From a virus (lineage: Duplodnaviria; Caudoviricetes): a DNA stretch of 64,000 bases. The translations under genes and the position numbers were made by a program. Below, piece after piece: positions 1 to 64,000 of the stretch (within the stretch, counting starts at the first letter, position 1; the number at the start of each line of letters is the position of its first letter). The stretch lies in IMG/VR virus record IMGVR_UViG_3300027983_002389. The stretch is one strand, 5' to 3'. The notes under the pieces were generated by a model. It did not search any database. It saw nothing but the letters and a program-made list of their open reading frames with translations, and had not been told where the DNA came from.

Positions 1-8624: not shown

Positions 8625-8931
8625 AATGCAAGAAGACCCTCGCAATGTTGGATGGGTGTGTCCTGACCATACTCCCAAGCCTGACTCACAGTATCTTGAT
8701 AAACCACTGGATTGGTTTATTGGGAAAAACTGCAAGCTGGGTTTTCCAACGGGTCGCACCGAAGCTCCGTTTACTGAGTTCATGTGGGTTTATGTCACAG
8801 GTCAGAAAAAAGATTTGCTTGTCGGTAAGTTGAACAACGATCCTTTATTCGTCGAAGACTACAAAGATGGCGATGGCGTAGCTTTTGAGCGAAATGAGAT
8901 TTGTGCCGTTGATGGGGAAGTTGCTCAATGA
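8625..8931 (+). CDS. DUF2314-like hypothetical protein
   Basis: EFMWV...GKLNNDP. Confidence 0.55.
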
Positions 8932-9518
8932 GTGCAATAGTTGACTTTTATCGAGACGAAGCCGCTTGGGATAAAACCAAGCCCGTCAACCCAAGTGGTT
9001 ATACCCACTTTGATATTGTTCGCAATTGGACTGATAATGAGTGGGAGGGCGTACATGACTTCATTCAGTGGATTTTTCCATTGAATGAAGCGTCTTCATT
9101 CAATGCTGATGCCCCTTTGTTGACTGACGATGACATTGCTCTTTTTCGAGCCGACGATGAATTGAAACAGGCGTTATTTCTTTCATTTCATCGGTTTCTT
9201 CGTTTTTTGGGTTTGCGTTGTCGTTACGACCAGACGACAAACAAATGGTTGACAACCTCCGTGACTGCTAACGAGAATGGCATAGGAGATGAATTTTTCA
9301 CCAAAAAAGAAGTCGAAGAAAAACAAAAAGTGTGGGCATATCCAAACCATAATTGGTTAAGGATTACACGTTGCCTCCACAGTTTGCGACTCTTGGGTTT
9401 AGAGTACGCTGCTGAATCTTTTTTTGACGAACTGTGTAATTTGTACAACTCGAATCGAGGCATCACGCCCAATACTTTTCAGTATTGGCAAGAGGCCGCA
9501 CAAGGAGGGCTAGAATGA
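8928..9518 (+). CDS. OGFr-like (opioid growth factor receptor N-terminal domain) protein
   Basis: E..HDFIQWIFP, NHNWLRITR.L.SL..LG, YW. Confidence 0.8.
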   Translation: MSAIVDFYRDEAAWDKTKPVNPSGYTHFDIVRNWTDNEWEGVHDFIQWIFPLNEASSFNADAPLLTDDDIALFRADDELKQALFLSFHRFLRFLGLRCRYDQTTNKWLTTSVTANENGIGDEFFTKKEVEEKQKVWAYPNHNWLRITRCLHSLRLLGLEYAAESFFDELCNLYNSNRGITPNTFQYWQEAAQGGLE

Positions 9519-10000
9519 ACATACTGCGTGATGTTGTGACTGAATGCGATGAAATTCCTATTCAGGAAATAGGGAATGAATTGAAGCCGGGTATGACCAA
9601 AGTGTTTTTCCCCGCTGAAACAAAGCGTTACGTTCATGTCAGTCGTAGTGCCATTATTCACAATACGAAGAATGGTCGTAATCATCCGACCATCCTAGTT
9701 GTGGACCAGAATGGCAACAAACTGGCATTTCATGCTGTTGTCCTGCGAGGACCAGCCGCTCTCAAGTTCTCATTGAATGAACCTGGGATTGATGCAAATG
9801 CTTTCCTTGTCACCAAGGCGGGCATTGAAGCCTACACTGATCCATCTGGTGATGCGCCGGTGAAAGAAGTTCCTTTGTTTGGCGAACTGCCTACTGATAA
9901 AGAACCTTTCTCTTTAGGTAGAAATCTTGTGCGAGCCGCTCGATCATCCAAGTTGGGTGTTTGGCGATTCTTTGCACGGTTTTCTTTGCCATCTTGTTAG
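9515..10000 (+). CDS. hypothetical protein
   Basis: ATGA-coupled ORF with GGAGG SD. Confidence 0.55.
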   Translation: MNILRDVVTECDEIPIQEIGNELKPGMTKVFFPAETKRYVHVSRSAIIHNTKNGRNHPTILVVDQNGNKLAFHAVVLRGPAALKFSLNEPGIDANAFLVTKAGIEAYTDPSGDAPVKEVPLFGELPTDKEPFSLGRNLVRAARSSKLGVWRFFARFSLPSC

Positions 10001-10010
10001 TGGGAGTAAC

Positions 10011-10562
10011 ATGCGAAAGTTAAACGATAGTCTGAAGTTCAATGAGGGTGAAGAACCCGAAAATGATAGACCGAATATTCATTTTGCTACTGACGGCAAA
10101 GGTTGTTGGTGGAAGACTGAATACAAACGACAATGCCCTGAAGGGGTATTCTTGCGTGGTCGCTGTCAGGGAGTCGAAGGACACAAGGGGGTTCACTGGA
10201 GCTTCAATGCTCAAGGACATTTTTGTTACGACGACAATGATGCCGATCCCAGCGAAGGCGGTTGTTCTGGCAGCATCCCGCCAGATCACAAAAGTTATCA
10301 CACGCCATTGGAAATGGCAGACCACTATTACATGAGTCACAATACTCATGGAGAGATCACCGACCCGGCAGAGATTGCTCGGCTAGAAGCCGATGATGTT
10401 CGGCATGGCGACTCCATTAGTCGTCCTTGTGATTTGTCGAAAATGTCTCCTGAGTACGCAGCAGAGTTGAAGAGGCGTTCGGACGAATACAAAGAAAACA
10501 AACCGAAGCGACAAAAGCCTTGGTGGGCTTTTTGGCGTGCAGAAAAACCAAAGATCGACTAA
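10011..10562 (+). CDS. hypothetical protein
   Basis: GGGAG SD; ends in KPWWAFW. Confidence 0.6.
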   Translation: MRKLNDSLKFNEGEEPENDRPNIHFATDGKGCWWKTEYKRQCPEGVFLRGRCQGVEGHKGVHWSFNAQGHFCYDDNDADPSEGGCSGSIPPDHKSYHTPLEMADHYYMSHNTHGEITDPAEIARLEADDVRHGDSISRPCDLSKMSPEYAAELKRRSDEYKENKPKRQKPWWAFWRAEKPKID

Positions 10563-10586
10563 CTTCCTTTTCAGAGAAAGATCACA

Positions 10587-11044
10587 ATGTTTGATTTCCT
10601 CAAGAATACATTCTTGAACCGTGGTCGATACAAGACGCATTCTGAGGCAGTCATTGTGTCATGTTTCTACAATCCTCAGAATAGTCCTTATCGACTTCTG
10701 GCTTTCCAGAAGTGGTATCACAGCATCAAACATCTGAACTATCGGATTATTGAATGTCTGATTGGACCTGATGCTAAGTCGCAACTCCCGGATGAGTGGA
10801 CAAAGATCGGCAAGGTCAGGGATATTGGACGGACTTTCTTGATAAGGCCCACGAGATGAATCCGTGGGAGGCAACTTACGTCGAGAATACGTTGAATCCC
10901 ATCCTTGCCACATCCCTCATCCGACATGGATGGATGCCGGTTCCGGGTGCATATCCAGAATCCTTCTTCATGCCGAAAGATTCGGCGAAGTATTTCGATC
11001 AGCAGTTTTTACAACAGAAGTTTTCCAAAAGAAATGTCTATTGA
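10587..11044 (+). pseudogene. probable deletion scar joining the 5' part of one gene out of frame to the 3' part of another
   Basis: Protein-like sequence switches frame near 10790 (..KSQLPD | ..DRQGQGYW..). Confidence 0.4.
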
Positions 11045-11308
11045 AACACCAACTTGCATGGGTTGTTTTGTGAATAATCCATTTTCGCCATTTTCGCTTC
11101 CTTATGGTTCGGTTGAAAAGCCCGGTTTAACTACCGAAGAAAAGTTGTGCCTCCAACATTTGGCTGATGCTTGGCAGTTGTTTTTCAACCTTGTCAGAAA
11201 GCATCCAGATGACGACAAAGAATTTCAAACAGCAATACACGACGCACAAAAGTTGATTGCTTTGCGTGTGGCTCGCCGAGTGAACCTAGACGTTTGGATA
11301 CAGCCTGA

Positions 11309-11800
11309 ATGAGAGTAATATCTGGCGGTCAAAACGGTGCAGACCAAGCTGGATTGCGTGCTGCCAAGGAATGTGGACTTCAAACTGGAGGATGGTTGCC
11401 TAAAGGCTGCAAAACACTTGATGGTCCACAACCAGACCTATTGACAGAATATGGGATGAAAGAGCATACTAGCTCTCTCTACCCGCCCAGGACTGAGGCC
11501 AACGTCAAGGATAGTTGTGGAACCATACGATTCGCCAGGACGTTTTCATCTGCCGGAGAGAAGTGTACTCTTCGAGCGATAAAGTGGTTTAATCGTCCAT
11601 ATTTGAACGTGGATATAAATAAGCCAATAGATAAACAGGAAGTATTGTCTTGGCTTAAAGAACATGATATTAAGACACTTAACATTGCTGGGAATTCTGA
11701 GGAGACAGCCCCTGGTATTGGTGAGTTCGTCTACAAGTATCTCGTGGCTGTTTTTTCCGTCGTAAAAAATGGGCTTGACACCACGAGCGACAAGGAGTAA
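11309..11800 (+). CDS. SLOG-superfamily 'putative molybdenum carrier' protein
   Basis: ISGGQNGADQAGL, GGWLPKG, YPPRTEANV, LNIAGN. Confidence 0.85.
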   Translation: MRVISGGQNGADQAGLRAAKECGLQTGGWLPKGCKTLDGPQPDLLTEYGMKEHTSSLYPPRTEANVKDSCGTIRFARTFSSAGEKCTLRAIKWFNRPYLNVDINKPIDKQEVLSWLKEHDIKTLNIAGNSEETAPGIGEFVYKYLVAVFSVVKNGLDTTSDKE

Positions 11801-11848
11801 AAAGATGTTGGAAAAGTCTGTTTTCGACCCCACCCCAAAGGAAGACCC

Positions 11849-12107
11849 AATGAGTGTTGCTACTGCAAAGACCTCGACCCAAACTCAACAGCAAAAGACC
11901 TGTCCGGTTCAAGGCTCAGTTGAGCAACTGAGTGCCACATCTGAAACGTGCGAAAGCACCGAATGTTGTGAGAATACACTTTGCCAGGAATCCGTCCGAG
12001 AACGGGCGTATTTGCTTTGGGAAAAGTCTGGCTACCCAATCGGCGATGGCGTGGATTTCTGGATCACCGCCGAGCAAGAACTGTTGGCCGAAGCCACCGC
12101 CGAGTAA
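11849..12107 (+). CDS. DUF2934-domain protein
   Basis: VRERAYLLWEKSGYPIGDGVDFWITAEQEL. Confidence 0.75.
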
Positions 12108-12487
12108 TGGCCTGCCTTGATCGTTAAGGCAGGGTTTAGCAATGGCTAAACCCTGCCTTTTTTCGTTTTACAAATTAACAGGCTGCGTGGTATAATCGTT
12201 CTGGTATTCCTCTGGTTGGTTTCTCGAAACATCAAGTCGGAAACCTCAGATGATTGGCGGAAAAAAGGCGATCCTCCTCGTATTGAGATCAACATGGAAC
12301 CTTGGCAATGGTTGTTTTTCTTTAATTTCCCCTGTCTTTTCTTGAATTTGATCGGCATCTATATATCGATATTTCAATAAACGACAAGAAAATAGCGAAT
12401 AGATGCTACTGGTTCAACACGGCGTCTCTGGCCTTAACGATTGGGAACATACTGTCGAATTCTTTTTCTTTGGTTGCTACATAGGGG

Positions 12488-12835
12488 ATGGGCAAGAATG
12501 ATAAATTAGTTGAAGGGCTGCACTACTACATTGACGAAAGAGGCAAGTGGGTATTTACCTCGTATTTTCTTCTGAATCGTGGGTACTGCTGTCGAAACGG
12601 CTGTCTTCATTGTCCATATGGTGTTAATATGAAAATCGAACCGGGCCAATACATCTGGAGGTCAAAAGAGACAGATTTTCCAGTAACAGTTATTGAGTCC
12701 ATCGGCAAAGGCCCGGACGGGCGTTCCTATGTGAAGATCGCTGATAGCACCACTGCTGTACCTGCTGATGAACTCATAAAGGTTCCTAATGTGGCGCAAG
12801 CATCACGACGACCCCAATCGAAGAGACTCTTTTGA
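12488..12835 (+). CDS. DUF5522-like Cys-rich protein
   Basis: YYIDERG..VFT..F...RGYCC.NGC.HCPYG. Confidence 0.65.
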   Translation: MGKNDKLVEGLHYYIDERGKWVFTSYFLLNRGYCCRNGCLHCPYGVNMKIEPGQYIWRSKETDFPVTVIESIGKGPDGRSYVKIADSTTAVPADELIKVPNVAQASRRPQSKRLF

Positions 12836-12935
12836 CGATCTTGTGATTGGCAGTCTGCTTATCATTGTTCTTATATTGCTTGGGCTTATGTGATGTTAAC
12901 GATGATGGCAATCACTCGTATTCATCCCGTGTAGG

Positions 12936-12942
12936 CTATATA
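12936..12942 (+). promoter_or_regulatory. T4-late-like TAnATA box 4-5 nt before ATG (representative copy)
   Basis: Also at 12477, 23252, 35734 (+) and 30741-30747, 50848-50854 (-). Confidence 0.55.
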
Positions 12943-12947
12943 ACATC

Positions 12948-13364
12948 ATGAAAAGGATATGCACATTCAGTCAATTCATGATCTTGAAAGAAGATGATCG
13001 CCGCACTGGTAGCAAAACGGGACTGTACCCGATGGGCTATGGTGGCATTGGTCTATACCCTGACGCAGATGTGATTACTCATTCTGCTGATGCGGTTTTT
13101 TATCTTTCAGTGGACAAACGATTGTTCAAAAATGGAGATGCAGCACCTTTCTGCATCACTCATTTGCCAGGACATAAACAATATGGCGACGGGGTAAATT
13201 CTGGCGAAACTGGTTTATTTGATATTAGTCATCTCCCTAGTGATGATGTGGTTCCGAAGGACAACCCCTTGCCGGGCAAATCCATGCCTTTCAAAAGTTT
13301 TGTAAAGTTGGTAGAAAAGCCAAAAGAAATTTCTCCACCGGATTCCCCGAACCTTCCCAAGTAG
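12948..13364 (+). CDS. hypothetical protein, possibly virion-associated
   Basis: N-terminal TFSQFMILKE; late-type box upstream. Confidence 0.6.
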   Translation: MKRICTFSQFMILKEDDRRTGSKTGLYPMGYGGIGLYPDADVITHSADAVFYLSVDKRLFKNGDAAPFCITHLPGHKQYGDGVNSGETGLFDISHLPSDDVVPKDNPLPGKSMPFKSFVKLVEKPKEISPPDSPNLPK

Positions 13365-13378
13365 TCAAGGGTCTAGTC

Positions 13379-13750
13379 ATGCAACGGAAACCAATTGCCA
13401 CTTATTGCAAACAACAAGTGGCGGGCTGGGTGCGTCTTCCAGATTTCATGACTGCTGCTTTCCCAGGACAAGAACAATACTCTTGCAGTTTTCTTCGTCA
13501 AGAAGATGGCGTACAACTTGTTGCCTCAGTAAAGGACTTGAATACACTCAACACAATCCATGTATCTTTAGCCCCAATTCGAGATTGTCGCAAAGATTGG
13601 ACCGACGAAGAACACAGCGGCCACATATTCGATGTTGCTGCTGAAGTAGTCGAATCTTTCTTTCCTGATCGTCGGTTCGCTCGTCAGCCAGATGATCCCC
13701 GCAGACCACAAGTGAAGCATTACTTTGCTGTTTTGGAGGCCCATGAATGA
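13379..13750 (+). CDS. hypothetical protein
   Basis: ORF coupled to metG. Confidence 0.6.
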   Translation: MQRKPIATYCKQQVAGWVRLPDFMTAAFPGQEQYSCSFLRQEDGVQLVASVKDLNTLNTIHVSLAPIRDCRKDWTDEEHSGHIFDVAAEVVESFFPDRRFARQPDDPRRPQVKHYFAVLEAHE

Positions 13751-15381
13751 TCTACGAAAACACAAACAATACCACCTTCGTCACTACGGCGATTGATTAT
13801 CCCAATGCCTTGCCGCATATCGGCACTGCTTTCGAGAAGATCGGAGCCGATGTCTACGCACGCTTCCGACGATTCCAAGGTCGTGACGTTATTTTCTCGA
13901 TGGGCAATGACGAGAATACCGTCAAGGTTCTCAAAGCAGCTAAAGAGGCAGGGCAAGAGCCAAAGCCTTATGTTGATGACATGGCAAAGGCATTCAAAGA
14001 GGTTTGGGGACAACTCAACATCTCTTATGATGACTTCATTCAAACTAGCGAGGATCGCCATTGGTTGGGCGTACAGCGATTCTTACGAGCAGTCAACGCT
14101 GCTGGATATATCCAGAAGCGTCCATACAAGGCTTTGTATTGCGAGGGCTGTGAAGAGTTCAAGAGTCCAAACAGTCTGGACTACGCAAAGCGTTGCCCTA
14201 ATCACACCGATTCGCCGCTTGTTGAACGAGAGGAAGAGAATTACTTCTTCCTTTTGTCGGCGTTCAAGCAACGTGTTGCCGATTTGATTTATCCGACTCC
14301 GTTTTCGACAATGTTTTTGAGTGTCGAGCCTGAATCTCGATATAACGAAGTCACAAACTTCATCAATACGGACCTGACTGATATTTCAATCAGTCGTCGC
14401 AATGAAGGTTGGGGCATTCCTATTCCTTGGGATGACACTCAAGCCACATACGTTTGGTTCGATGCTCTATTGAACTATTTGACGGTGATTGGATTCGGCG
14501 ATGATTGGGAGAAATTCCATAAGTATTGGCCTGCTGAAGTTCATTTCATCGGCAAGGATATTACTCGATTCCACTGTGCTTTGTTTCCAGCAATGTGTAT
14601 GGCGTACAACGAAGGCTGCGACAAGTTGGGTGAGCCTCAGTATAAGCTGGAAGGTTATCCGCAGCGTGTTTTTGCGCATGGCTTCGTCAATCAGAAGAAA
14701 GGCAATCAGGTTATCAAGGTTTCCAAGAGTGGAGAATCTATTCGTCCAATGGAACTGATCGAACAGTTCGGTTCTGATGCGTATAGATATTATTTCCTGT
14801 CGAAGTTCAACTACGATACGGATGGCGATTACAGTTTGGAACATTTCAAAGACGTGTATAATTCTGATCTCGCCAACTCCTTGGGTAACCTTGTGAGTCG
14901 TACCGTGGGTATGAGCTTGCAGTATTTCGACGGAAAGATTCCAGCTATTGCCGCTGAAGGACAATTGTGGTTCAACGAGCAGGTTGCGACCGAGTACGAA
15001 CAGTTCATTGTTGAATGCTGTTCATTCCGTCATGCCATTGAAATGACATGGAAGATCATCTTTGAAGCCAACAAGCTGATCGCAGACTCAAAGCCTTGGG
15101 AGTTGATTAAGTTGCCGGGTAACACCTGTGGTCAGGTATTGGGGCAGCTTGCTGGTGGCTTGAGGATCATCAGTCTATTGATCCGACCTTTCACTCCAAC
15201 GGTAGCCGAGAAGATTTACACGACATTCCAATGGGCTGAAGGTTGGAATGAAGTTGATTGGGAGTTCGCAAAGAAGTTGGCAGCAAACAATTTCCTGGGA
15301 CTCGAAAATGGTATTGTCTTCAACAGAAATGTTTTGGATGATGCTGGTAAGTTTCCAGTGCTTTTTCCGAGAGTGAATTAA
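13747..15381 (+). CDS. metG: methionyl-tRNA synthetase
   Basis: TTAIDYPN..PHIG, CxxC knuckle, ISISR..WGIP, YVWFDAL, IGKDI..FH, KVSKS, LANSLGNLVSR. Confidence 0.95.
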   Translation: MIYENTNNTTFVTTAIDYPNALPHIGTAFEKIGADVYARFRRFQGRDVIFSMGNDENTVKVLKAAKEAGQEPKPYVDDMAKAFKEVWGQLNISYDDFIQTSEDRHWLGVQRFLRAVNAAGYIQKRPYKALYCEGCEEFKSPNSLDYAKRCPNHTDSPLVEREEENYFFLLSAFKQRVADLIYPTPFSTMFLSVEPESRYNEVTNFINTDLTDISISRRNEGWGIPIPWDDTQATYVWFDALLNYLTVIGFGDDWEKFHKYWPAEVHFIGKDITRFHCALFPAMCMAYNEGCDKLGEPQYKLEGYPQRVFAHGFVNQKKGNQVIKVSKSGESIRPMELIEQFGSDAYRYYFLSKFNYDTDGDYSLEHFKDVYNSDLANSLGNLVSRTVGMSLQYFDGKIPAIAAEGQLWFNEQVATEYEQFIVECCSFRHAIEMTWKIIFEANKLIADSKPWELIKLPGNTCGQVLGQLAGGLRIISLLIRPFTPTVAEKIYTTFQWAEGWNEVDWEFAKKLAANNFLGLENGIVFNRNVLDDAGKFPVLFPRVN

Positions 15382-15385
15382 AGCG

Positions 15386-15562
15386 ATGAGATGGATGTTT
15401 TTTCTTGGAGCGGCCATTGGGTTTTGGGCGGGCTATGTGTTCGCTCGAACGTCGTGGCATCAACGATGGTATGCTCAATGGTATGAGGGCTTTTTGTATG
15501 GAGCCATCATAGCGATTGTGGTAGCAGCAGGATATTTTTTTATTGTAAAGAAATCAAATTAA
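15386..15562 (+). CDS. small membrane protein (58 aa)
   Basis: ORF read by hand (below track cutoff); two hydrophobic segments. Confidence 0.5.
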   Translation: MRWMFFLGAAIGFWAGYVFARTSWHQRWYAQWYEGFLYGAIIAIVVAAGYFFIVKKSN

Positions 15563-15609
15563 CTTGTCGGGTTGAGAAATGTGCCTTCCATTGGCACGTA
15601 TAATGCAAC

Positions 15610-16386
15610 ATGAGAATCGCATCTGAATTCCACGATTACTATGATGTTGGCATGGCTGAAGGTCAGGATCAATCCTTGATCTATCAGCGATACCCTATCG
15701 TAGAAGAATGGGAGAATAACTATCCGTTCGTTTCAATGTATTCTGGTTACAGCCTGAATATACGATCTCTTTACGTTCGGTCTTATACCATTGGTTTCTG
15801 CGGCAAAATGTATAAGCTGTTGGAACTCAATACTTTGGAGAATGCTGCTCGTCTCGACAAAGAAGGTCGATTCACTCGTAATTGGGCATATAACTTGCGA
15901 GACGTTGACGCCTATATTCGTCACCATTATCCAAAGCAATTTTCTGATTACTTAGAGAAGAATTGGAGACGAGGCAACGGTTGGTCTGGTGGACAACGGC
16001 AAAGTGCATTCGATTCATTCTTCAATGGTCGTCCTCGCAACCAATGGGATCGTAATCCAACTCAAGATGATAGGAGTGAAGAGTGGCGGCGAAGTTGGTT
16101 TGAGAAGCATCGCAGTCCGGTGTTTGTGGCTGAATATTCTACTGGTAGAATTACTTACAATGCCCAACTGAAGCCATTCGAGTTTTATCGAGTGTTTGAC
16201 CCGTATCAGGCTTATCAGGAAGTCGCTATGTGGCTTTCTAACCAAGCCGTGCCGATCAAACCCATCCCGGAAATGTCGGATGAAATCAAGGCTGAGAGCA
16301 AAGGTTTCAATAAGTTTAGTTTTCGCAAAGACCCAAGCAGTAAAAAGCGAAAACCCAGGGGGCTGCACGGTGAGTCTGATCGGTAA
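15610..16386 (+). CDS. hypothetical phage protein
   Basis: FHDYYD N-terminus; KGFNKFSFRK near C-terminus. Confidence 0.7.
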   Translation: MRIASEFHDYYDVGMAEGQDQSLIYQRYPIVEEWENNYPFVSMYSGYSLNIRSLYVRSYTIGFCGKMYKLLELNTLENAARLDKEGRFTRNWAYNLRDVDAYIRHHYPKQFSDYLEKNWRRGNGWSGGQRQSAFDSFFNGRPRNQWDRNPTQDDRSEEWRRSWFEKHRSPVFVAEYSTGRITYNAQLKPFEFYRVFDPYQAYQEVAMWLSNQAVPIKPIPEMSDEIKAESKGFNKFSFRKDPSSKKRKPRGLHGESDR

Positions 16387-16435
16387 GGCGCAAGTCGCTC
16401 CGATTAAATTGAGGGTTCGATTCCCTCCAACTCCA
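16359..16435 (+). ncRNA. tRNA-like element with tmRNA/Ala-type acceptor and no D-stem or anticodon
   Basis: GGGGCTG/CAACTCC-A (G3:U70), T-arm GAGGG-TTCGATT-CCCTC, central helix TGATCGG/CCGATTA with GCAA-capped hairpin. Confidence 0.45.
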
Positions 16436-16437
16436 TT

Positions 16438-16707
16438 ATGAATACTGAAAAACCAGCCGAAGGCATCCGTGGATTCTTCCTTTACAGCCCGTCCTTAGAT
16501 CGAAATTTCTTCCGTGTGTATGGAGAAGTCGATCCGGCAACGGGCCGCAAGTCGTTTACCGATTATACAGTATGCGCTGAAGATATAGAAGTTACGTTAG
16601 AGGCAAGCGGTTTGTCCCTATATGAAGGCGATAAAAACCGTTTAGATTGGTCTAGTCGTGTTTTAGGGAAAGATGACAAAGACCATTTGGATGTAACGAT
16701 TTCATGA
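16438..16707 (+). CDS. hypothetical protein
   Basis: ORF; FFRVY, LDWS..VLG. Confidence 0.6.
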   Translation: MNTEKPAEGIRGFFLYSPSLDRNFFRVYGEVDPATGRKSFTDYTVCAEDIEVTLEASGLSLYEGDKNRLDWSSRVLGKDDKDHLDVTIS

Positions 16708-16922
16708 AAAAATGTTGGAGAATTTGGTGCAAGACAATGGGCAGTCGCATTAGCGACGATGATTTTGAAGCTGATGTGGCGTCAATCATCAGAACATTCT
16801 TTTGGATATTGAATGTCGTCACTTGTGGTTTCATTATCGCCAATTGCATTCGTCACTGGTAATTTGATTTTGTTTACTCTTTTATTGTGTCCCTAAGATA
16901 CAATAAAATGAGGAACAAAATC

Positions 16923-17138
16923 ATGGACAAAGAATACGCACGAGCCGTTTCCAATTTCGAGCAAGCAGGCGCACACCTGGGCAACTTCGCCACACTACTA
17001 TTCACGTACCACAAAGCGTTATGTGATTCCGGCTTCCAGAGAGACGAGGCATTGGAATTAGTACGGGAACTCCAAACTACCTTATTTGCACAGGCTTTCA
17101 ATTTTGGACCACAGAGCCAACAAGATGACGACGACTAA
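16923..17138 (+). CDS. hypothetical protein
   Basis: GAGG SD; YHKAL..SGF...EALELV. Confidence 0.6.
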   Translation: MDKEYARAVSNFEQAGAHLGNFATLLFTYHKALCDSGFQRDEALELVRELQTTLFAQAFNFGPQSQQDDDD

Positions 17139-17160
17139 TTGGAATGGATTGGAGGACAAA

Positions 17161-17418
17161 ATGAGCGATTGTGATATAGCTCAATTCAAAAGAATAAGCA
17201 TTCCATTGGTGAGGAGAATATATCCTCAGCTTATTGCCAACAACATTGTCAGTGTTCAGCCTCTCGCTGGTCCGTCAATTTTGCCACACTACATTCGTCA
17301 CCAGTATTCTCAGAACAAAGAGTCTCCCATCAACAACGATGAATGGATCATCAAGTCAAAGAAGAAAAAGATTTGGCGAGACATCGACGATGTTTGGGAG
17401 TCTTCCCAGCAAAATTGA
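17161..17418 (+). CDS. mini-protein containing a T4 gp23 major-capsid-like segment
   Basis: GGAGG SD; IPLVRRIYPQLIANNIVSVQPLAGP resembles the gp23 LVRR..P.LIA.....VQP..GP motif. Confidence 0.65.
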   Translation: MSDCDIAQFKRISIPLVRRIYPQLIANNIVSVQPLAGPSILPHYIRHQYSQNKESPINNDEWIIKSKKKKIWRDIDDVWESSQQN

Positions 17419-17423
17419 GAATA

Positions 17424-17452
17424 GGTCGAACCTTTTGGGATTTACACTCTCT
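17424..17452 (+). promoter_or_regulatory. bipartite motif GGTCGAACC-N14-CTCTCT (putative alternative-sigma promoter)
   Basis: Identical boxes and spacing at 49868, 50976, 54146, 62906 and 62954. Confidence 0.8.
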
Positions 17453-17472
17453 AGGAATTTAGGAGAAATATC

Positions 17473-17877
17473 ATGGCAGTAAAACAAGTTATCGTCTGGC
17501 GACACGATTTGGGTTGCCGACTCGGAAAGAAAATGGCCCAAGCAGGACACGCTGCTCTGGCCGACCTGTCGAATACCATTCGTGACAATGTTGATGCTGA
17601 AGGTAATGTATCCTTCAAGTTGACACCTGCTCAGTTTGAGTGGTATTTGACGAATTTTCGCAAGATCGTGCTTCGGGTGGATAGTGAGGCCGATTTGTTG
17701 CTTCTGTATCAGCGGGCGCAAGAATTAGGCTTGCCCGTAGAACTCATTATTGACAGCGGTTTGACCGAGTGGGATCAGCCTACCAAGACCTGTCTTGCCA
17801 TCGGTCCAGAGCAAGAATCCAAGATTGATGAACTGACTGGCGAAAATGGTCCTTTAGGGCGATTGAAGTTAATGTGA
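17473..17877 (+). CDS. pth2: peptidyl-tRNA hydrolase, Pth2 type
   Basis: KQVIV.R.DL...GK..AQAGHA, KIVL, IIDSGLTE, TCLAIGP. Confidence 0.92.
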   Translation: MAVKQVIVWRHDLGCRLGKKMAQAGHAALADLSNTIRDNVDAEGNVSFKLTPAQFEWYLTNFRKIVLRVDSEADLLLLYQRAQELGLPVELIIDSGLTEWDQPTKTCLAIGPEQESKIDELTGENGPLGRLKLM

Positions 17878-17916
17878 CTTTACTGAATGGTTGGTTTTGT
17901 GGTATATAATGCAACC

Positions 17917-18414
17917 ATGATTACAATATTAGTCTTTTCTCTGCTCTCCATCGGATTGGCGTATTATTGCTTGCACCTACGGTCTTCAAGGAATGCTTTA
18001 CAGCAAAAACTTTCCGTGGTAGAATTAACCGTGGTCGATCAACAAGACGCTTTGCGTGAGTTTGGAGAGCGTTTGAACAAAGTAGAAGCCGCTCAAGTAG
18101 AAGAACTGTCGCAAGATCAGATCGACTACAGAGATCAGCTTCAAGCTCAATACGCCGTTATATTCAAGCAGATCGAAGACAACATGAAAAGTAATCTGAA
18201 GTCGGCTCGTGCCGAAACTTCAGACTTGGTGAAGAAGAGTCGTGTTGAATTCGACAAGAAATTGAAAGATGAGTTCGACAAAGCCTGTGAACAAATCAAG
18301 TTCAATGAAGTCGAATACAAGAGGACCATCACCAAAAAACGGAAAGAATTCAGTCGCAAAAATGCAAAGAACGCCAAACCTCAGAGGGTGTGGCGATACA
18401 TAGATGAAGAGTAA
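17917..18414 (+). CDS. membrane-anchored coiled-coil protein
   Basis: N-terminal TM segment then heptad-rich helix. Confidence 0.65.
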   Translation: MITILVFSLLSIGLAYYCLHLRSSRNALQQKLSVVELTVVDQQDALREFGERLNKVEAAQVEELSQDQIDYRDQLQAQYAVIFKQIEDNMKSNLKSARAETSDLVKKSRVEFDKKLKDEFDKACEQIKFNEVEYKRTITKKRKEFSRKNAKNAKPQRVWRYIDEE

Positions 18415-18485
18415 CTCTTAACTTGAACGCAGAGGAAAAAATGGGTCTTTAGATACACGAAAGGAACCATCAACCGGAGGTCAGT

Positions 18486-19100
18486 ATGTCATTAGCACAG
18501 AGAAAAGTCTTAGTTTTGAACAAGTCGTGGACTGCCATTGGCGTCGTTACGTTGGAGAAGGCACTCAAAAAAGTCGCTGGAACCTACAAAGACGGCACGC
18601 CGAAGGCACGCATCATCGACGCACTTCACGACTTTGCTATGCTGACCTGGGATGATTGGGCCAAACTCCGTCCAGATGAAAACGAGCCAGCAATGCGTTC
18701 TGTGAACGCATTGTTCCGTATTCCTGAAGTTATCCAATACACTCGGTACGACAAGCTGCCGACGCAGAAGGTCCACTACAACCGTAGAACCATCTATCGT
18801 CGTGACGGCAACCTCTGTCAGTATTGTGGAAAGCAAAAGCCGGGCAGCGAATTGTCGTTGGACCACGTTGTCCCACGATGCCAAGGTGGTTTGACCACTT
18901 GGGAAAATATCGTTGTGGCTTGCACCGACTGCAATGCAAAGAAGGCAGGTCGTACTCCGAAGGAAGCTAACATGAAGTTGCTCTCTGTGCCTAAGAGGCC
19001 AAAGCACAACTTCTTTCCTGGTGATATTCGGGTTAAGTCCTGGGAGTCATTTCTCGGTGAAGCGTACTGGCTCACAGAGCTACAACACGACGGCGACTAG
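18486..19100 (+). CDS. HNH endonuclease (McrA-like)
   Basis: VLVLN, RD...CQYCG, LDHVVP...GG..WENIV.AC..CN. Confidence 0.92.
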   Translation: MSLAQRKVLVLNKSWTAIGVVTLEKALKKVAGTYKDGTPKARIIDALHDFAMLTWDDWAKLRPDENEPAMRSVNALFRIPEVIQYTRYDKLPTQKVHYNRRTIYRRDGNLCQYCGKQKPGSELSLDHVVPRCQGGLTTWENIVVACTDCNAKKAGRTPKEANMKLLSVPKRPKHNFFPGDIRVKSWESFLGEAYWLTELQHDGD

Positions 19101-19173
19101 ATGCCTGTGGATTAAACAAAAGCCTTTGGCGTGTGGCGACATGCGACAAAGGCTTTTTTTGTCGGAGTCACAA

Positions 19174-19569
19174 ATGTTCAATGTTGAGTACATGACGAAC
19201 AATTACCGGACATTAGAAGCACTACGACATGAGTTTGGCATCAAGCATGGTTTTTGTTACAAGCGGGCGCAACATTACAAAGACTGCATTGTCATCCATT
19301 GGAAGCATCGAAAAAAGCGATCCGACAAGAGCTTTATTGACTATGAACGCATCAGCGACTACGTTGCTGTGGCTCATGCGGTGTGTGACAAATACGAACT
19401 GCGGGACGATAGGCATCCCTTGTTAGATCCCGATTTGATGTTGGCTAAGATCGGCATCTATTGTTTTATTTCCTGGCATCGTACTTGGGCAATTCCCAAT
19501 GTCAACAAAGACGTGCAAGATTTCGTCTTGAGTAAACTGCCCGATTGGGCTGAGGTAAGACACAAATGA
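19174..19569 (+). CDS. hypothetical protein
   Basis: GGAG SD; ATGA coupling to argS. Confidence 0.5.
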   Translation: MFNVEYMTNNYRTLEALRHEFGIKHGFCYKRAQHYKDCIVIHWKHRKKRSDKSFIDYERISDYVAVAHAVCDKYELRDDRHPLLDPDLMLAKIGIYCFISWHRTWAIPNVNKDVQDFVLSKLPDWAEVRHK

Positions 19570-20789
19570 TTCGTCCAATCCCACTCGCTCATGGCGTCGG
19601 GTTTTTCTCAATGGATCGTTTGCCGCAATATGCTGGCAAGTATCGTGAGGAAAATGTGGGTCGCTATTGGAACTACTATGTCACGCCAGAGTGCCAAGAG
19701 TGGCCAGAGGCGGTGACGTACAAAGGTCCGTATGTGATTGACGGGTTTTCCCCCAATCTCAATAAGAGCCTGCACGTCGGGCATCTACGTCAATTGGCTT
19801 TGGCAAAGTCTTTGGAGAGCATTATGAACCATGCTCAACAAAATCCTCACGCCAAGTTTGTATCCCTATTGGGCGCATCTCAGGGAGTTTTTCAATACGC
19901 TACTGAGCAACTGAATGGTTGGTTCGACTTCTTGAACTTCCATCCTGAATTGCACTATGACGTATTGATGCCACGAGATCAGGAGATCGTTCCTCGTTAC
20001 AAAACCAAGGTGCCAGTCTCTATCTCAACTGACTTTAACGGTAAGCCTTTTGAACATGAGGAAGAGTGTGAAGTGTGGGCCGGTCCCAAAGGGCCTGTGA
20101 TCGTCGTTCGTTGGGATGGTCGTCCTTTGTATGCCTTTCAGGACATTGCCTTCTCGAAGGTGGTGGGTCCAACTCACTACATCACTGGCACGGAGCAGCA
20201 GGAGCATTTTGCCAACCTGGGGCTTGGCGATAAACATCTGCCTATGGGTCTTGTATTGGGTGCTGACGGCAAGAAGATGAAGTCTCGTACTGGCGATAGT
20301 GTCACAGCTAAAGAAGTATTGGATCAGATTGTTTCTCAGCTTGATCCAACAGATGAACCGAACAAGCTGGCGTGGAATGTATTGGCGTGGAATTTTCTTC
20401 ACGTCGCTCGTTCCAAGTCGGTGAAGTATACCCCGGAAGAATGGACAAAGTCGGATGCTCCGGGCATGTATATTTCGTATACTTATGCTCGCATTCAATC
20501 GGCTTTGGCTGGAGAGTCTTTTGAAGAAGGCGATCTGACACAATCAGATGCAGATTTGTTGGGCTTGGCTCGTCAGCACGCCTACGCCTTGCAGCGTAGC
20601 ATTGATTCTCTCGATCCGGCAATGTTGGCAAATTACGCTTACGATCTGGCATCCAAGCTGGGTACGGCATATCATGGGGAAAAGATCAAGGGTGGACGCC
20701 CAGGCTTTAAGAACGCCTTGATGCAAGCGGTGTGGCATCTTCGTTTGTGTATGCACCAACTTGGCATGTTTCCTTTGGAGAAGATTTAA
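19566..20789 (+). CDS. argS: arginyl-tRNA synthetase, reduced (407 aa)
   Basis: SPNLNKSLHVGHLR, EQ..HF, KKMKSRTG, Y..YTYARI (DALR domain). Confidence 0.88.
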   Translation: MIRPIPLAHGVGFFSMDRLPQYAGKYREENVGRYWNYYVTPECQEWPEAVTYKGPYVIDGFSPNLNKSLHVGHLRQLALAKSLESIMNHAQQNPHAKFVSLLGASQGVFQYATEQLNGWFDFLNFHPELHYDVLMPRDQEIVPRYKTKVPVSISTDFNGKPFEHEEECEVWAGPKGPVIVVRWDGRPLYAFQDIAFSKVVGPTHYITGTEQQEHFANLGLGDKHLPMGLVLGADGKKMKSRTGDSVTAKEVLDQIVSQLDPTDEPNKLAWNVLAWNFLHVARSKSVKYTPEEWTKSDAPGMYISYTYARIQSALAGESFEEGDLTQSDADLLGLARQHAYALQRSIDSLDPAMLANYAYDLASKLGTAYHGEKIKGGRPGFKNALMQAVWHLRLCMHQLGMFPLEKI

Positions 20790-21121
20790 TGGATGCTGAA
20801 CAACGTGAATCCGATCAGCGAGCTATTGCCACTGAAAGGAAAATGACTGACTCTGATTTTCTTCAGACTATGGCTCGCATGGATTTGTTGATCGACCATG
20901 AACCCGACACTACTTGCGGCATGTGCCATCACCAATTCGTGATGGCACAGGTCGCTCGTGATATGATCGCTGCGGGTGAGACGGACGACGTTATCAAGAA
21001 GTGGTCCGAAGTAGCTGAAAGTCGTTGGCGGTCGTCCAAATTTGTCCAGCTTTGGAATGAAGCTGTTGCCGATAACAAAGACCCTAATACAGTCTTTGAG
21101 GAACGTGGTTGGGAGCCTTAA
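20789..21121 (+). CDS. hypothetical protein
   Basis: TAATG coupling; CGMCH. Confidence 0.6.
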   Translation: MDAEQRESDQRAIATERKMTDSDFLQTMARMDLLIDHEPDTTCGMCHHQFVMAQVARDMIAAGETDDVIKKWSEVAESRWRSSKFVQLWNEAVADNKDPNTVFEERGWEP

Positions 21122-21122
21122 A

Positions 21123-21662
21123 ATGTCAATCGAAGAAGGTCCGTGGACTCCAAAGCCTCTGATCATGACCATTGAGTCATTGGTTGCCTATGGCTTCAAA
21201 GAATGGCCTGTCAATCAACATGATAAACATGATCGCAATTGGCAGTTTTGCAAAAGAGACGAGCGGGGAAAGAAGCTCTTTGTGACGATTCAATTATGGG
21301 CATTTAGCAAATACAGTAATGCTGATCGAAAGGTTGAAGATTCTTTCGCCGCCGATTCTAGCTTTGACATGAATGGACCCAAAACATTCAATGTCAACAC
21401 AAACGTTAATTACATGACGCCTGCTCAAGTTGTCGAATGGTTTGAGCGTATGCACACCATAATGGGGTGTACATATTATGAACTATATGCTGATGAGCAA
21501 TATAATGAAGATGGCGAAAAAACTTCATTCAATTGTGATGAATGTGGAATATATTTGCCCCCTGAAGATGCAGTTGCTCCATTTCTTTGTCCTAGTTGCA
21601 AGTACCAGAAGGACACTGGCTTTAAGCAAGTGACTCGTCGCTTTCGTCCTAAACGTCGATAA
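21123..21662 (+). CDS. hypothetical protein with C-terminal Zn ribbon
   Basis: CDEC...CPSC. Confidence 0.6.
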   Translation: MSIEEGPWTPKPLIMTIESLVAYGFKEWPVNQHDKHDRNWQFCKRDERGKKLFVTIQLWAFSKYSNADRKVEDSFAADSSFDMNGPKTFNVNTNVNYMTPAQVVEWFERMHTIMGCTYYELYADEQYNEDGEKTSFNCDECGIYLPPEDAVAPFLCPSCKYQKDTGFKQVTRRFRPKRR

Positions 21663-22222
21663 ATCGTTCGTAGCCTTCTTGTCGATGTATTAGTGTTTGC
21701 TTGTGGACTATTTCGATTTCATCTTTTACAAGATCGCTTTTGATGAAAATCAGATCATGGCCAACATATTCCACCAAAGTATATCCTTTGTGTTTTCCTA
21801 GTTTTCTCATTGCTTCAAACGAAGCACCATATGCTACATCTCCTGTCCATCTGTGTTCAGAGTCGTATTTCAGAGCTACGCATTCTGTGGTGAAATTAGC
21901 GTTGAATTCAATGATTACCATTCTTGGATTGTGATTTAACGCTTTCCATACCGATAGATAAAAGATCAAATTCGGGTGGTATTTTATATTTTGAAAATAT
22001 ATCGTTTATGTTTTCTTGGTTGATCGCTTCTTGATGCACGTCATTTGAAGCGACCAAATCAAATTGGATTAACGACCATCCTAATGACTCAAACATTCGT
22101 ATATTTGAATATTCCCAGCCATCGGCAGCACCAAACTCAACAGCTATTTTGTTTGTAGTGCCGATTTTATCGAACCATTTTTGGGATAATAAATCTAGGT
22201 TTGATCTCGAATAACTTTTCAT
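21649..22222 (-). pseudogene. frameshifted FkbM-related methyltransferase-like gene
   Basis: VEFGAADG..SN and FDLLSI in one frame; WKAL..P..VIIEFN and YGAS in another; the expected DIDGND segment is missing at about 21950. Confidence 0.7.
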
Positions 22223-22297
22223 TTTCCGCCCTTTACAAAAACTTTTTTTCATGCTATGATAGATAAGTTCAGCAAACCTTTTTTTGGAGAAACTACT

Positions 22298-23165
22298 GTG
22301 AGTAAGAGCAAGACTAAGCACAAAATGTACGCAACTGGCAGCACTGGCAGCACTGGCAGCACTGGCAGCACTGGCAGCACTGGCAGCACTGGCAGCACTG
22401 GCAACAACTCGGCGTCGGGCTGTCTTTAGCAATCCAACCACTCTCCTCCTCGAACTTCATGGCGGGGAAGGCGGCGAAGATTCTAAGTTATTCGTTGCCG
22501 ATTTACTTGAAACCTATCTCAAATATGCTTCCATCAACGGCCTTAAATACGAAGTATTGACCCAAGAGCATGGCCACGCCATTGCCAAAGTCATGGGCAA
22601 GGGCGTTTGGAAAGCATTTCAAAACGAGCCGGGTAAGCACGTCGTGCAACGTGTACCTCCCACTGAGCGAAGTGGTCGTCGGCAAACATCCATCATTACG
22701 GTTGCTGTGATGCCGTTGCCTCCTGAGAACACTCAGGAGCCGCTTGATGAAAAAGACCTGAATATTATCTGCCAGACGGGCAAGCAAGGCGCAGGTGGAC
22801 AAAACGTCAACAAGGTGGCGTCTGCTGTTCGCATGAAGCATAAGCCAACTGGAATGATGGTCTTCATTAACGGACGAGATCAAAAGCAAAATCTTGATGA
22901 GGCTTTGCGAATTCTGACCTTCAAAGTCAATGAGCAAAAACGACTCAAGGTCGAGGGTGATTACAATCAGTCTCGGAGAACTCAAATGTTGAGTGGTGGA
23001 GACAGAATTGGCGGTAGAGGCGATAAAGTTCGCACCTACAACTTCATTCAGTCTCGTGTGGTCGATCACAGGCTTGGTCGCAAGACCTCGAACGTCAAAG
23101 AATTCATGAAAGGCAATTTTGCCCTTCTGTTTGATGGGGATACCGCAGGTCAGGGCGAAGAGTAA
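22298..23165 (+). CDS. prfA: RF1-type peptide chain release factor lacking domain 1; predicted +1 frameshift at CTT-TAG-C (22424-22430)
   Basis: LELHGGEGGEDSKLF, VQRVPPTE (PxT), GAGGQNVNK, RTYNF; leader ORF 22298-22429 with GGAG SD stops at TAG and the RF body is in the +1 frame. Confidence 0.85.
22334..22403 (+). repeat. 9-bp tandem repeat (ACTGGCAGC)x7 plus partial unit, encoding (TGS)n in the RF leader
   Basis: Read directly from sequence. Confidence 0.95.
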
Positions 23166-23262
23166 TTTGTAAAATTTCGTGGTAGCTTAATTTTAGCTTA
23201 ATTGAGCCGATCTAATGAGCCGATCTACGGATAGATCGGCTCATTTTGTTCCTATATAACAC

Positions 23263-24027
23263 ATGCTTAATTTCAAATCCTGGTTGGAAGGTTCTTTAAG
23301 GGACATTATTCAGCCCATTCAGCAATCTCCAAAACATCACGCAGAGGGTGATGTTTTTGTCCATACTCGCATGGTGCGTCAACAGCTTCAATCTGCTATT
23401 GCTTATTTTCAGCAATTGGCTGTGGACAAAGATTCAGTTTTTGGAAACTTAGACAGACAACTATCACCAGCAGATGTAAATCTATTGAGAATTGGAGCAT
23501 GGCTACACGATATTGGCAAAGCATCGGCGACGACAGATGATTCTGGTAAAATCCAAGCAATTGGACATGAACAGCCTGCTCATTTTGAGCCTATGATGAA
23601 AAAACTAGGCTCACCTTGGCAGCAGATGTATGAAAAGGCATCTGCTGAAGACAAAGAAGACTTGTGGTTCATAATCCAGCAACACATGAGCCTTCAGCCG
23701 CATTTTCCACGCAAATTTTTGCGTCAACTCCTGGATGCTACTGGTAAATTCAAAAATGATCGTCGAGTCAAATTATTGTTGATTTTAATCATGATGGACC
23801 AATCTGGCAGAATTAGTCTGGGAGGACTCAATGGCGATGCGGCCCTTCCTGAAATAGCTGGCAGGATGCGACAATCTGCGATGGACTTTCAATCTACAAT
23901 CAAACCACAGAAAGAAAAGTCATCTGATGATCCAACCACATTTGCCAATGATTTGATGACGAAGGGATTGGACCAAGGAACAATACGCAAGGCGTATTTT
24001 GGCAAGTTTGGACAAAACATGCAGTAA
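23263..24027 (+). CDS. HD-domain phosphohydrolase
   Basis: Q.P.HHAEGDVFVHT, WLHDIGK, GHE, QHM, MD. Confidence 0.8.
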   Translation: MLNFKSWLEGSLRDIIQPIQQSPKHHAEGDVFVHTRMVRQQLQSAIAYFQQLAVDKDSVFGNLDRQLSPADVNLLRIGAWLHDIGKASATTDDSGKIQAIGHEQPAHFEPMMKKLGSPWQQMYEKASAEDKEDLWFIIQQHMSLQPHFPRKFLRQLLDATGKFKNDRRVKLLLILIMMDQSGRISLGGLNGDAALPEIAGRMRQSAMDFQSTIKPQKEKSSDDPTTFANDLMTKGLDQGTIRKAYFGKFGQNMQ

Positions 24028-24066
24028 CACACTCCTTTGATTTTACCAGCTTCAAAGGAGCATATT

Positions 24067-24375
24067 ATGTGGTTAGAATTAGGCAAAGAACGACCGGGCG
24101 GTGTCCCTCAGAACAATCCACGAATTTGGGTCAACACAGACCATATTGTTCGTGTAGAATTTACCCAAGAAGGTCCAATGTTGACCGCTACGGTTATTTC
24201 AACGAAACCGGGTGGTTCAGATCGCACGATCTTCAAGGGCGACGATGCAGAGCGATTGAGACTGGCATTAAATGTTGAGTGCAATTGGAAGCCATTGCTC
24301 GACTATGAAATTCCAGCAGCCCCAGAATCAGTGCCGGTGGTTGTAGAAAAGAAGCCGAACAAAAAGACCAAGTAA
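24067..24375 (+). CDS. hypothetical protein
   Basis: AAGGAG SD; WVNTDHIVRVE. Confidence 0.6.
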   Translation: MWLELGKERPGGVPQNNPRIWVNTDHIVRVEFTQEGPMLTATVISTKPGGSDRTIFKGDDAERLRLALNVECNWKPLLDYEIPAAPESVPVVVEKKPNKKTK

Positions 24376-24386
24376 GGGAATCGGAC

Positions 24387-25559
24387 ATGAACTGGTTGAG
24401 TACAATTCTGGCCTTGGGCGGTATTTTTTTCGGGGTTTGGGCCGTCTTCAAATACCTGATCTTGGTCGAGATCAGGTTGGACGCCAACACCTACAAGACT
24501 CTCTACGAGGTCTGCAAAGACGAAAAGAAGTTCCTCCTCCGTGAAGAGTTCGTCAGCGAGTCCAAGCCGCCAATCTTATTCGTAGCGATATGCGTATTCA
24601 AAGGCGTCCCGTTGTTCTACATCAAACACGAGGAGCGACTGCTGACGGCAGGCTGGTCGGGCAAGGATACCGTGACCACCGTGGTCTGCTTCCGGTGGTC
24701 GGCGGGCCGTCTGAAGGGGTACTTGCGGACCAAGCTGAAGGAACTCCAACTCGACAAGTTGGGCATCCCGGTCGAACTCATCACCCCCAACTTCACCGAC
24801 CGAATCGGCGTGTTGAAACGGATCACTCCACAACCCTACCTCGCTTCAGACGTGTGGCAAGACATCGACGTGGAAGTGGCGCAAGTGTTCGAGGGAAAGC
24901 GGGACAAGATGAGCGCCCTGCTTTATGGGCCTCCCGGCAACGGCAAGACTTCGTTTATCAAATATCTGGCGACTAAATATCGTAAGCCGATCAAGGTCAT
25001 TACCTTCGACCCGCAGTTCACAAACCACGACCTGATGTCGATTTTCTCTCAGATCACGCCGAACTGTATCGTTTTGTTCGAGGATTTCGACAACTACTTC
25101 AATGGACGGGAGTGCATCCTGGGTACGGGCAACACGGGGATTCGATTCACCTTCGACATCATCCTCAACGGCCTCGACGGAGTTTATACGACCTACGAAA
25201 ACGTCGTCTTCATCATGACAGTCAACGACATCGAGAAGGTCGATCCGGCCTTGAAAAATCGCCCCAGCCGGTTCAAGTACGTTCGCAAGTTCGACAACCC
25301 CGACGAAGGACTTCGAGGCCAGATTCTCGGCGATTGGGCCGAGGCCACCAACGGGTTGAACTTGGATCAACTATTGCGACTGCGTGAATTCAAGGAGAAT
25401 GACTTTGATCTCCCCGCCGCACTGAAGAAGCTGGAGAAGTCGATCAAGCACGAGGACATCGAAAAGGTGGCGTATCGCCGGTACGAGGAGCGGCTGCTTA
25501 CCGAGACTGAAGGCAGTCACGAGGACGACTGGAACTACGCCAAGAACCGACTTAAATAA
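24387..25559 (+). CDS. BCS1-like AAA+ ATPase with N-terminal TM and C-terminal DUF2934-like tail
   Basis: LLYGPPGNGKT, VLFEDFD, LNGLDG, DPALKNRPSRF. Confidence 0.85.
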   Translation: MNWLSTILALGGIFFGVWAVFKYLILVEIRLDANTYKTLYEVCKDEKKFLLREEFVSESKPPILFVAICVFKGVPLFYIKHEERLLTAGWSGKDTVTTVVCFRWSAGRLKGYLRTKLKELQLDKLGIPVELITPNFTDRIGVLKRITPQPYLASDVWQDIDVEVAQVFEGKRDKMSALLYGPPGNGKTSFIKYLATKYRKPIKVITFDPQFTNHDLMSIFSQITPNCIVLFEDFDNYFNGRECILGTGNTGIRFTFDIILNGLDGVYTTYENVVFIMTVNDIEKVDPALKNRPSRFKYVRKFDNPDEGLRGQILGDWAEATNGLNLDQLLRLREFKENDFDLPAALKKLEKSIKHEDIEKVAYRRYEERLLTETEGSHEDDWNYAKNRLK

Positions 25560-25568
25560 GGACGAACT

Positions 25569-26495
25569 ATGAGCAACGTAATCAAAGAGCTATACGACAA
25601 GGGGCTGACCAACCTGGGAGGACACCGTTGGATGCCGGATAATCTCCATTATGTGACCATGATGGGATCAGTCGCCTATGGAGTATCGAGCGACACGTCA
25701 GATGTAGACGTTTACTCGTTTTGTATTCCTAACAAGGAAGACTTATTTCCACATCTTCGTGGTGAGGTCGTAGGTTTTGGCGATGCAAAACATGCCAACA
25801 ACCGATTTACCAATTATCAAGAACACCACATTAAAGACGTTGGTGCCGAGAAAGAATACGATCTCAACATCTACAACATTGTTGACTTCTTTCAATTGGT
25901 AATGGAAAACAATCCCAATATGATTGACTCTCTGTTTACTCCTCAGTGGTGTGTATTGCACAGCACTAGAGTTGGTCAGATGGTCCGTGAAAAGAGGAAG
26001 ATTTTTCTTCATCTAGGAAGCTGGCACACTTTTAAGGGATACGCATATAATCAACTGAAGAAGTGTGGCTCTAAGAATAGAACCGGGAAACGTAAGCAAG
26101 TGGTAGACGAGATGGGCTTCGACCCTAAGTTTGCTTACCATATTGTGAGAAACCTGGGAGAAATCGAACAGATTCTCACTGAGGGCGATCTGGACCTTCA
26201 GCGAAACAGAGAGCAATTGAAAGCTATTCGCCGTGGGGATTGGTCGCTTGAACAAATCGAAGAATATTTTGAGAGGAAAGAAATTGAGTTAGAAACTCTG
26301 TATAATGAAAATAAAGCCGGTCTACCTTGGGGGCCTAAACATGATGGTCTGCAAGAGAAGGTTAAGCAACTTCTCTTTCAGTGCCTCGAAGAACACTACG
26401 GGTCGCTTGACAAATGTATTGTCAATCCAGACGCCGCAGTGATGGCTCTCCGGGAGGTTGGCGATGTTCTCGCAAAGTACAGAAGCCTTCTATGA
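25569..26495 (+). CDS. predicted nucleotidyltransferase (Pol-beta fold, YcgL-like)
   Basis: GSVAYG.....SDVD, NNPN, F.GYA, K.AYH..R. Confidence 0.85.
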   Translation: MSNVIKELYDKGLTNLGGHRWMPDNLHYVTMMGSVAYGVSSDTSDVDVYSFCIPNKEDLFPHLRGEVVGFGDAKHANNRFTNYQEHHIKDVGAEKEYDLNIYNIVDFFQLVMENNPNMIDSLFTPQWCVLHSTRVGQMVREKRKIFLHLGSWHTFKGYAYNQLKKCGSKNRTGKRKQVVDEMGFDPKFAYHIVRNLGEIEQILTEGDLDLQRNREQLKAIRRGDWSLEQIEEYFERKEIELETLYNENKAGLPWGPKHDGLQEKVKQLLFQCLEEHYGSLDKCIVNPDAAVMALREVGDVLAKYRSLL

Positions 26496-27109
26496 AATTT
26501 TCTCCTACCGAAGTTGAAGATTGCACGGTCGTCATGATAGATCGTTATCATGACGACCGTGGGTTTTTTCAAGAACTCTACGAACAAGACAAATACACGC
26601 ACGGAATTAGTTTATTGAATTGGCAACAGACCAATTGGTCTGTCAGCAACAAGAATGTACTTCGTGGCATTCATGTTGCTCAATATGCTAAGTTAGTCAC
26701 ATGCGTCTCAGGCAAAATATGGGACTTGGTTGTTGATCTCCGATCAGGGTCGCCGACATTTTTGAAATATGTTGGTGTAGAATTGACCCCTGATGAACCC
26801 AAGCAGGTATATGTACCGCCAGGGTGTGGTCACGGATTTGTTGCTCTCGAAGACAACACTTCGGTTGTTTACATGCAAACTGGTCGATTTGCTAAAGAAG
26901 GCGAATTGACCGTCATGTACAATGAGCCTAATCTCAAAATACAGTGGCCGGGTGAAGGTCACATTATTTCAAACAGAGATAAAGAAGCGCAGCCACTATG
27001 GTCGTTTCAGTTGTGCGTAGATGCTGAAATGAATTATGCTCAGAACGATCATTTGCAAGCCTGCCTCCGGAAGAACAACAAGATTGGTACGAAAAATATC
27101 CTAGACTAG
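26492..27109 (+). CDS. rfbC: dTDP-4-dehydrorhamnose 3,5-epimerase
   Basis: D.RGFF, VLRGIH, KLV.C..G...D..VDLR..SPTF, PPG.GHGF, S.RD. Confidence 0.9.
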   Translation: MKFSPTEVEDCTVVMIDRYHDDRGFFQELYEQDKYTHGISLLNWQQTNWSVSNKNVLRGIHVAQYAKLVTCVSGKIWDLVVDLRSGSPTFLKYVGVELTPDEPKQVYVPPGCGHGFVALEDNTSVVYMQTGRFAKEGELTVMYNEPNLKIQWPGEGHIISNRDKEAQPLWSFQLCVDAEMNYAQNDHLQACLRKNNKIGTKNILD

Positions 27110-28012
27110 AATAAAGTCAACAAATTGTATTTCTAACACATCTCTTGGAAACGCTGTACCAGCAGCAAGAGCTTTATTTTCGCTTACCTTCCATTGTTCC
27201 TTAATGCGTCTTAGAACAGCAGGCTCGTGAGTGAAGAAAAGTTCCACAGGATGTTTGACTATTTCTTCTTCTGATATTGTCAGTCCTGCTTCCTCGATTA
27301 GTTTTCTATATTCCTTCATGGGATCGAGAATTTTATTGGCATTGGTTTCTTTTAGTCCCATGCCGAACAGTTCATCTGTGCTAAACACCAGATGGAGGTA
27401 GGCTCTGTTCAATTGCTTGTAAAGGTGTGTTCCGTGGCGACTTGTCCAGGGATGGCACCTTAGATAAATTCGACCATTTGGAGCTTTGACTTCATTTGCT
27501 TTGACGAGAATATTCCCGTCTGCATGGTCGATTGCATCATTTATAAGCACAACGTCATATGGGCCATTTTTTTTGATTTCTTCAAAGTCACTACTAAATT
27601 TTAGATTGACAGTATCTTCAAAGTGACTCCAATTCTGCTCTTTATTGGGGTCGTATCCCATAGCGAGTTTCACGCCGACTAAATTGGCGGCAACATAGGG
27701 AACATGCCCTTCTCCACATCCGAAGTCCAATAGTTTCTTGTCGATCAGATCGGTACGGATGAAATCATTCACAATACCAGCAGCACGAGACAATTTGTGA
27801 TCTTCATCATCGCCACAGATGAGGTCTTCAGGAACCGCCAGAGGCCATTTCTCTGACTTGGCGAGTAATCTGAGGGTTGTGATCTCGGTGAGCCTATCAC
27901 GCTCATTTAGGGGCATTGGGGGCGTCTTGAGTTCTTCTTCCAGGAGCGACCGCATGAAGCCTGTCATGTGTTCAAGCGCCCGAAGGTATTCTTTGATTGT
28001 TTTCTGGTCCAT
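27101..28012 (-). CDS. class I SAM-dependent methyltransferase
   Basis: LLDFGCGEG, GYD, DAIDH, HPWTS.HG.HL. Confidence 0.75.
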   Translation of the reverse strand: MDQKTIKEYLRALEHMTGFMRSLLEEELKTPPMPLNERDRLTEITTLRLLAKSEKWPLAVPEDLICGDDEDHKLSRAAGIVNDFIRTDLIDKKLLDFGCGEGHVPYVAANLVGVKLAMGYDPNKEQNWSHFEDTVNLKFSSDFEEIKKNGPYDVVLINDAIDHADGNILVKANEVKAPNGRIYLRCHPWTSRHGTHLYKQLNRAYLHLVFSTDELFGMGLKETNANKILDPMKEYRKLIEEAGLTISEEEIVKHPVELFFTHEPAVLRRIKEQWKVSENKALAAGTAFPRDVLEIQFVDFILV

Positions 28013-28071
28013 GTTTTCTTTCTCTTTAAGACTCTATTAGTTGAGTGACCTTTGCAAAAATTGGAGCGTGA

Positions 28072-28605
28072 ATGAAAGATTTTGAGCGTACATTGTTAAT
28101 TGGGGTTGTATTTGATCTATCCACGTTGCATAACAACGGCACCCGTAACTTGGATATTGTAAAGGATATTATTTTGAAGAATATCTTGGATGTAAAACCG
28201 TCATCTAAAATATACGTTTTTCATCCTAAATGGCCAACTATTCCAAGAGATCAGGGAGAAAGTACATATTATGTAATCTCTTATCAAGAGCCTCCTGGCT
28301 TCTACATTGATTCTGCACTCAAAAGTGCCGTGACTTTAATTGGTGAGTGTGCTGAGGATTGCGATAAGTATATCTTTTTGATTACTGATCGTTTTCAATC
28401 TCCACGCAACTATCAATATCGCAAAGGTTTTTTGGTAAACAATATTCGAGGCTATAGTACCAAAATGTGCGTCTTTGGTGTCGGAGATGGTTACGACAAT
28501 ATGAATCTTAAATCATTGGCAGAAGAATACGAGGCACATTTTTCACACTCATCAGACGCCGCCTTGTTGTCTGAAAACTTCACAGAAATGCTGGCAGGAC
28601 ACTAA
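28072..28605 (+). CDS. vWA-like hypothetical protein
   Basis: IFLITD, FGVG, L..LA. Confidence 0.5.
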   Translation: MKDFERTLLIGVVFDLSTLHNNGTRNLDIVKDIILKNILDVKPSSKIYVFHPKWPTIPRDQGESTYYVISYQEPPGFYIDSALKSAVTLIGECAEDCDKYIFLITDRFQSPRNYQYRKGFLVNNIRGYSTKMCVFGVGDGYDNMNLKSLAEEYEAHFSHSSDAALLSENFTEMLAGH

Positions 28606-29390
28606 TGGAAAACCCAAATATATTTGTAAATCGTAAAATAGAAAACGATCCATTTTATATGGCTCCAGTAGAAATCATTATTCCATTTCATGGCGAACAA
28701 GCTCGTGTTGCCAAATTGATGGAAAGTATATTTGCTACAGTGCATACCAATAGGTATTTGATTTCTTTGGTTGACGATGGTTCTTTGAACAAGACGTTCA
28801 TCAAAGACATTGACAAGAAGAAGATGCCCGGTGTGCGGTGTTTTCGCACGGATGAAAACAAAGGTTTTGGTGCCGCCGTTAATCTGGCTCTGAAGACACC
28901 CTGGAGCCAGAAGATTACATGGATCGCCATTATGCAATCCGATGTTTTTGCTGAAGAAAACAATTGGCTCTCCAATATGGGAGAAACAATGAATCTTCTC
29001 AAGGGGCAAGGCGTGAAGATGGTATCGCCTATGACCAATAATCCAATGGTTGAATCTTCTATTTTGACTGGTCAAAAGAGTGACCGCAGACCTGACGCTG
29101 TGTTAACAGAAGGTTTTTTGCCGATGTATTGTGTATTGGCTCACAGAGAATTGTTCAATAGGGTTGGACCATTGAAGGAATGCCCATATGCTGGAACAGA
29201 GGCCCAGGAGTTTGCCGTTCGGATGCGATTGTTGGGTTACAAACAGGCAGTCTGTGGCTCCAGTTGGGTAAATCACTCTGGCGGCGCTACTCTTGCCAAC
29301 TTCGCCGAGAATACTAAGGTTCAAGGAATATTGCGAAAGGTAAAAGAAGAGTTCGATCCTGGTCCTAAGAAAGAGGTCCAGGTTGGATAG
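28605..29390 (+). CDS. GT2-family glycosyltransferase
   Basis: IIIPFH, LVDDGS, N.GFGAAVN, QSD. Confidence 0.8.
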   Translation: MENPNIFVNRKIENDPFYMAPVEIIIPFHGEQARVAKLMESIFATVHTNRYLISLVDDGSLNKTFIKDIDKKKMPGVRCFRTDENKGFGAAVNLALKTPWSQKITWIAIMQSDVFAEENNWLSNMGETMNLLKGQGVKMVSPMTNNPMVESSILTGQKSDRRPDAVLTEGFLPMYCVLAHRELFNRVGPLKECPYAGTEAQEFAVRMRLLGYKQAVCGSSWVNHSGGATLANFAENTKVQGILRKVKEEFDPGPKKEVQVG

Positions 29391-29438
29391 ATAATGGTGA
29401 AGTGATTAACTCTTCAACCTATTATGGAGGATATTTTC

Positions 29439-29594
29439 ATGAGATGCAAAAAGCCAGATGGCACATACACGACAACCCGTTGGTTGTACTTCTACCCTCA
29501 GTGCGGTAGAATTCTACAGGCCCTTGGTGTCTGCTCTGCTAAGGCAGGCGCATATGTTCCAGCTATTACGGTTTGCACCCAGCGTTTGTACTAA
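29439..29594 (+). CDS. small Cys-containing protein (51 aa)
   Basis: GGAGG SD; MRCKKPDG...; terminator follows. Confidence 0.5.
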   Translation: MRCKKPDGTYTTTRWLYFYPQCGRILQALGVCSAKAGAYVPAITVCTQRLY

Positions 29595-29623
29595 CGCTTG
29601 ATTGTTGACCAAGTTTATTACAG

Positions 29624-29657
29624 AAGTCGCCCGATTGAAAAGTCGGGCGACTTTTTT
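29624..29657. terminator. terminator between convergent genes
   Basis: AAGTCGCCCGAT...GTCGGGCGACTT followed by a T tract. Confidence 0.75.
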
Positions 29658-30093
29658 ATTTGCCTTGCCATTCTTTAGTGCGGTCAATCAATTCTTTTGC
29701 AATTGCTTGATAGCAAGGACGATCAATGGTTCCTGCTGAGGGGCTATCGAATTCCATCACGAAGATTTGGTGAATGACTTCAGTGATTTCTTTTAAGGAC
29801 GGTGTGCCACGAATAGCCAGTTCCCGCAGGATCATTCTGGCTTCAATGTCGTATTCATCTTTTGGTACAACACACGGCACCAAATCAATTGGATCGTGTT
29901 CGTATAGAAGCCGAGTGAGCCAGTCTAGTGAGCCACCAAACCGTCTCAGGTCATCTCGATGTTCGAGACCATGGAGATGGACCATCTCCATGCGTTGTTC
30001 TTGCGTGACACCATTGCCTTTGCTGGCTTGAAAAATAAATCGCAGTTCCGCCATGTATTTTTGGGCGGCATCATTCCATTCGGTGTGTTTCAT
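29656..30093 (-). CDS. hypothetical protein (DUF1871-like)
   Basis: DPI......P.DEYD.E. Confidence 0.55.
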   Translation of the reverse strand: MKHTEWNDAAQKYMAELRFIFQASKGNGVTQEQRMEMVHLHGLEHRDDLRRFGGSLDWLTRLLYEHDPIDLVPCVVPKDEYDIEARMILRELAIRGTPSLKEITEVIHQIFVMEFDSPSAGTIDRPCYQAIAKELIDRTKEWQGK

Positions 30094-30094
30094 A

Positions 30095-30736
30095 TTACCC
30101 TTGTTTTGTTATGTGAGTGGCGTAGCCGAATATGTTGTCGATGTAAGAGTGATACCCAGGAGGGGATAAGTACGCCATCTTGCCGCCGTGCTTTTCAACC
30201 AACTGAAGTATTCTTCCTGGCGAGCGAAATACAGCGCCCCATGTTTGGGCTTTGAGATCATCTTGCTGGTATAGGTCTATTGCCCAATGACCGTCTGGAT
30301 GAATAGGAATAAGCCTATCATCTAAATGAGAAAATTGGAGTGCATAAATCCCACCAGCCTTCAGGCTCTTGATGATTTTTGCAAGTTGACTTTCAAAGTC
30401 TTCGTGGCTCATATGGATACAAACATTGTTTGAAAACACATAGTCGAACTTATTCTCTGGCAGTTCATCTTCTGGCAGAAATTGGCCGAGCGTATATGGC
30501 TTGACATTTTCGAGAGCGATTGGCGAAATATCAAGGGCGTATACATTGCCGCCTTTTTGTTGGTAGAACTTGGCTGGGTTGCATGTTCCAACGCCGATGG
30601 CAAGTATGGTTTTAGCAACAAGAGAAGCTGGGTCAATTCTCAAAACGCCCAATTCAGTAGGCCCGTCACTATTCGTTAGACTAATGCAATCTTGACGGGT
30701 ATGAACGTCATTCCAGAAGTTTTTTATTTCGCTCAT
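30095..30736 (-). CDS. class I SAM-dependent methyltransferase
   Basis: IGVGT, LDIS, FDYVFS...CIH, LK.GG. Confidence 0.75.
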   Translation of the reverse strand: MSEIKNFWNDVHTRQDCISLTNSDGPTELGVLRIDPASLVAKTILAIGVGTCNPAKFYQQKGGNVYALDISPIALENVKPYTLGQFLPEDELPENKFDYVFSNNVCIHMSHEDFESQLAKIIKSLKAGGIYALQFSHLDDRLIPIHPDGHWAIDLYQQDDLKAQTWGAVFRSPGRILQLVEKHGGKMAYLSPPGYHSYIDNIFGYATHITKQG

Positions 30737-30748
30737 TCTGTATTTACT

Positions 30749-31939
30749 TTATCCCCGCCGAATTTTGCTGCTGGACATATCGACCGGAGGTAAAACATTC
30801 GGTGGAATGATTTGGGACATATTCAGGAAGCGAGGGTCAATCCCGTCTAATCCCTCTTCGTGAGAAGCCTTCCCTTCCATTATACGGTGGAAGACAAAAA
30901 ACTTTGAGTTTTGACGAATAAGTGTTGCCAAAACTTCGTCAATTTTCCCATATTTCGGGTCACTGATCCGTTTGAATGTATCCCATCCAACCACGAAGGT
31001 TGCTCCAGGAAAGTATTCAGCCTTCTGCATAAAGGTTGCCAAAGACGTGAAGTGAACGTCTCCACACCAAGAATTAGCCTTCTGAACATCCAAATGAGCG
31101 ATTCGCTCTCGAAGGTTGGTGTAGTTGAAAGCTGGCTTGTCAACATTATGGACACAAACTTCCAGATCGACTGGCTTACCTGTAATCTCGAAGACTTTGG
31201 CGGCGATATTGGCGTGTGCCGGATGGAGCGGGTGGAACGATCCAGCGAAGATAACTCGATTTGCTGGTTGATCCATGCCTACCGCTATGCCAAGCGTGAG
31301 AGACTTGAGTTGTCCTGTCAGTAACTTGAACATTTCAGGTGTTCCGGGAGTCATGACTTCCGTGACGTAGGAATCCTCGAATATGCTCCATAGACATCTG
31401 ATCCCACGAGAAGAGGACACAGCTTTACCGCCAAAGGGGAGATCATCACGAAGGCCAGAAGCAAAAGCCAGAACTCCAATAAGAACACGAGCGACCAATG
31501 TTTCTTCTTCGACCCGGTTGTGTCCACGTCCTGTCAGGTCGATTTCGTATGTTCTTGTGAAATCGTGTGTCTGGACAGAAATATAAGCATGATGCTCTCG
31601 ACCGGCTCGTTCGTTGTCTTTGGCAAGAGAGCAAGATGCGCCAATTCCGACAAGGGTTTCAGCGTGTTCGAGTCCTGCATATCGAATGGCCTTCTGATAT
31701 GCAGCCATCGCCAGATCACGGGCTGCTCCGGGAGAACAGTATTTGTCGGGAGTTCCCTTTACGAAGTAATCAAACGACTTCTGGTCGTAAGGCACGATGG
31801 CTTCTAACACGGTGTCGGAACCTTGCCCATATCGGAGGAGTTCTCCGATCACTTCTGCGCCGCCCCCGGTAAGGGCAAGCACGGCTTTGTGGGGAGTCCC
31901 ATGAATCATCAGGACCAGATCCCGTTCATACAACGACAT
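30749..31939 (-). CDS. CinA-like domain fused to NMN-adenylyltransferase-like (HxGH-type) domain
   Basis: TGGG...L...GS.TVLEA.VPY; FAGSFHPLHPAH, NVDKP, FVVGWDT, SSSKIR. Confidence 0.75.
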   Translation of the reverse strand: MSLYERDLVLMIHGTPHKAVLALTGGGAEVIGELLRYGQGSDTVLEAIVPYDQKSFDYFVKGTPDKYCSPGAARDLAMAAYQKAIRYAGLEHAETLVGIGASCSLAKDNERAGREHHAYISVQTHDFTRTYEIDLTGRGHNRVEEETLVARVLIGVLAFASGLRDDLPFGGKAVSSSRGIRCLWSIFEDSYVTEVMTPGTPEMFKLLTGQLKSLTLGIAVGMDQPANRVIFAGSFHPLHPAHANIAAKVFEITGKPVDLEVCVHNVDKPAFNYTNLRERIAHLDVQKANSWCGDVHFTSLATFMQKAEYFPGATFVVGWDTFKRISDPKYGKIDEVLATLIRQNSKFFVFHRIMEGKASHEEGLDGIDPRFLNMSQIIPPNVLPPVDMSSSKIRRG

Positions 31940-32111
31940 TTTCATTCTCCTGTAGAAACTTGGTTTTCTTGATTCTACCACGCTATTTGTTGGGTGTAAA
32001 ACGTAAAACGTAGAACTGGTCTTGTGGCTTTTTGCGTGTTTCGGTAGAATCCGGCGAGTTTCAGAAATGTGCCAAAGCTGGCACCCATCACGTCCAAAAA
32101 GGAGTTAGCCG

Positions 32112-32297
32112 ATGTTGGTTCTAAGTCGGAAAAAAAACGAGTCGATTGTCATTGGGGAAAATATCCGAATCGTCGTCGTCGAAGTTCGTGGCGACAAAGT
32201 ACGATTGGGCATTGAAGCGCCTACCGATATTCCTGTTCACCGACAGGAGGTATATGACGCTATCAAGGAGGAAGACAACCCTGATGGGAAACCCTAG
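32112..32297 (+). CDS. csrA: carbon storage regulator CsrA
   Basis: MLVLSRK.NESI.IG...VRLGIEAP..IPVHR.EV. Confidence 0.95.
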   Translation: MLVLSRKKNESIVIGENIRIVVVEVRGDKVRLGIEAPTDIPVHRQEVYDAIKEEDNPDGKP

Positions 32298-32517
32298 AAT
32301 ATGCCCTCATTGTCATTTGGATATTCCCACGGATCGAGATTTTTCTTTTGATGAAAAGTTGAATCTTATTTGTGGGAATTGTGGCAATATAGCTTTTCCA
32401 ACAACTTCGGAAGCAGAACTCGCCTTCTCGCAGCCGGGACCGAGACAGTCGGTGTCTAAACACGACCAGATCAAACACAAATCTGGTCTCCAACACGAAG
32501 ATATTCCAGAAGGATAA
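32284..32517 (+). CDS. hypothetical Zn-ribbon protein
   Basis: CPHC and CGNC. Confidence 0.55.
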   Translation: MGNPRICPHCHLDIPTDRDFSFDEKLNLICGNCGNIAFPTTSEAELAFSQPGPRQSVSKHDQIKHKSGLQHEDIPEG

Positions 32518-32522
32518 ATCAT

Positions 32523-33197
32523 ATGGAGAACAAACCTACAAACCTGATTGCTGAATTGGAGCGTATTTTCGACGTTCTAAATCAAGCGTTATTTGGTGGT
32601 AAACTGGAGCCAGTGAATTTCGCCCTTCAGCCAAAAAAGAAGGTTTCTCTACGATGGATGCCAGATATTGAAGGCATGGTCGTCGGAGCAGACTTCTCCA
32701 AGTTAGAATATGGTGAAATTCTTGCGGCAATGCTACATGAAATGATCCATGTCGCAAATCAGCAGAAGGGCTTGCCTGACGTTACCACGAATCAATATCA
32801 CAACAAGAATTTCCTTCAGGCAGCACTTGAAGTGGGACTTGTGGTAATCAAGCATAAAACTCAAGGCTGGGCAATTACTTCGACCGTATATCCGAGAAAT
32901 GTGGTCGAACGGGTTTTCATCAAGCGTCCCAATAAAGACGCTGTTCGGCGAAGAAACGACGCCTTTGACTCCATTACGATGGACAAGGCGATTTTAAAAG
33001 CAGGACGTGCCGATATACGGGAGCGAATTAAAAGCCAAAAGCCGACAAAGACATATTTCCTCAAATATCAGTGCAATTGTCAGCCCCCTCACAACAGTAT
33101 CCGATCAGGCCGACGACCAGATGGCCCCAACGCCTTGAATATTCAATGCTTAAACTGTCGGTCGCAGTTTGAGTGTGTCACCGAACTGGACGAATGA
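32523..33197 (+). CDS. SprT-like zinc metalloprotease
   Basis: LHEMIH, YHNK.F, C-terminal CxC and CxxC. Confidence 0.8.
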   Translation: MENKPTNLIAELERIFDVLNQALFGGKLEPVNFALQPKKKVSLRWMPDIEGMVVGADFSKLEYGEILAAMLHEMIHVANQQKGLPDVTTNQYHNKNFLQAALEVGLVVIKHKTQGWAITSTVYPRNVVERVFIKRPNKDAVRRRNDAFDSITMDKAILKAGRADIRERIKSQKPTKTYFLKYQCNCQPPHNSIRSGRRPDGPNALNIQCLNCRSQFECVTELDE

Positions 33198-33466
33198 CAA
33201 GGAGTCAAATGGAGAAGAAGTCTCTTGCAAGCCAACTTCAAGGTGTGTTGAAGGAATGCCCTCATGTCAGAGGGTATCAATTGTCGGTGTTGGAACTTTC
33301 CGAGTCAGTCGTGATTGGAGGAACCGTCAAATGCTACTACCACAAGCAGATGGCACAAGAGTCCATTCGCATTTATCTCAAGACGCAGCCAGGACTTACG
33401 GTGACGATGACGTTGACAAACAACATTGTGGTCAGATCATCACCGGCTAGGACCGAAACCGAATAA
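33194..33466 (+). CDS. BON-like domain protein
   Basis: G.V..YYHKQMAQE...NNIVV. Confidence 0.6.
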   Translation: MTRSQMEKKSLASQLQGVLKECPHVRGYQLSVLELSESVVIGGTVKCYYHKQMAQESIRIYLKTQPGLTVTMTLTNNIVVRSSPARTETE

Positions 33467-33547
33467 AGTTTCGGCCTGATTTTACACAAAACGGTTTGCG
33501 TGGTAGAATCCACTCAAACCGTTTTGTCGTCTTTTCTGATGGGGAGA

Positions 33548-34216
33548 ATGCTCGTGGCCGTTAAGATCATTTATCCTCCCCGGCCCAAAAGCAAGATGCT
33601 CCCAAAAGATTTGAGGTATTACGAAAGCACGGGAAAGTGGCTCGCTCAACGAAAGTTTCGTGGAAGCCGAGCCGTCATCAATATTTCCCCGGCTGGGGAA
33701 ATTACGCTTGGCAACCGTCACGGGACTTCTTTTGCCCGTTTTTCTCTTGATCGCAAATATCGAGAAGAAATTCTGTCTGGACTACGCTTCCAGAAAGGCG
33801 TCGAATATTGGTTGGATGGCGAACTCATGAACAAGGACGAGAACGCCACCAATGAGATCATCCTCTTCGACGTACTCCATGTTGGTAAATATTTATTCGG
33901 TTCTCCCAATCAAGTTGAGCGACTGAAAATGCTCAATGATATTTGTGGCAGTCCGAAGGAATATTGTCCGAGTGGCATTGCTCTACAGGTTACTCCCCGC
34001 ATTTGGATGGCCGAGACGTTTGCTTCGGATTTTACCAAACGCTTTGAAGAGGCGTTGCCTGTCGTTCAACTTGAAGGTTTGGTTCTTCGCAAGAAAACTT
34101 CATCGTTGGATCATTTCGGTCATTCCGAATATGAAACAAACAACATTATCCGGTGTCGGAAACCATTCGCATCTGAAACGCCAAAGGCCCAGCGTTCGGG
34201 CGGATATGAATTCTAG
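33548..34216 (+). CDS. ATP-dependent ligase adenylation domain (minimal DNA ligase/capping-type)
   Basis: QRKFRGSR (motif I), LDGEL, LFDVL, EGLVLR. Confidence 0.75.
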   Translation: MLVAVKIIYPPRPKSKMLPKDLRYYESTGKWLAQRKFRGSRAVINISPAGEITLGNRHGTSFARFSLDRKYREEILSGLRFQKGVEYWLDGELMNKDENATNEIILFDVLHVGKYLFGSPNQVERLKMLNDICGSPKEYCPSGIALQVTPRIWMAETFASDFTKRFEEALPVVQLEGLVLRKKTSSLDHFGHSEYETNNIIRCRKPFASETPKAQRSGGYEF

Positions 34217-34270
34217 TCTTGACACCAGGGGGACAATATGTAGACTCTCGCACGACTGTTCGACTCAACC

Positions 34271-34298
34271 TATACCCTATACCCTATACCCTATACCC
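34271..34298 (+). repeat. 7-bp tandem repeat (TATACCC)x4 upstream of the ParB-like gene
   Basis: Read directly from sequence. Confidence 0.8.
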
Positions 34299-34313
34299 AA
34301 CCAGGAGTTACTG

Positions 34314-35639
34314 ATGAGCAAGATTGAATCCTTCCCGATGAATCGCATCCCGGAAGGCTGCAAGCATCTTTATGGTGCTTTGTTCGCCGTTCCGTTCGCT
34401 TCGTTGCGGACCCCCGATGTAGACGACGATGAGTCGAACACGGAATATCGGTTTAAGAATCCCAGGCTTCACACCGAGAAGGGACAAAGGGAGTTGCTGG
34501 ACAAGCGACTCTCTGCTGAACTGCGGGAGAGCATCAAGAGCCGCACTTTGCTGAACCCGTTGGTGTGTCGATGGGTCCAAGATGGGGAACAATACTTTCC
34601 ACAACTGGTTGGCGGTGATCGTCGGCATCGTGCCTTGGACTTCCTCATTCGCAAGAAAGAGATCGTCACCGACCCCAGCAGCTTGCAATTGAACGACAAG
34701 GGCGAGTGGATTTACATTCAATGCCCTGCCGATCAAGCCTACGCAACGATTCCGTGTCAGGTGTTCGCAGTCAACAACGACCTGGATGCCTTGGCTTTGG
34801 CTTGGGCTGAAAACAAAGGTCGCATCAACCTGACTGAAGGACACGAGATTGCCGAAGTCATCAAGTTGAGGAAGGTTGGGGCTTCTGACGAGAAGATTCT
34901 CGAAATCCTTCAACGTGATGAGAAGTGGCTCGCCGAGTCTGATTCGCTGATCGGTAATCTTGATGCCGATACGCTTGCTGACTTATTGGAAAATCGGCTC
35001 GACCGAGAATCTGCTTGTGAACTATGCAACATCGAAGACGAGCAGATGCGCAGCAAAGTTCGCATTGCCGCCAACGAAGCGTCTAAGGAAGCCTGCAATC
35101 GTAAGATTAAGCGGCTCCAACGTCAGGTTGAATCGGCGCTTGATCGGAAGGAAATCGCCGAAGGCTCTGTCGCAGATGCCGAATACCACAACGACGATGA
35201 TGGCATCGAAGACGCTAAAACCGAATTGGCTGACGCCGAGAAGAAGGTCGCTCGTTCTGTCAAAGAACGTGATGAAACCACTCCAGTCACGACCATCAAG
35301 GACGTGAAGAAGGCTGAAATCGAATCGGGTGCCAAGCCTCCGAAAGAGCCTCGAAATGAGGATGATCGACCCCTCCGAATTCTTTCCTCGAAGAAGATTC
35401 AGGATGGTGTCGATTATTTGGATGGCGTCATCGCCAACGGCGGCAAGTGCCTTGAAGGTACTTATATCGGTGGTCCTGGTCTTGCAAATGCTCTGGCGCT
35501 GTGTAGGAAGTTGTTCAACAACAACATCTTGGCAAACGAGCCGGACTTCGGGGCGACGATCAAGCGTCACTTGGAATCTATCCGAAAGCTGAAAGAGGGT
35601 TCTCAACCTCAGCGGGTTGAGACTGAAGAAGGCCAATAA
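34314..35639 (+). CDS. ParB/Srx-like N-terminal domain protein with coiled-coil C-terminus
   Basis: NPR, L.ESI....LLNPLV, LVGGDRRHRA, AEN..R. Confidence 0.75.
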   Translation: MSKIESFPMNRIPEGCKHLYGALFAVPFASLRTPDVDDDESNTEYRFKNPRLHTEKGQRELLDKRLSAELRESIKSRTLLNPLVCRWVQDGEQYFPQLVGGDRRHRALDFLIRKKEIVTDPSSLQLNDKGEWIYIQCPADQAYATIPCQVFAVNNDLDALALAWAENKGRINLTEGHEIAEVIKLRKVGASDEKILEILQRDEKWLAESDSLIGNLDADTLADLLENRLDRESACELCNIEDEQMRSKVRIAANEASKEACNRKIKRLQRQVESALDRKEIAEGSVADAEYHNDDDGIEDAKTELADAEKKVARSVKERDETTPVTTIKDVKKAEIESGAKPPKEPRNEDDRPLRILSSKKIQDGVDYLDGVIANGGKCLEGTYIGGPGLANALALCRKLFNNNILANEPDFGATIKRHLESIRKLKEGSQPQRVETEEGQ

Positions 35640-35745
35640 TCTTCCCTAAGCAACGGGGAAGTGGTGGAGGGCGGCATAAGTTGCCCCTAACCTCGCCAAG
35701 AGAAATCTTGGCGAGGTTTTTATTTTGACAGGCATAAATAAAACA

Positions 35746-36054
35746 ATGATACAAGCCTGTCCAAATTGCGGTCATACTCTTCAGCGTGAATTGAAGGATG
35801 GCCTTACACATTGTTCTCATTGCAATCAAGTTTTTGATTCAAGCGATTTGAATCGTCTTTTATCAGCGGCTTGGCAAATACGCAGGGAACATTTGTCATT
35901 AGAGCAAGTTAAGTGGCAACTCAAATTGGGAGATGATTATTCCATTTTGATATACACTTTTGTTAGTGAATACGGCTATGCTCACGATGAACTCATCAAA
36001 TTGTTGAGAAAACTCGGCGTAGCAAATAAAGCCTATATCGACTTCTCAGCCTAG
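35746..36054 (+). CDS. hypothetical Zn-ribbon protein
   Basis: CPNC, CSHC. Confidence 0.6.
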   Translation: MIQACPNCGHTLQRELKDGLTHCSHCNQVFDSSDLNRLLSAAWQIRREHLSLEQVKWQLKLGDDYSILIYTFVSEYGYAHDELIKLLRKLGVANKAYIDFSA

Positions 36055-36100
36055 ATCGAGCATTGCAGCTTTGGTATCCTCTTATATCTGGAGGATAAAC

Positions 36101-36604
36101 ATGAAACTGCAAATTTTAGTTGGCATGATCGCATCTGGCAAATCCACATATTGTCGATCTGCTGCTCAACAAGGCGTTATTTGCATGAATGACGACGCCA
36201 TTGTCAATATGCTTCATGCCGATGACTACACTCTCTACAACACTAACCTAAAGGTGTTGTATAAATCAATCGAAAATCATGTTATTGGAACTGCCCTTGC
36301 GATGGGTCGTTCTGTCATTGTTGACCGGGGACTAAACGTGAGTCTCGCCGGTCGTCGTCGTTGGATTGCCCTGGCCCGTAGTTTTGATGTTTCAATCACA
36401 GCCGTTGTTTTCAAAAACGATGGACCCGAAGAACATGCTAGACGCCGCACCAATTCTGATGGCCGAGGTCATCCTTATGAATATTGGCTCAGGGTTGCAG
36501 AGTTTCATAATTCTTTGTATATTCCACCTATTGTAGAAGAAGGGTTTGATGCCGTCTACGATATTGGGTTCGCTGAAATACAGCAAGGCAAAGTCTTTCT
36601 TTAA
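36101..36604 (+). CDS. AAA_33 / polynucleotide-kinase-like P-loop protein
   Basis: LVGMIASGKST, VIVD..N....R..W, P..EEGFD. Confidence 0.8.
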   Translation: MKLQILVGMIASGKSTYCRSAAQQGVICMNDDAIVNMLHADDYTLYNTNLKVLYKSIENHVIGTALAMGRSVIVDRGLNVSLAGRRRWIALARSFDVSITAVVFKNDGPEEHARRRTNSDGRGHPYEYWLRVAEFHNSLYIPPIVEEGFDAVYDIGFAEIQQGKVFL

Positions 36605-36615
36605 GGGGACTGGTA

Positions 36616-37512
36616 ATGGATTGTAGGCTCATTGATGGCAATGCCATTGCCGCCGATATTCGTAGAGAATTGCGGCAACGGGTGACTGAATACAAAACCT
36701 CTACAGGCATCACCCCAACTCTGGTTGCTTTGATGGTGGGAAGCAATCCAGCCAGTCAGATTTATGTTAAAAAGAAAATAGCCGCTTGTGATGAAGTTGG
36801 CATATTGGCTTATCGAGTCGAAGCAGATGAAGATGAAGACGATCTGCTGAAACAGATTCGTCGCTTGAATAATGACGATTCGGTGCATGGGTATATCATG
36901 CAATTGCCTTTACCACCGGGTTGGAAGCCAGATAGATATTTTTCTGAGTTCAATCCCTACAAAGACGTAGATGTATTCCACCCGGAAAATGTTGGTCTTT
37001 TGGTCCAAGGCAGACCAAGATTTCGTCCATGTACGCCACATGGAATTCAGGTGATGTTGCATCGTAGTGGCATTAAAGTTGCCGGGAAAAAAGTCGCAGT
37101 CATCAATCGCAGCAACGTGGTGGGCAAACCCTTGTCTTCGATGCTCATTCAAGAATGTGACGATTACGCCAATGCCACGGTGACGGTCTGTCATGATCGA
37201 ACACCGCCCGATCTTCTCAAAAGTGTGACGCAGACTGCCGACATTGTGATTGTTGCTGTGGGTAAACCTGGATTTTTAACAGCGGATATGGTTCGTCCTG
37301 GCTCAACAGTGATTGATGTTGGTATAACGAGGATCGGCAATAGGGTAGTTGGAGACGTGGATTTTGAAAATGTCAGTAAAATTGCCGGTGCAATATCGCC
37401 GGTTCCTGGTGGTTGCGGGCCGATGACGGTTGCCATGCTTTTGGAAAATACTTTGGCTGCTGCCCAACTTCAAAGCCAGAGGCTTTACAACCACAACTAT
37501 TCTGTGGTATAA
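36616..37512 (+). CDS. folD: methylenetetrahydrofolate dehydrogenase/cyclohydrolase
   Basis: IDG..IA, S..YVKKK, QLPLP, KDVD, PCTP.G, RS.VVGKP, PVPGG.GPMT. Confidence 0.95.
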   Translation: MDCRLIDGNAIAADIRRELRQRVTEYKTSTGITPTLVALMVGSNPASQIYVKKKIAACDEVGILAYRVEADEDEDDLLKQIRRLNNDDSVHGYIMQLPLPPGWKPDRYFSEFNPYKDVDVFHPENVGLLVQGRPRFRPCTPHGIQVMLHRSGIKVAGKKVAVINRSNVVGKPLSSMLIQECDDYANATVTVCHDRTPPDLLKSVTQTADIVIVAVGKPGFLTADMVRPGSTVIDVGITRIGNRVVGDVDFENVSKIAGAISPVPGGCGPMTVAMLLENTLAAAQLQSQRLYNHNYSVV

Positions 37513-37538
37513 TCCTTCACCAGAAAAGGAGCTTTACT

Positions 37539-38546
37539 TTGAACGATTTGCGTATTTTCGGCCTTGGGTCAAGTGTTGAATACACGGATCAGGTGTGCAA
37601 AGCGTTGTCGCTGAAGCGATCTGACCACAAAGAAACTTGGCAAGACGACGATGAGCCGTATGTTCTCTCACAAGAGAACGTCCGAGGCTGTGACGTATTC
37701 ATCGTGCAGAGTTTGTATTCTTGCCAAAAGGAACGTCTGGCAGATAAGTTCCTGAAGCTCCTGTTGTTCGCTCGTTCTCTTCGTGACGCATCGGCACGAC
37801 GCATCACGTTGGTATTGCCGTATCTTGCTTTCCAAAGGCAAGATCGAAAAACTGAGTCCAGAGCGCCAGTGTATACCAAATACATTCCTGAAATTATCGA
37901 AGGACTACTTCGTCCCGACGACCGAATTTTGACTATCGACGCCCACAATCTGAGCGCCTATCAATCAGGCTTTCGCCTGATGCTCGATCACTTGGAAGCC
38001 AAGCCGGTCGTCTGCGACTGGTTCAGTAATTCTGCCAGTCGATTGTGGCCTGAACTCAATTTGGACAATTTGTGTTTTGCATCACCCGACGAAGGTGGCG
38101 TGAAGCGGGTTGGGTTTTATCGAAAACGTGTTCAATCTCAAATGAAGATCGAGATCAGCACGGCATCGATTTACAAAACCCATGAAGGAAAAGAAATTGA
38201 GGCTCATGGTGTGATGGGTCACGTCGAGGGTAAAGACGTGTTTTTGATTGACGATATGATCTCGTCTGGAACCACTTTGGTAAAAGCAACCGACGCCATT
38301 GAGAAGGAAGGCGGGAAGGTTCGAGCCGCCATTGCTACTCACGGTTTGTTCGTCGGTAATGCCAATGAGCGTATAGGGTTACTGCAAGAACGTGGCATCA
38401 AAGTTATCGTCACCGATACAGTTCACACCAATAAATTAGACCCGAAATTGCAGAAGAAATTGGTGGTTATTCGGACAGCGCCATTGCTTGGTGAAGCTAT
38501 TCGGTGTATCCACAATGAAGAATCTGTCAGTAAGTTGCTTTCCTGA
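37539..38546 (+). CDS. prs: ribose-phosphate pyrophosphokinase family protein
   Basis: ENVRG.DVF, PYLAFQRQDRK, D.H, SPDEGGVKR, IDDMISSGTT, ATHGLF. Confidence 0.9.
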   Translation: MNDLRIFGLGSSVEYTDQVCKALSLKRSDHKETWQDDDEPYVLSQENVRGCDVFIVQSLYSCQKERLADKFLKLLLFARSLRDASARRITLVLPYLAFQRQDRKTESRAPVYTKYIPEIIEGLLRPDDRILTIDAHNLSAYQSGFRLMLDHLEAKPVVCDWFSNSASRLWPELNLDNLCFASPDEGGVKRVGFYRKRVQSQMKIEISTASIYKTHEGKEIEAHGVMGHVEGKDVFLIDDMISSGTTLVKATDAIEKEGGKVRAAIATHGLFVGNANERIGLLQERGIKVIVTDTVHTNKLDPKLQKKLVVIRTAPLLGEAIRCIHNEESVSKLLS

Positions 38547-38596
38547 AAATATGGTTGTCAAGACCATTTCCCCAAGTATAATCCACGGAGGTTCCA

Positions 38597-39190
38597 GTGG
38601 CTCTCAAGAGTTGTCCTGTCTGTCAGAAACAAGTCGGACCCAGGACAAAAAAATGTGATTGTGGTCATGAATTTGCAACAACCATAGCAGCGGTTCCGGC
38701 CAGTGGTCAGTCAATGGTGCTTGATCCTTTGGACAAGCGCATTGCTGCATCTGTGGATTCCGTCCGTGACATTATTTCGAGAGTTGAAAATCGCCCTGCC
38801 TCAGCGGGTCCAGTTTCAACCCCTGTCATCTGTGATATTGATGATGTAGATCAATCGCCTCGACGCACGACTATTATACGTCCTCAAACTCAAAGATTTT
38901 TTGGTGGTGGTGAAAGAGTCTCCACCCCAGCGGGTGAATGTCCTGTTAAACCTAAAGGCTACAAAGACAAATGGCCTGATGGACCAGCCTCAGATGAGGT
39001 TGTTCAGGATTGGGCTGTGGACGTATACAATCATGGACAAGGTAGATACGCCATTGATGCGGTCATCTACTTCGCTCGTTATTTTTGGGACATTAACGGA
39101 CAAGAATATCCTCGGATTCGTGATCGGATCGTGAAAACCTTGCAGCCTTCACGTCCATCCGATCACGAATCCGAGAATGATATTACTTAG
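38597..39190 (+). CDS. hypothetical protein with N-terminal Zn finger
   Basis: K.CPVC...VGPR.K.C.CG. Confidence 0.65.
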   Translation: MALKSCPVCQKQVGPRTKKCDCGHEFATTIAAVPASGQSMVLDPLDKRIAASVDSVRDIISRVENRPASAGPVSTPVICDIDDVDQSPRRTTIIRPQTQRFFGGGERVSTPAGECPVKPKGYKDKWPDGPASDEVVQDWAVDVYNHGQGRYAIDAVIYFARYFWDINGQEYPRIRDRIVKTLQPSRPSDHESENDIT

Positions 39191-39411
39191 GCGCTCTCAG
39201 CGGACAACTGTTCGATGGGAGATCGAATAGTTTCTACTTCAATACCTTCAGTTGTCAGTTCAGATCGCAATACTGTGATTTTCTTATCAGCTTCGATGCC
39301 GATGCGGACCTTATTGCGGTTATCAATACGGACGACAGTAATCCTAATGTCTTCCATATTTGGACCCTTGAGAATGATTGTCTCATCTATCTTACGACTT
39401 AGTACGAGCAT
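39187..39411 (-). CDS. csrA: second CsrA paralogue
   Basis: MLVLSRK.DE.I...KVRIGIEA....VLRSEL. Confidence 0.85.
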   Translation of the reverse strand: MLVLSRKIDETIILKGPNMEDIRITVVRIDNRNKVRIGIEADKKITVLRSELTTEGIEVETIRSPIEQLSAESA

Positions 39412-39665
39412 GGTTATTCCTTTCTTAGCTAGTAGCTTGTTTGCTTGCGTGCTTTGCGATTACGCTTATCCGTTATTAAGTGAGTGCATACACAGATTTT
39501 CTGCGAAAGACGGAAAAATTTTTAGGCTCGCATCTTTACACTCAGAATATTTGACGTAATATCTGTGTAGAGAGATGCGTTTTCGGTAATTACGATAGTC
39601 AGCGTGATGCACAGTCCCAGCACACGCCACCTACAAGAACCTGGGACTGTTTGTGGAGAAATCCG

Positions 39666-40178
39666 ATGGCACAAGTGACGAAGTACGACGATCAATTGGA
39701 AAGCAAGCTGAAAGAGGCCGAATTGCTCCAGGAGCAAATCGGCCTGTTGCAGCGAGTTCGAGAAATCGAACTGGAAATTACTGGTAGTATCACAGCACCA
39801 GTTGCAGTAGTTGCTGTGAAAGCCACCGTGAAGGTTGCTCAGGCGGTTGCTCAGACAGCACCAGTCAATGGTGAAGTTAAGCGTCGTGGTCGTCCCAAGG
39901 GATCGACCAATGCACCCAAGGTGGCTGCAACGGGTGTTGTAACCGACGATGGTAAGTCGGTTGATCTTCCGTCTCTGTTGGAGACGATTGCTCAACAGGT
40001 CAATCGTCCACTTCTGTTGACAGATTTTGTCACGCTGGCTCGTGAGGCTGGTTACACGACGAAGGCCAAGGACTTCAGCAATATGGTCTACCAATCCGTG
40101 CTGAAGCTGGTCAAGAAGGGCAAGTTCAAGAAGAACGAAGAGACTCGTGCTTACGAGTATGTCGGCAAAGCTGCCTAA
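39666..40178 (+). CDS. AT-hook-containing putative DNA-binding protein
   Basis: KRRGRPKGS; N-terminal coiled coil; winged-helix-like C-terminus. Confidence 0.6.
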   Translation: MAQVTKYDDQLESKLKEAELLQEQIGLLQRVREIELEITGSITAPVAVVAVKATVKVAQAVAQTAPVNGEVKRRGRPKGSTNAPKVAATGVVTDDGKSVDLPSLLETIAQQVNRPLLLTDFVTLAREAGYTTKAKDFSNMVYQSVLKLVKKGKFKKNEETRAYEYVGKAA

Positions 40179-40279
40179 CCGACAACAACAGGGGTCCGTG
40201 TTTGTTTGCGGACCTTTGATTTTGTGTTCCGACTTTACAACCCTACTAAAACAGGGTAACATCCTCAAGGAGAAATTCG

Positions 40280-40714
40280 ATGGCTACGACTGAACAACCA
40301 CGGGTCAACAAGACCGCATTCGTTCGCAATGTCCTGAAGGAGATTGGTGCAATCACTGCCAATCCACCGGAAGGATGGCGACAGAAGGTCGAGGAGGTGC
40401 TGGCAAAATCAAATTTGCAAATGCACCAAGTCACCATCTACCAGATTCGCCAGAAGGCGATCAAGGAAAAGGAAAAGGAAGCGGAAGCGGAAGGGACGCC
40501 AGCAAAGGCTCAGGGAAAGCCCAAGGGTCGCCCAAAGGCTCAGGCTGCTCAGGCTGCTCAGGCTCCCAAATACCCTGCCGCTCCCGCCAAGGTCAATGGC
40601 AATGCCGCCCTGACCGTCGCCGATCTGCAAGCAGTGCAGGAATTCGCCAAGAAGTTTGGTGGATTGGATGGTTTGAACGATGCCGTCAGTGCAATCAAGT
40701 CTTTCAAAAGCTAA
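40280..40714 (+). CDS. basic low-complexity putative DNA-binding protein
   Basis: KPKGRPK; AGGAG SD. Confidence 0.6.
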   Translation: MATTEQPRVNKTAFVRNVLKEIGAITANPPEGWRQKVEEVLAKSNLQMHQVTIYQIRQKAIKEKEKEAEAEGTPAKAQGKPKGRPKAQAAQAAQAPKYPAAPAKVNGNAALTVADLQAVQEFAKKFGGLDGLNDAVSAIKSFKS

Positions 40715-40802
40715 TTGCATCCAATTGGCACGACATGGGAAAGCATTAAACGGGCATCCGAGACTTCTATCGGATGCTTGTTTGGTTTTTATTGAGAGAA
40801 AA

Positions 40803-41457
40803 TATGGAATCGCCATTTTTGTTACACACTCTATTTCAGCCGAAGAATATGGATTCTCTTGCTGCTGATTTAGGATCAGATGATCCTGTGTATAAAAAAC
40901 ACAAGTTAATGGAATCTGAATTCAGCGATCTTGTTGATGTGATGAGGCAAAATAAGTGGTTGCCATTGCCATCCATCAATGCCTTGATGACGCTATTGTG
41001 GCGTGTTGTAGGCAACCACATTGCGCCGGTCGCCATAAATCCTAACGTGCCAACGCTCAGTTTTTGGTGCGAATTTCGCAGTGTCGATCCAATCGCTAGT
41101 CTTGCAGTAATCATGATTCCTGATAACTGGCATGATATGTTAGTCGAAGATGCCCATATGCAAATGGGTGCTATGGTTTTTGCTGCCTCTCAAGCCAAAG
41201 ACTATTGGAACCATAAGTTCTCGCCACCAAATGCAAAAAAAGAAATTCATGATCGAGCGTGGTCTTCTGAAGCCGAGTTGCTTCACTATTTTGCTCATAC
41301 TGCTCCTGACTTCAAGCCAAACGATTATCAAAATAAGATTATGGATAAATACCCAAAAGGTATTGCATCCATAGAGGCTCATTATGTGGGTCGTGAATAC
41401 GATGGTGTGTTCCCACCGTTTCCACCGTTTCCAGTTGATGTCAACTCATTCAGATAG
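40803..41457 (+). CDS. hypothetical protein
   Basis: Long ORF filling the region. Confidence 0.55.
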
Positions 41458-41546
41458 GTAGCCGTTCACCGTCCAGAACCGATTTCATGGATTGACGAAA
41501 TCGTCTCGGATAAGCTGGGACAAAAGAAAGGTAAAAATATCAATGC

Positions 41547-41620
41547 GGGGCCGTAGCTCAATCGGTTAGAGCAGCGAACTCATAATTCGTTGGTTCTCGG
41601 TTCAAGTCCGAGCGGCCCCA
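41547..41620 (+). tRNA. tRNA-CAU, Ile2 (lysidine)-type more likely than Met
   Basis: Canonical cloverleaf GGGGCCG...CT-CAT-AA...CGGCCCC-A; paired G1-C72 and no GGG/CCC anticodon stem, so not an initiator. Confidence 0.9.
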
Positions 41621-41695
41621 TTTTGTAGCCACGTTACATGAACCACTTGTGTTGACTTAAACGAAAACACCTGGGATCGCTCCCAAGTGTTTTCG

Positions 41696-41763
41696 TTTAT
41701 ATCCCTTTGGTGGACTCCATTAAAGCTCGTTTATATCCCTTTGGTGGACTCCATTAAAGCTCG
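41696..41763. repeat. 34-bp tandem duplication of the VOC gene 3' end
   Basis: TTTATATCCCTTTGGTGGACTCCATTAAAGCTCG x2. Confidence 0.95.
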
Positions 41764-42300
41764 CACATTATCTTTGCAAAAACCAAATTCTTGTCTTTCA
41801 ATGAACTCATAAATAACGCCAGTCAATTCTGAAGGCTTGGTGAACACTTGAGTTAAGCCGGGACACTTCATTGGCTCGGTGGATGTGAATTCAGCATATC
41901 CAGCCGTTTGCCATTGCTTCATTGTTTTCTCGACGCTTTCGACTTGATAGGCAATGTGGTGAATGCCTCCAATGCCATTGCGAGCCGCAACCCAATTTGC
42001 GACAATGGACCCAGGAGTACCGTCGCTGACAAAGATTTCAGGTGCCATATGGTATTCCAGAGATCTATGCCAAGCAGGAACAGAATGACCATTCTGTTCA
42101 ATGTTTGGAACTCCTTCTAAAATCCACGGTAAACTAGCCACTTTCTTTTCGGGCGGCTCCAGTGCAATGCACTGCGCTGTTTGTCCATCTCCGAAGTCGA
42201 TGGCAAACTCCTGTTGGACGTGATAGCCCAAGGCGTTGATAAAGAAATTCGCTGTTTTCCAGCGGTCGTTCACACGATATGCAATGTGGTCTAAACGCAT
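41731..42300 (-). CDS. VOC/glyoxalase-family protein
   Basis: MRLDHIAYRV, GGIHHIAYQV, QVFT......YEFIER. Confidence 0.8.
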   Translation of the reverse strand: MRLDHIAYRVNDRWKTANFFINALGYHVQQEFAIDFGDGQTAQCIALEPPEKKVASLPWILEGVPNIEQNGHSVPAWHRSLEYHMAPEIFVSDGTPGSIVANWVAARNGIGGIHHIAYQVESVEKTMKQWQTAGYAEFTSTEPMKCPGLTQVFTKPSELTGVIYEFIERQEFGFCKDNVRALMESTKGI

Positions 42301-42649
42301 AATGATGTTCTCCTTACTCATATAAGAGTAAGCAGATTTCTCATTGCCGCCGTCAATCTGCGGCAGGGAAGGAGATTTACGCTCTGCACCTTGGCCTTGT
42401 GCATCATTTTGAGAATCAAACAATCAAGAATTTGGATGATTCTCATGCCTGTTGTGCCAGTTTTGCAGGCAATCACGCTCTACTTAAAACTCGCTGGGAA
42501 GATAAGATTGCCGTAAGTCGTTAAAATCAAAAGACTTACAGGGAAAACTCTTGTGGTAAGTTCGATTTACACGCAGTAAAAACTGCGGTATAATGAACTT
42601 AGGAAATTACAACGCTCAACATTTGACTTCAGATCAACGGGATGGCTAT

Positions 42650-43969
42650 ATGGCAAAAAGGACGACGAATAGTCCAGTATGTGACTACTGTGGAAAATCG
42701 AGCAAAGAGGCAGGGCTTTTGGTTGAAAGCCCCGTTGTTGATCGAGAGCAAAATGGTCGTCCGGCTGGCTCACGAGTGTTTATCTGCTCTGCATGTGTGG
42801 AGCTATGTCAAACGATGGTGAAGCAGAAGAATCAAAAGAAGAAGACTTCGGCATCCTTGCCGAAGGATGTTCCTACACCACGAGAGATTGTGGGTTATTT
42901 GGACCAGTACATTATTGGCCAAGATCAAGCCAAGAGAACATTGGCTGTCGCTGTCTCGAATCACTACAAGCGATTACGAGATGATGTTTCTCGCTTGGAA
43001 GAATTTGATCTTAACGATGAACTGGCTGATACCACCATCGAAAAGAGCAACATCCTTCTTATCGGGCCAACTGGATCGGGCAAGACATTGCTTGCTAAGA
43101 CTTTGGCAAAGATTCTCCAGGTTCCGTTTGCCATTGGAGACGCAACTACGTTGACCGAGGCTGGCTATGTTGGCGAAGACGTGGAGAATTTGGTTCTGAA
43201 ACTGCTCAGAGAAGCAGAGTTCGACGTTGAAGTGGCGCAAACTGGCATCATTTACCTTGACGAAGTGGACAAAATCGGAAAGACGAGCCAGAATGTAAGC
43301 ATCACCCGTGATGTGTCTGGCGAAGGTGTGCAGCAGGCGTTGCTGAAGATGCTTGAGGGAACCACCTGTAATGTCCCACCGACTGGTGGGCGAAAACATC
43401 CAGAGCAGCAATACATTCCCGTGGACACCACCAATATCTTGTTTATTGTCGGAGGAACCTTTGTTGGTCTTGAAGATATCATCAACAAGCGAATTGGTCG
43501 CAAGTCAATTGGATTCGGAGCCGGTGCCGGTGCCGGTCGCACTGAGGCACAGGAAGCTGAAACAGAATGGATTCTTGAGCATGTAACGGAAGACGATTTG
43601 GTTCACTTTGGGCTGATTCCTGAATTGATTGGTCGTTTGCCGGTCATCACTCCACTCAAGGGGCTTGATGAGGACGCATTGGTTCAAGTTTTGACTGAAC
43701 CAAAGGACGCCTTGGTCAAGCAATACAAGAAGCTGTTCCGATATGACAAGGTTGGTCTGGAGTTTACGCCTGAAGCACTCAAGGAAATTGCCAAGGCTGC
43801 TGCAAAGAAGGGAACTGGCGCTCGTGGACTTCGCAGTGTTATCGAAGGTTTCATGATGGGTGTGATGTTTGATTTGCCAGAACACAGTGGCAAAGTCGTC
43901 ACGATCACCGATAAGATCGTTCGTGGCGAGGAAACTGTAGTGTTCCCGACCAGTAATAAGGCGGCGTAA
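42650..43969 (+). CDS. clpX: ATP-dependent Clp protease ATPase subunit ClpX
   Basis: C4 zinc domain, [24 protein letters not shown] loop, GARGLR. Confidence 0.96.
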
Positions 43970-44025
43970 CACTCATTTAAGTTAGGGAATGAATTGCTCA
44001 TTCCCTAACCATTGCGGAGAAAAGA

Positions 44026-44676
44026 ATGACAGGTCCATATCTTCGATTGATCGGTGACGTTCACGGCAAAATGGAAGAGTATATTCCACTTGCAGAGCAA
44101 GCCGAATATACTATCCAGCTTGGTGATTTGGGATTTTCGTACAATGCCTTGTCGAAATTTCTGAACCCGGATAAGCATCGGGTATTAGGTGGAAATCATG
44201 ACAACTATGAAGTGTTAGATGGTCGCTTTCACAAGCAACCGCCGCACTTCTTGGGCGATTATGGAGTTCACAACATTCCTGGTATTGGGGAATTCTTTTT
44301 CGTTCGAGGCGGAAATAGCATTGATAAGGCGGGACGCACTGAGGGGTTTGATTGGTTCCCTGGAGAGCAACTTTCCTATGTCGATGCTGCAAAGGCGTTA
44401 GAAGAATACACAAAAGTCAGGCCAGCCCTGATGTTGTCCCATGAATGCCCAACCAGCATCATTGATATGCTTGCTGGTTTCAAAACATGGGACGGTGAAC
44501 TAATTCGTCCCAGCATGACTGCCAATGTCCTCGAACAAATGTTTGAGGAACACAAGCCGTTGTTGTGGGTGTTTGGTCATCACCATAAACATTTTAACAT
44601 GGTTGTTGAAGGCACACGATTCATTTGTTTGCCTGAATTAGCTTGTCTCGATTTTGACCGTAAAGAGGCCGAATGA
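44026..44676 (+). CDS. calcineurin-like metallophosphoesterase
   Basis: GDVHG, GDLG, GNHD, SHECP, FGHHH. Confidence 0.9.
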   Translation: MTGPYLRLIGDVHGKMEEYIPLAEQAEYTIQLGDLGFSYNALSKFLNPDKHRVLGGNHDNYEVLDGRFHKQPPHFLGDYGVHNIPGIGEFFFVRGGNSIDKAGRTEGFDWFPGEQLSYVDAAKALEEYTKVRPALMLSHECPTSIIDMLAGFKTWDGELIRPSMTANVLEQMFEEHKPLLWVFGHHHKHFNMVVEGTRFICLPELACLDFDRKEAE

Positions 44677-45269
44677 GTTACGTTGTAGCAACATATATGA
44701 ATATTGATGCCTGGAATAAAACAGGCGTCAATTGGCTGCGAAAAGCAAAGTCCGCAGGATTGACGGGCTTTATTGTCGGTGATGGCTTGCCACCCGAAGC
44801 CGACATAAAAGCAAAAGAATTAGCCTTTAAGGTGGTCCCCATTATTGTCAAGTTCGGCGACGAACGTGACAAGTATAGGACGGTTGCCGAAGAGATAAAG
44901 AAAGGGCAGCGGTGCCTTTTCGTGAATCATAACATTACCCCAAAGGGAGGTTTGTCAGAGGCAAGAGAAATTACATGCAATCGAGACGAGTCGCTTGATT
45001 TACTCGAAGTGGTGTCCCTCATTAGAAATCTACAAGATCGAGCTAAAGCGGTCGAGTTGATTCGGGATAAAATCATTAGCGTGCATCAAGGCTTGCTCTC
45101 CACAAAAAGCGTTTTGGGAACGTGGGATTTCTGGAATAGTCTTAGCGCATTCTATGATTACCTGCAAGAAATAAATTACCTTGATCGCAGGGCTTCATAT
45201 AACGAGTTGGCATTTAACCTTTATGTGGCACTGGCAGAGTCGATCTCCCTAGAGGTTTGCAATGATTAA
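44673..45269 (+). CDS. hypothetical protein
   Basis: ATGA-coupled ORF. Confidence 0.6.
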   Translation: MSYVVATYMNIDAWNKTGVNWLRKAKSAGLTGFIVGDGLPPEADIKAKELAFKVVPIIVKFGDERDKYRTVAEEIKKGQRCLFVNHNITPKGGLSEAREITCNRDESLDLLEVVSLIRNLQDRAKAVELIRDKIISVHQGLLSTKSVLGTWDFWNSLSAFYDYLQEINYLDRRASYNELAFNLYVALAESISLEVCND

Positions 45270-45507
45270 AGCACCACGGAATATTCCGTATTTTTATAAC
45301 CGTGCATCTGCGATTCAATTGAATCGTCTGCGAAAGACGTTCCAGCACTTTGGTGTAATTAGACATCAAACCTTGGTTGGCGAAAGTCTTCTTAGGCTTG
45401 GTCAACACATCAAAGAAAGCACGATTTGTCAATTGCCCACTGATGCTCCTGGCAAGGCTTTATTCCGAATGTATAAATATTACGATTCTTTGGAATTCCA
45501 AGAATAG
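45262..45507 (+). CDS. hypothetical protein
   Basis: GAGG SD; terminator follows. Confidence 0.55.
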   Translation: MIKAPRNIPYFYNRASAIQLNRLRKTFQHFGVIRHQTLVGESLLRLGQHIKESTICQLPTDAPGKALFRMYKYYDSLEFQE

Positions 45508-45639
45508 AGCCTTCTCACTCTAACCCATGTTTGACCGCCCGGCGAAATACTTTCGTCAGGGCGGTTTTCTTTTGTATTTCTGTATTATCCTCGCTACTTT
45601 AATTTATACTTCAACCTACAAATCAAGTGAGGAAAAAAC

Positions 45640-46071
45640 ATGGGTAAACATTTAGTGTTTGTATATGGAACTTTGAAGCGAGGCTTCAGCCGTGGCAACG
45701 CATTGCGTGAGCAGCGTTATATTGGCATTGCTAGAACAGAGCCAAAATACGGCATGTATGGATATGGAGGCTTTCCAGCCCTCGTAGATGAAACATTGGC
45801 CGAGGCATCTGGACTCGATGCCAGCAAACGCATATTCGGCGAATTATACGAAGTAGATGATGCGTGTGTAATGGAACTCGATAAAATCGAAGGCACGGAT
45901 CGTGGCTTATTTGAACGTCGTGATGTCGCCTTGAGTGAGATCACAATGACCTCTTTGCCCACCGACGACGCAGTTTGGGGCGGTTTAACTCGCAAGGTAG
46001 CACAAGGCTACTTTTTCAAGAAGAAGTTGACCGGGGCTGGTGATTGTGGACCTCTCTGGGTTCAGAAGTAA
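45640..46071 (+). CDS. gamma-glutamylcyclotransferase (AIG2/YtfP-like)
   Basis: VFVYGTLKRG, FPAL, GELYEV, LD.IEG. Confidence 0.9.
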   Translation: MGKHLVFVYGTLKRGFSRGNALREQRYIGIARTEPKYGMYGYGGFPALVDETLAEASGLDASKRIFGELYEVDDACVMELDKIEGTDRGLFERRDVALSEITMTSLPTDDAVWGGLTRKVAQGYFFKKKLTGAGDCGPLWVQK

Positions 46072-46113
46072 ACTTTGATTTACAGCAGAAAAAAAATGTG
46101 GTAGAATCCCTCC

Positions 46114-46695
46114 ATGATGAATACAGAGGCGGTTCTACAAGGGTTGTTGAAACATGCCCGCTCTGAAATCCTGAAAGAATTCAGAGCGGATTCATGTATC
46201 GCATCTACTGCGGTTGGGCTTGATATTCTCACCCATTTCGGCATTCTTGCCGAACCCCTCCCCGTTCGCACGTTAATCTTCAATGAACCCTTTGTGACTC
46301 GTATCGAAAACGAAGGTTGGCCGACTGGACAGCAAGTCCAAAATTGGTCGGAACAAGATGGGTCTTATAGCGTTGGTATTGGTATTGGGCCACAACAGCC
46401 CAATAAATGGGCGGGTCACTTGGTTATATTGATCGAGAAGCGATTACTTCTTGATTTGTCAATTGACCAAGCAACTCGTCCTCAGTACAACATGCTATTG
46501 GACCCATTGTGTATTGAAGTAGACGAACAGTTTCTATCTGGTTCACCCAAAGTCTTCAAGGTCAACCAATGCGTAGTTCGTGTTGACGCCTTGAAGGGGA
46601 ATGATGGATATGCTTCATCGCCAGATTGGATGTTTCTAGGACGTAGAAAGAAGATAGTCGCCAACACCTTACGACTCATTCAGGGAGATTTGTGA
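46114..46695 (+). CDS. hypothetical protein with Cys/His/Asp (transglutaminase-like) signature
   Basis: SCI...GHLV...LLDLS..Q. Confidence 0.5.
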   Translation: MMNTEAVLQGLLKHARSEILKEFRADSCIASTAVGLDILTHFGILAEPLPVRTLIFNEPFVTRIENEGWPTGQQVQNWSEQDGSYSVGIGIGPQQPNKWAGHLVILIEKRLLLDLSIDQATRPQYNMLLDPLCIEVDEQFLSGSPKVFKVNQCVVRVDALKGNDGYASSPDWMFLGRRKKIVANTLRLIQGDL

Positions 46696-47126
46696 TGGAC
46701 CCGATTTATGTTTGGTCAATCTTGGGAACGACCATTATTGTTCTAGCCGCATCTTGCGCCTACCTTGGCCGTTTGTCGCTATCTCAGCGACATAAGCTAA
46801 AAGAGTTCACGACTGCTCGCAGGCACTCGATAATGGAAGACCTGGAGCTTGCCACTGGCGAACAATTGCTTGGTGAATTGAGAAAGCGTCCTGGCTCGCC
46901 ATACTTGATGTTGTCCCCAATTCAGGACGCAGATTCGTCTGGACTCATTATTGAAATTCACAATATACCGCCAATTCCATGCCTTCAGATGCTGCACATG
47001 GCGACCAGCTTGACGTTTCATGAACTCAAGAAACGTGGCGTTGAAATTCCCGATTTCCCAGGCGGTGGTCCTGACCAAGATGACCAAGATGACCAAGATG
47101 GTGAAGAGTGGAAGCAACAGGATTGA
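46695..47126 (+). CDS. membrane-anchored hypothetical protein
   Basis: N-terminal TM; acidic DQD tail. Confidence 0.55.
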   Translation: MDPIYVWSILGTTIIVLAASCAYLGRLSLSQRHKLKEFTTARRHSIMEDLELATGEQLLGELRKRPGSPYLMLSPIQDADSSGLIIEIHNIPPIPCLQMLHMATSLTFHELKKRGVEIPDFPGGGPDQDDQDDQDGEEWKQQD

Positions 47127-47164
47127 TTAAGGATTGATTAAGGATTTTTCAGGAAAGAGTCAGT

Positions 47165-47414
47165 GATGGATGGCATAGAACAAAAAGTCAAACAAGTAAT
47201 TGCTGAATGTCTATGTTTTGAGTTGGAAGAGATCGCCGATAATTCAATCTGCCTGAATAATCTTCAGGCAGATTCACTCGACTTTATCAATCTCGAATAT
47301 CAACTCGATAAAGCGTTCGATGGCAAGTTCAGTTCAGAAATGAACGTCGGAGTAAAAACAACGATCCAAGACGTGATTGATTTTGTGACGAAGGAAATCG
47401 GGTCGGTAGCTTAG
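47165..47414 (+). CDS. acpP: acyl carrier protein
   Basis: KVKQVIAE, L.ADSLD (phosphopantetheine Ser), TIQDVIDFV. Confidence 0.85.
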
Positions 47415-47502
47415 ATCCTAATCATTGTTGTTACTTTACGGTTGCAATTCCCGATGGATATTCTTCAATCGGAGATGATCCTAATCATTGTTGTTACTTT
47501 AC
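47414..47502 (+). repeat. 26-bp direct repeat (47414-47439 / 47477-47502)
   Basis: GATCCTAATCATTGTTGTTACTTTAC occurs twice. Confidence 0.9.
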
Positions 47503-47788
47503 CGATGGCTTCAAATGTGTTTTCAGCATTGAAGAACAGCCTTTTGGCTGGAGTAGACACCTTTCAATATCGGTGGCAGCAATCGACAAGATGCCACATA
47601 TTGAGGCAGTCAAATTACTTATGCTAGAATTCGGCATCGACAAACCATTAGAAGAATGCCAAATCTATATCGAGGAAGGATTTCCGAAGTCGGTCAATAT
47701 TATTTCTCCAATATAGTTGAATAGTCTGGATCGAGCTTTACAGCCCGGATATAATTTGCCCTATCAACCCCGATAGGAGGTATATCTG

Positions 47789-48727
47789 ATGGCCCAGACT
47801 AATGAGACGCAACAGCGAGCGGAGAAGTTGTTGGACACAAAGCTGCGAATATTTTCTCATCCAATGTTTGATGAACTCAAACAAAAGAAGAATATCATCG
47901 CAGATATACCCGGTGCCGAGAAGTTTCAAATAGACGGAAATAAGGTCCAGAAGTTGCGAACCAGTAAAATCGCTCCTGAAATGCGACCTTGTTACGAGGC
48001 TCCGTTGTTGAATTTTGAGCAGGAACAACACTTGTTCCGCAAAATGAATTACTTCAAGTATCGGGCGAAGAAATTGATGGAAGGGATGAACCCAAAACGG
48101 GTTACTGAAAAAAGAGTCAAGAACATTGAGGAACATTTGGCTATTGCTGCTGCGATTCGCAATCAAATTGCTGAGTCAAATTTTCGGCTGGCAACGCAAA
48201 TCCTCAAGGGGCAGATTACTTTTTATCGGGAACACAGCTTGACAGATGCGTTGCTCAGTGATGGGTATTTTGATGTGTTAAAGGCCGTTGATTATTTCGA
48301 TTGGACGAAGGGTTATCGGTTCAGCACATACGCAACCTGGGTCGTAAAGAAGAACTTTTTCCGAGACTCCAAGCAGAAGATCACATATGCCGAAAGGTTC
48401 ACCTATTTGGATGAATCTCGTGCTGAAATGCTCAACTCAAGGGGTGAAGGATATGAAGAAGAAAAACAATATACTGACCGACAGGTGTTGGTCAAGAAGT
48501 TGTTGAAATTGTTGTCTGAAGGGGATGACAGCACAGATCGTAGCCGACAGGTGCGTGTGCTTGAGCATTACTTTGGCGTCAACGGCAATGATCGACAAAC
48601 TCTTGAACAGATCAGTGAAGAGATCGGCGTCACAAAAGAACGGGTGCGACAACTCAAAGAAAAAGGTTTGCTTTGGATTAAGCAAAAAGTCGAAGAGTTG
48701 GGCATTCGATACGAAGAAACGGAATAA
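47789..48727 (+). CDS. sigma70-family RNA polymerase sigma factor
   Basis: ESNFRL, KAVD.FD..KGYRFSTYATW (region 2), TLEQI.EE.GVTKERVRQL (region 4.2). Confidence 0.9.
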   Translation: MAQTNETQQRAEKLLDTKLRIFSHPMFDELKQKKNIIADIPGAEKFQIDGNKVQKLRTSKIAPEMRPCYEAPLLNFEQEQHLFRKMNYFKYRAKKLMEGMNPKRVTEKRVKNIEEHLAIAAAIRNQIAESNFRLATQILKGQITFYREHSLTDALLSDGYFDVLKAVDYFDWTKGYRFSTYATWVVKKNFFRDSKQKITYAERFTYLDESRAEMLNSRGEGYEEEKQYTDRQVLVKKLLKLLSEGDDSTDRSRQVRVLEHYFGVNGNDRQTLEQISEEIGVTKERVRQLKEKGLLWIKQKVEELGIRYEETE

Positions 48728-48830
48728 TTGTTTTTTGGCATTAAAGCAATTTGTGACGGCGCAGCACATAAGTTGAGTGGTGCTGTTGATATGCTAATTG
48801 CTTTTCTGGACTCCATCAAGGTTACGTCCG

Positions 48831-49883
48831 ATGAAACCTGATCCTCGGTACACGTTGAATCCGTTCAATCATGAGCCAAGAATTCAACTTATTGATGGCG
48901 ACGGTAGCCTGATTCAAATGATTAGCCAGATTGAGGCTTTTCATTTGTTGCGGCATGGCTTTTGTGAATTATTGATGATTAAACCTCCCACCTTGCAGTT
49001 CCAGTTGGATCGCAAGCATTGGGATGTTCGCTTTATGCGATTGAAACCACCCCGTTGGTTTCGAGATAGTGGTCAATATCTTGAGGCTCGAAAGAGCGTC
49101 ATGTATGGCAACTTTCACATTCAGTCGCCTGACGGCAATGATATGTTCCATTGTAATTCACAAAAGGCATTGTGGTATTTGAATCGAGACATTGCCGATA
49201 TTGTGTGCAGCAATCCCCCTACGTTGAAATTGAAGTTTGTTCCTGGAGGCTTAGGTCACGTTGGCGACACCTATTATCTTACTGAGAAATTGAATAGGTG
49301 TGTGGTTTGTGCCAGTGAGCGAAACTTAAATCGCCATCATGTTATGCCTCGTGTGTTCCGGCGTCACTTGCCAGAATCCATTAAGGACCACAATTATCAT
49401 GATGTATTGCTCATGTGCATTGATTGTCACGAACAATACGAACAAGAGGCGGATAAATTCAAGCAGGAAATCTGTAGGGAATTAGATTTCGACATCAACA
49501 ATGGCGCTGGTCAAATCTATTTGCCTGAGATTGGCAATGCTGTGAAAGCCGCTCGTGCGTTGTTCCACTACGAAAATGTAATTCCAGAGCCTCGTAAATC
49601 TCTATTGCTCAATACGCTCAGAGAGTATTTGAAAAAAGAAGAAGTAACTCGCCAAGACTTGGAAGAAGTGTCCTCGCATTTTTCTTGGCATCGACCTGAT
49701 GGCTACCAGAACTACGGAGAGTTCGTAATTAGCAAGATTGGCGACATTCAAGAATTCACAGAGCGATGGCGGCAACACTTTATTGACGTGATGAAGCCGA
49801 AATACTTGCCAGCGTATTGGGATGTGCAAAAGCCTTTGATTCGTGATCGTGTGAGAAATAAAATACAGGTCGAACCAAAATGA
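48831..49883 (+). CDS. HNH-like nuclease resembling the C-terminal region of eukaryotic EXD2
   Basis: YGN....SPDG..MF.C...KA.WYL, N.CVVC, RHHV.P..FR, HDVLLMC..CH, WR.HF...MKP.YLP. Confidence 0.7.
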   Translation: MKPDPRYTLNPFNHEPRIQLIDGDGSLIQMISQIEAFHLLRHGFCELLMIKPPTLQFQLDRKHWDVRFMRLKPPRWFRDSGQYLEARKSVMYGNFHIQSPDGNDMFHCNSQKALWYLNRDIADIVCSNPPTLKLKFVPGGLGHVGDTYYLTEKLNRCVVCASERNLNRHHVMPRVFRRHLPESIKDHNYHDVLLMCIDCHEQYEQEADKFKQEICRELDFDINNGAGQIYLPEIGNAVKAARALFHYENVIPEPRKSLLLNTLREYLKKEEVTRQDLEEVSSHFSWHRPDGYQNYGEFVISKIGDIQEFTERWRQHFIDVMKPKYLPAYWDVQKPLIRDRVRNKIQVEPK

Positions 49884-49896
49884 CTTTTTGCTCTCT
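49868..49896 (+). promoter_or_regulatory. GGTCGAACC-N14-CTCTCT motif
   Basis: Ends 11 nt upstream of the RNA ligase ATG. Confidence 0.8.
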
Positions 49897-49907
49897 AGGT
49901 TGTCATC

Positions 49908-50567
49908 ATGAACAATTTACGAAAATACCCTCGAACGTATCATTTTCCGTGGAGTCCTGGCACGACTTCCGATGATCGCATATTGCCCAATGTGAAACAT
50001 TTTGAGGGCATGGAAGTTGTGGTGACTGAGAAGCTGGACGGTGAAAATACGTCTATGTATCTCGATCATATTCATGCCCGATCTTTGGACTCAAAGCATC
50101 ACCCTTCTCGAACCTGGGCCAAGGTATTGCACGGTCAGATTCGTCACGAAATTCCTCTTGGTTGGAGAATTTGTGGTGAAAATGTCTATGCCTTGCATTC
50201 CATTTCATACAACAGCTTAGAAGCCTATTTCTACGTTTTCGGAATTTACGACGACAACAATCAATGTTTGTCGTGGGACGAAACCGTAGTTTACGCCACA
50301 ATGTTTGGACTGCGAACAGTGCCAGTTCTTTATCGTGGACCGTGGAACGAGTCGAAGGTCAAAGCCTGTTGGACAGGCATTTCGACTGCATCCCCAGGCG
50401 ATCAACAAGAAGGATATGTCCTGCGAGTAGCGCAGGCTTTCCCGTATGATGCTCAAGATGACGGGTTGTTTTCTCAATACACTGCCAAATATGTCCGGGA
50501 GAACCACGTTCAAACGGATCAGCATTGGCTTGAAAAACCTGTAGTCCCTAACTTGCTAAGGAAATAA
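49908..50567 (+). CDS. ATP-dependent RNA ligase (Rnl2-like family)
   Basis: KYPRTYH.PWS, TEKLDGEN, GEN, F.VF, EGYV.R, AKYVR..HVQTD.HW. Confidence 0.9.
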   Translation: MNNLRKYPRTYHFPWSPGTTSDDRILPNVKHFEGMEVVVTEKLDGENTSMYLDHIHARSLDSKHHPSRTWAKVLHGQIRHEIPLGWRICGENVYALHSISYNSLEAYFYVFGIYDDNNQCLSWDETVVYATMFGLRTVPVLYRGPWNESKVKACWTGISTASPGDQQEGYVLRVAQAFPYDAQDDGLFSQYTAKYVRENHVQTDQHWLEKPVVPNLLRK

Positions 50568-50630
50568 CATGGGAGTTGCTGCGATTCATTACGTCCTGGG
50601 AATTAACGAACTGAACACAGATGGTTTTTT

Positions 50631-50843
50631 CTAGCTGATATTTGACTTATCGTGGTTTCTGCCTAAAGTAATGTTTATTTGTAGGCGAACTTCTTTATTT
50701 TCAAAGCTCCAACATTCGCCAGTGTTATCTATAAATACAACCCAAACTAAGTTGTGTTCTTGGGAGTAGTCAATGACAAGATGGGCGTACCCCTTGCCTT
50801 TAGGAGTTTCTAGTGGTATTGGGGGATTTAGCTGTATAATCAT
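50631..50843 (-). CDS. small phage hypothetical protein
   Basis: QLNPPIPL.TPKG.G.A...IDY..EH...W...TGECW. Confidence 0.7.
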   Translation of the reverse strand: MIIQLNPPIPLETPKGKGYAHLVIDYSQEHNLVWVVFIDNTGECWSFENKEVRLQINITLGRNHDKSNIS

Positions 50844-50975
50844 ATTGTATTTAGTATCAACTTTAGCCGAAATCTGACGACTTGGGGGGAATTGAGAGCA
50901 GCCGCAAAGTCGATGAAGCCCTGGGAACCAAGTTTGTCTGGATGCCAGAATAATTATTTTCACACATTGGCATTA

Positions 50976-51004
50976 GGTCGAACCAAAAGCCAACTTCCCT
51001 CTCT
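50976..51004 (+). promoter_or_regulatory. GGTCGAACC-N14-CTCTCT motif
   Basis: Ends 8 nt upstream of ATG 51013. Confidence 0.8.
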
Positions 51005-51012
51005 AGGTTTTT

Positions 51013-51279
51013 ATGCACTACGTCATACTTATTCCTAAAACATATAAGGATAGACCTTACGTTTACGGGCCATTTGAACACAGCTACTTTGAATTGGGTG
51101 GTTGGATTGGCGACCAAGGACTGGCCATGCAGTATATGGCTCTTGGGAAAATTCTTGGTTTGTGGCAAGTTATGCACCCCGGAATGATCCTGAACGTGAA
51201 TGATCCGGCTCAAAAGCAATTGGCCGATCAAATGGCAGGAGCGGGAATGGTATCAATCTTGGGCAACAAGAAACCTTAA
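51013..51279 (+). CDS. hypothetical protein
   Basis: ORF directly after motif. Confidence 0.6.
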   Translation: MHYVILIPKTYKDRPYVYGPFEHSYFELGGWIGDQGLAMQYMALGKILGLWQVMHPGMILNVNDPAQKQLADQMAGAGMVSILGNKKP

Positions 51280-51414
51280 CTTTACAACCATACTTTTTTG
51301 TGGTAAAATATCACATCAAAAGCCGGATATTCGATATATTCGGCTAAAGTTTGATTGTGGTCTGCCGATATAACTAACAACTACAAACCACTTTCGCCGA
51401 ACTGGAAAACACTC

Positions 51415-53034
51415 ATGTCAAAGAAACTTGGAAAATCCAGCTATCCTGCTGGTCACGGAGCAAGCGATTTTCAATGTTTTGGTCCCCCTGCTCTGGAAGA
51501 TGGCAATTTTGACACCTGCAAGATCGCCGATATGGGATCATTCTCACAGGAAGAAAAGGACTCGAATAAGTATTACCACGCAGCCGTGGTGAAGTCCAAA
51601 ATCTCCAACGCATTCTACACATATTTCGAGTGGGGCCGTGTCGGCGCATCGTCGCCACAGTTCCAGATGATTGAATGTGCCAACGAAGCTGAATCGCAGC
51701 GTGAATTCGCCGCTCAGTGCCACGATAAAAACGACAAGCGTGGCGTGTGGTCTACTGTCGCTGGTCTTCGTACTCTGACAGCTAAACCCGGCAAGGACGT
51801 ATATTTGGTTCGTCAATTGACAACTCGCAGCACTGGTCTGCCTGACGCCAAGACAATCAAATATATTGATCCTAATACTCCGAAAAAGCCTGATCCCAAG
51901 GCGGTATCTGGTTCGGTCGTCAAGAAGTCTTCAAAGAAAGCCGATGCGCATACGAGTCGTTTATTGTCCGATTTGATCGGCGGCACGATTAAGTACACCC
52001 GTTCGGCGATGGCTGATGATAGCCTACCTACTCAGACGGCTATTGACCAAGCCCGCACCATTATCACTGAGGCGCAGAAGCGTGTTGGTGCTGTGGGTGA
52101 TGATTTGGACGATCAAATTGCAGATAAAGAGCTTCGGGTATATTCGTCCGAATTGTATCGGCGTATTCCGAAGGTCAAAGCTGTCGGCACACCTGATAGT
52201 GTGTGGATTCTGAGTGGCAACAACATCCTGTCTTGGCAACAGGACTTAGACGCCTTTGAGTCTGCTCTGACGGGACAGGCCCAGGTCGAAAACGATAGTG
52301 ATTCCGATCCGTTCCACGGTCTGCCGCTTCACATGGAGTGGATTGACCCCAAGACTGATCTTGGTAAATTCCTCACCTTTTGGTGGCCAAAGGCGACGGC
52401 AAATCGTCACGGCCATATTGGGTCGATGAAAATTAAGAATCTGTGGAAGGTGGATCGTCACGGTGACGACGAAAAGTTCACCAAGACACAGGATAAGATT
52501 TATTCTGAAATTGCCGGGGCCAAACTTAGTGAGTCCCCATTGTTTCAGCCCAGCGAACGGCACGATGTTGATCCAAAGCGTCGTGAAGTATTCAGTGGTT
52601 CCAATACTGCTCTATTGTTTCACGGAACTCGTTCAGTTAACGTGAAGGGCATCTTGGAGACAAATTTCCGTCTGCCAAAACAATTGGTCGGAGTGCCAAT
52701 TGCCGGTGCTATGTTTGGCCCGTTGCACTATGAAGCTGATGATTGGAAAAAATCAGCCGGATATACGTCGCTTCGGGGTTCAATCTGGTCTGGCGGTAGC
52801 GGTAGCGTTGCTGGGCGGTCTGCCTTTATGTTTGCTAACGATGTTGTTTTGGGAGAACCATATGTTGCTCCTGGACCTCATGGTTATCAGAATGCACCGA
52901 AAGGAACTCATTGCATTTTTGGTATGGGCAAAAACCACGGCAAGAATCGTAATAGTGGAGTTGAAAACAACGAGTGGGTTGTTCCTGATATTTCGCAAGT
53001 TCGCATCAGATACTTGGCAGAATTTGATTCTTGA
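51415..53034 (+). CDS. WGR-domain poly(ADP-ribose) polymerase-like protein (WGR, regulatory, catalytic)
   Basis: NKYY...EWGRVG; S.ELY..IP; LLFHGTR, GAMFG..Y, KSAGY, V.LG, NNEWV, RYL.EF. Confidence 0.85.
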   Translation: MSKKLGKSSYPAGHGASDFQCFGPPALEDGNFDTCKIADMGSFSQEEKDSNKYYHAAVVKSKISNAFYTYFEWGRVGASSPQFQMIECANEAESQREFAAQCHDKNDKRGVWSTVAGLRTLTAKPGKDVYLVRQLTTRSTGLPDAKTIKYIDPNTPKKPDPKAVSGSVVKKSSKKADAHTSRLLSDLIGGTIKYTRSAMADDSLPTQTAIDQARTIITEAQKRVGAVGDDLDDQIADKELRVYSSELYRRIPKVKAVGTPDSVWILSGNNILSWQQDLDAFESALTGQAQVENDSDSDPFHGLPLHMEWIDPKTDLGKFLTFWWPKATANRHGHIGSMKIKNLWKVDRHGDDEKFTKTQDKIYSEIAGAKLSESPLFQPSERHDVDPKRREVFSGSNTALLFHGTRSVNVKGILETNFRLPKQLVGVPIAGAMFGPLHYEADDWKKSAGYTSLRGSIWSGGSGSVAGRSAFMFANDVVLGEPYVAPGPHGYQNAPKGTHCIFGMGKNHGKNRNSGVENNEWVVPDISQVRIRYLAEFDS

Positions 53035-53092
53035 AATACTATAATACTCTAGTCGTCTTTCATTGTGTGACGATGATTGGAGTATTTATATT

Positions 53093-53905
53093 ATGCCAAG
53101 AGGAAGACCGCCAACTCACCAAAAACTATTGGACCGAGAGTTTTTGTGCGAAAAGTATCTGACTGAAAAGTGGTCCACAGTAAAGATAGCGAAACTTGTT
53201 GGCTGCGACCCAAAAGCAGTTAATTACAAGTTGAGAAAATATGGAATTGTCCCTCGAAATTTCAGCGAATCGCACCGGATTGACAAATGGTCATTCACTG
53301 GAGACAAAAGTGTTCTTTACGGGTCATTGCTTGGTGATGGCTCGTTATTGCGGCGGAATAAACAAACTGGCCAAGGTCAAGCCAGTTTTAGCAAAAAGAA
53401 TGTGGGTTACGATCATGTTTGTTTTGTTGGATGGAAATTGCTTATGAGTGATCCAACGGAGAGAATAACCGAATATCACCCAGAAAAAGGTAGGACACAA
53501 TTTAAGTTTACAACAAGAAATTGTGTCGAGTTTTTGGACGAATACCAAAGGTGGTATCCATCAGGGGATAAAGTCGTTCCTCATGATTTAATCCTCGACC
53601 AAAAAATTCTCCTTCATTGGTTTTTGGATGATGGTCATTGCTGTTGGAAAAATGAAAAGAAGACACGAACTCACATTGGGTTTTCAACAGAATCTTTTTC
53701 AAAAGAGAATTGTGAATATCTGTGTGCAGAATTCGGTCGCCTGGGGTGTGCGGCGCATCTTGGAAAAAGTCATGCTGGTCATGGGCATGTTATTGCGTTA
53801 CGGGCGAAATCGCATCGAGATTTTTTCGATTTGATTGGCCCGTGTCCTGCGGAGATTCCCAGTATGATATATAAATGGAAAATTCCTTGTGAGGAAACGA
53901 AGTGA
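53093..53905 (+). CDS. free-standing LAGLIDADG homing endonuclease with N-terminal HTH
   Basis: YGSLLGDGS and HWFLDDG motifs, WYP.G.K.VP, STESFS, M.YKW. Confidence 0.88.
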   Translation: MPRGRPPTHQKLLDREFLCEKYLTEKWSTVKIAKLVGCDPKAVNYKLRKYGIVPRNFSESHRIDKWSFTGDKSVLYGSLLGDGSLLRRNKQTGQGQASFSKKNVGYDHVCFVGWKLLMSDPTERITEYHPEKGRTQFKFTTRNCVEFLDEYQRWYPSGDKVVPHDLILDQKILLHWFLDDGHCCWKNEKKTRTHIGFSTESFSKENCEYLCAEFGRLGCAAHLGKSHAGHGHVIALRAKSHRDFFDLIGPCPAEIPSMIYKWKIPCEETK

Positions 53906-53944
53906 TGATGTGGCAACTGGATATTGGTATTTTCTAATGAGCAA

Positions 53945-54135
53945 TTCGAGTTTAGTCCCGGTCGTTTAGACGGTCGGGTTGACGACTGAATTCGAGACGT
54001 AAGAGAATAGCCCCGGCTGCTAGAGTTCATAGCGGGATACTCCCGTGGTCGGGTCGATCTCTTATAAAGATTGGGATAGGGTTCGATTCCCGTAGACAAA
54101 ATGCCTGATTATGGCCACCGAAACAGCCGGGGTTT
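53945..54135 (+). ncRNA. structured intergenic RNA containing a degenerate tRNA (anticodon UAU)
   Basis: Long hairpin 53946-53995; CCCCGGCTG/CAGCCGGGG stem enclosing GATCT-CTTATAA-AGATT and GGG-TTCGATT-CCC. Confidence 0.5.
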
Positions 54136-54145
54136 TTACGAATTA

Positions 54146-54174
54146 GGTCGAACCAAAATCAACTGTTGCTCTCT
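54146..54174 (+). promoter_or_regulatory. GGTCGAACC-N14-CTCTCT motif
   Basis: Intergenic, upstream of gene 54242. Confidence 0.8.
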
Positions 54175-54241
54175 TGGTGATTGCGACAGTTGATTGATGC
54201 AAACCAAACCAAACCAAACCAAACCCAAAGGAATTTCCAAA

Positions 54242-55081
54242 ATGAACAATGCAAGTCTTGTCCCGGTTATCGAAACAGTCGTGGACGAAAAGGTTCAAGC
54301 CGGTGAATTGTTCACCGCCCATGATGTGACTATTGAGGTCCGCAGTCGAGGTCATCGAACTGGTCATGGTGAAGTCCGTGATGCCGTTCATGACTATTAT
54401 GGTCGAGGCGGTTTGGGTGTTGCCTATACTCGCACCAATATCTCGGTGCTGGGCGGCAACCCATATTTGTACCATCGTGGTGCAGATGACGTTTCGACTT
54501 ACCATAATGTTCGTGGTGGCGGAAACAACCCAACGCCGGTCGTCACTCACTATGTTGCTGGAGGGCAAAAGAATTCAACGATTCAAGTTCCTCCGGTTGG
54601 TCAGAGTGGCGATGATGACGATGGCGATGGCGCTGCTGCCGGACAAACTGTGACCATTCCTTCGATTCTTTTGGGCAGTCTTTTGGACAGTCTGTCTTCA
54701 GTGCCTCAGAATTCCGTAGCTGGCATTGCAATTTCAGGCACAAACGGTCATGCTCGCAATAGTTCGACACGCACCAGCAATAAACCGGGCAATACCAAGG
54801 CTCGCACTGTTGATGGTCGTGGGACGCTGAGTATCCCTGCTCCGATTATTCGGCAGCTTGGATTTAAGCCTCGCCAAAAAGTATACGCAGTGGCGGCGAC
54901 TAATGGCGTGGATATTGTTGCCACGCAGCCTCCGGCATCTGCCGTATATTCAACCTTCACGGTTGACGATCACGAACAAGTTCGTCTGACACAGGCGTTG
55001 TTGCAGCGTGCCGGTATTGCTGGCACGCAATATGATGTCGAACAATTGACCAATAAGGTGGTAGTCAAACTTTCCAAGTAG
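54242..55081 (+). CDS. protein with C-terminal AbrB/MraZ-like DNA-binding repeats
   Basis: TVDGRGTLSIP..I...LG and TVDDHEQVRL. Confidence 0.6.
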   Translation: MNNASLVPVIETVVDEKVQAGELFTAHDVTIEVRSRGHRTGHGEVRDAVHDYYGRGGLGVAYTRTNISVLGGNPYLYHRGADDVSTYHNVRGGGNNPTPVVTHYVAGGQKNSTIQVPPVGQSGDDDDGDGAAAGQTVTIPSILLGSLLDSLSSVPQNSVAGIAISGTNGHARNSSTRTSNKPGNTKARTVDGRGTLSIPAPIIRQLGFKPRQKVYAVAATNGVDIVATQPPASAVYSTFTVDDHEQVRLTQALLQRAGIAGTQYDVEQLTNKVVVKLSK

Positions 55082-55191
55082 ACTTTACACCATTGAAAAT
55101 CAGTGGTATAATCTTGCCACTGAAGTTTAGTAAACCCGAACCGAAACTTTTCAACCGACTAAAACCTGACTCTGATAAAAAGGGATTATCC

Positions 55192-56859
55192 ATGAGCGAT
55201 GAAGTCATCACGCTGTCGAGAGACGAATTTGAGGAAATCAAGGGGCAATTGGTGTTCCTTGACGCCGAACTTTCTCGGCTGCTTGCTCAACCTTTGGTTT
55301 ATGCCACGGTTGTCAAGGCCGACAACAAGTTCAATCTGGAAGTCTTCGAGCAGGGCGACCGAATGCTCGTTATTGACAAGGAACTTCGCAAGCAGAAGAA
55401 GTTCTACGGCAAGATTGCATCTGCCGGTGTCGATGAAGACGGCTGGGTGATTTTGGAATATCCTCATGGTGGTCGTGATCGACTGAACATCGGACTCAAG
55501 ACGGAACTACCCCAGGTAAAGTTGTTGGGTAAAGATGACGGCATGAACATCGTCATCACCTTCGACGGAAAGCTGTTTGAAGTTCACGGTCTGCCGGGCG
55601 TCTTCTTCAAGCCTTCCGAAAACGTGAAGGTCGATATGGAGACGAAGCAGATTCACTCCAGTACGGGCGTCAGCAGCGCCGGTGACGTGGTTTACATCAA
55701 GTCCATTGTGGACGAAAACCACGTTGAAGTTGAGAGCAACGGCAACAACCGTGTGGTGATCTTCGGCCTCGATCAGAAGATCGAACCGAGTGATCGTGTA
55801 ATGTTGGATAATTCCAACACGGTTGTTCTTCGAGTGTTGGAGCGTGACGGAAAGGATCGCTTCAACTTGACGGAAACTTCCGATACGAAGTGGGAAGACA
55901 TTGCCGGGTTGGAAGACGCCAAGGAACAACTGATCGAAGCGTTGGAAACTCCGTATCAGCACCCGGAAATTTACAAGTTCTACAATATGACTCCTCCCAA
56001 GGGTGTCCTGTTGTATGGACCACAAGGTTGTGGGAAGACGCTGACTGCCAAGGCAGCGGCAGCTTCTCTGGCTCGTACACACGGGTCGGAAAACTTCCAG
56101 TCGGGATTCATTTACGTCAAGGGGCCGGAACTACTGTCTAAGTGGGTTGGTCAGACCGAACAAGAAATTCGTGGTCTGTTCACCCGTGGTCGGGAACACT
56201 TCCAAAAGCATGGCTATCCTGCCTTGCTGTTCATTGACGAAGCTGATGCCCTTCTGCCGATGAGAGGGACTGGCAAGAGCAGCGACGTGGAAAACACCAT
56301 CGTCCCTCAGTTCTTGTCGGAAATGGATGGATTGGAAACGTCAGGCGTGATGGTTTTGTTGGCTACAAACCAACCGAAGCGTTTGGACCCCGCTATTGTT
56401 CGTGAAGGTCGTATTGACCGTCACGTCAAGATCAGCCGACCAACCGCAAAGAATGCTATTGAATACTTCCGAATTCACATGAGGGGTATGCCACTGGCGA
56501 AGGGCGTGGAGCCGGATGAAGTAGCGACACTTGCTGCTGCTGAACTCTTCCATGCTCAACGAGCATTGTACCGTGTGACTCATCGACAGACGGCGGAAAT
56601 TTTCCGTCTGGCTGATGCTGTGACGGGGGCGATGATTGCCGGAGTCGTGGCACAAGCCAAGTCCATCGCTATGAAGCGGGATTTGGCAAAGGGCGGCAAG
56701 CCGAAGGGCGTGTTGCCAGATGACTTCGCTGTTTCGGTGAACAATCACCATATTCAGCACGCTGATCTGAACGCTACGTTCGATCTGGAAGATTTCTGTG
56801 ATCGCCTTGGCTTCGACCGCAAGGCAGTCAATGTTGAAAAGTTGGCTGTTGCCAAGTAA
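55192..56859 (+). CDS. ARC/Mpa-like proteasome-type AAA+ ATPase
   Basis: N-terminal coil and OB-like region, PKGVLLYGPQGCGKT, VKGPELLSKWVG, SSDVENTIVPQFLSEMDG, DPAI.R.GR.D. Confidence 0.8.
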   Translation: MSDEVITLSRDEFEEIKGQLVFLDAELSRLLAQPLVYATVVKADNKFNLEVFEQGDRMLVIDKELRKQKKFYGKIASAGVDEDGWVILEYPHGGRDRLNIGLKTELPQVKLLGKDDGMNIVITFDGKLFEVHGLPGVFFKPSENVKVDMETKQIHSSTGVSSAGDVVYIKSIVDENHVEVESNGNNRVVIFGLDQKIEPSDRVMLDNSNTVVLRVLERDGKDRFNLTETSDTKWEDIAGLEDAKEQLIEALETPYQHPEIYKFYNMTPPKGVLLYGPQGCGKTLTAKAAAASLARTHGSENFQSGFIYVKGPELLSKWVGQTEQEIRGLFTRGREHFQKHGYPALLFIDEADALLPMRGTGKSSDVENTIVPQFLSEMDGLETSGVMVLLATNQPKRLDPAIVREGRIDRHVKISRPTAKNAIEYFRIHMRGMPLAKGVEPDEVATLAAAELFHAQRALYRVTHRQTAEIFRLADAVTGAMIAGVVAQAKSIAMKRDLAKGGKPKGVLPDDFAVSVNNHHIQHADLNATFDLEDFCDRLGFDRKAVNVEKLAVAK

Positions 56860-56890
56860 TTGGTGCAGTAAAAACTTAAAGGTTACACTG

Positions 56891-56924
56891 CTGCCCGGTC
56901 ATCGTGGGGATGACCGGGCAGTTT
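56891..56924 (+). terminator. intrinsic terminator
   Basis: CTGCCCGGTCATC/GATGACCGGGCAG followed by TTT. Confidence 0.7.
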
Positions 56925-56964
56925 GTGTTTACAGAACACGTCAAATGGGGTAGAATCATCCATC

Positions 56965-58371
56965 ATGTTTACTCTAATGGAAGCATACGAAGCACTGAAT
57001 GGTCACGACGAATTTGCCGTAAAGGTTTACGACGGCAAAGTTTCGTTTGATTACATCGTTATTTTTCCGGGGTCTTTTGATGCCACCGAGGACGAAATTC
57101 GGCATCGTGCTTATCTCCTGTGGGAGCAAGCTGGTGGTCCGGTTATAGACGCTGCACAATTCTGGCTACAAGCAGAACGAGATATTAAGCATTTTGCTCA
57201 CCTTCGTCGTAATTTTCGTGGCGTTACTTTTGACGTAGCAACCGGCGAAATGATTTCGTTGCCACTCCATAAGTTTTTTAACGTCAACCAAATTCCAGAA
57301 ACTCAATATGATGTTATCAAGCATCATGATGCTGTTATCTATGAGAAGATGGATGGGACGATGATTCACTTCTTCCTGCATAACGGGAAGTTGGAGGCTG
57401 CAACCTGTCGTTCGACGCATCACCCATTGGCACATGAAGCCTTGGCCTTGGCTAAGAAGAATGGCATTGATGGAATGATTGTCGATACCATCAAGAATGG
57501 TTGGACGCCAATCTTTGAATTTGTTGCTCCGCATAATCAAGTTGTGGTGCAATATGCTGAACTACGTTTGGTGCATCTGGTATCTCGTGAACGCAAATCA
57601 GGGAAATATCATTACGATAATTCTTTTCCTGATAAGGCACGGCGTTTTGAATTTAAGTTTGGTCAGGTTTTCAATAACCTAGATCATACTGAGTTCGAGG
57701 GATATGTTTGTCATTTGCCAAATATGGTTGTCAAAGCAAAGACTCCCTGGTACATGGAACGTCACCGGGCTGTAGACGCTTTGATGCGCCCGGCATACAA
57801 ACTGTACAGAATCGTATTCGATGGTCTGATGGACGACTTGATCGCCATTGCCACCGAGCCTTACAAGCCAGCACTTCGTAAGGTTTACGAAGAGGCGCAA
57901 CGTGATCTTCTTAATGAGAAGCGGCGAGTCGAGGCAGAATTTGCCGAGGTTGAGGAACTTTCTGAAAAATCTTTGACTCTAACGGACGAACCAAATCCGT
58001 TGACCGATTTGGAGAAAGAAGTCAATCTCCTGAAGGATCAAGACAAGCGTTTGGGCGCAATCAAGCGGGTTCGTGAATTCACTGGACTTGGCTTGAACGA
58101 GTCGAAGGCTTATGTTGAGCGTGGTGTGTGGCCACACGGTTTCATTCGTCGTGATGAACAAGAATTTGAGGCACGTCGGCTGATTCGCAACAAGGGTGGC
58201 TTTGCTGATCTTGTTCGAGAAAAGTATCTGGACGACTTCAATCTCATCATGGCCTTGTATCAAGGGCGTGATCCTAGCGATGGGATCAAAGAACGGCTGA
58301 TGGAGGTTTATCGTGCCAAATACCCCCAAAAACTCTACGCCAAACTTGAGGATAAGAATGAAGATGGGTAA
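56965..58371 (+). CDS. T4 Rnl1-like RNA ligase with DUF2934 and bL12-CTD-like insertions
   Basis: FRGVTFD, PLHKFFN, YEKMDGT, FEFV.P.N..VV.Y, EGYV, K.K..WY...H. Confidence 0.85.
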   Translation: MFTLMEAYEALNGHDEFAVKVYDGKVSFDYIVIFPGSFDATEDEIRHRAYLLWEQAGGPVIDAAQFWLQAERDIKHFAHLRRNFRGVTFDVATGEMISLPLHKFFNVNQIPETQYDVIKHHDAVIYEKMDGTMIHFFLHNGKLEAATCRSTHHPLAHEALALAKKNGIDGMIVDTIKNGWTPIFEFVAPHNQVVVQYAELRLVHLVSRERKSGKYHYDNSFPDKARRFEFKFGQVFNNLDHTEFEGYVCHLPNMVVKAKTPWYMERHRAVDALMRPAYKLYRIVFDGLMDDLIAIATEPYKPALRKVYEEAQRDLLNEKRRVEAEFAEVEELSEKSLTLTDEPNPLTDLEKEVNLLKDQDKRLGAIKRVREFTGLGLNESKAYVERGVWPHGFIRRDEQEFEARRLIRNKGGFADLVREKYLDDFNLIMALYQGRDPSDGIKERLMEVYRAKYPQKLYAKLEDKNEDG

Positions 58372-58397
58372 CATGGAAGGCACTCATAAGGAGCGAT

Positions 58398-58667
58398 ATG
58401 CCAAAGTTTAAGGTGATGAGCGGCGAGTTTGAGGTCGTGGTCAACGAGAAGACGCTCCGATCGGCTGGCGACTTGGCGGTTCAGCTTCACAACAAGAGCA
58501 ATCATCCCAGCAAGCTGGGAGAGTTGACCTTGGTGGAAAAGCTGAACCGCCAGAGCCAACCCACCGGGGATCATATCTTTATTTCCACTCAAATTTTGCT
58601 GGATGAAAATACTGCGGGTTTAGGTGGAGATACAGGTCAATACTCTCGAATTGAGGAAGAAGAATGA
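58398..58667 (+). CDS. hypothetical protein
   Basis: AAGGAG SD; coupled to the Nudix gene. Confidence 0.6.
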   Translation: MPKFKVMSGEFEVVVNEKTLRSAGDLAVQLHNKSNHPSKLGELTLVEKLNRQSQPTGDHIFISTQILLDENTAGLGGDTGQYSRIEEEE

Positions 58668-59317
58668 TTCAGATCAATGGCGTGTCAAAAGTAACTGATT
58701 TCAAGTGGCTCAATCTGTATGACGTGGATTTTACCACGAGAGACGGAAAGCAAGGACACTGGACATTTGCTAGTCGCAAGACGCCACAACCAGCAGGATC
58801 ACCACTCGTCGCCGACGCTGTTGTGATTATTCCACTGCTCAAAGACGGTCGCAAACGGAAGCTGGTCAGCATTAAGGAATTTCGTATTCCCCTGGGCGAC
58901 TACGAATATGGTTTTCCGGCTGGTCTATATGACCACAAGGAAACAGCCGAGGCCGTTGCCAAGCGTGAGTTGAAAGAGGAAACGGGACTCAAGCTGACGA
59001 AGGTTCTTTATGTCAGCCCTGCTTGTGTTTCTTCGGCTGGTCTTTCTGATGAATCTGTGGTGTATGTCGTTTGTGAATGCACTGGAGAGGTCAGCAATGC
59101 TGGCAATGAGGGTTCAGAAGATATTGCAGTTCAACTTCTCGATATTGATGGTGTTCGAGCGCTCCGTCAATCTCCCAACAAGATTTCTGCCAAAGCCATT
59201 ACTTTCCTGTTGATGTTCGACGCCATGAATAAGATCGCTTGGCCAAAACATCTTCGTCAGGAACAGCCAAAAAAGGCGAAGAAAGAAACTCTACAAACGG
59301 CTGATCCTGTGGTATGA
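58664..59317 (+). CDS. Nudix hydrolase (ADP-ribose pyrophosphatase-like)
   Basis: EFR.P, FPAG...E....A.RELKEETG, SAG.SDE. Confidence 0.9.
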   Translation: MIQINGVSKVTDFKWLNLYDVDFTTRDGKQGHWTFASRKTPQPAGSPLVADAVVIIPLLKDGRKRKLVSIKEFRIPLGDYEYGFPAGLYDHKETAEAVAKRELKEETGLKLTKVLYVSPACVSSAGLSDESVVYVVCECTGEVSNAGNEGSEDIAVQLLDIDGVRALRQSPNKISAKAITFLLMFDAMNKIAWPKHLRQEQPKKAKKETLQTADPVV

Positions 59318-59342
59318 TATAACCACGAAAGGTGGTGATATC

Positions 59343-59720
59343 ATGTCTTGTTTAACTGATGACAAAAACACATTGGGACTGGTTCGAGTCGAAACCGACA
59401 AGGTTATTCTCGCTTGCAACAAGATGCTGAAAAGCATTTACGATTATCGTTCAGATGCTCGTCGAGAGTATTGCCGACAATGGTTGACCGCTGCCACCAA
59501 AAGGTGGCAGCGGTTTTGGCGTTTTTTTGGGTTTCGCAAACCCGTGTTGAGAGATGCTTTGGAAAACTTTTATGGCGGGCAATTTCCTACATCTTTTGAT
59601 GTGAGTATAAAATTCGGTCTTCAAGAGCGAAATTGCAAAGATTTGCTTCGAGCCGCCAAAGCAACAAACAACTCAACAATGTGGATTTCTACCGAAGGTG
59701 TAAGAACCTGTAGGCTGTAA
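59343..59720 (+). CDS. hypothetical protein
   Basis: SD and promoter-like sequence upstream. Confidence 0.55.
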   Translation: MSCLTDDKNTLGLVRVETDKVILACNKMLKSIYDYRSDARREYCRQWLTAATKRWQRFWRFFGFRKPVLRDALENFYGGQFPTSFDVSIKFGLQERNCKDLLRAAKATNNSTMWISTEGVRTCRL

Positions 59721-59721
59721 T

Positions 59722-60210
59722 ATGAATCAAATTGATGAACTAGAGACTGCTGTGCATCATGCAATTCAATCTGATTCTAATGCGATAGAATCTAGCTATA
59801 AACCTATTAAAGTTGGTGATATTGTTCGCATTGAATCTCGCAAACAAAATGGATCGCTGACGGCAACTGGTTATTGGCGTGTATTGGATTTATATCCACA
59901 ATATTTTTCTCAAAAACGCCTAGACGAAATTGCTGCCGATGTTGAATACTTTCGCTCAAGTGATAGACCAAGAGACAAAAAGTGGGCAGAAATTTTAATC
60001 ACATGCTATGGAGATAAGGTGGTTGGCGATAAAGACTCGCCACACTTATGGTGTGAAAAAGTAATGTCTGAGAACTATGTTGTGATTCAACGAAAAATAC
60101 GTCAGCAATTTGAATCTACAGATTGCACTAAAGTCACACGCATGTTTGTTTCTGAGCTTTATCAAGATACGATAGCCAAATTGGAATTTTTGTTGCCAGA
60201 TAGCGAGTAA
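59722..60210 (+). CDS. hypothetical protein
   Basis: Tightly packed ORF. Confidence 0.55.
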   Translation: MNQIDELETAVHHAIQSDSNAIESSYKPIKVGDIVRIESRKQNGSLTATGYWRVLDLYPQYFSQKRLDEIAADVEYFRSSDRPRDKKWAEILITCYGDKVVGDKDSPHLWCEKVMSENYVVIQRKIRQQFESTDCTKVTRMFVSELYQDTIAKLEFLLPDSE

Positions 60211-60213
60211 ACC

Positions 60214-60774
60214 ATGTTGGATAAACTGCATGAGGCATTGGAGCTATTGCCCTCGATACTCACCAATCGAGAAGCCTGGGACAGCCTTATTGTAAACCGT
60301 AGGAAGCCGTACACCTACAGAGTGTTCACAACTCTGCCAAACGGTCTTCGGCTTTGTCTTCACAAATTCGATCCGTGTCATACACACGAAGCATTTGCTC
60401 ATCCTCATCCGTGGCCTGGGTCATTTGCAATACTTCAGGGCAAATACAAGATGAGTGTTGGGTATTCCTGCAACGGGCGTGAAGATTCCACGCCTGCTGA
60501 AGTGGCAACATTTATTCTTGGCAAGCATTCTTGTTATGAGATCATCAATCCGTTGACATGGCACGCTGTCATTCCACTGGAGCCAACCTACACGGTGATG
60601 GTCAATGGTTCGCCGTGGGATACCGAGACGTTTGCCCACAAGGACGTAAGGACGACCAAGGGAAAAGACTTGGATAAAATGCCTGAGCCGGAGTTGTTTG
60701 AACATTTGGGCATTTTCAAACGGCTTGTGGCTGATTGGCTTGATTCGCAATGTCTGAACACAAGAATCAGTTGA
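60214..60774 (+). CDS. cupin-fold hypothetical protein
   Basis: RLCLH, HPHPWP..F.IL.G.Y, WH.V.P. Confidence 0.6.
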   Translation: MLDKLHEALELLPSILTNREAWDSLIVNRRKPYTYRVFTTLPNGLRLCLHKFDPCHTHEAFAHPHPWPGSFAILQGKYKMSVGYSCNGREDSTPAEVATFILGKHSCYEIINPLTWHAVIPLEPTYTVMVNGSPWDTETFAHKDVRTTKGKDLDKMPEPELFEHLGIFKRLVADWLDSQCLNTRIS

Positions 60775-60781
60775 GGACAAC

Positions 60782-61306
60782 ATGAGTCTGCCAGTTCTCA
60801 ACGACACAATTGAATGTGATTGCACCAAATGTATTTCGGCTTGCAAAAAGAAGCCGGGTTGGTTCTTGCAAGAAGAAATTAAGCCTGCTGCTGAATTGCT
60901 TGGTTTGACCGAACAGGAATTATTTAATCAATACCTGTCGGTTGATTATTATTATGTCGATCCGAGTTCATTGCTGTTTGTATTGTCCCCAGCAACCCTA
61001 AATACCACGCCAGGAAAAGAGTTCCCATTGGACCCTAGTGGGCAATGTGTCTTCCTTACTGAAGAGGGTAAGTGTTTAATTCATGCTGCCAAGCCGTATG
61101 AATGCAAATCATACGATCACAGAAAGAAAGACGAAGATCGAGACGAAGCATCTGGTCAACATCTAGCCGTTGCTGAGTCTTGGGTTCCTCATAAAGACTA
61201 TATTGCCAATCTATTGAGTCGAGAGCCAGAAGTGGCAACACCGAACCCATTGGAGATGTTGCAATTCTCTTTGACACTCTTTGGCACATTGTTGGGCAAA
61301 ATATGA
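60782..61306 (+). CDS. YkgJ-like Cys-cluster (Fe/Zn-binding) protein
   Basis: C.C..C...C, CVFL...KC.IH..KP..C. Confidence 0.75.
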   Translation: MSLPVLNDTIECDCTKCISACKKKPGWFLQEEIKPAAELLGLTEQELFNQYLSVDYYYVDPSSLLFVLSPATLNTTPGKEFPLDPSGQCVFLTEEGKCLIHAAKPYECKSYDHRKKDEDRDEASGQHLAVAESWVPHKDYIANLLSREPEVATPNPLEMLQFSLTLFGTLLGKI

Positions 61307-61713
61307 AACTTTCAGAGACTAAGTTTCGAGTAATGTTCAATGAGCATTTGCTCAATTTACTCGAACTTAAAAAAGAACAAATTGCTTGGATCGCTCGTGA
61401 AGCGGCCAATATGATGACCACGGACAAGTGGGAGTCCAATGTCGAAGCCCAATTGATGGACGAAGAGTTGGATTGTTGGAAGCATGATATAGTCACACGA
61501 GACGGTGGCACCATTCTTCTTGAAGGCGTGCCATATCCGAAAGGCTTTTTGGTATTGTGGACGCCAGATCATTTTCAGACGTTACCACAACCAGGAAATC
61601 CTGAAACAAAATACATGGATTTTCCAGATGACTTTGTTGATTTGCTTGACAAGGATCGAAAAGAGCTAGGCGTGTTCAGACTAGGCGAAGGCGTTGATTA
61701 TGGTCGAAAATAA
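61303..61713 (+). CDS. hypothetical protein
   Basis: ATGA-coupled ORF. Confidence 0.55.
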   Translation: MKLSETKFRVMFNEHLLNLLELKKEQIAWIAREAANMMTTDKWESNVEAQLMDEELDCWKHDIVTRDGGTILLEGVPYPKGFLVLWTPDHFQTLPQPGNPETKYMDFPDDFVDLLDKDRKELGVFRLGEGVDYGRK

Positions 61714-61918
61714 ACCCTGCAAGCCTGATCACAATGGCGAGTGTCTAGTGTGTGATTGCTGGTTGACAGAATGCGCACTAGACAGATTGCGAGTGGGCGA
61801 CTTCAAGTATGAAACCTTGGACGAACTCTTGGCAATGTTCAAGGATCACTTAACAGAAGACGAAGTTCGCAATTTGCGAAATACGGGACAAACAAATGAG
61901 CAAGATCACACTGCATGA
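61700..61918 (+). CDS. hypothetical Cys-rich protein
   Basis: C.PDHNGECL.CDCW...C. Confidence 0.55.
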   Translation: MVENKPCKPDHNGECLVCDCWLTECALDRLRVGDFKYETLDELLAMFKDHLTEDEVRNLRNTGQTNEQDHTA

Positions 61919-62906
61919 TAAAGTTCGGGGTAATTTCTTGGGTGTCGCTATTGGCGATGCTTTAGGCAAGCCCGTCGAAATGTGCAAGCCTGCATATATC
62001 GCCGATAAATATGGTCGAATCACAGATTACTTGGACTGCTCCAGTCACAAGTATTTTGAGAACGACCACAAAGGCACTACAACCGATGACTGGCAGCTTA
62101 CCAAGGCCGTCGCTCGTGCCATGATTACGACTGGCAAGTTCGATCTGGACGAAATTGCCGTTGAGCATGGCAAGGAATTCGCCATTAGCGTTCGTGGTTG
62201 GGGCGGATCGACGAGAGAGGCCGTGGCTCGTATTGTTGAAGGAATTCACTGGAAGGAAGCTGGCAAGACCACCGAGAAGAATCGTGGCCTGGGCAATGGC
62301 GTTTCCATGAAGGCATCACCAGCAGGGCTTTATATGGCTCTGACAAATCCCAATTGTGATAATCCTCCTTGGGATGAGCATGTTAAAAATATCGTTGATA
62401 TGGCGATCATGACGCACTACACCAGTATTGCTGTGACCAGTGGGTTGGCTCACGCATTTGCCACGTTGAAATGTTTTTGCTCCACTCCTGAAACCTTTGA
62501 TCCTAAAGCCTTTGTGAATATCATTATTGGCGCTTCTCAGTTGGGACGACAGCATTGTCCTGGCACTCTCAATGACGATATGCAGAATCGTTTTGAGCGT
62601 TTGAAGAAGCCATATTCTCCTCAGAGTATTATAGACCCTGAAGAGTTTGGTGGCGGCTCTTGCTATGTTTATGACAGTTTGCCGTTTACATACGCATGGT
62701 TCCTTCGTGATCCTCAAAGCATTGAGAGTCTATACGACTGTGTAAGCGCCGGTGGCGATGCCGATAGCAACGGGTCGATGCTTGCCGGGCTGTTGGGTGC
62801 ATTGCACGGAGCCAGTATTTTTCCTCAGCATTTGGTCGATGGATTGAAGAACAAAGACGAAGTTCTGGAAATCGCCGACCAGTTCTATGCCAAATTCACC
62901 AAATAG
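61896..62906 (+). CDS. ADP-ribosylglycohydrolase (DraG/ARH family)
   Basis: G.AIGDALG.P.E, TDD, GNG..M, TH, GGDADS...AG.LLGA. Confidence 0.92.
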   Translation: MSKITLHDKVRGNFLGVAIGDALGKPVEMCKPAYIADKYGRITDYLDCSSHKYFENDHKGTTTDDWQLTKAVARAMITTGKFDLDEIAVEHGKEFAISVRGWGGSTREAVARIVEGIHWKEAGKTTEKNRGLGNGVSMKASPAGLYMALTNPNCDNPPWDEHVKNIVDMAIMTHYTSIAVTSGLAHAFATLKCFCSTPETFDPKAFVNIIIGASQLGRQHCPGTLNDDMQNRFERLKKPYSPQSIIDPEEFGGGSCYVYDSLPFTYAWFLRDPQSIESLYDCVSAGGDADSNGSMLAGLLGALHGASIFPQHLVDGLKNKDEVLEIADQFYAKFTK

Positions 62907-62982
62907 GTCGAACCAAATGCCAAGATTGCTCTCTATGCCAAATTCACCAAATAGGTCGAACCAAATGCCAAGATTGCTCTCT
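62884..62982 (+). repeat. 48-bp tandem duplication that doubles a GGTCGAACC-N14-CTCTCT motif
   Basis: Unit 62884-62931 repeated at 62932-62979. Confidence 0.95.
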
Positions 62983-63139
62983 TAGCATTTGTAACGAGTT
63001 GGACTTTACAACCCGACAAAGACGTGGTAGAATCAATCATTCATCGGGAAATGAGATTGTTGGCCCGGCCTCGCAATGAGCGGTAAGGTCCGGTAAATTT
63101 GTCAACTGTTTCGTTCCCACTGCTGGAGTTGTGAATAAA

Positions 63140-64000
63140 ATGGCTGTTTCCAAATCGACGACTGGACGAAACAAGAATGCTGGTGCTGCTGCTAGGGTGT
63201 TGGGCGCACTGGCCGCTCTCGCACCGACCACGGCAAAGCCCAAGGCTGGCAAACCCACGAAATGGGAAATGGAACTTACTCCCGAAGCCCGTGCCGACGC
63301 CGAGCGTTGGGTCAACGGTAAGACGGTGTTGGAACCCGTTGAGAAGCGTGTTGAAAACGCCAAGAATGACTTCATCGAGTATGCTCTCGACGTGATGGCC
63401 GACAAGCTGTTCACGAACAAGACCAAGGCGAGCAACCCGCTCGTGATCTTGAAGAAGGAAGATGGGAAGACTGTCGATCATCAGTTCCAAGTGACGATGA
63501 CCGACAAGTTCAAGTATCGGTTCCCGGACGTGGCAGAAGGCACCGACCCTCGTGACCACTTCGTCGAAGTTTTTCAGAATGTCGGCCTGCATCCGAACGA
63601 TGCTGAGAATCTGGTTGATACCGAACTGGACTTCAACCCGATCACTGGCTTCCGCACGTTGACAGAATTGTTGGAAGGGCGATACGGCGAAGGTCGTGAG
63701 TGGATTGACTCGTCTGCCGAAGACAAGACCGCAGGTGGCAAATTCGCTGCTCTGCTCATGTGGGACGGCACTGGCGATGCCCCGGAAGCCCTTTCTCTCG
63801 AAGAGAAGATGCTGGTTATTCAGAGAAGCCCTGGCTTGACGGTCAAGGCAGGGTTCTACGACCGAGTGGCAACCTATTGCCAGAACAAGGACCAACTGCT
63901 GGGTGTATTCAAGGTGATTCAGCCGATCATCTACCCGGCTTATGCAAAGTTTGCCCTGAACGACACGGAGACGGACAAGACTCGTCGCAAGATCGAAGCT
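63140..64000 (+). CDS. hypothetical protein (3'-partial; absent from the ORF track)
   Basis: GGAG SD; MAVSKSTTGRNK...; frame appears open to the window end; long minus-strand ORFs here are its shadows. Confidence 0.75.
   Translation, partial: MAVSKSTTGRNKNAGAAARVLGALAALAPTTAKPKAGKPTKWEMELTPEARADAERWVNGKTVLEPVEKRVENAKNDFIEYALDVMADKLFTNKTKASNPLVILKKEDGKTVDHQFQVTMTDKFKYRFPDVAEGTDPRDHFVEVFQNVGLHPNDAENLVDTELDFNPITGFRTLTELLEGRYGEGREWIDSSAEDKTAGGKFAALLMWDGTGDAPEALSLEEKMLVIQRSPGLTVKAGFYDRVATYCQNKDQLLGVFKVIQPIIYPAYAKFALNDTETDKTRRKIEA

Follow-up and report, generated by a model that had tools for sequence, protein, structure and literature searches.

We analysed a 64,000-nt stretch of viral DNA (IMG/VR record IMGVR_UViG_3300027983_002389, hereafter the window), which sits on a contig of 462,616 bp and represents the translation and RNA-repair neighbourhood of a huge freshwater phage. 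In addition to the features listed with their coordinates in Table 1, the window encodes MetRS, an ArgRS-like protein, an HD protein, a RlaP-type nucleotidyltransferase, a tRNA-Met and ClpX. It also contains two perfect tandem duplications, one of 34 nt (2.1 copies) at 41693-41763, just after the tRNA-Met, and one of 48 nt (2.1 copies) at 62884-62982.

The locus considered here consists of a promoter-like site, a short leader (ORF0), a longer reading frame in the +1 frame relative to the leader (ORF1) and an intrinsic terminator. The promoter-like site is found in the divergent intergenic region between the leader and a minus-strand gene starting near 22224, and its match to consensus is without significance when taken alone, with shuffled sequence yielding 2.8 such matches per region. 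The divergent neighbour (21649-22225, minus strand) has a peculiarity of its own: its coding sequence falls into two ORFs that overlap near 21930-21970 but lie in different frames (...EFDLLSIGMESV.. / ..LSVWKALNHNPRMVIIEFN). Searches of Pfam and PHROG gave no match for it, and either a broken gene or a further change of frame could account for the split.

Read from the GTG at 22298, the leader comprises 43 sense codons, MSKSKTKHKMYA(TGS)7TGNNSASGCL. Its beginning (MSKSK...) and its end (...NNSASGCL) fit the pattern of close relatives, M-[SAE]-K ... (G)NS[SA]A-x-x-C-L, and the middle of that common pattern is replaced by a ACTGGCAGC repeat that is specific to the window. Since the repeat unit is 9 nt long, its copy number cannot alter the frame. 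The short-read contigs of all four sequencing runs break inside this repeat and nowhere else, and an Rfam search returned only a sub-threshold chance match, of a miRNA model to the same repeat. The +1 frame is closed by a TGA at 22299-22301 and open from 22302, and the first ATG, GTG or TTG that it offers is the TTG at 22557. From the AGC at 22428 it reads SNPTTLLLELHGGEGGEDSKLF... and continues to the stop TAA at 23163-23165, so that a product shifted at the end of the leader would have 43 + 245 = 288 residues.

The locus had been singled out from its letters as a phage RF1-type release factor gated by a +1 frameshift at CUU-UAG-C, an amber mirror of bacterial prfB autoregulation. On re-reading, all the base-level statements of this original prediction (the promoter letters, the GGAG, the GTG leader, the CTT-TAG and the limits of the +1 frame) are correct, as are the product size of about 288 residues and the remark that any SD-like stimulator is weak, the window having only CGGGC to offer upstream of the CTT.

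Table 1. Positions of features in the window (1-based; a dash-separated pair gives first and last nucleotide)
Feature	Position	Strand	Remark
Ro60/TROVE-like protein with vWA domain	4488-6203		
Sigma-70-like promoter, TTTACA-N17-TATGAT with TG extension	22232-22260	+	10/12 consensus matches
Shine-Dalgarno GGAG, 8 nt 5' of leader start	22286-22289	+	read from sequence
Leader ORF0, GTG + 42 codons, then TAG	22298-22429	+	43-aa peptide if termination wins
Perfect 9-nt tandem repeat of ACTGGCAGC, 7.8 copies	22334-22403	+	encodes (TGS)7 in leader; frame-neutral
Putative shift site TGT CTT TAG C	22421-22430	+	E-site UGU, P-site CUU->UUU, A-site UAG, fourth base C
ORF1 (+1 frame), 245 codons + TAA	22428-23165	+	RF1-type domains 2-4
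PPT, PxT-type stop-codon recognition tripeptide in QRVPPTERSGRRQTS	22656-22664	+	
GGQ peptidyl-tRNA hydrolysis motif	22794-22802	+	invariant G123 G124 Q125 in alignment A1
Intrinsic terminator, 14-bp stem, 4-nt loop, T-rich tail	23214-23245	+	
PARP-like catalytic domain with WGR domain	51355-53034		
Rnl1-type RNA ligase, one ORF with DUF2934 segment and short ribosomal L7/L12 C-terminal domain match	56923-58371		
ADP-ribosylglycohydrolase	61896-62906		

A gene interrupted by a stop codon first of all raises the question of whether the bases are right. Contigs from four studies (freshwater at depth 343, estuary, soil and glacier) span the site without a frame-changing difference; the glacier contig carries an in-frame insertion of ACC after 22436. 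The identity of the site in contigs of four studies rules out an assembly error. Nor does the genetic code account for the interruption. Of the plus-strand ORFs in the window that reach 100 aa, 40 end in TAA, 25 in TGA and 15 in TAG; ORF coverage and stop usage both fit the standard code, and we rejected stop-codon reassignment after finding no real gain from reading any of the three stops as sense. The same holds for the relatives described below: the flanks of related frameshift loci carry no sign of recoding, flank ORF coverage is equal for loci with TGA and with TAG at the site, and the stop usage of flanking genes does not differ between phages of these two kinds. One local detail sets the shift-site TAG apart, in that it is followed by C, yet C follows none of the 15 TAG gene ends in the window.

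The encoded protein

In the RF-frame translation, homology to Pfam PCRF and RF-1 and to NCBIfam RF1 begins at residues 46-47, three codons past the site. Among NCBIfam profiles the RF1 models score best (NF001859, 209.5 bits; TIGR00019, 198.9 bits), followed by RF2 (128.8 bits) and PrfH (50.6 bits). Both RF1 scores fall under their equivalog cut-offs (209.5 vs 400 and 198.9 vs 423), and the PrfH score likewise lies below its cut-off (TIGR03072, 50.6 vs 166.65). The RF1 profile match spans positions 105-336 and leaves positions 1-104, that is domain 1, unmatched. Alignment to RF1 structures gives the same picture, covering residues ~110-342 of chains of ~360 residues with a phmmer score of 143 bits, compared with 49 bits for PrfH structures. 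An AlphaFold model (pLDDT 89) superimposes on domains 2-4 of ribosome-bound RF1 with a TM score of 0.81-0.82 over ~240 residues, and its first strand begins four residues past the shift site. Domain 1, some 105 residues in RF1, is thus replaced by an unrelated leader of 43 aa.

The recognition loop QRVPPTERSGRRQTS fits the RF1 signature QRVPxTE...TS and has the Gln and Thr positions of RF1. The RF2 tripeptide SPF, which our prfB controls carry, is absent and PPT stands in its place. The RF1-type identity originally proposed is borne out by PPT together with GGQ, by the best NCBIfam score and by a tree that puts the family on the RF1 side. As judged from sequence comparison and the predicted fold, the gene product is an RF1-type factor without domain 1 that carries the leader as an N-terminal tail. 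In a few relatives (L008, L017 and protein P0062) PxT has been lost, their loops reading PSND or PDND instead of PPTE, and this loss is unrelated to the stop at the shift site.

The CUU-stop cassette in relatives

A protein search revealed a large family of RF1-like proteins of 150-293 aa, several of them encoded on contigs of 390-670 kb. We compared on DNA 35 viral loci, 80 metagenome loci and six contigs encoding the closest matches, locating each gene by tblastn anchoring. Verified on DNA, 28 loci of the short family have a leader that is short, cannot otherwise be aligned and ends in CTT-stop. The codon preceding CTT is mostly TGT and occasionally TGG, TGC, TCT, TTT, GGT, TAT or TCG; in the alignment of the window's own subclade the core TG[T/G]-CTT-T is invariant. 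The leaders span 7-60 codons, start with ATG or GTG and often begin M-S/K-K. The distance from the site to the GxGG motif is usually exactly 12 codons, and the RF frame has no conserved start. At three loci (L013, L028 and L034) the RF frame is open for no more than 3-6 codons upstream of the site, so that the change of frame can be placed at the site itself. By chance, a CTT-stop hexamer would be expected in the right frame and place in ~2% of loci. As a positive control, the same scan recovers the canonical full-length prfB genes at L106, L109 and L117 (SD, 3 nt, CTT TGA C, ~110 codons upstream). CTT-stop matches at L071, L076 and L099 lie inside full-length genes and were set aside as chance. 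Two further patterns were seen in the family: L019 has GTT TGA A at the position homologous to CTT TGA, and L007 and L020 have neither CTT-stop nor a convincing ATG, only TTG or GTG near domain 2.

In a maximum-likelihood tree the members of the short family group together in a single clade (SH-aLRT 99), which falls on the RF1 side and at a good distance from the prfB controls. Both the earliest and the latest branches of this clade include CTT-stop sites, and direct ATG starts arose several times. For five related phage genomes of 340-572 kb (four rated 100% complete, one 69%), the short RF is the sole gene with an RF domain. A DNA search of a phage collection gave no match, and among the matches listed for bacterial species genomes there are at least 40 full-length RF1 genes, at least three canonical prfB genes and at least two clearly short genes with a direct start, and no short frameshifted form.

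The elements that stimulate slippage in prfB are distributed unevenly over the family. In 11 of the 28 loci CTT is preceded, at a distance of 2-4 nt as in prfB, by an SD-like AGGAG, GGAGG or GGGGG; L028, for instance, reads GGGGG-TGT-CTT-TGA-C. Neither the window nor any member of its subclade has a match of at least 4 nt to AGGAGG in this role; the subclade alignment has no conserved RNA structure near the site, and a single-sequence fold at the site in the window is unremarkable (z = -1.9). Because both stimulator and conserved structure are missing here, the efficiency of frameshifting may be low or may depend on further stimulators.

Which frame is used directly after the site can be read from the pattern of substitutions. 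Over the 43 codons from the site to the TTG at 22557, the synonymous fraction among seven close relatives is 0.49 when read in the RF frame and drops to 0.12 and 0.06 in the other two. Selection in the RF frame right after the site means that this stretch is translated in that frame, and it rules out the internal start chosen by gene callers. Such starts are common: 81 of 120 database gene calls (P0002-P0121) begin at or past the shift site, and most of the others bear spurious N-terminal extensions in the RF frame. With callers truncating or mis-starting the gene in most assemblies, the release-factor content of phages is mis-annotated.

Two readings would do without a programmed frameshift altogether. 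One takes the locus for a pseudogene or a 1-nt assembly error, as the gene is indeed interrupted under table 11; set against the same site in contigs of four studies, one of them at depth 343, the recurrence of the interruption at an identical codon across 28 diverged loci and an RF body under purifying selection, this is scarcely credible. The other has the RF body start on its own, either at a non-canonical codon of the RF frame such as a CTG in the repeat or at TTG 22557, and the leader be a separate small ORF. The window alone could suggest this: its RF frame is open for 42 codons upstream of the site and contains CTG codons, and gene callers do pick internal starts, the window's own database call being 190 aa. 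The relatives speak differently, however. Their RF frame opens only 3-35 codons upstream and has no conserved start of any kind, whereas the leader-frame ORF always has an ATG or GTG and ends exactly at the CTT-stop; moreover, the stretch from the site to 22557, under purifying selection in the RF frame, codes for the strand and helix with which domain 2 begins, GxGG included. We consider an independent start very improbable. With no start in the RF frame before TTG 22557 and the site recurring in 28 relatives, the need for a +1 shift that had been claimed for the window stands, and a programmed +1 frameshift at CUU-UAG-C is, on these sequence comparisons, very likely.

A sister subfamily of about 30 loci (L031, L032, L043, L045, L050-L066, L073-L084, L092, L094 and L100) likewise encodes RF1-like proteins without domain 1, from a direct ATG (MKRxIEIRAAEGG...). 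A single in-frame TGA is retained in these genes at codon +24 counted from the anchor (the codon that aligns with Gly15 of P0001:43-287, within the GxGG motif); at the position of this TGA, canonical RF1 has a conserved Trp. Their remaining Trp codons are TGG and their flanks are not clearly TGA-recoded. The TGA looks like a second kind of UGA gate.

The stop codon at the site and what it may sense

Our preferred reading, to which we give a probability of about 0.8, is that promoter, leader, RF body and terminator form a single transcription unit that is decoded by a prfB-type programmed +1 frameshift. Ribosomes would initiate at the leader's GTG, translate its 43 codons and pause when CUU, paired with tRNA-Leu, occupies the P site and UAG-C the A site. 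From this pause two outcomes would be open: either a release factor reads UAG and the 43-aa peptide is released, or the tRNA-Leu re-pairs with UUU, AGC is read next, and the 288-aa protein is made, with the leader as its tail, RF1-type domains 2-4 with PPT and GGQ, and no domain 1. Host RF1 should lower expression, and the phage factor should do likewise if it is an active RF1-type factor. As output would be set by how slowly the stop in the A site is decoded, the cassette would amount to a sensor of termination capacity. That the slip takes place, how efficient it is and how far it depends on release factors are things that we infer, as are the activity of the domain-1-less factor and the codons that it reads. 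Amber suppression, which had been named as a second condition that should raise output, would be expected to do the opposite: a suppressor tRNA would occupy the A site, read on in the leader frame and lower frameshifting. Translated for 17 further codons past the TAG, the leader frame has no RF homology.

If the cassette mirrored prfB in every respect, its stop should be the one that its product reads. We find instead that the stop varies. TGA occupies the site in 18 of the 28 DNA-verified loci, TAG in nine (the window, L004, L015, L017, L033, L036, L039, L040 and L121) and TAA in one (L003). Protein calls that run through the site add 33 inferred TGA and four inferred TAG, an inference that was right in the four of four cases checked on DNA. 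All three stops are present among genes at least 78% identical to that of the window: L118, L120 and L122 (78-84% identical) carry TGA, and L003 and L004, with TAA and TAG, encode almost identical proteins. On the tree TAG is scattered, the eight TAG rows needing eight changes, no fewer than with shuffled labels; by this measure TAG at the site is a state that arose repeatedly. The PPT loop and GGQ remain unchanged whichever stop is at the site, without covariation between stop and decoding loop. What the family conserves, as far as its sequences tell, is therefore gating by a stop codon, mostly UGA, and not gating by the cognate stop.

The claim of an amber mirror thus survives in part. The UAG of the window is cognate to a PxT factor by prediction, and a CTT-stop is conserved behind a diverging leader across the 28 loci; TAG itself is labile, and the family places all three stops in front of the same loop. 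Should the predicted factor be active, self-feedback through the cognate UAG would come of itself, and for the window we regard it as plausible. Most relatives, though, have UGA at the site, a codon that one would not expect a PxT factor to recognize, and product feedback therefore cannot serve as the rationale of the cassette in general.

A second gene in the lineage bears on what that rationale might be. In a 340-kb relative (G001), whose RF is 87% identical to that of the window, a small TrpRS-like gene (L194:1468-1500) lacks an in-frame start ahead of its HIGH motif. Upstream of the gene stands GGAG-N7-ATG GTG CGT CTT TGG C, and a ribosome slipping by +1 at CUU-UGG would pass from there into the frame of the synthetase. 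This arrangement fits reuse by the lineage of a CUU-slip module whose A-site codon is matched to the function of the product, and with it the sensing of A-site vacancy. A similar candidate, a CTT-TAG minigene before Pth2, was dropped, as the two relatives that can be read in the right orientation have a plain ATG start.

Taken further, the two genes could be instances of a portable sensor of A-site vacancy, in which a leader ending in CUU-U with a product-matched A-site codon switches on translation-support genes on demand. Were this so, UGG would cause the TrpRS-like enzyme to be made when charged tRNA-Trp is scarce, and UAG would cause the RF1-type factor to be made when termination at UAG or UAA is slow. 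In a bolder form the domain-1-less factor would read UGA as well, which would turn every variant in the family into a true self-feedback loop. We offer the sensor reading as tentative, holding it possible but short of an even chance.

A strict amber mirror of prfB, with UAG selected as the codon that the factor reads and the cassette serving above all as a negative self-feedback loop, draws on the PPT tripeptide, the RF1 Gln and Thr positions and GGQ, on the RF1-readable stops of the nearest relatives (TAG in L004 and L121, TAA in L003), on the CUU-UGG site of the TrpRS-like gene with its function-matched codon, and on the near invariance of the cognate stop in prfB (PMC12421855). The prevalence of TGA (18/28 verified and 33/37 inferred loci), its presence in genes 78-84% identical to the window's, a number of TAG changes on the tree no lower than with shuffled labels and the likeness of the decoding loop in TGA-site and TAG-site genes all count against it, and we think it doubtful. 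At the opposite extreme, the cassette could be a fixed-ratio attenuator that supplies a low constant yield and an N-terminal tail and senses nothing of physiological meaning. The lability of the stop would suit this, as would the restriction of SD-like stimulators to 11 of 28 loci and the freedom of the leaders to vary in length and sequence. Yet a slip at CUU-stop inherently competes with release factors, the site has been kept across deep divergence despite the repeated rise of direct ATG starts, which suggests that it is useful, and the parallel CUU-UGG module points to sensing; a pure attenuator seems to us distinctly unlikely. The variable stop (UGA, UAG or UAA) offers a natural experiment on the role of a stop at such a position, be it product feedback or the sensing of host termination capacity.

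Comparison with known systems

Our literature search found no description of a short, frameshift-gated RF1-type factor in phages, in line with the original claim that no RF1/UAG version had been described. A 2025 survey of prfB covering 8,164 motifs reports 98.6% TGA and no TAG, and no programmed frameshift in prfA (PMC12421855), and all +1 cases at CUU-stop in RECODE are prfB (PMC10885494). Frameshifting of this kind has so far been treated as a peculiarity of prfB; here it would gate an RF1-type factor in huge phages, and the cassette would define a widespread class of release factors without domain 1. Together with the CUU-UGG site of the TrpRS-like gene, it suggests that huge phages may monitor the translation state of their host through ribosome pausing.

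The bacterial prfB cassette combines an SD-like AGGGGG, a 3-nt spacer and CUU UGA C (PMC12421855). The phage cassette resembles it in that a short ORF0 ends in CUU, a stop and C, that the body lies in the +1 frame without a start of its own and encodes a class I release factor, that an SD-like block precedes CUU by 2-4 nt in a part of the relatives, and that competition between termination and slippage is built in. It differs in several respects. The protein is RF1-type (PxT), unlike the RF2 (SPF) of prfB; the shift site is placed where domain 2 begins, domain 1 being absent from the gene, whereas that of prfB is at codon 26, inside domain 1; the stop varies within the family, with UAG in the window, and UGU is the E-site codon in nearly every case; the SD-like stimulator is missing from the window and its subclade; and the carriers are huge phages. 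Bacterial RF1 (prfA; TIGR00019 / NF001859) is the best match in sequence and fold, with a PxT-type loop, GGQ and domains 2-4 in common. The phage protein is set apart from it by the missing first ~105 residues and by scores under the cut-offs, and prfA is without a known programmed frameshift (PMC12421855).

Release factors as such are familiar in phages. Huge phages encode RF1 and RF2 among many translation genes (Al-Shayeb et al. 2020, PMC7162821), and RF1 belongs to the code-change module of the TGA-recoded Jade phages (Borges et al. 2021, bioRxiv 10.1101/2021.08.26.457843). Neither account mentions a frameshift or the loss of domain 1 for these phage RFs, and the window, unlike the recoded phages, uses the standard code. 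Loss of domain 1 also has a precedent in PrfH (RF-H; RtcB-paired; PMC1586002), likewise a class I RF homologue without it; PrfH, however, lacks the RF1 PxT loop that the phage family has kept, and its match to our protein is weak (50.6 bits). The nearest viral parallel comes from another part of the virus world. In Mimivirus and Megavirus, expression of a class I release factor gene takes both a frameshift and a readthrough, which has been read as autoregulation in the bacterial style (Jeudy et al. 2012, PMC3521657). That factor is of the eRF1/aRF1 type and belongs to giant viruses of eukaryotes, and its sites and mechanism are not those of the CUU-stop cassette; what it shares with the phage gene is that a virus encodes a termination factor whose own synthesis needs recoding at one or more internal stops.
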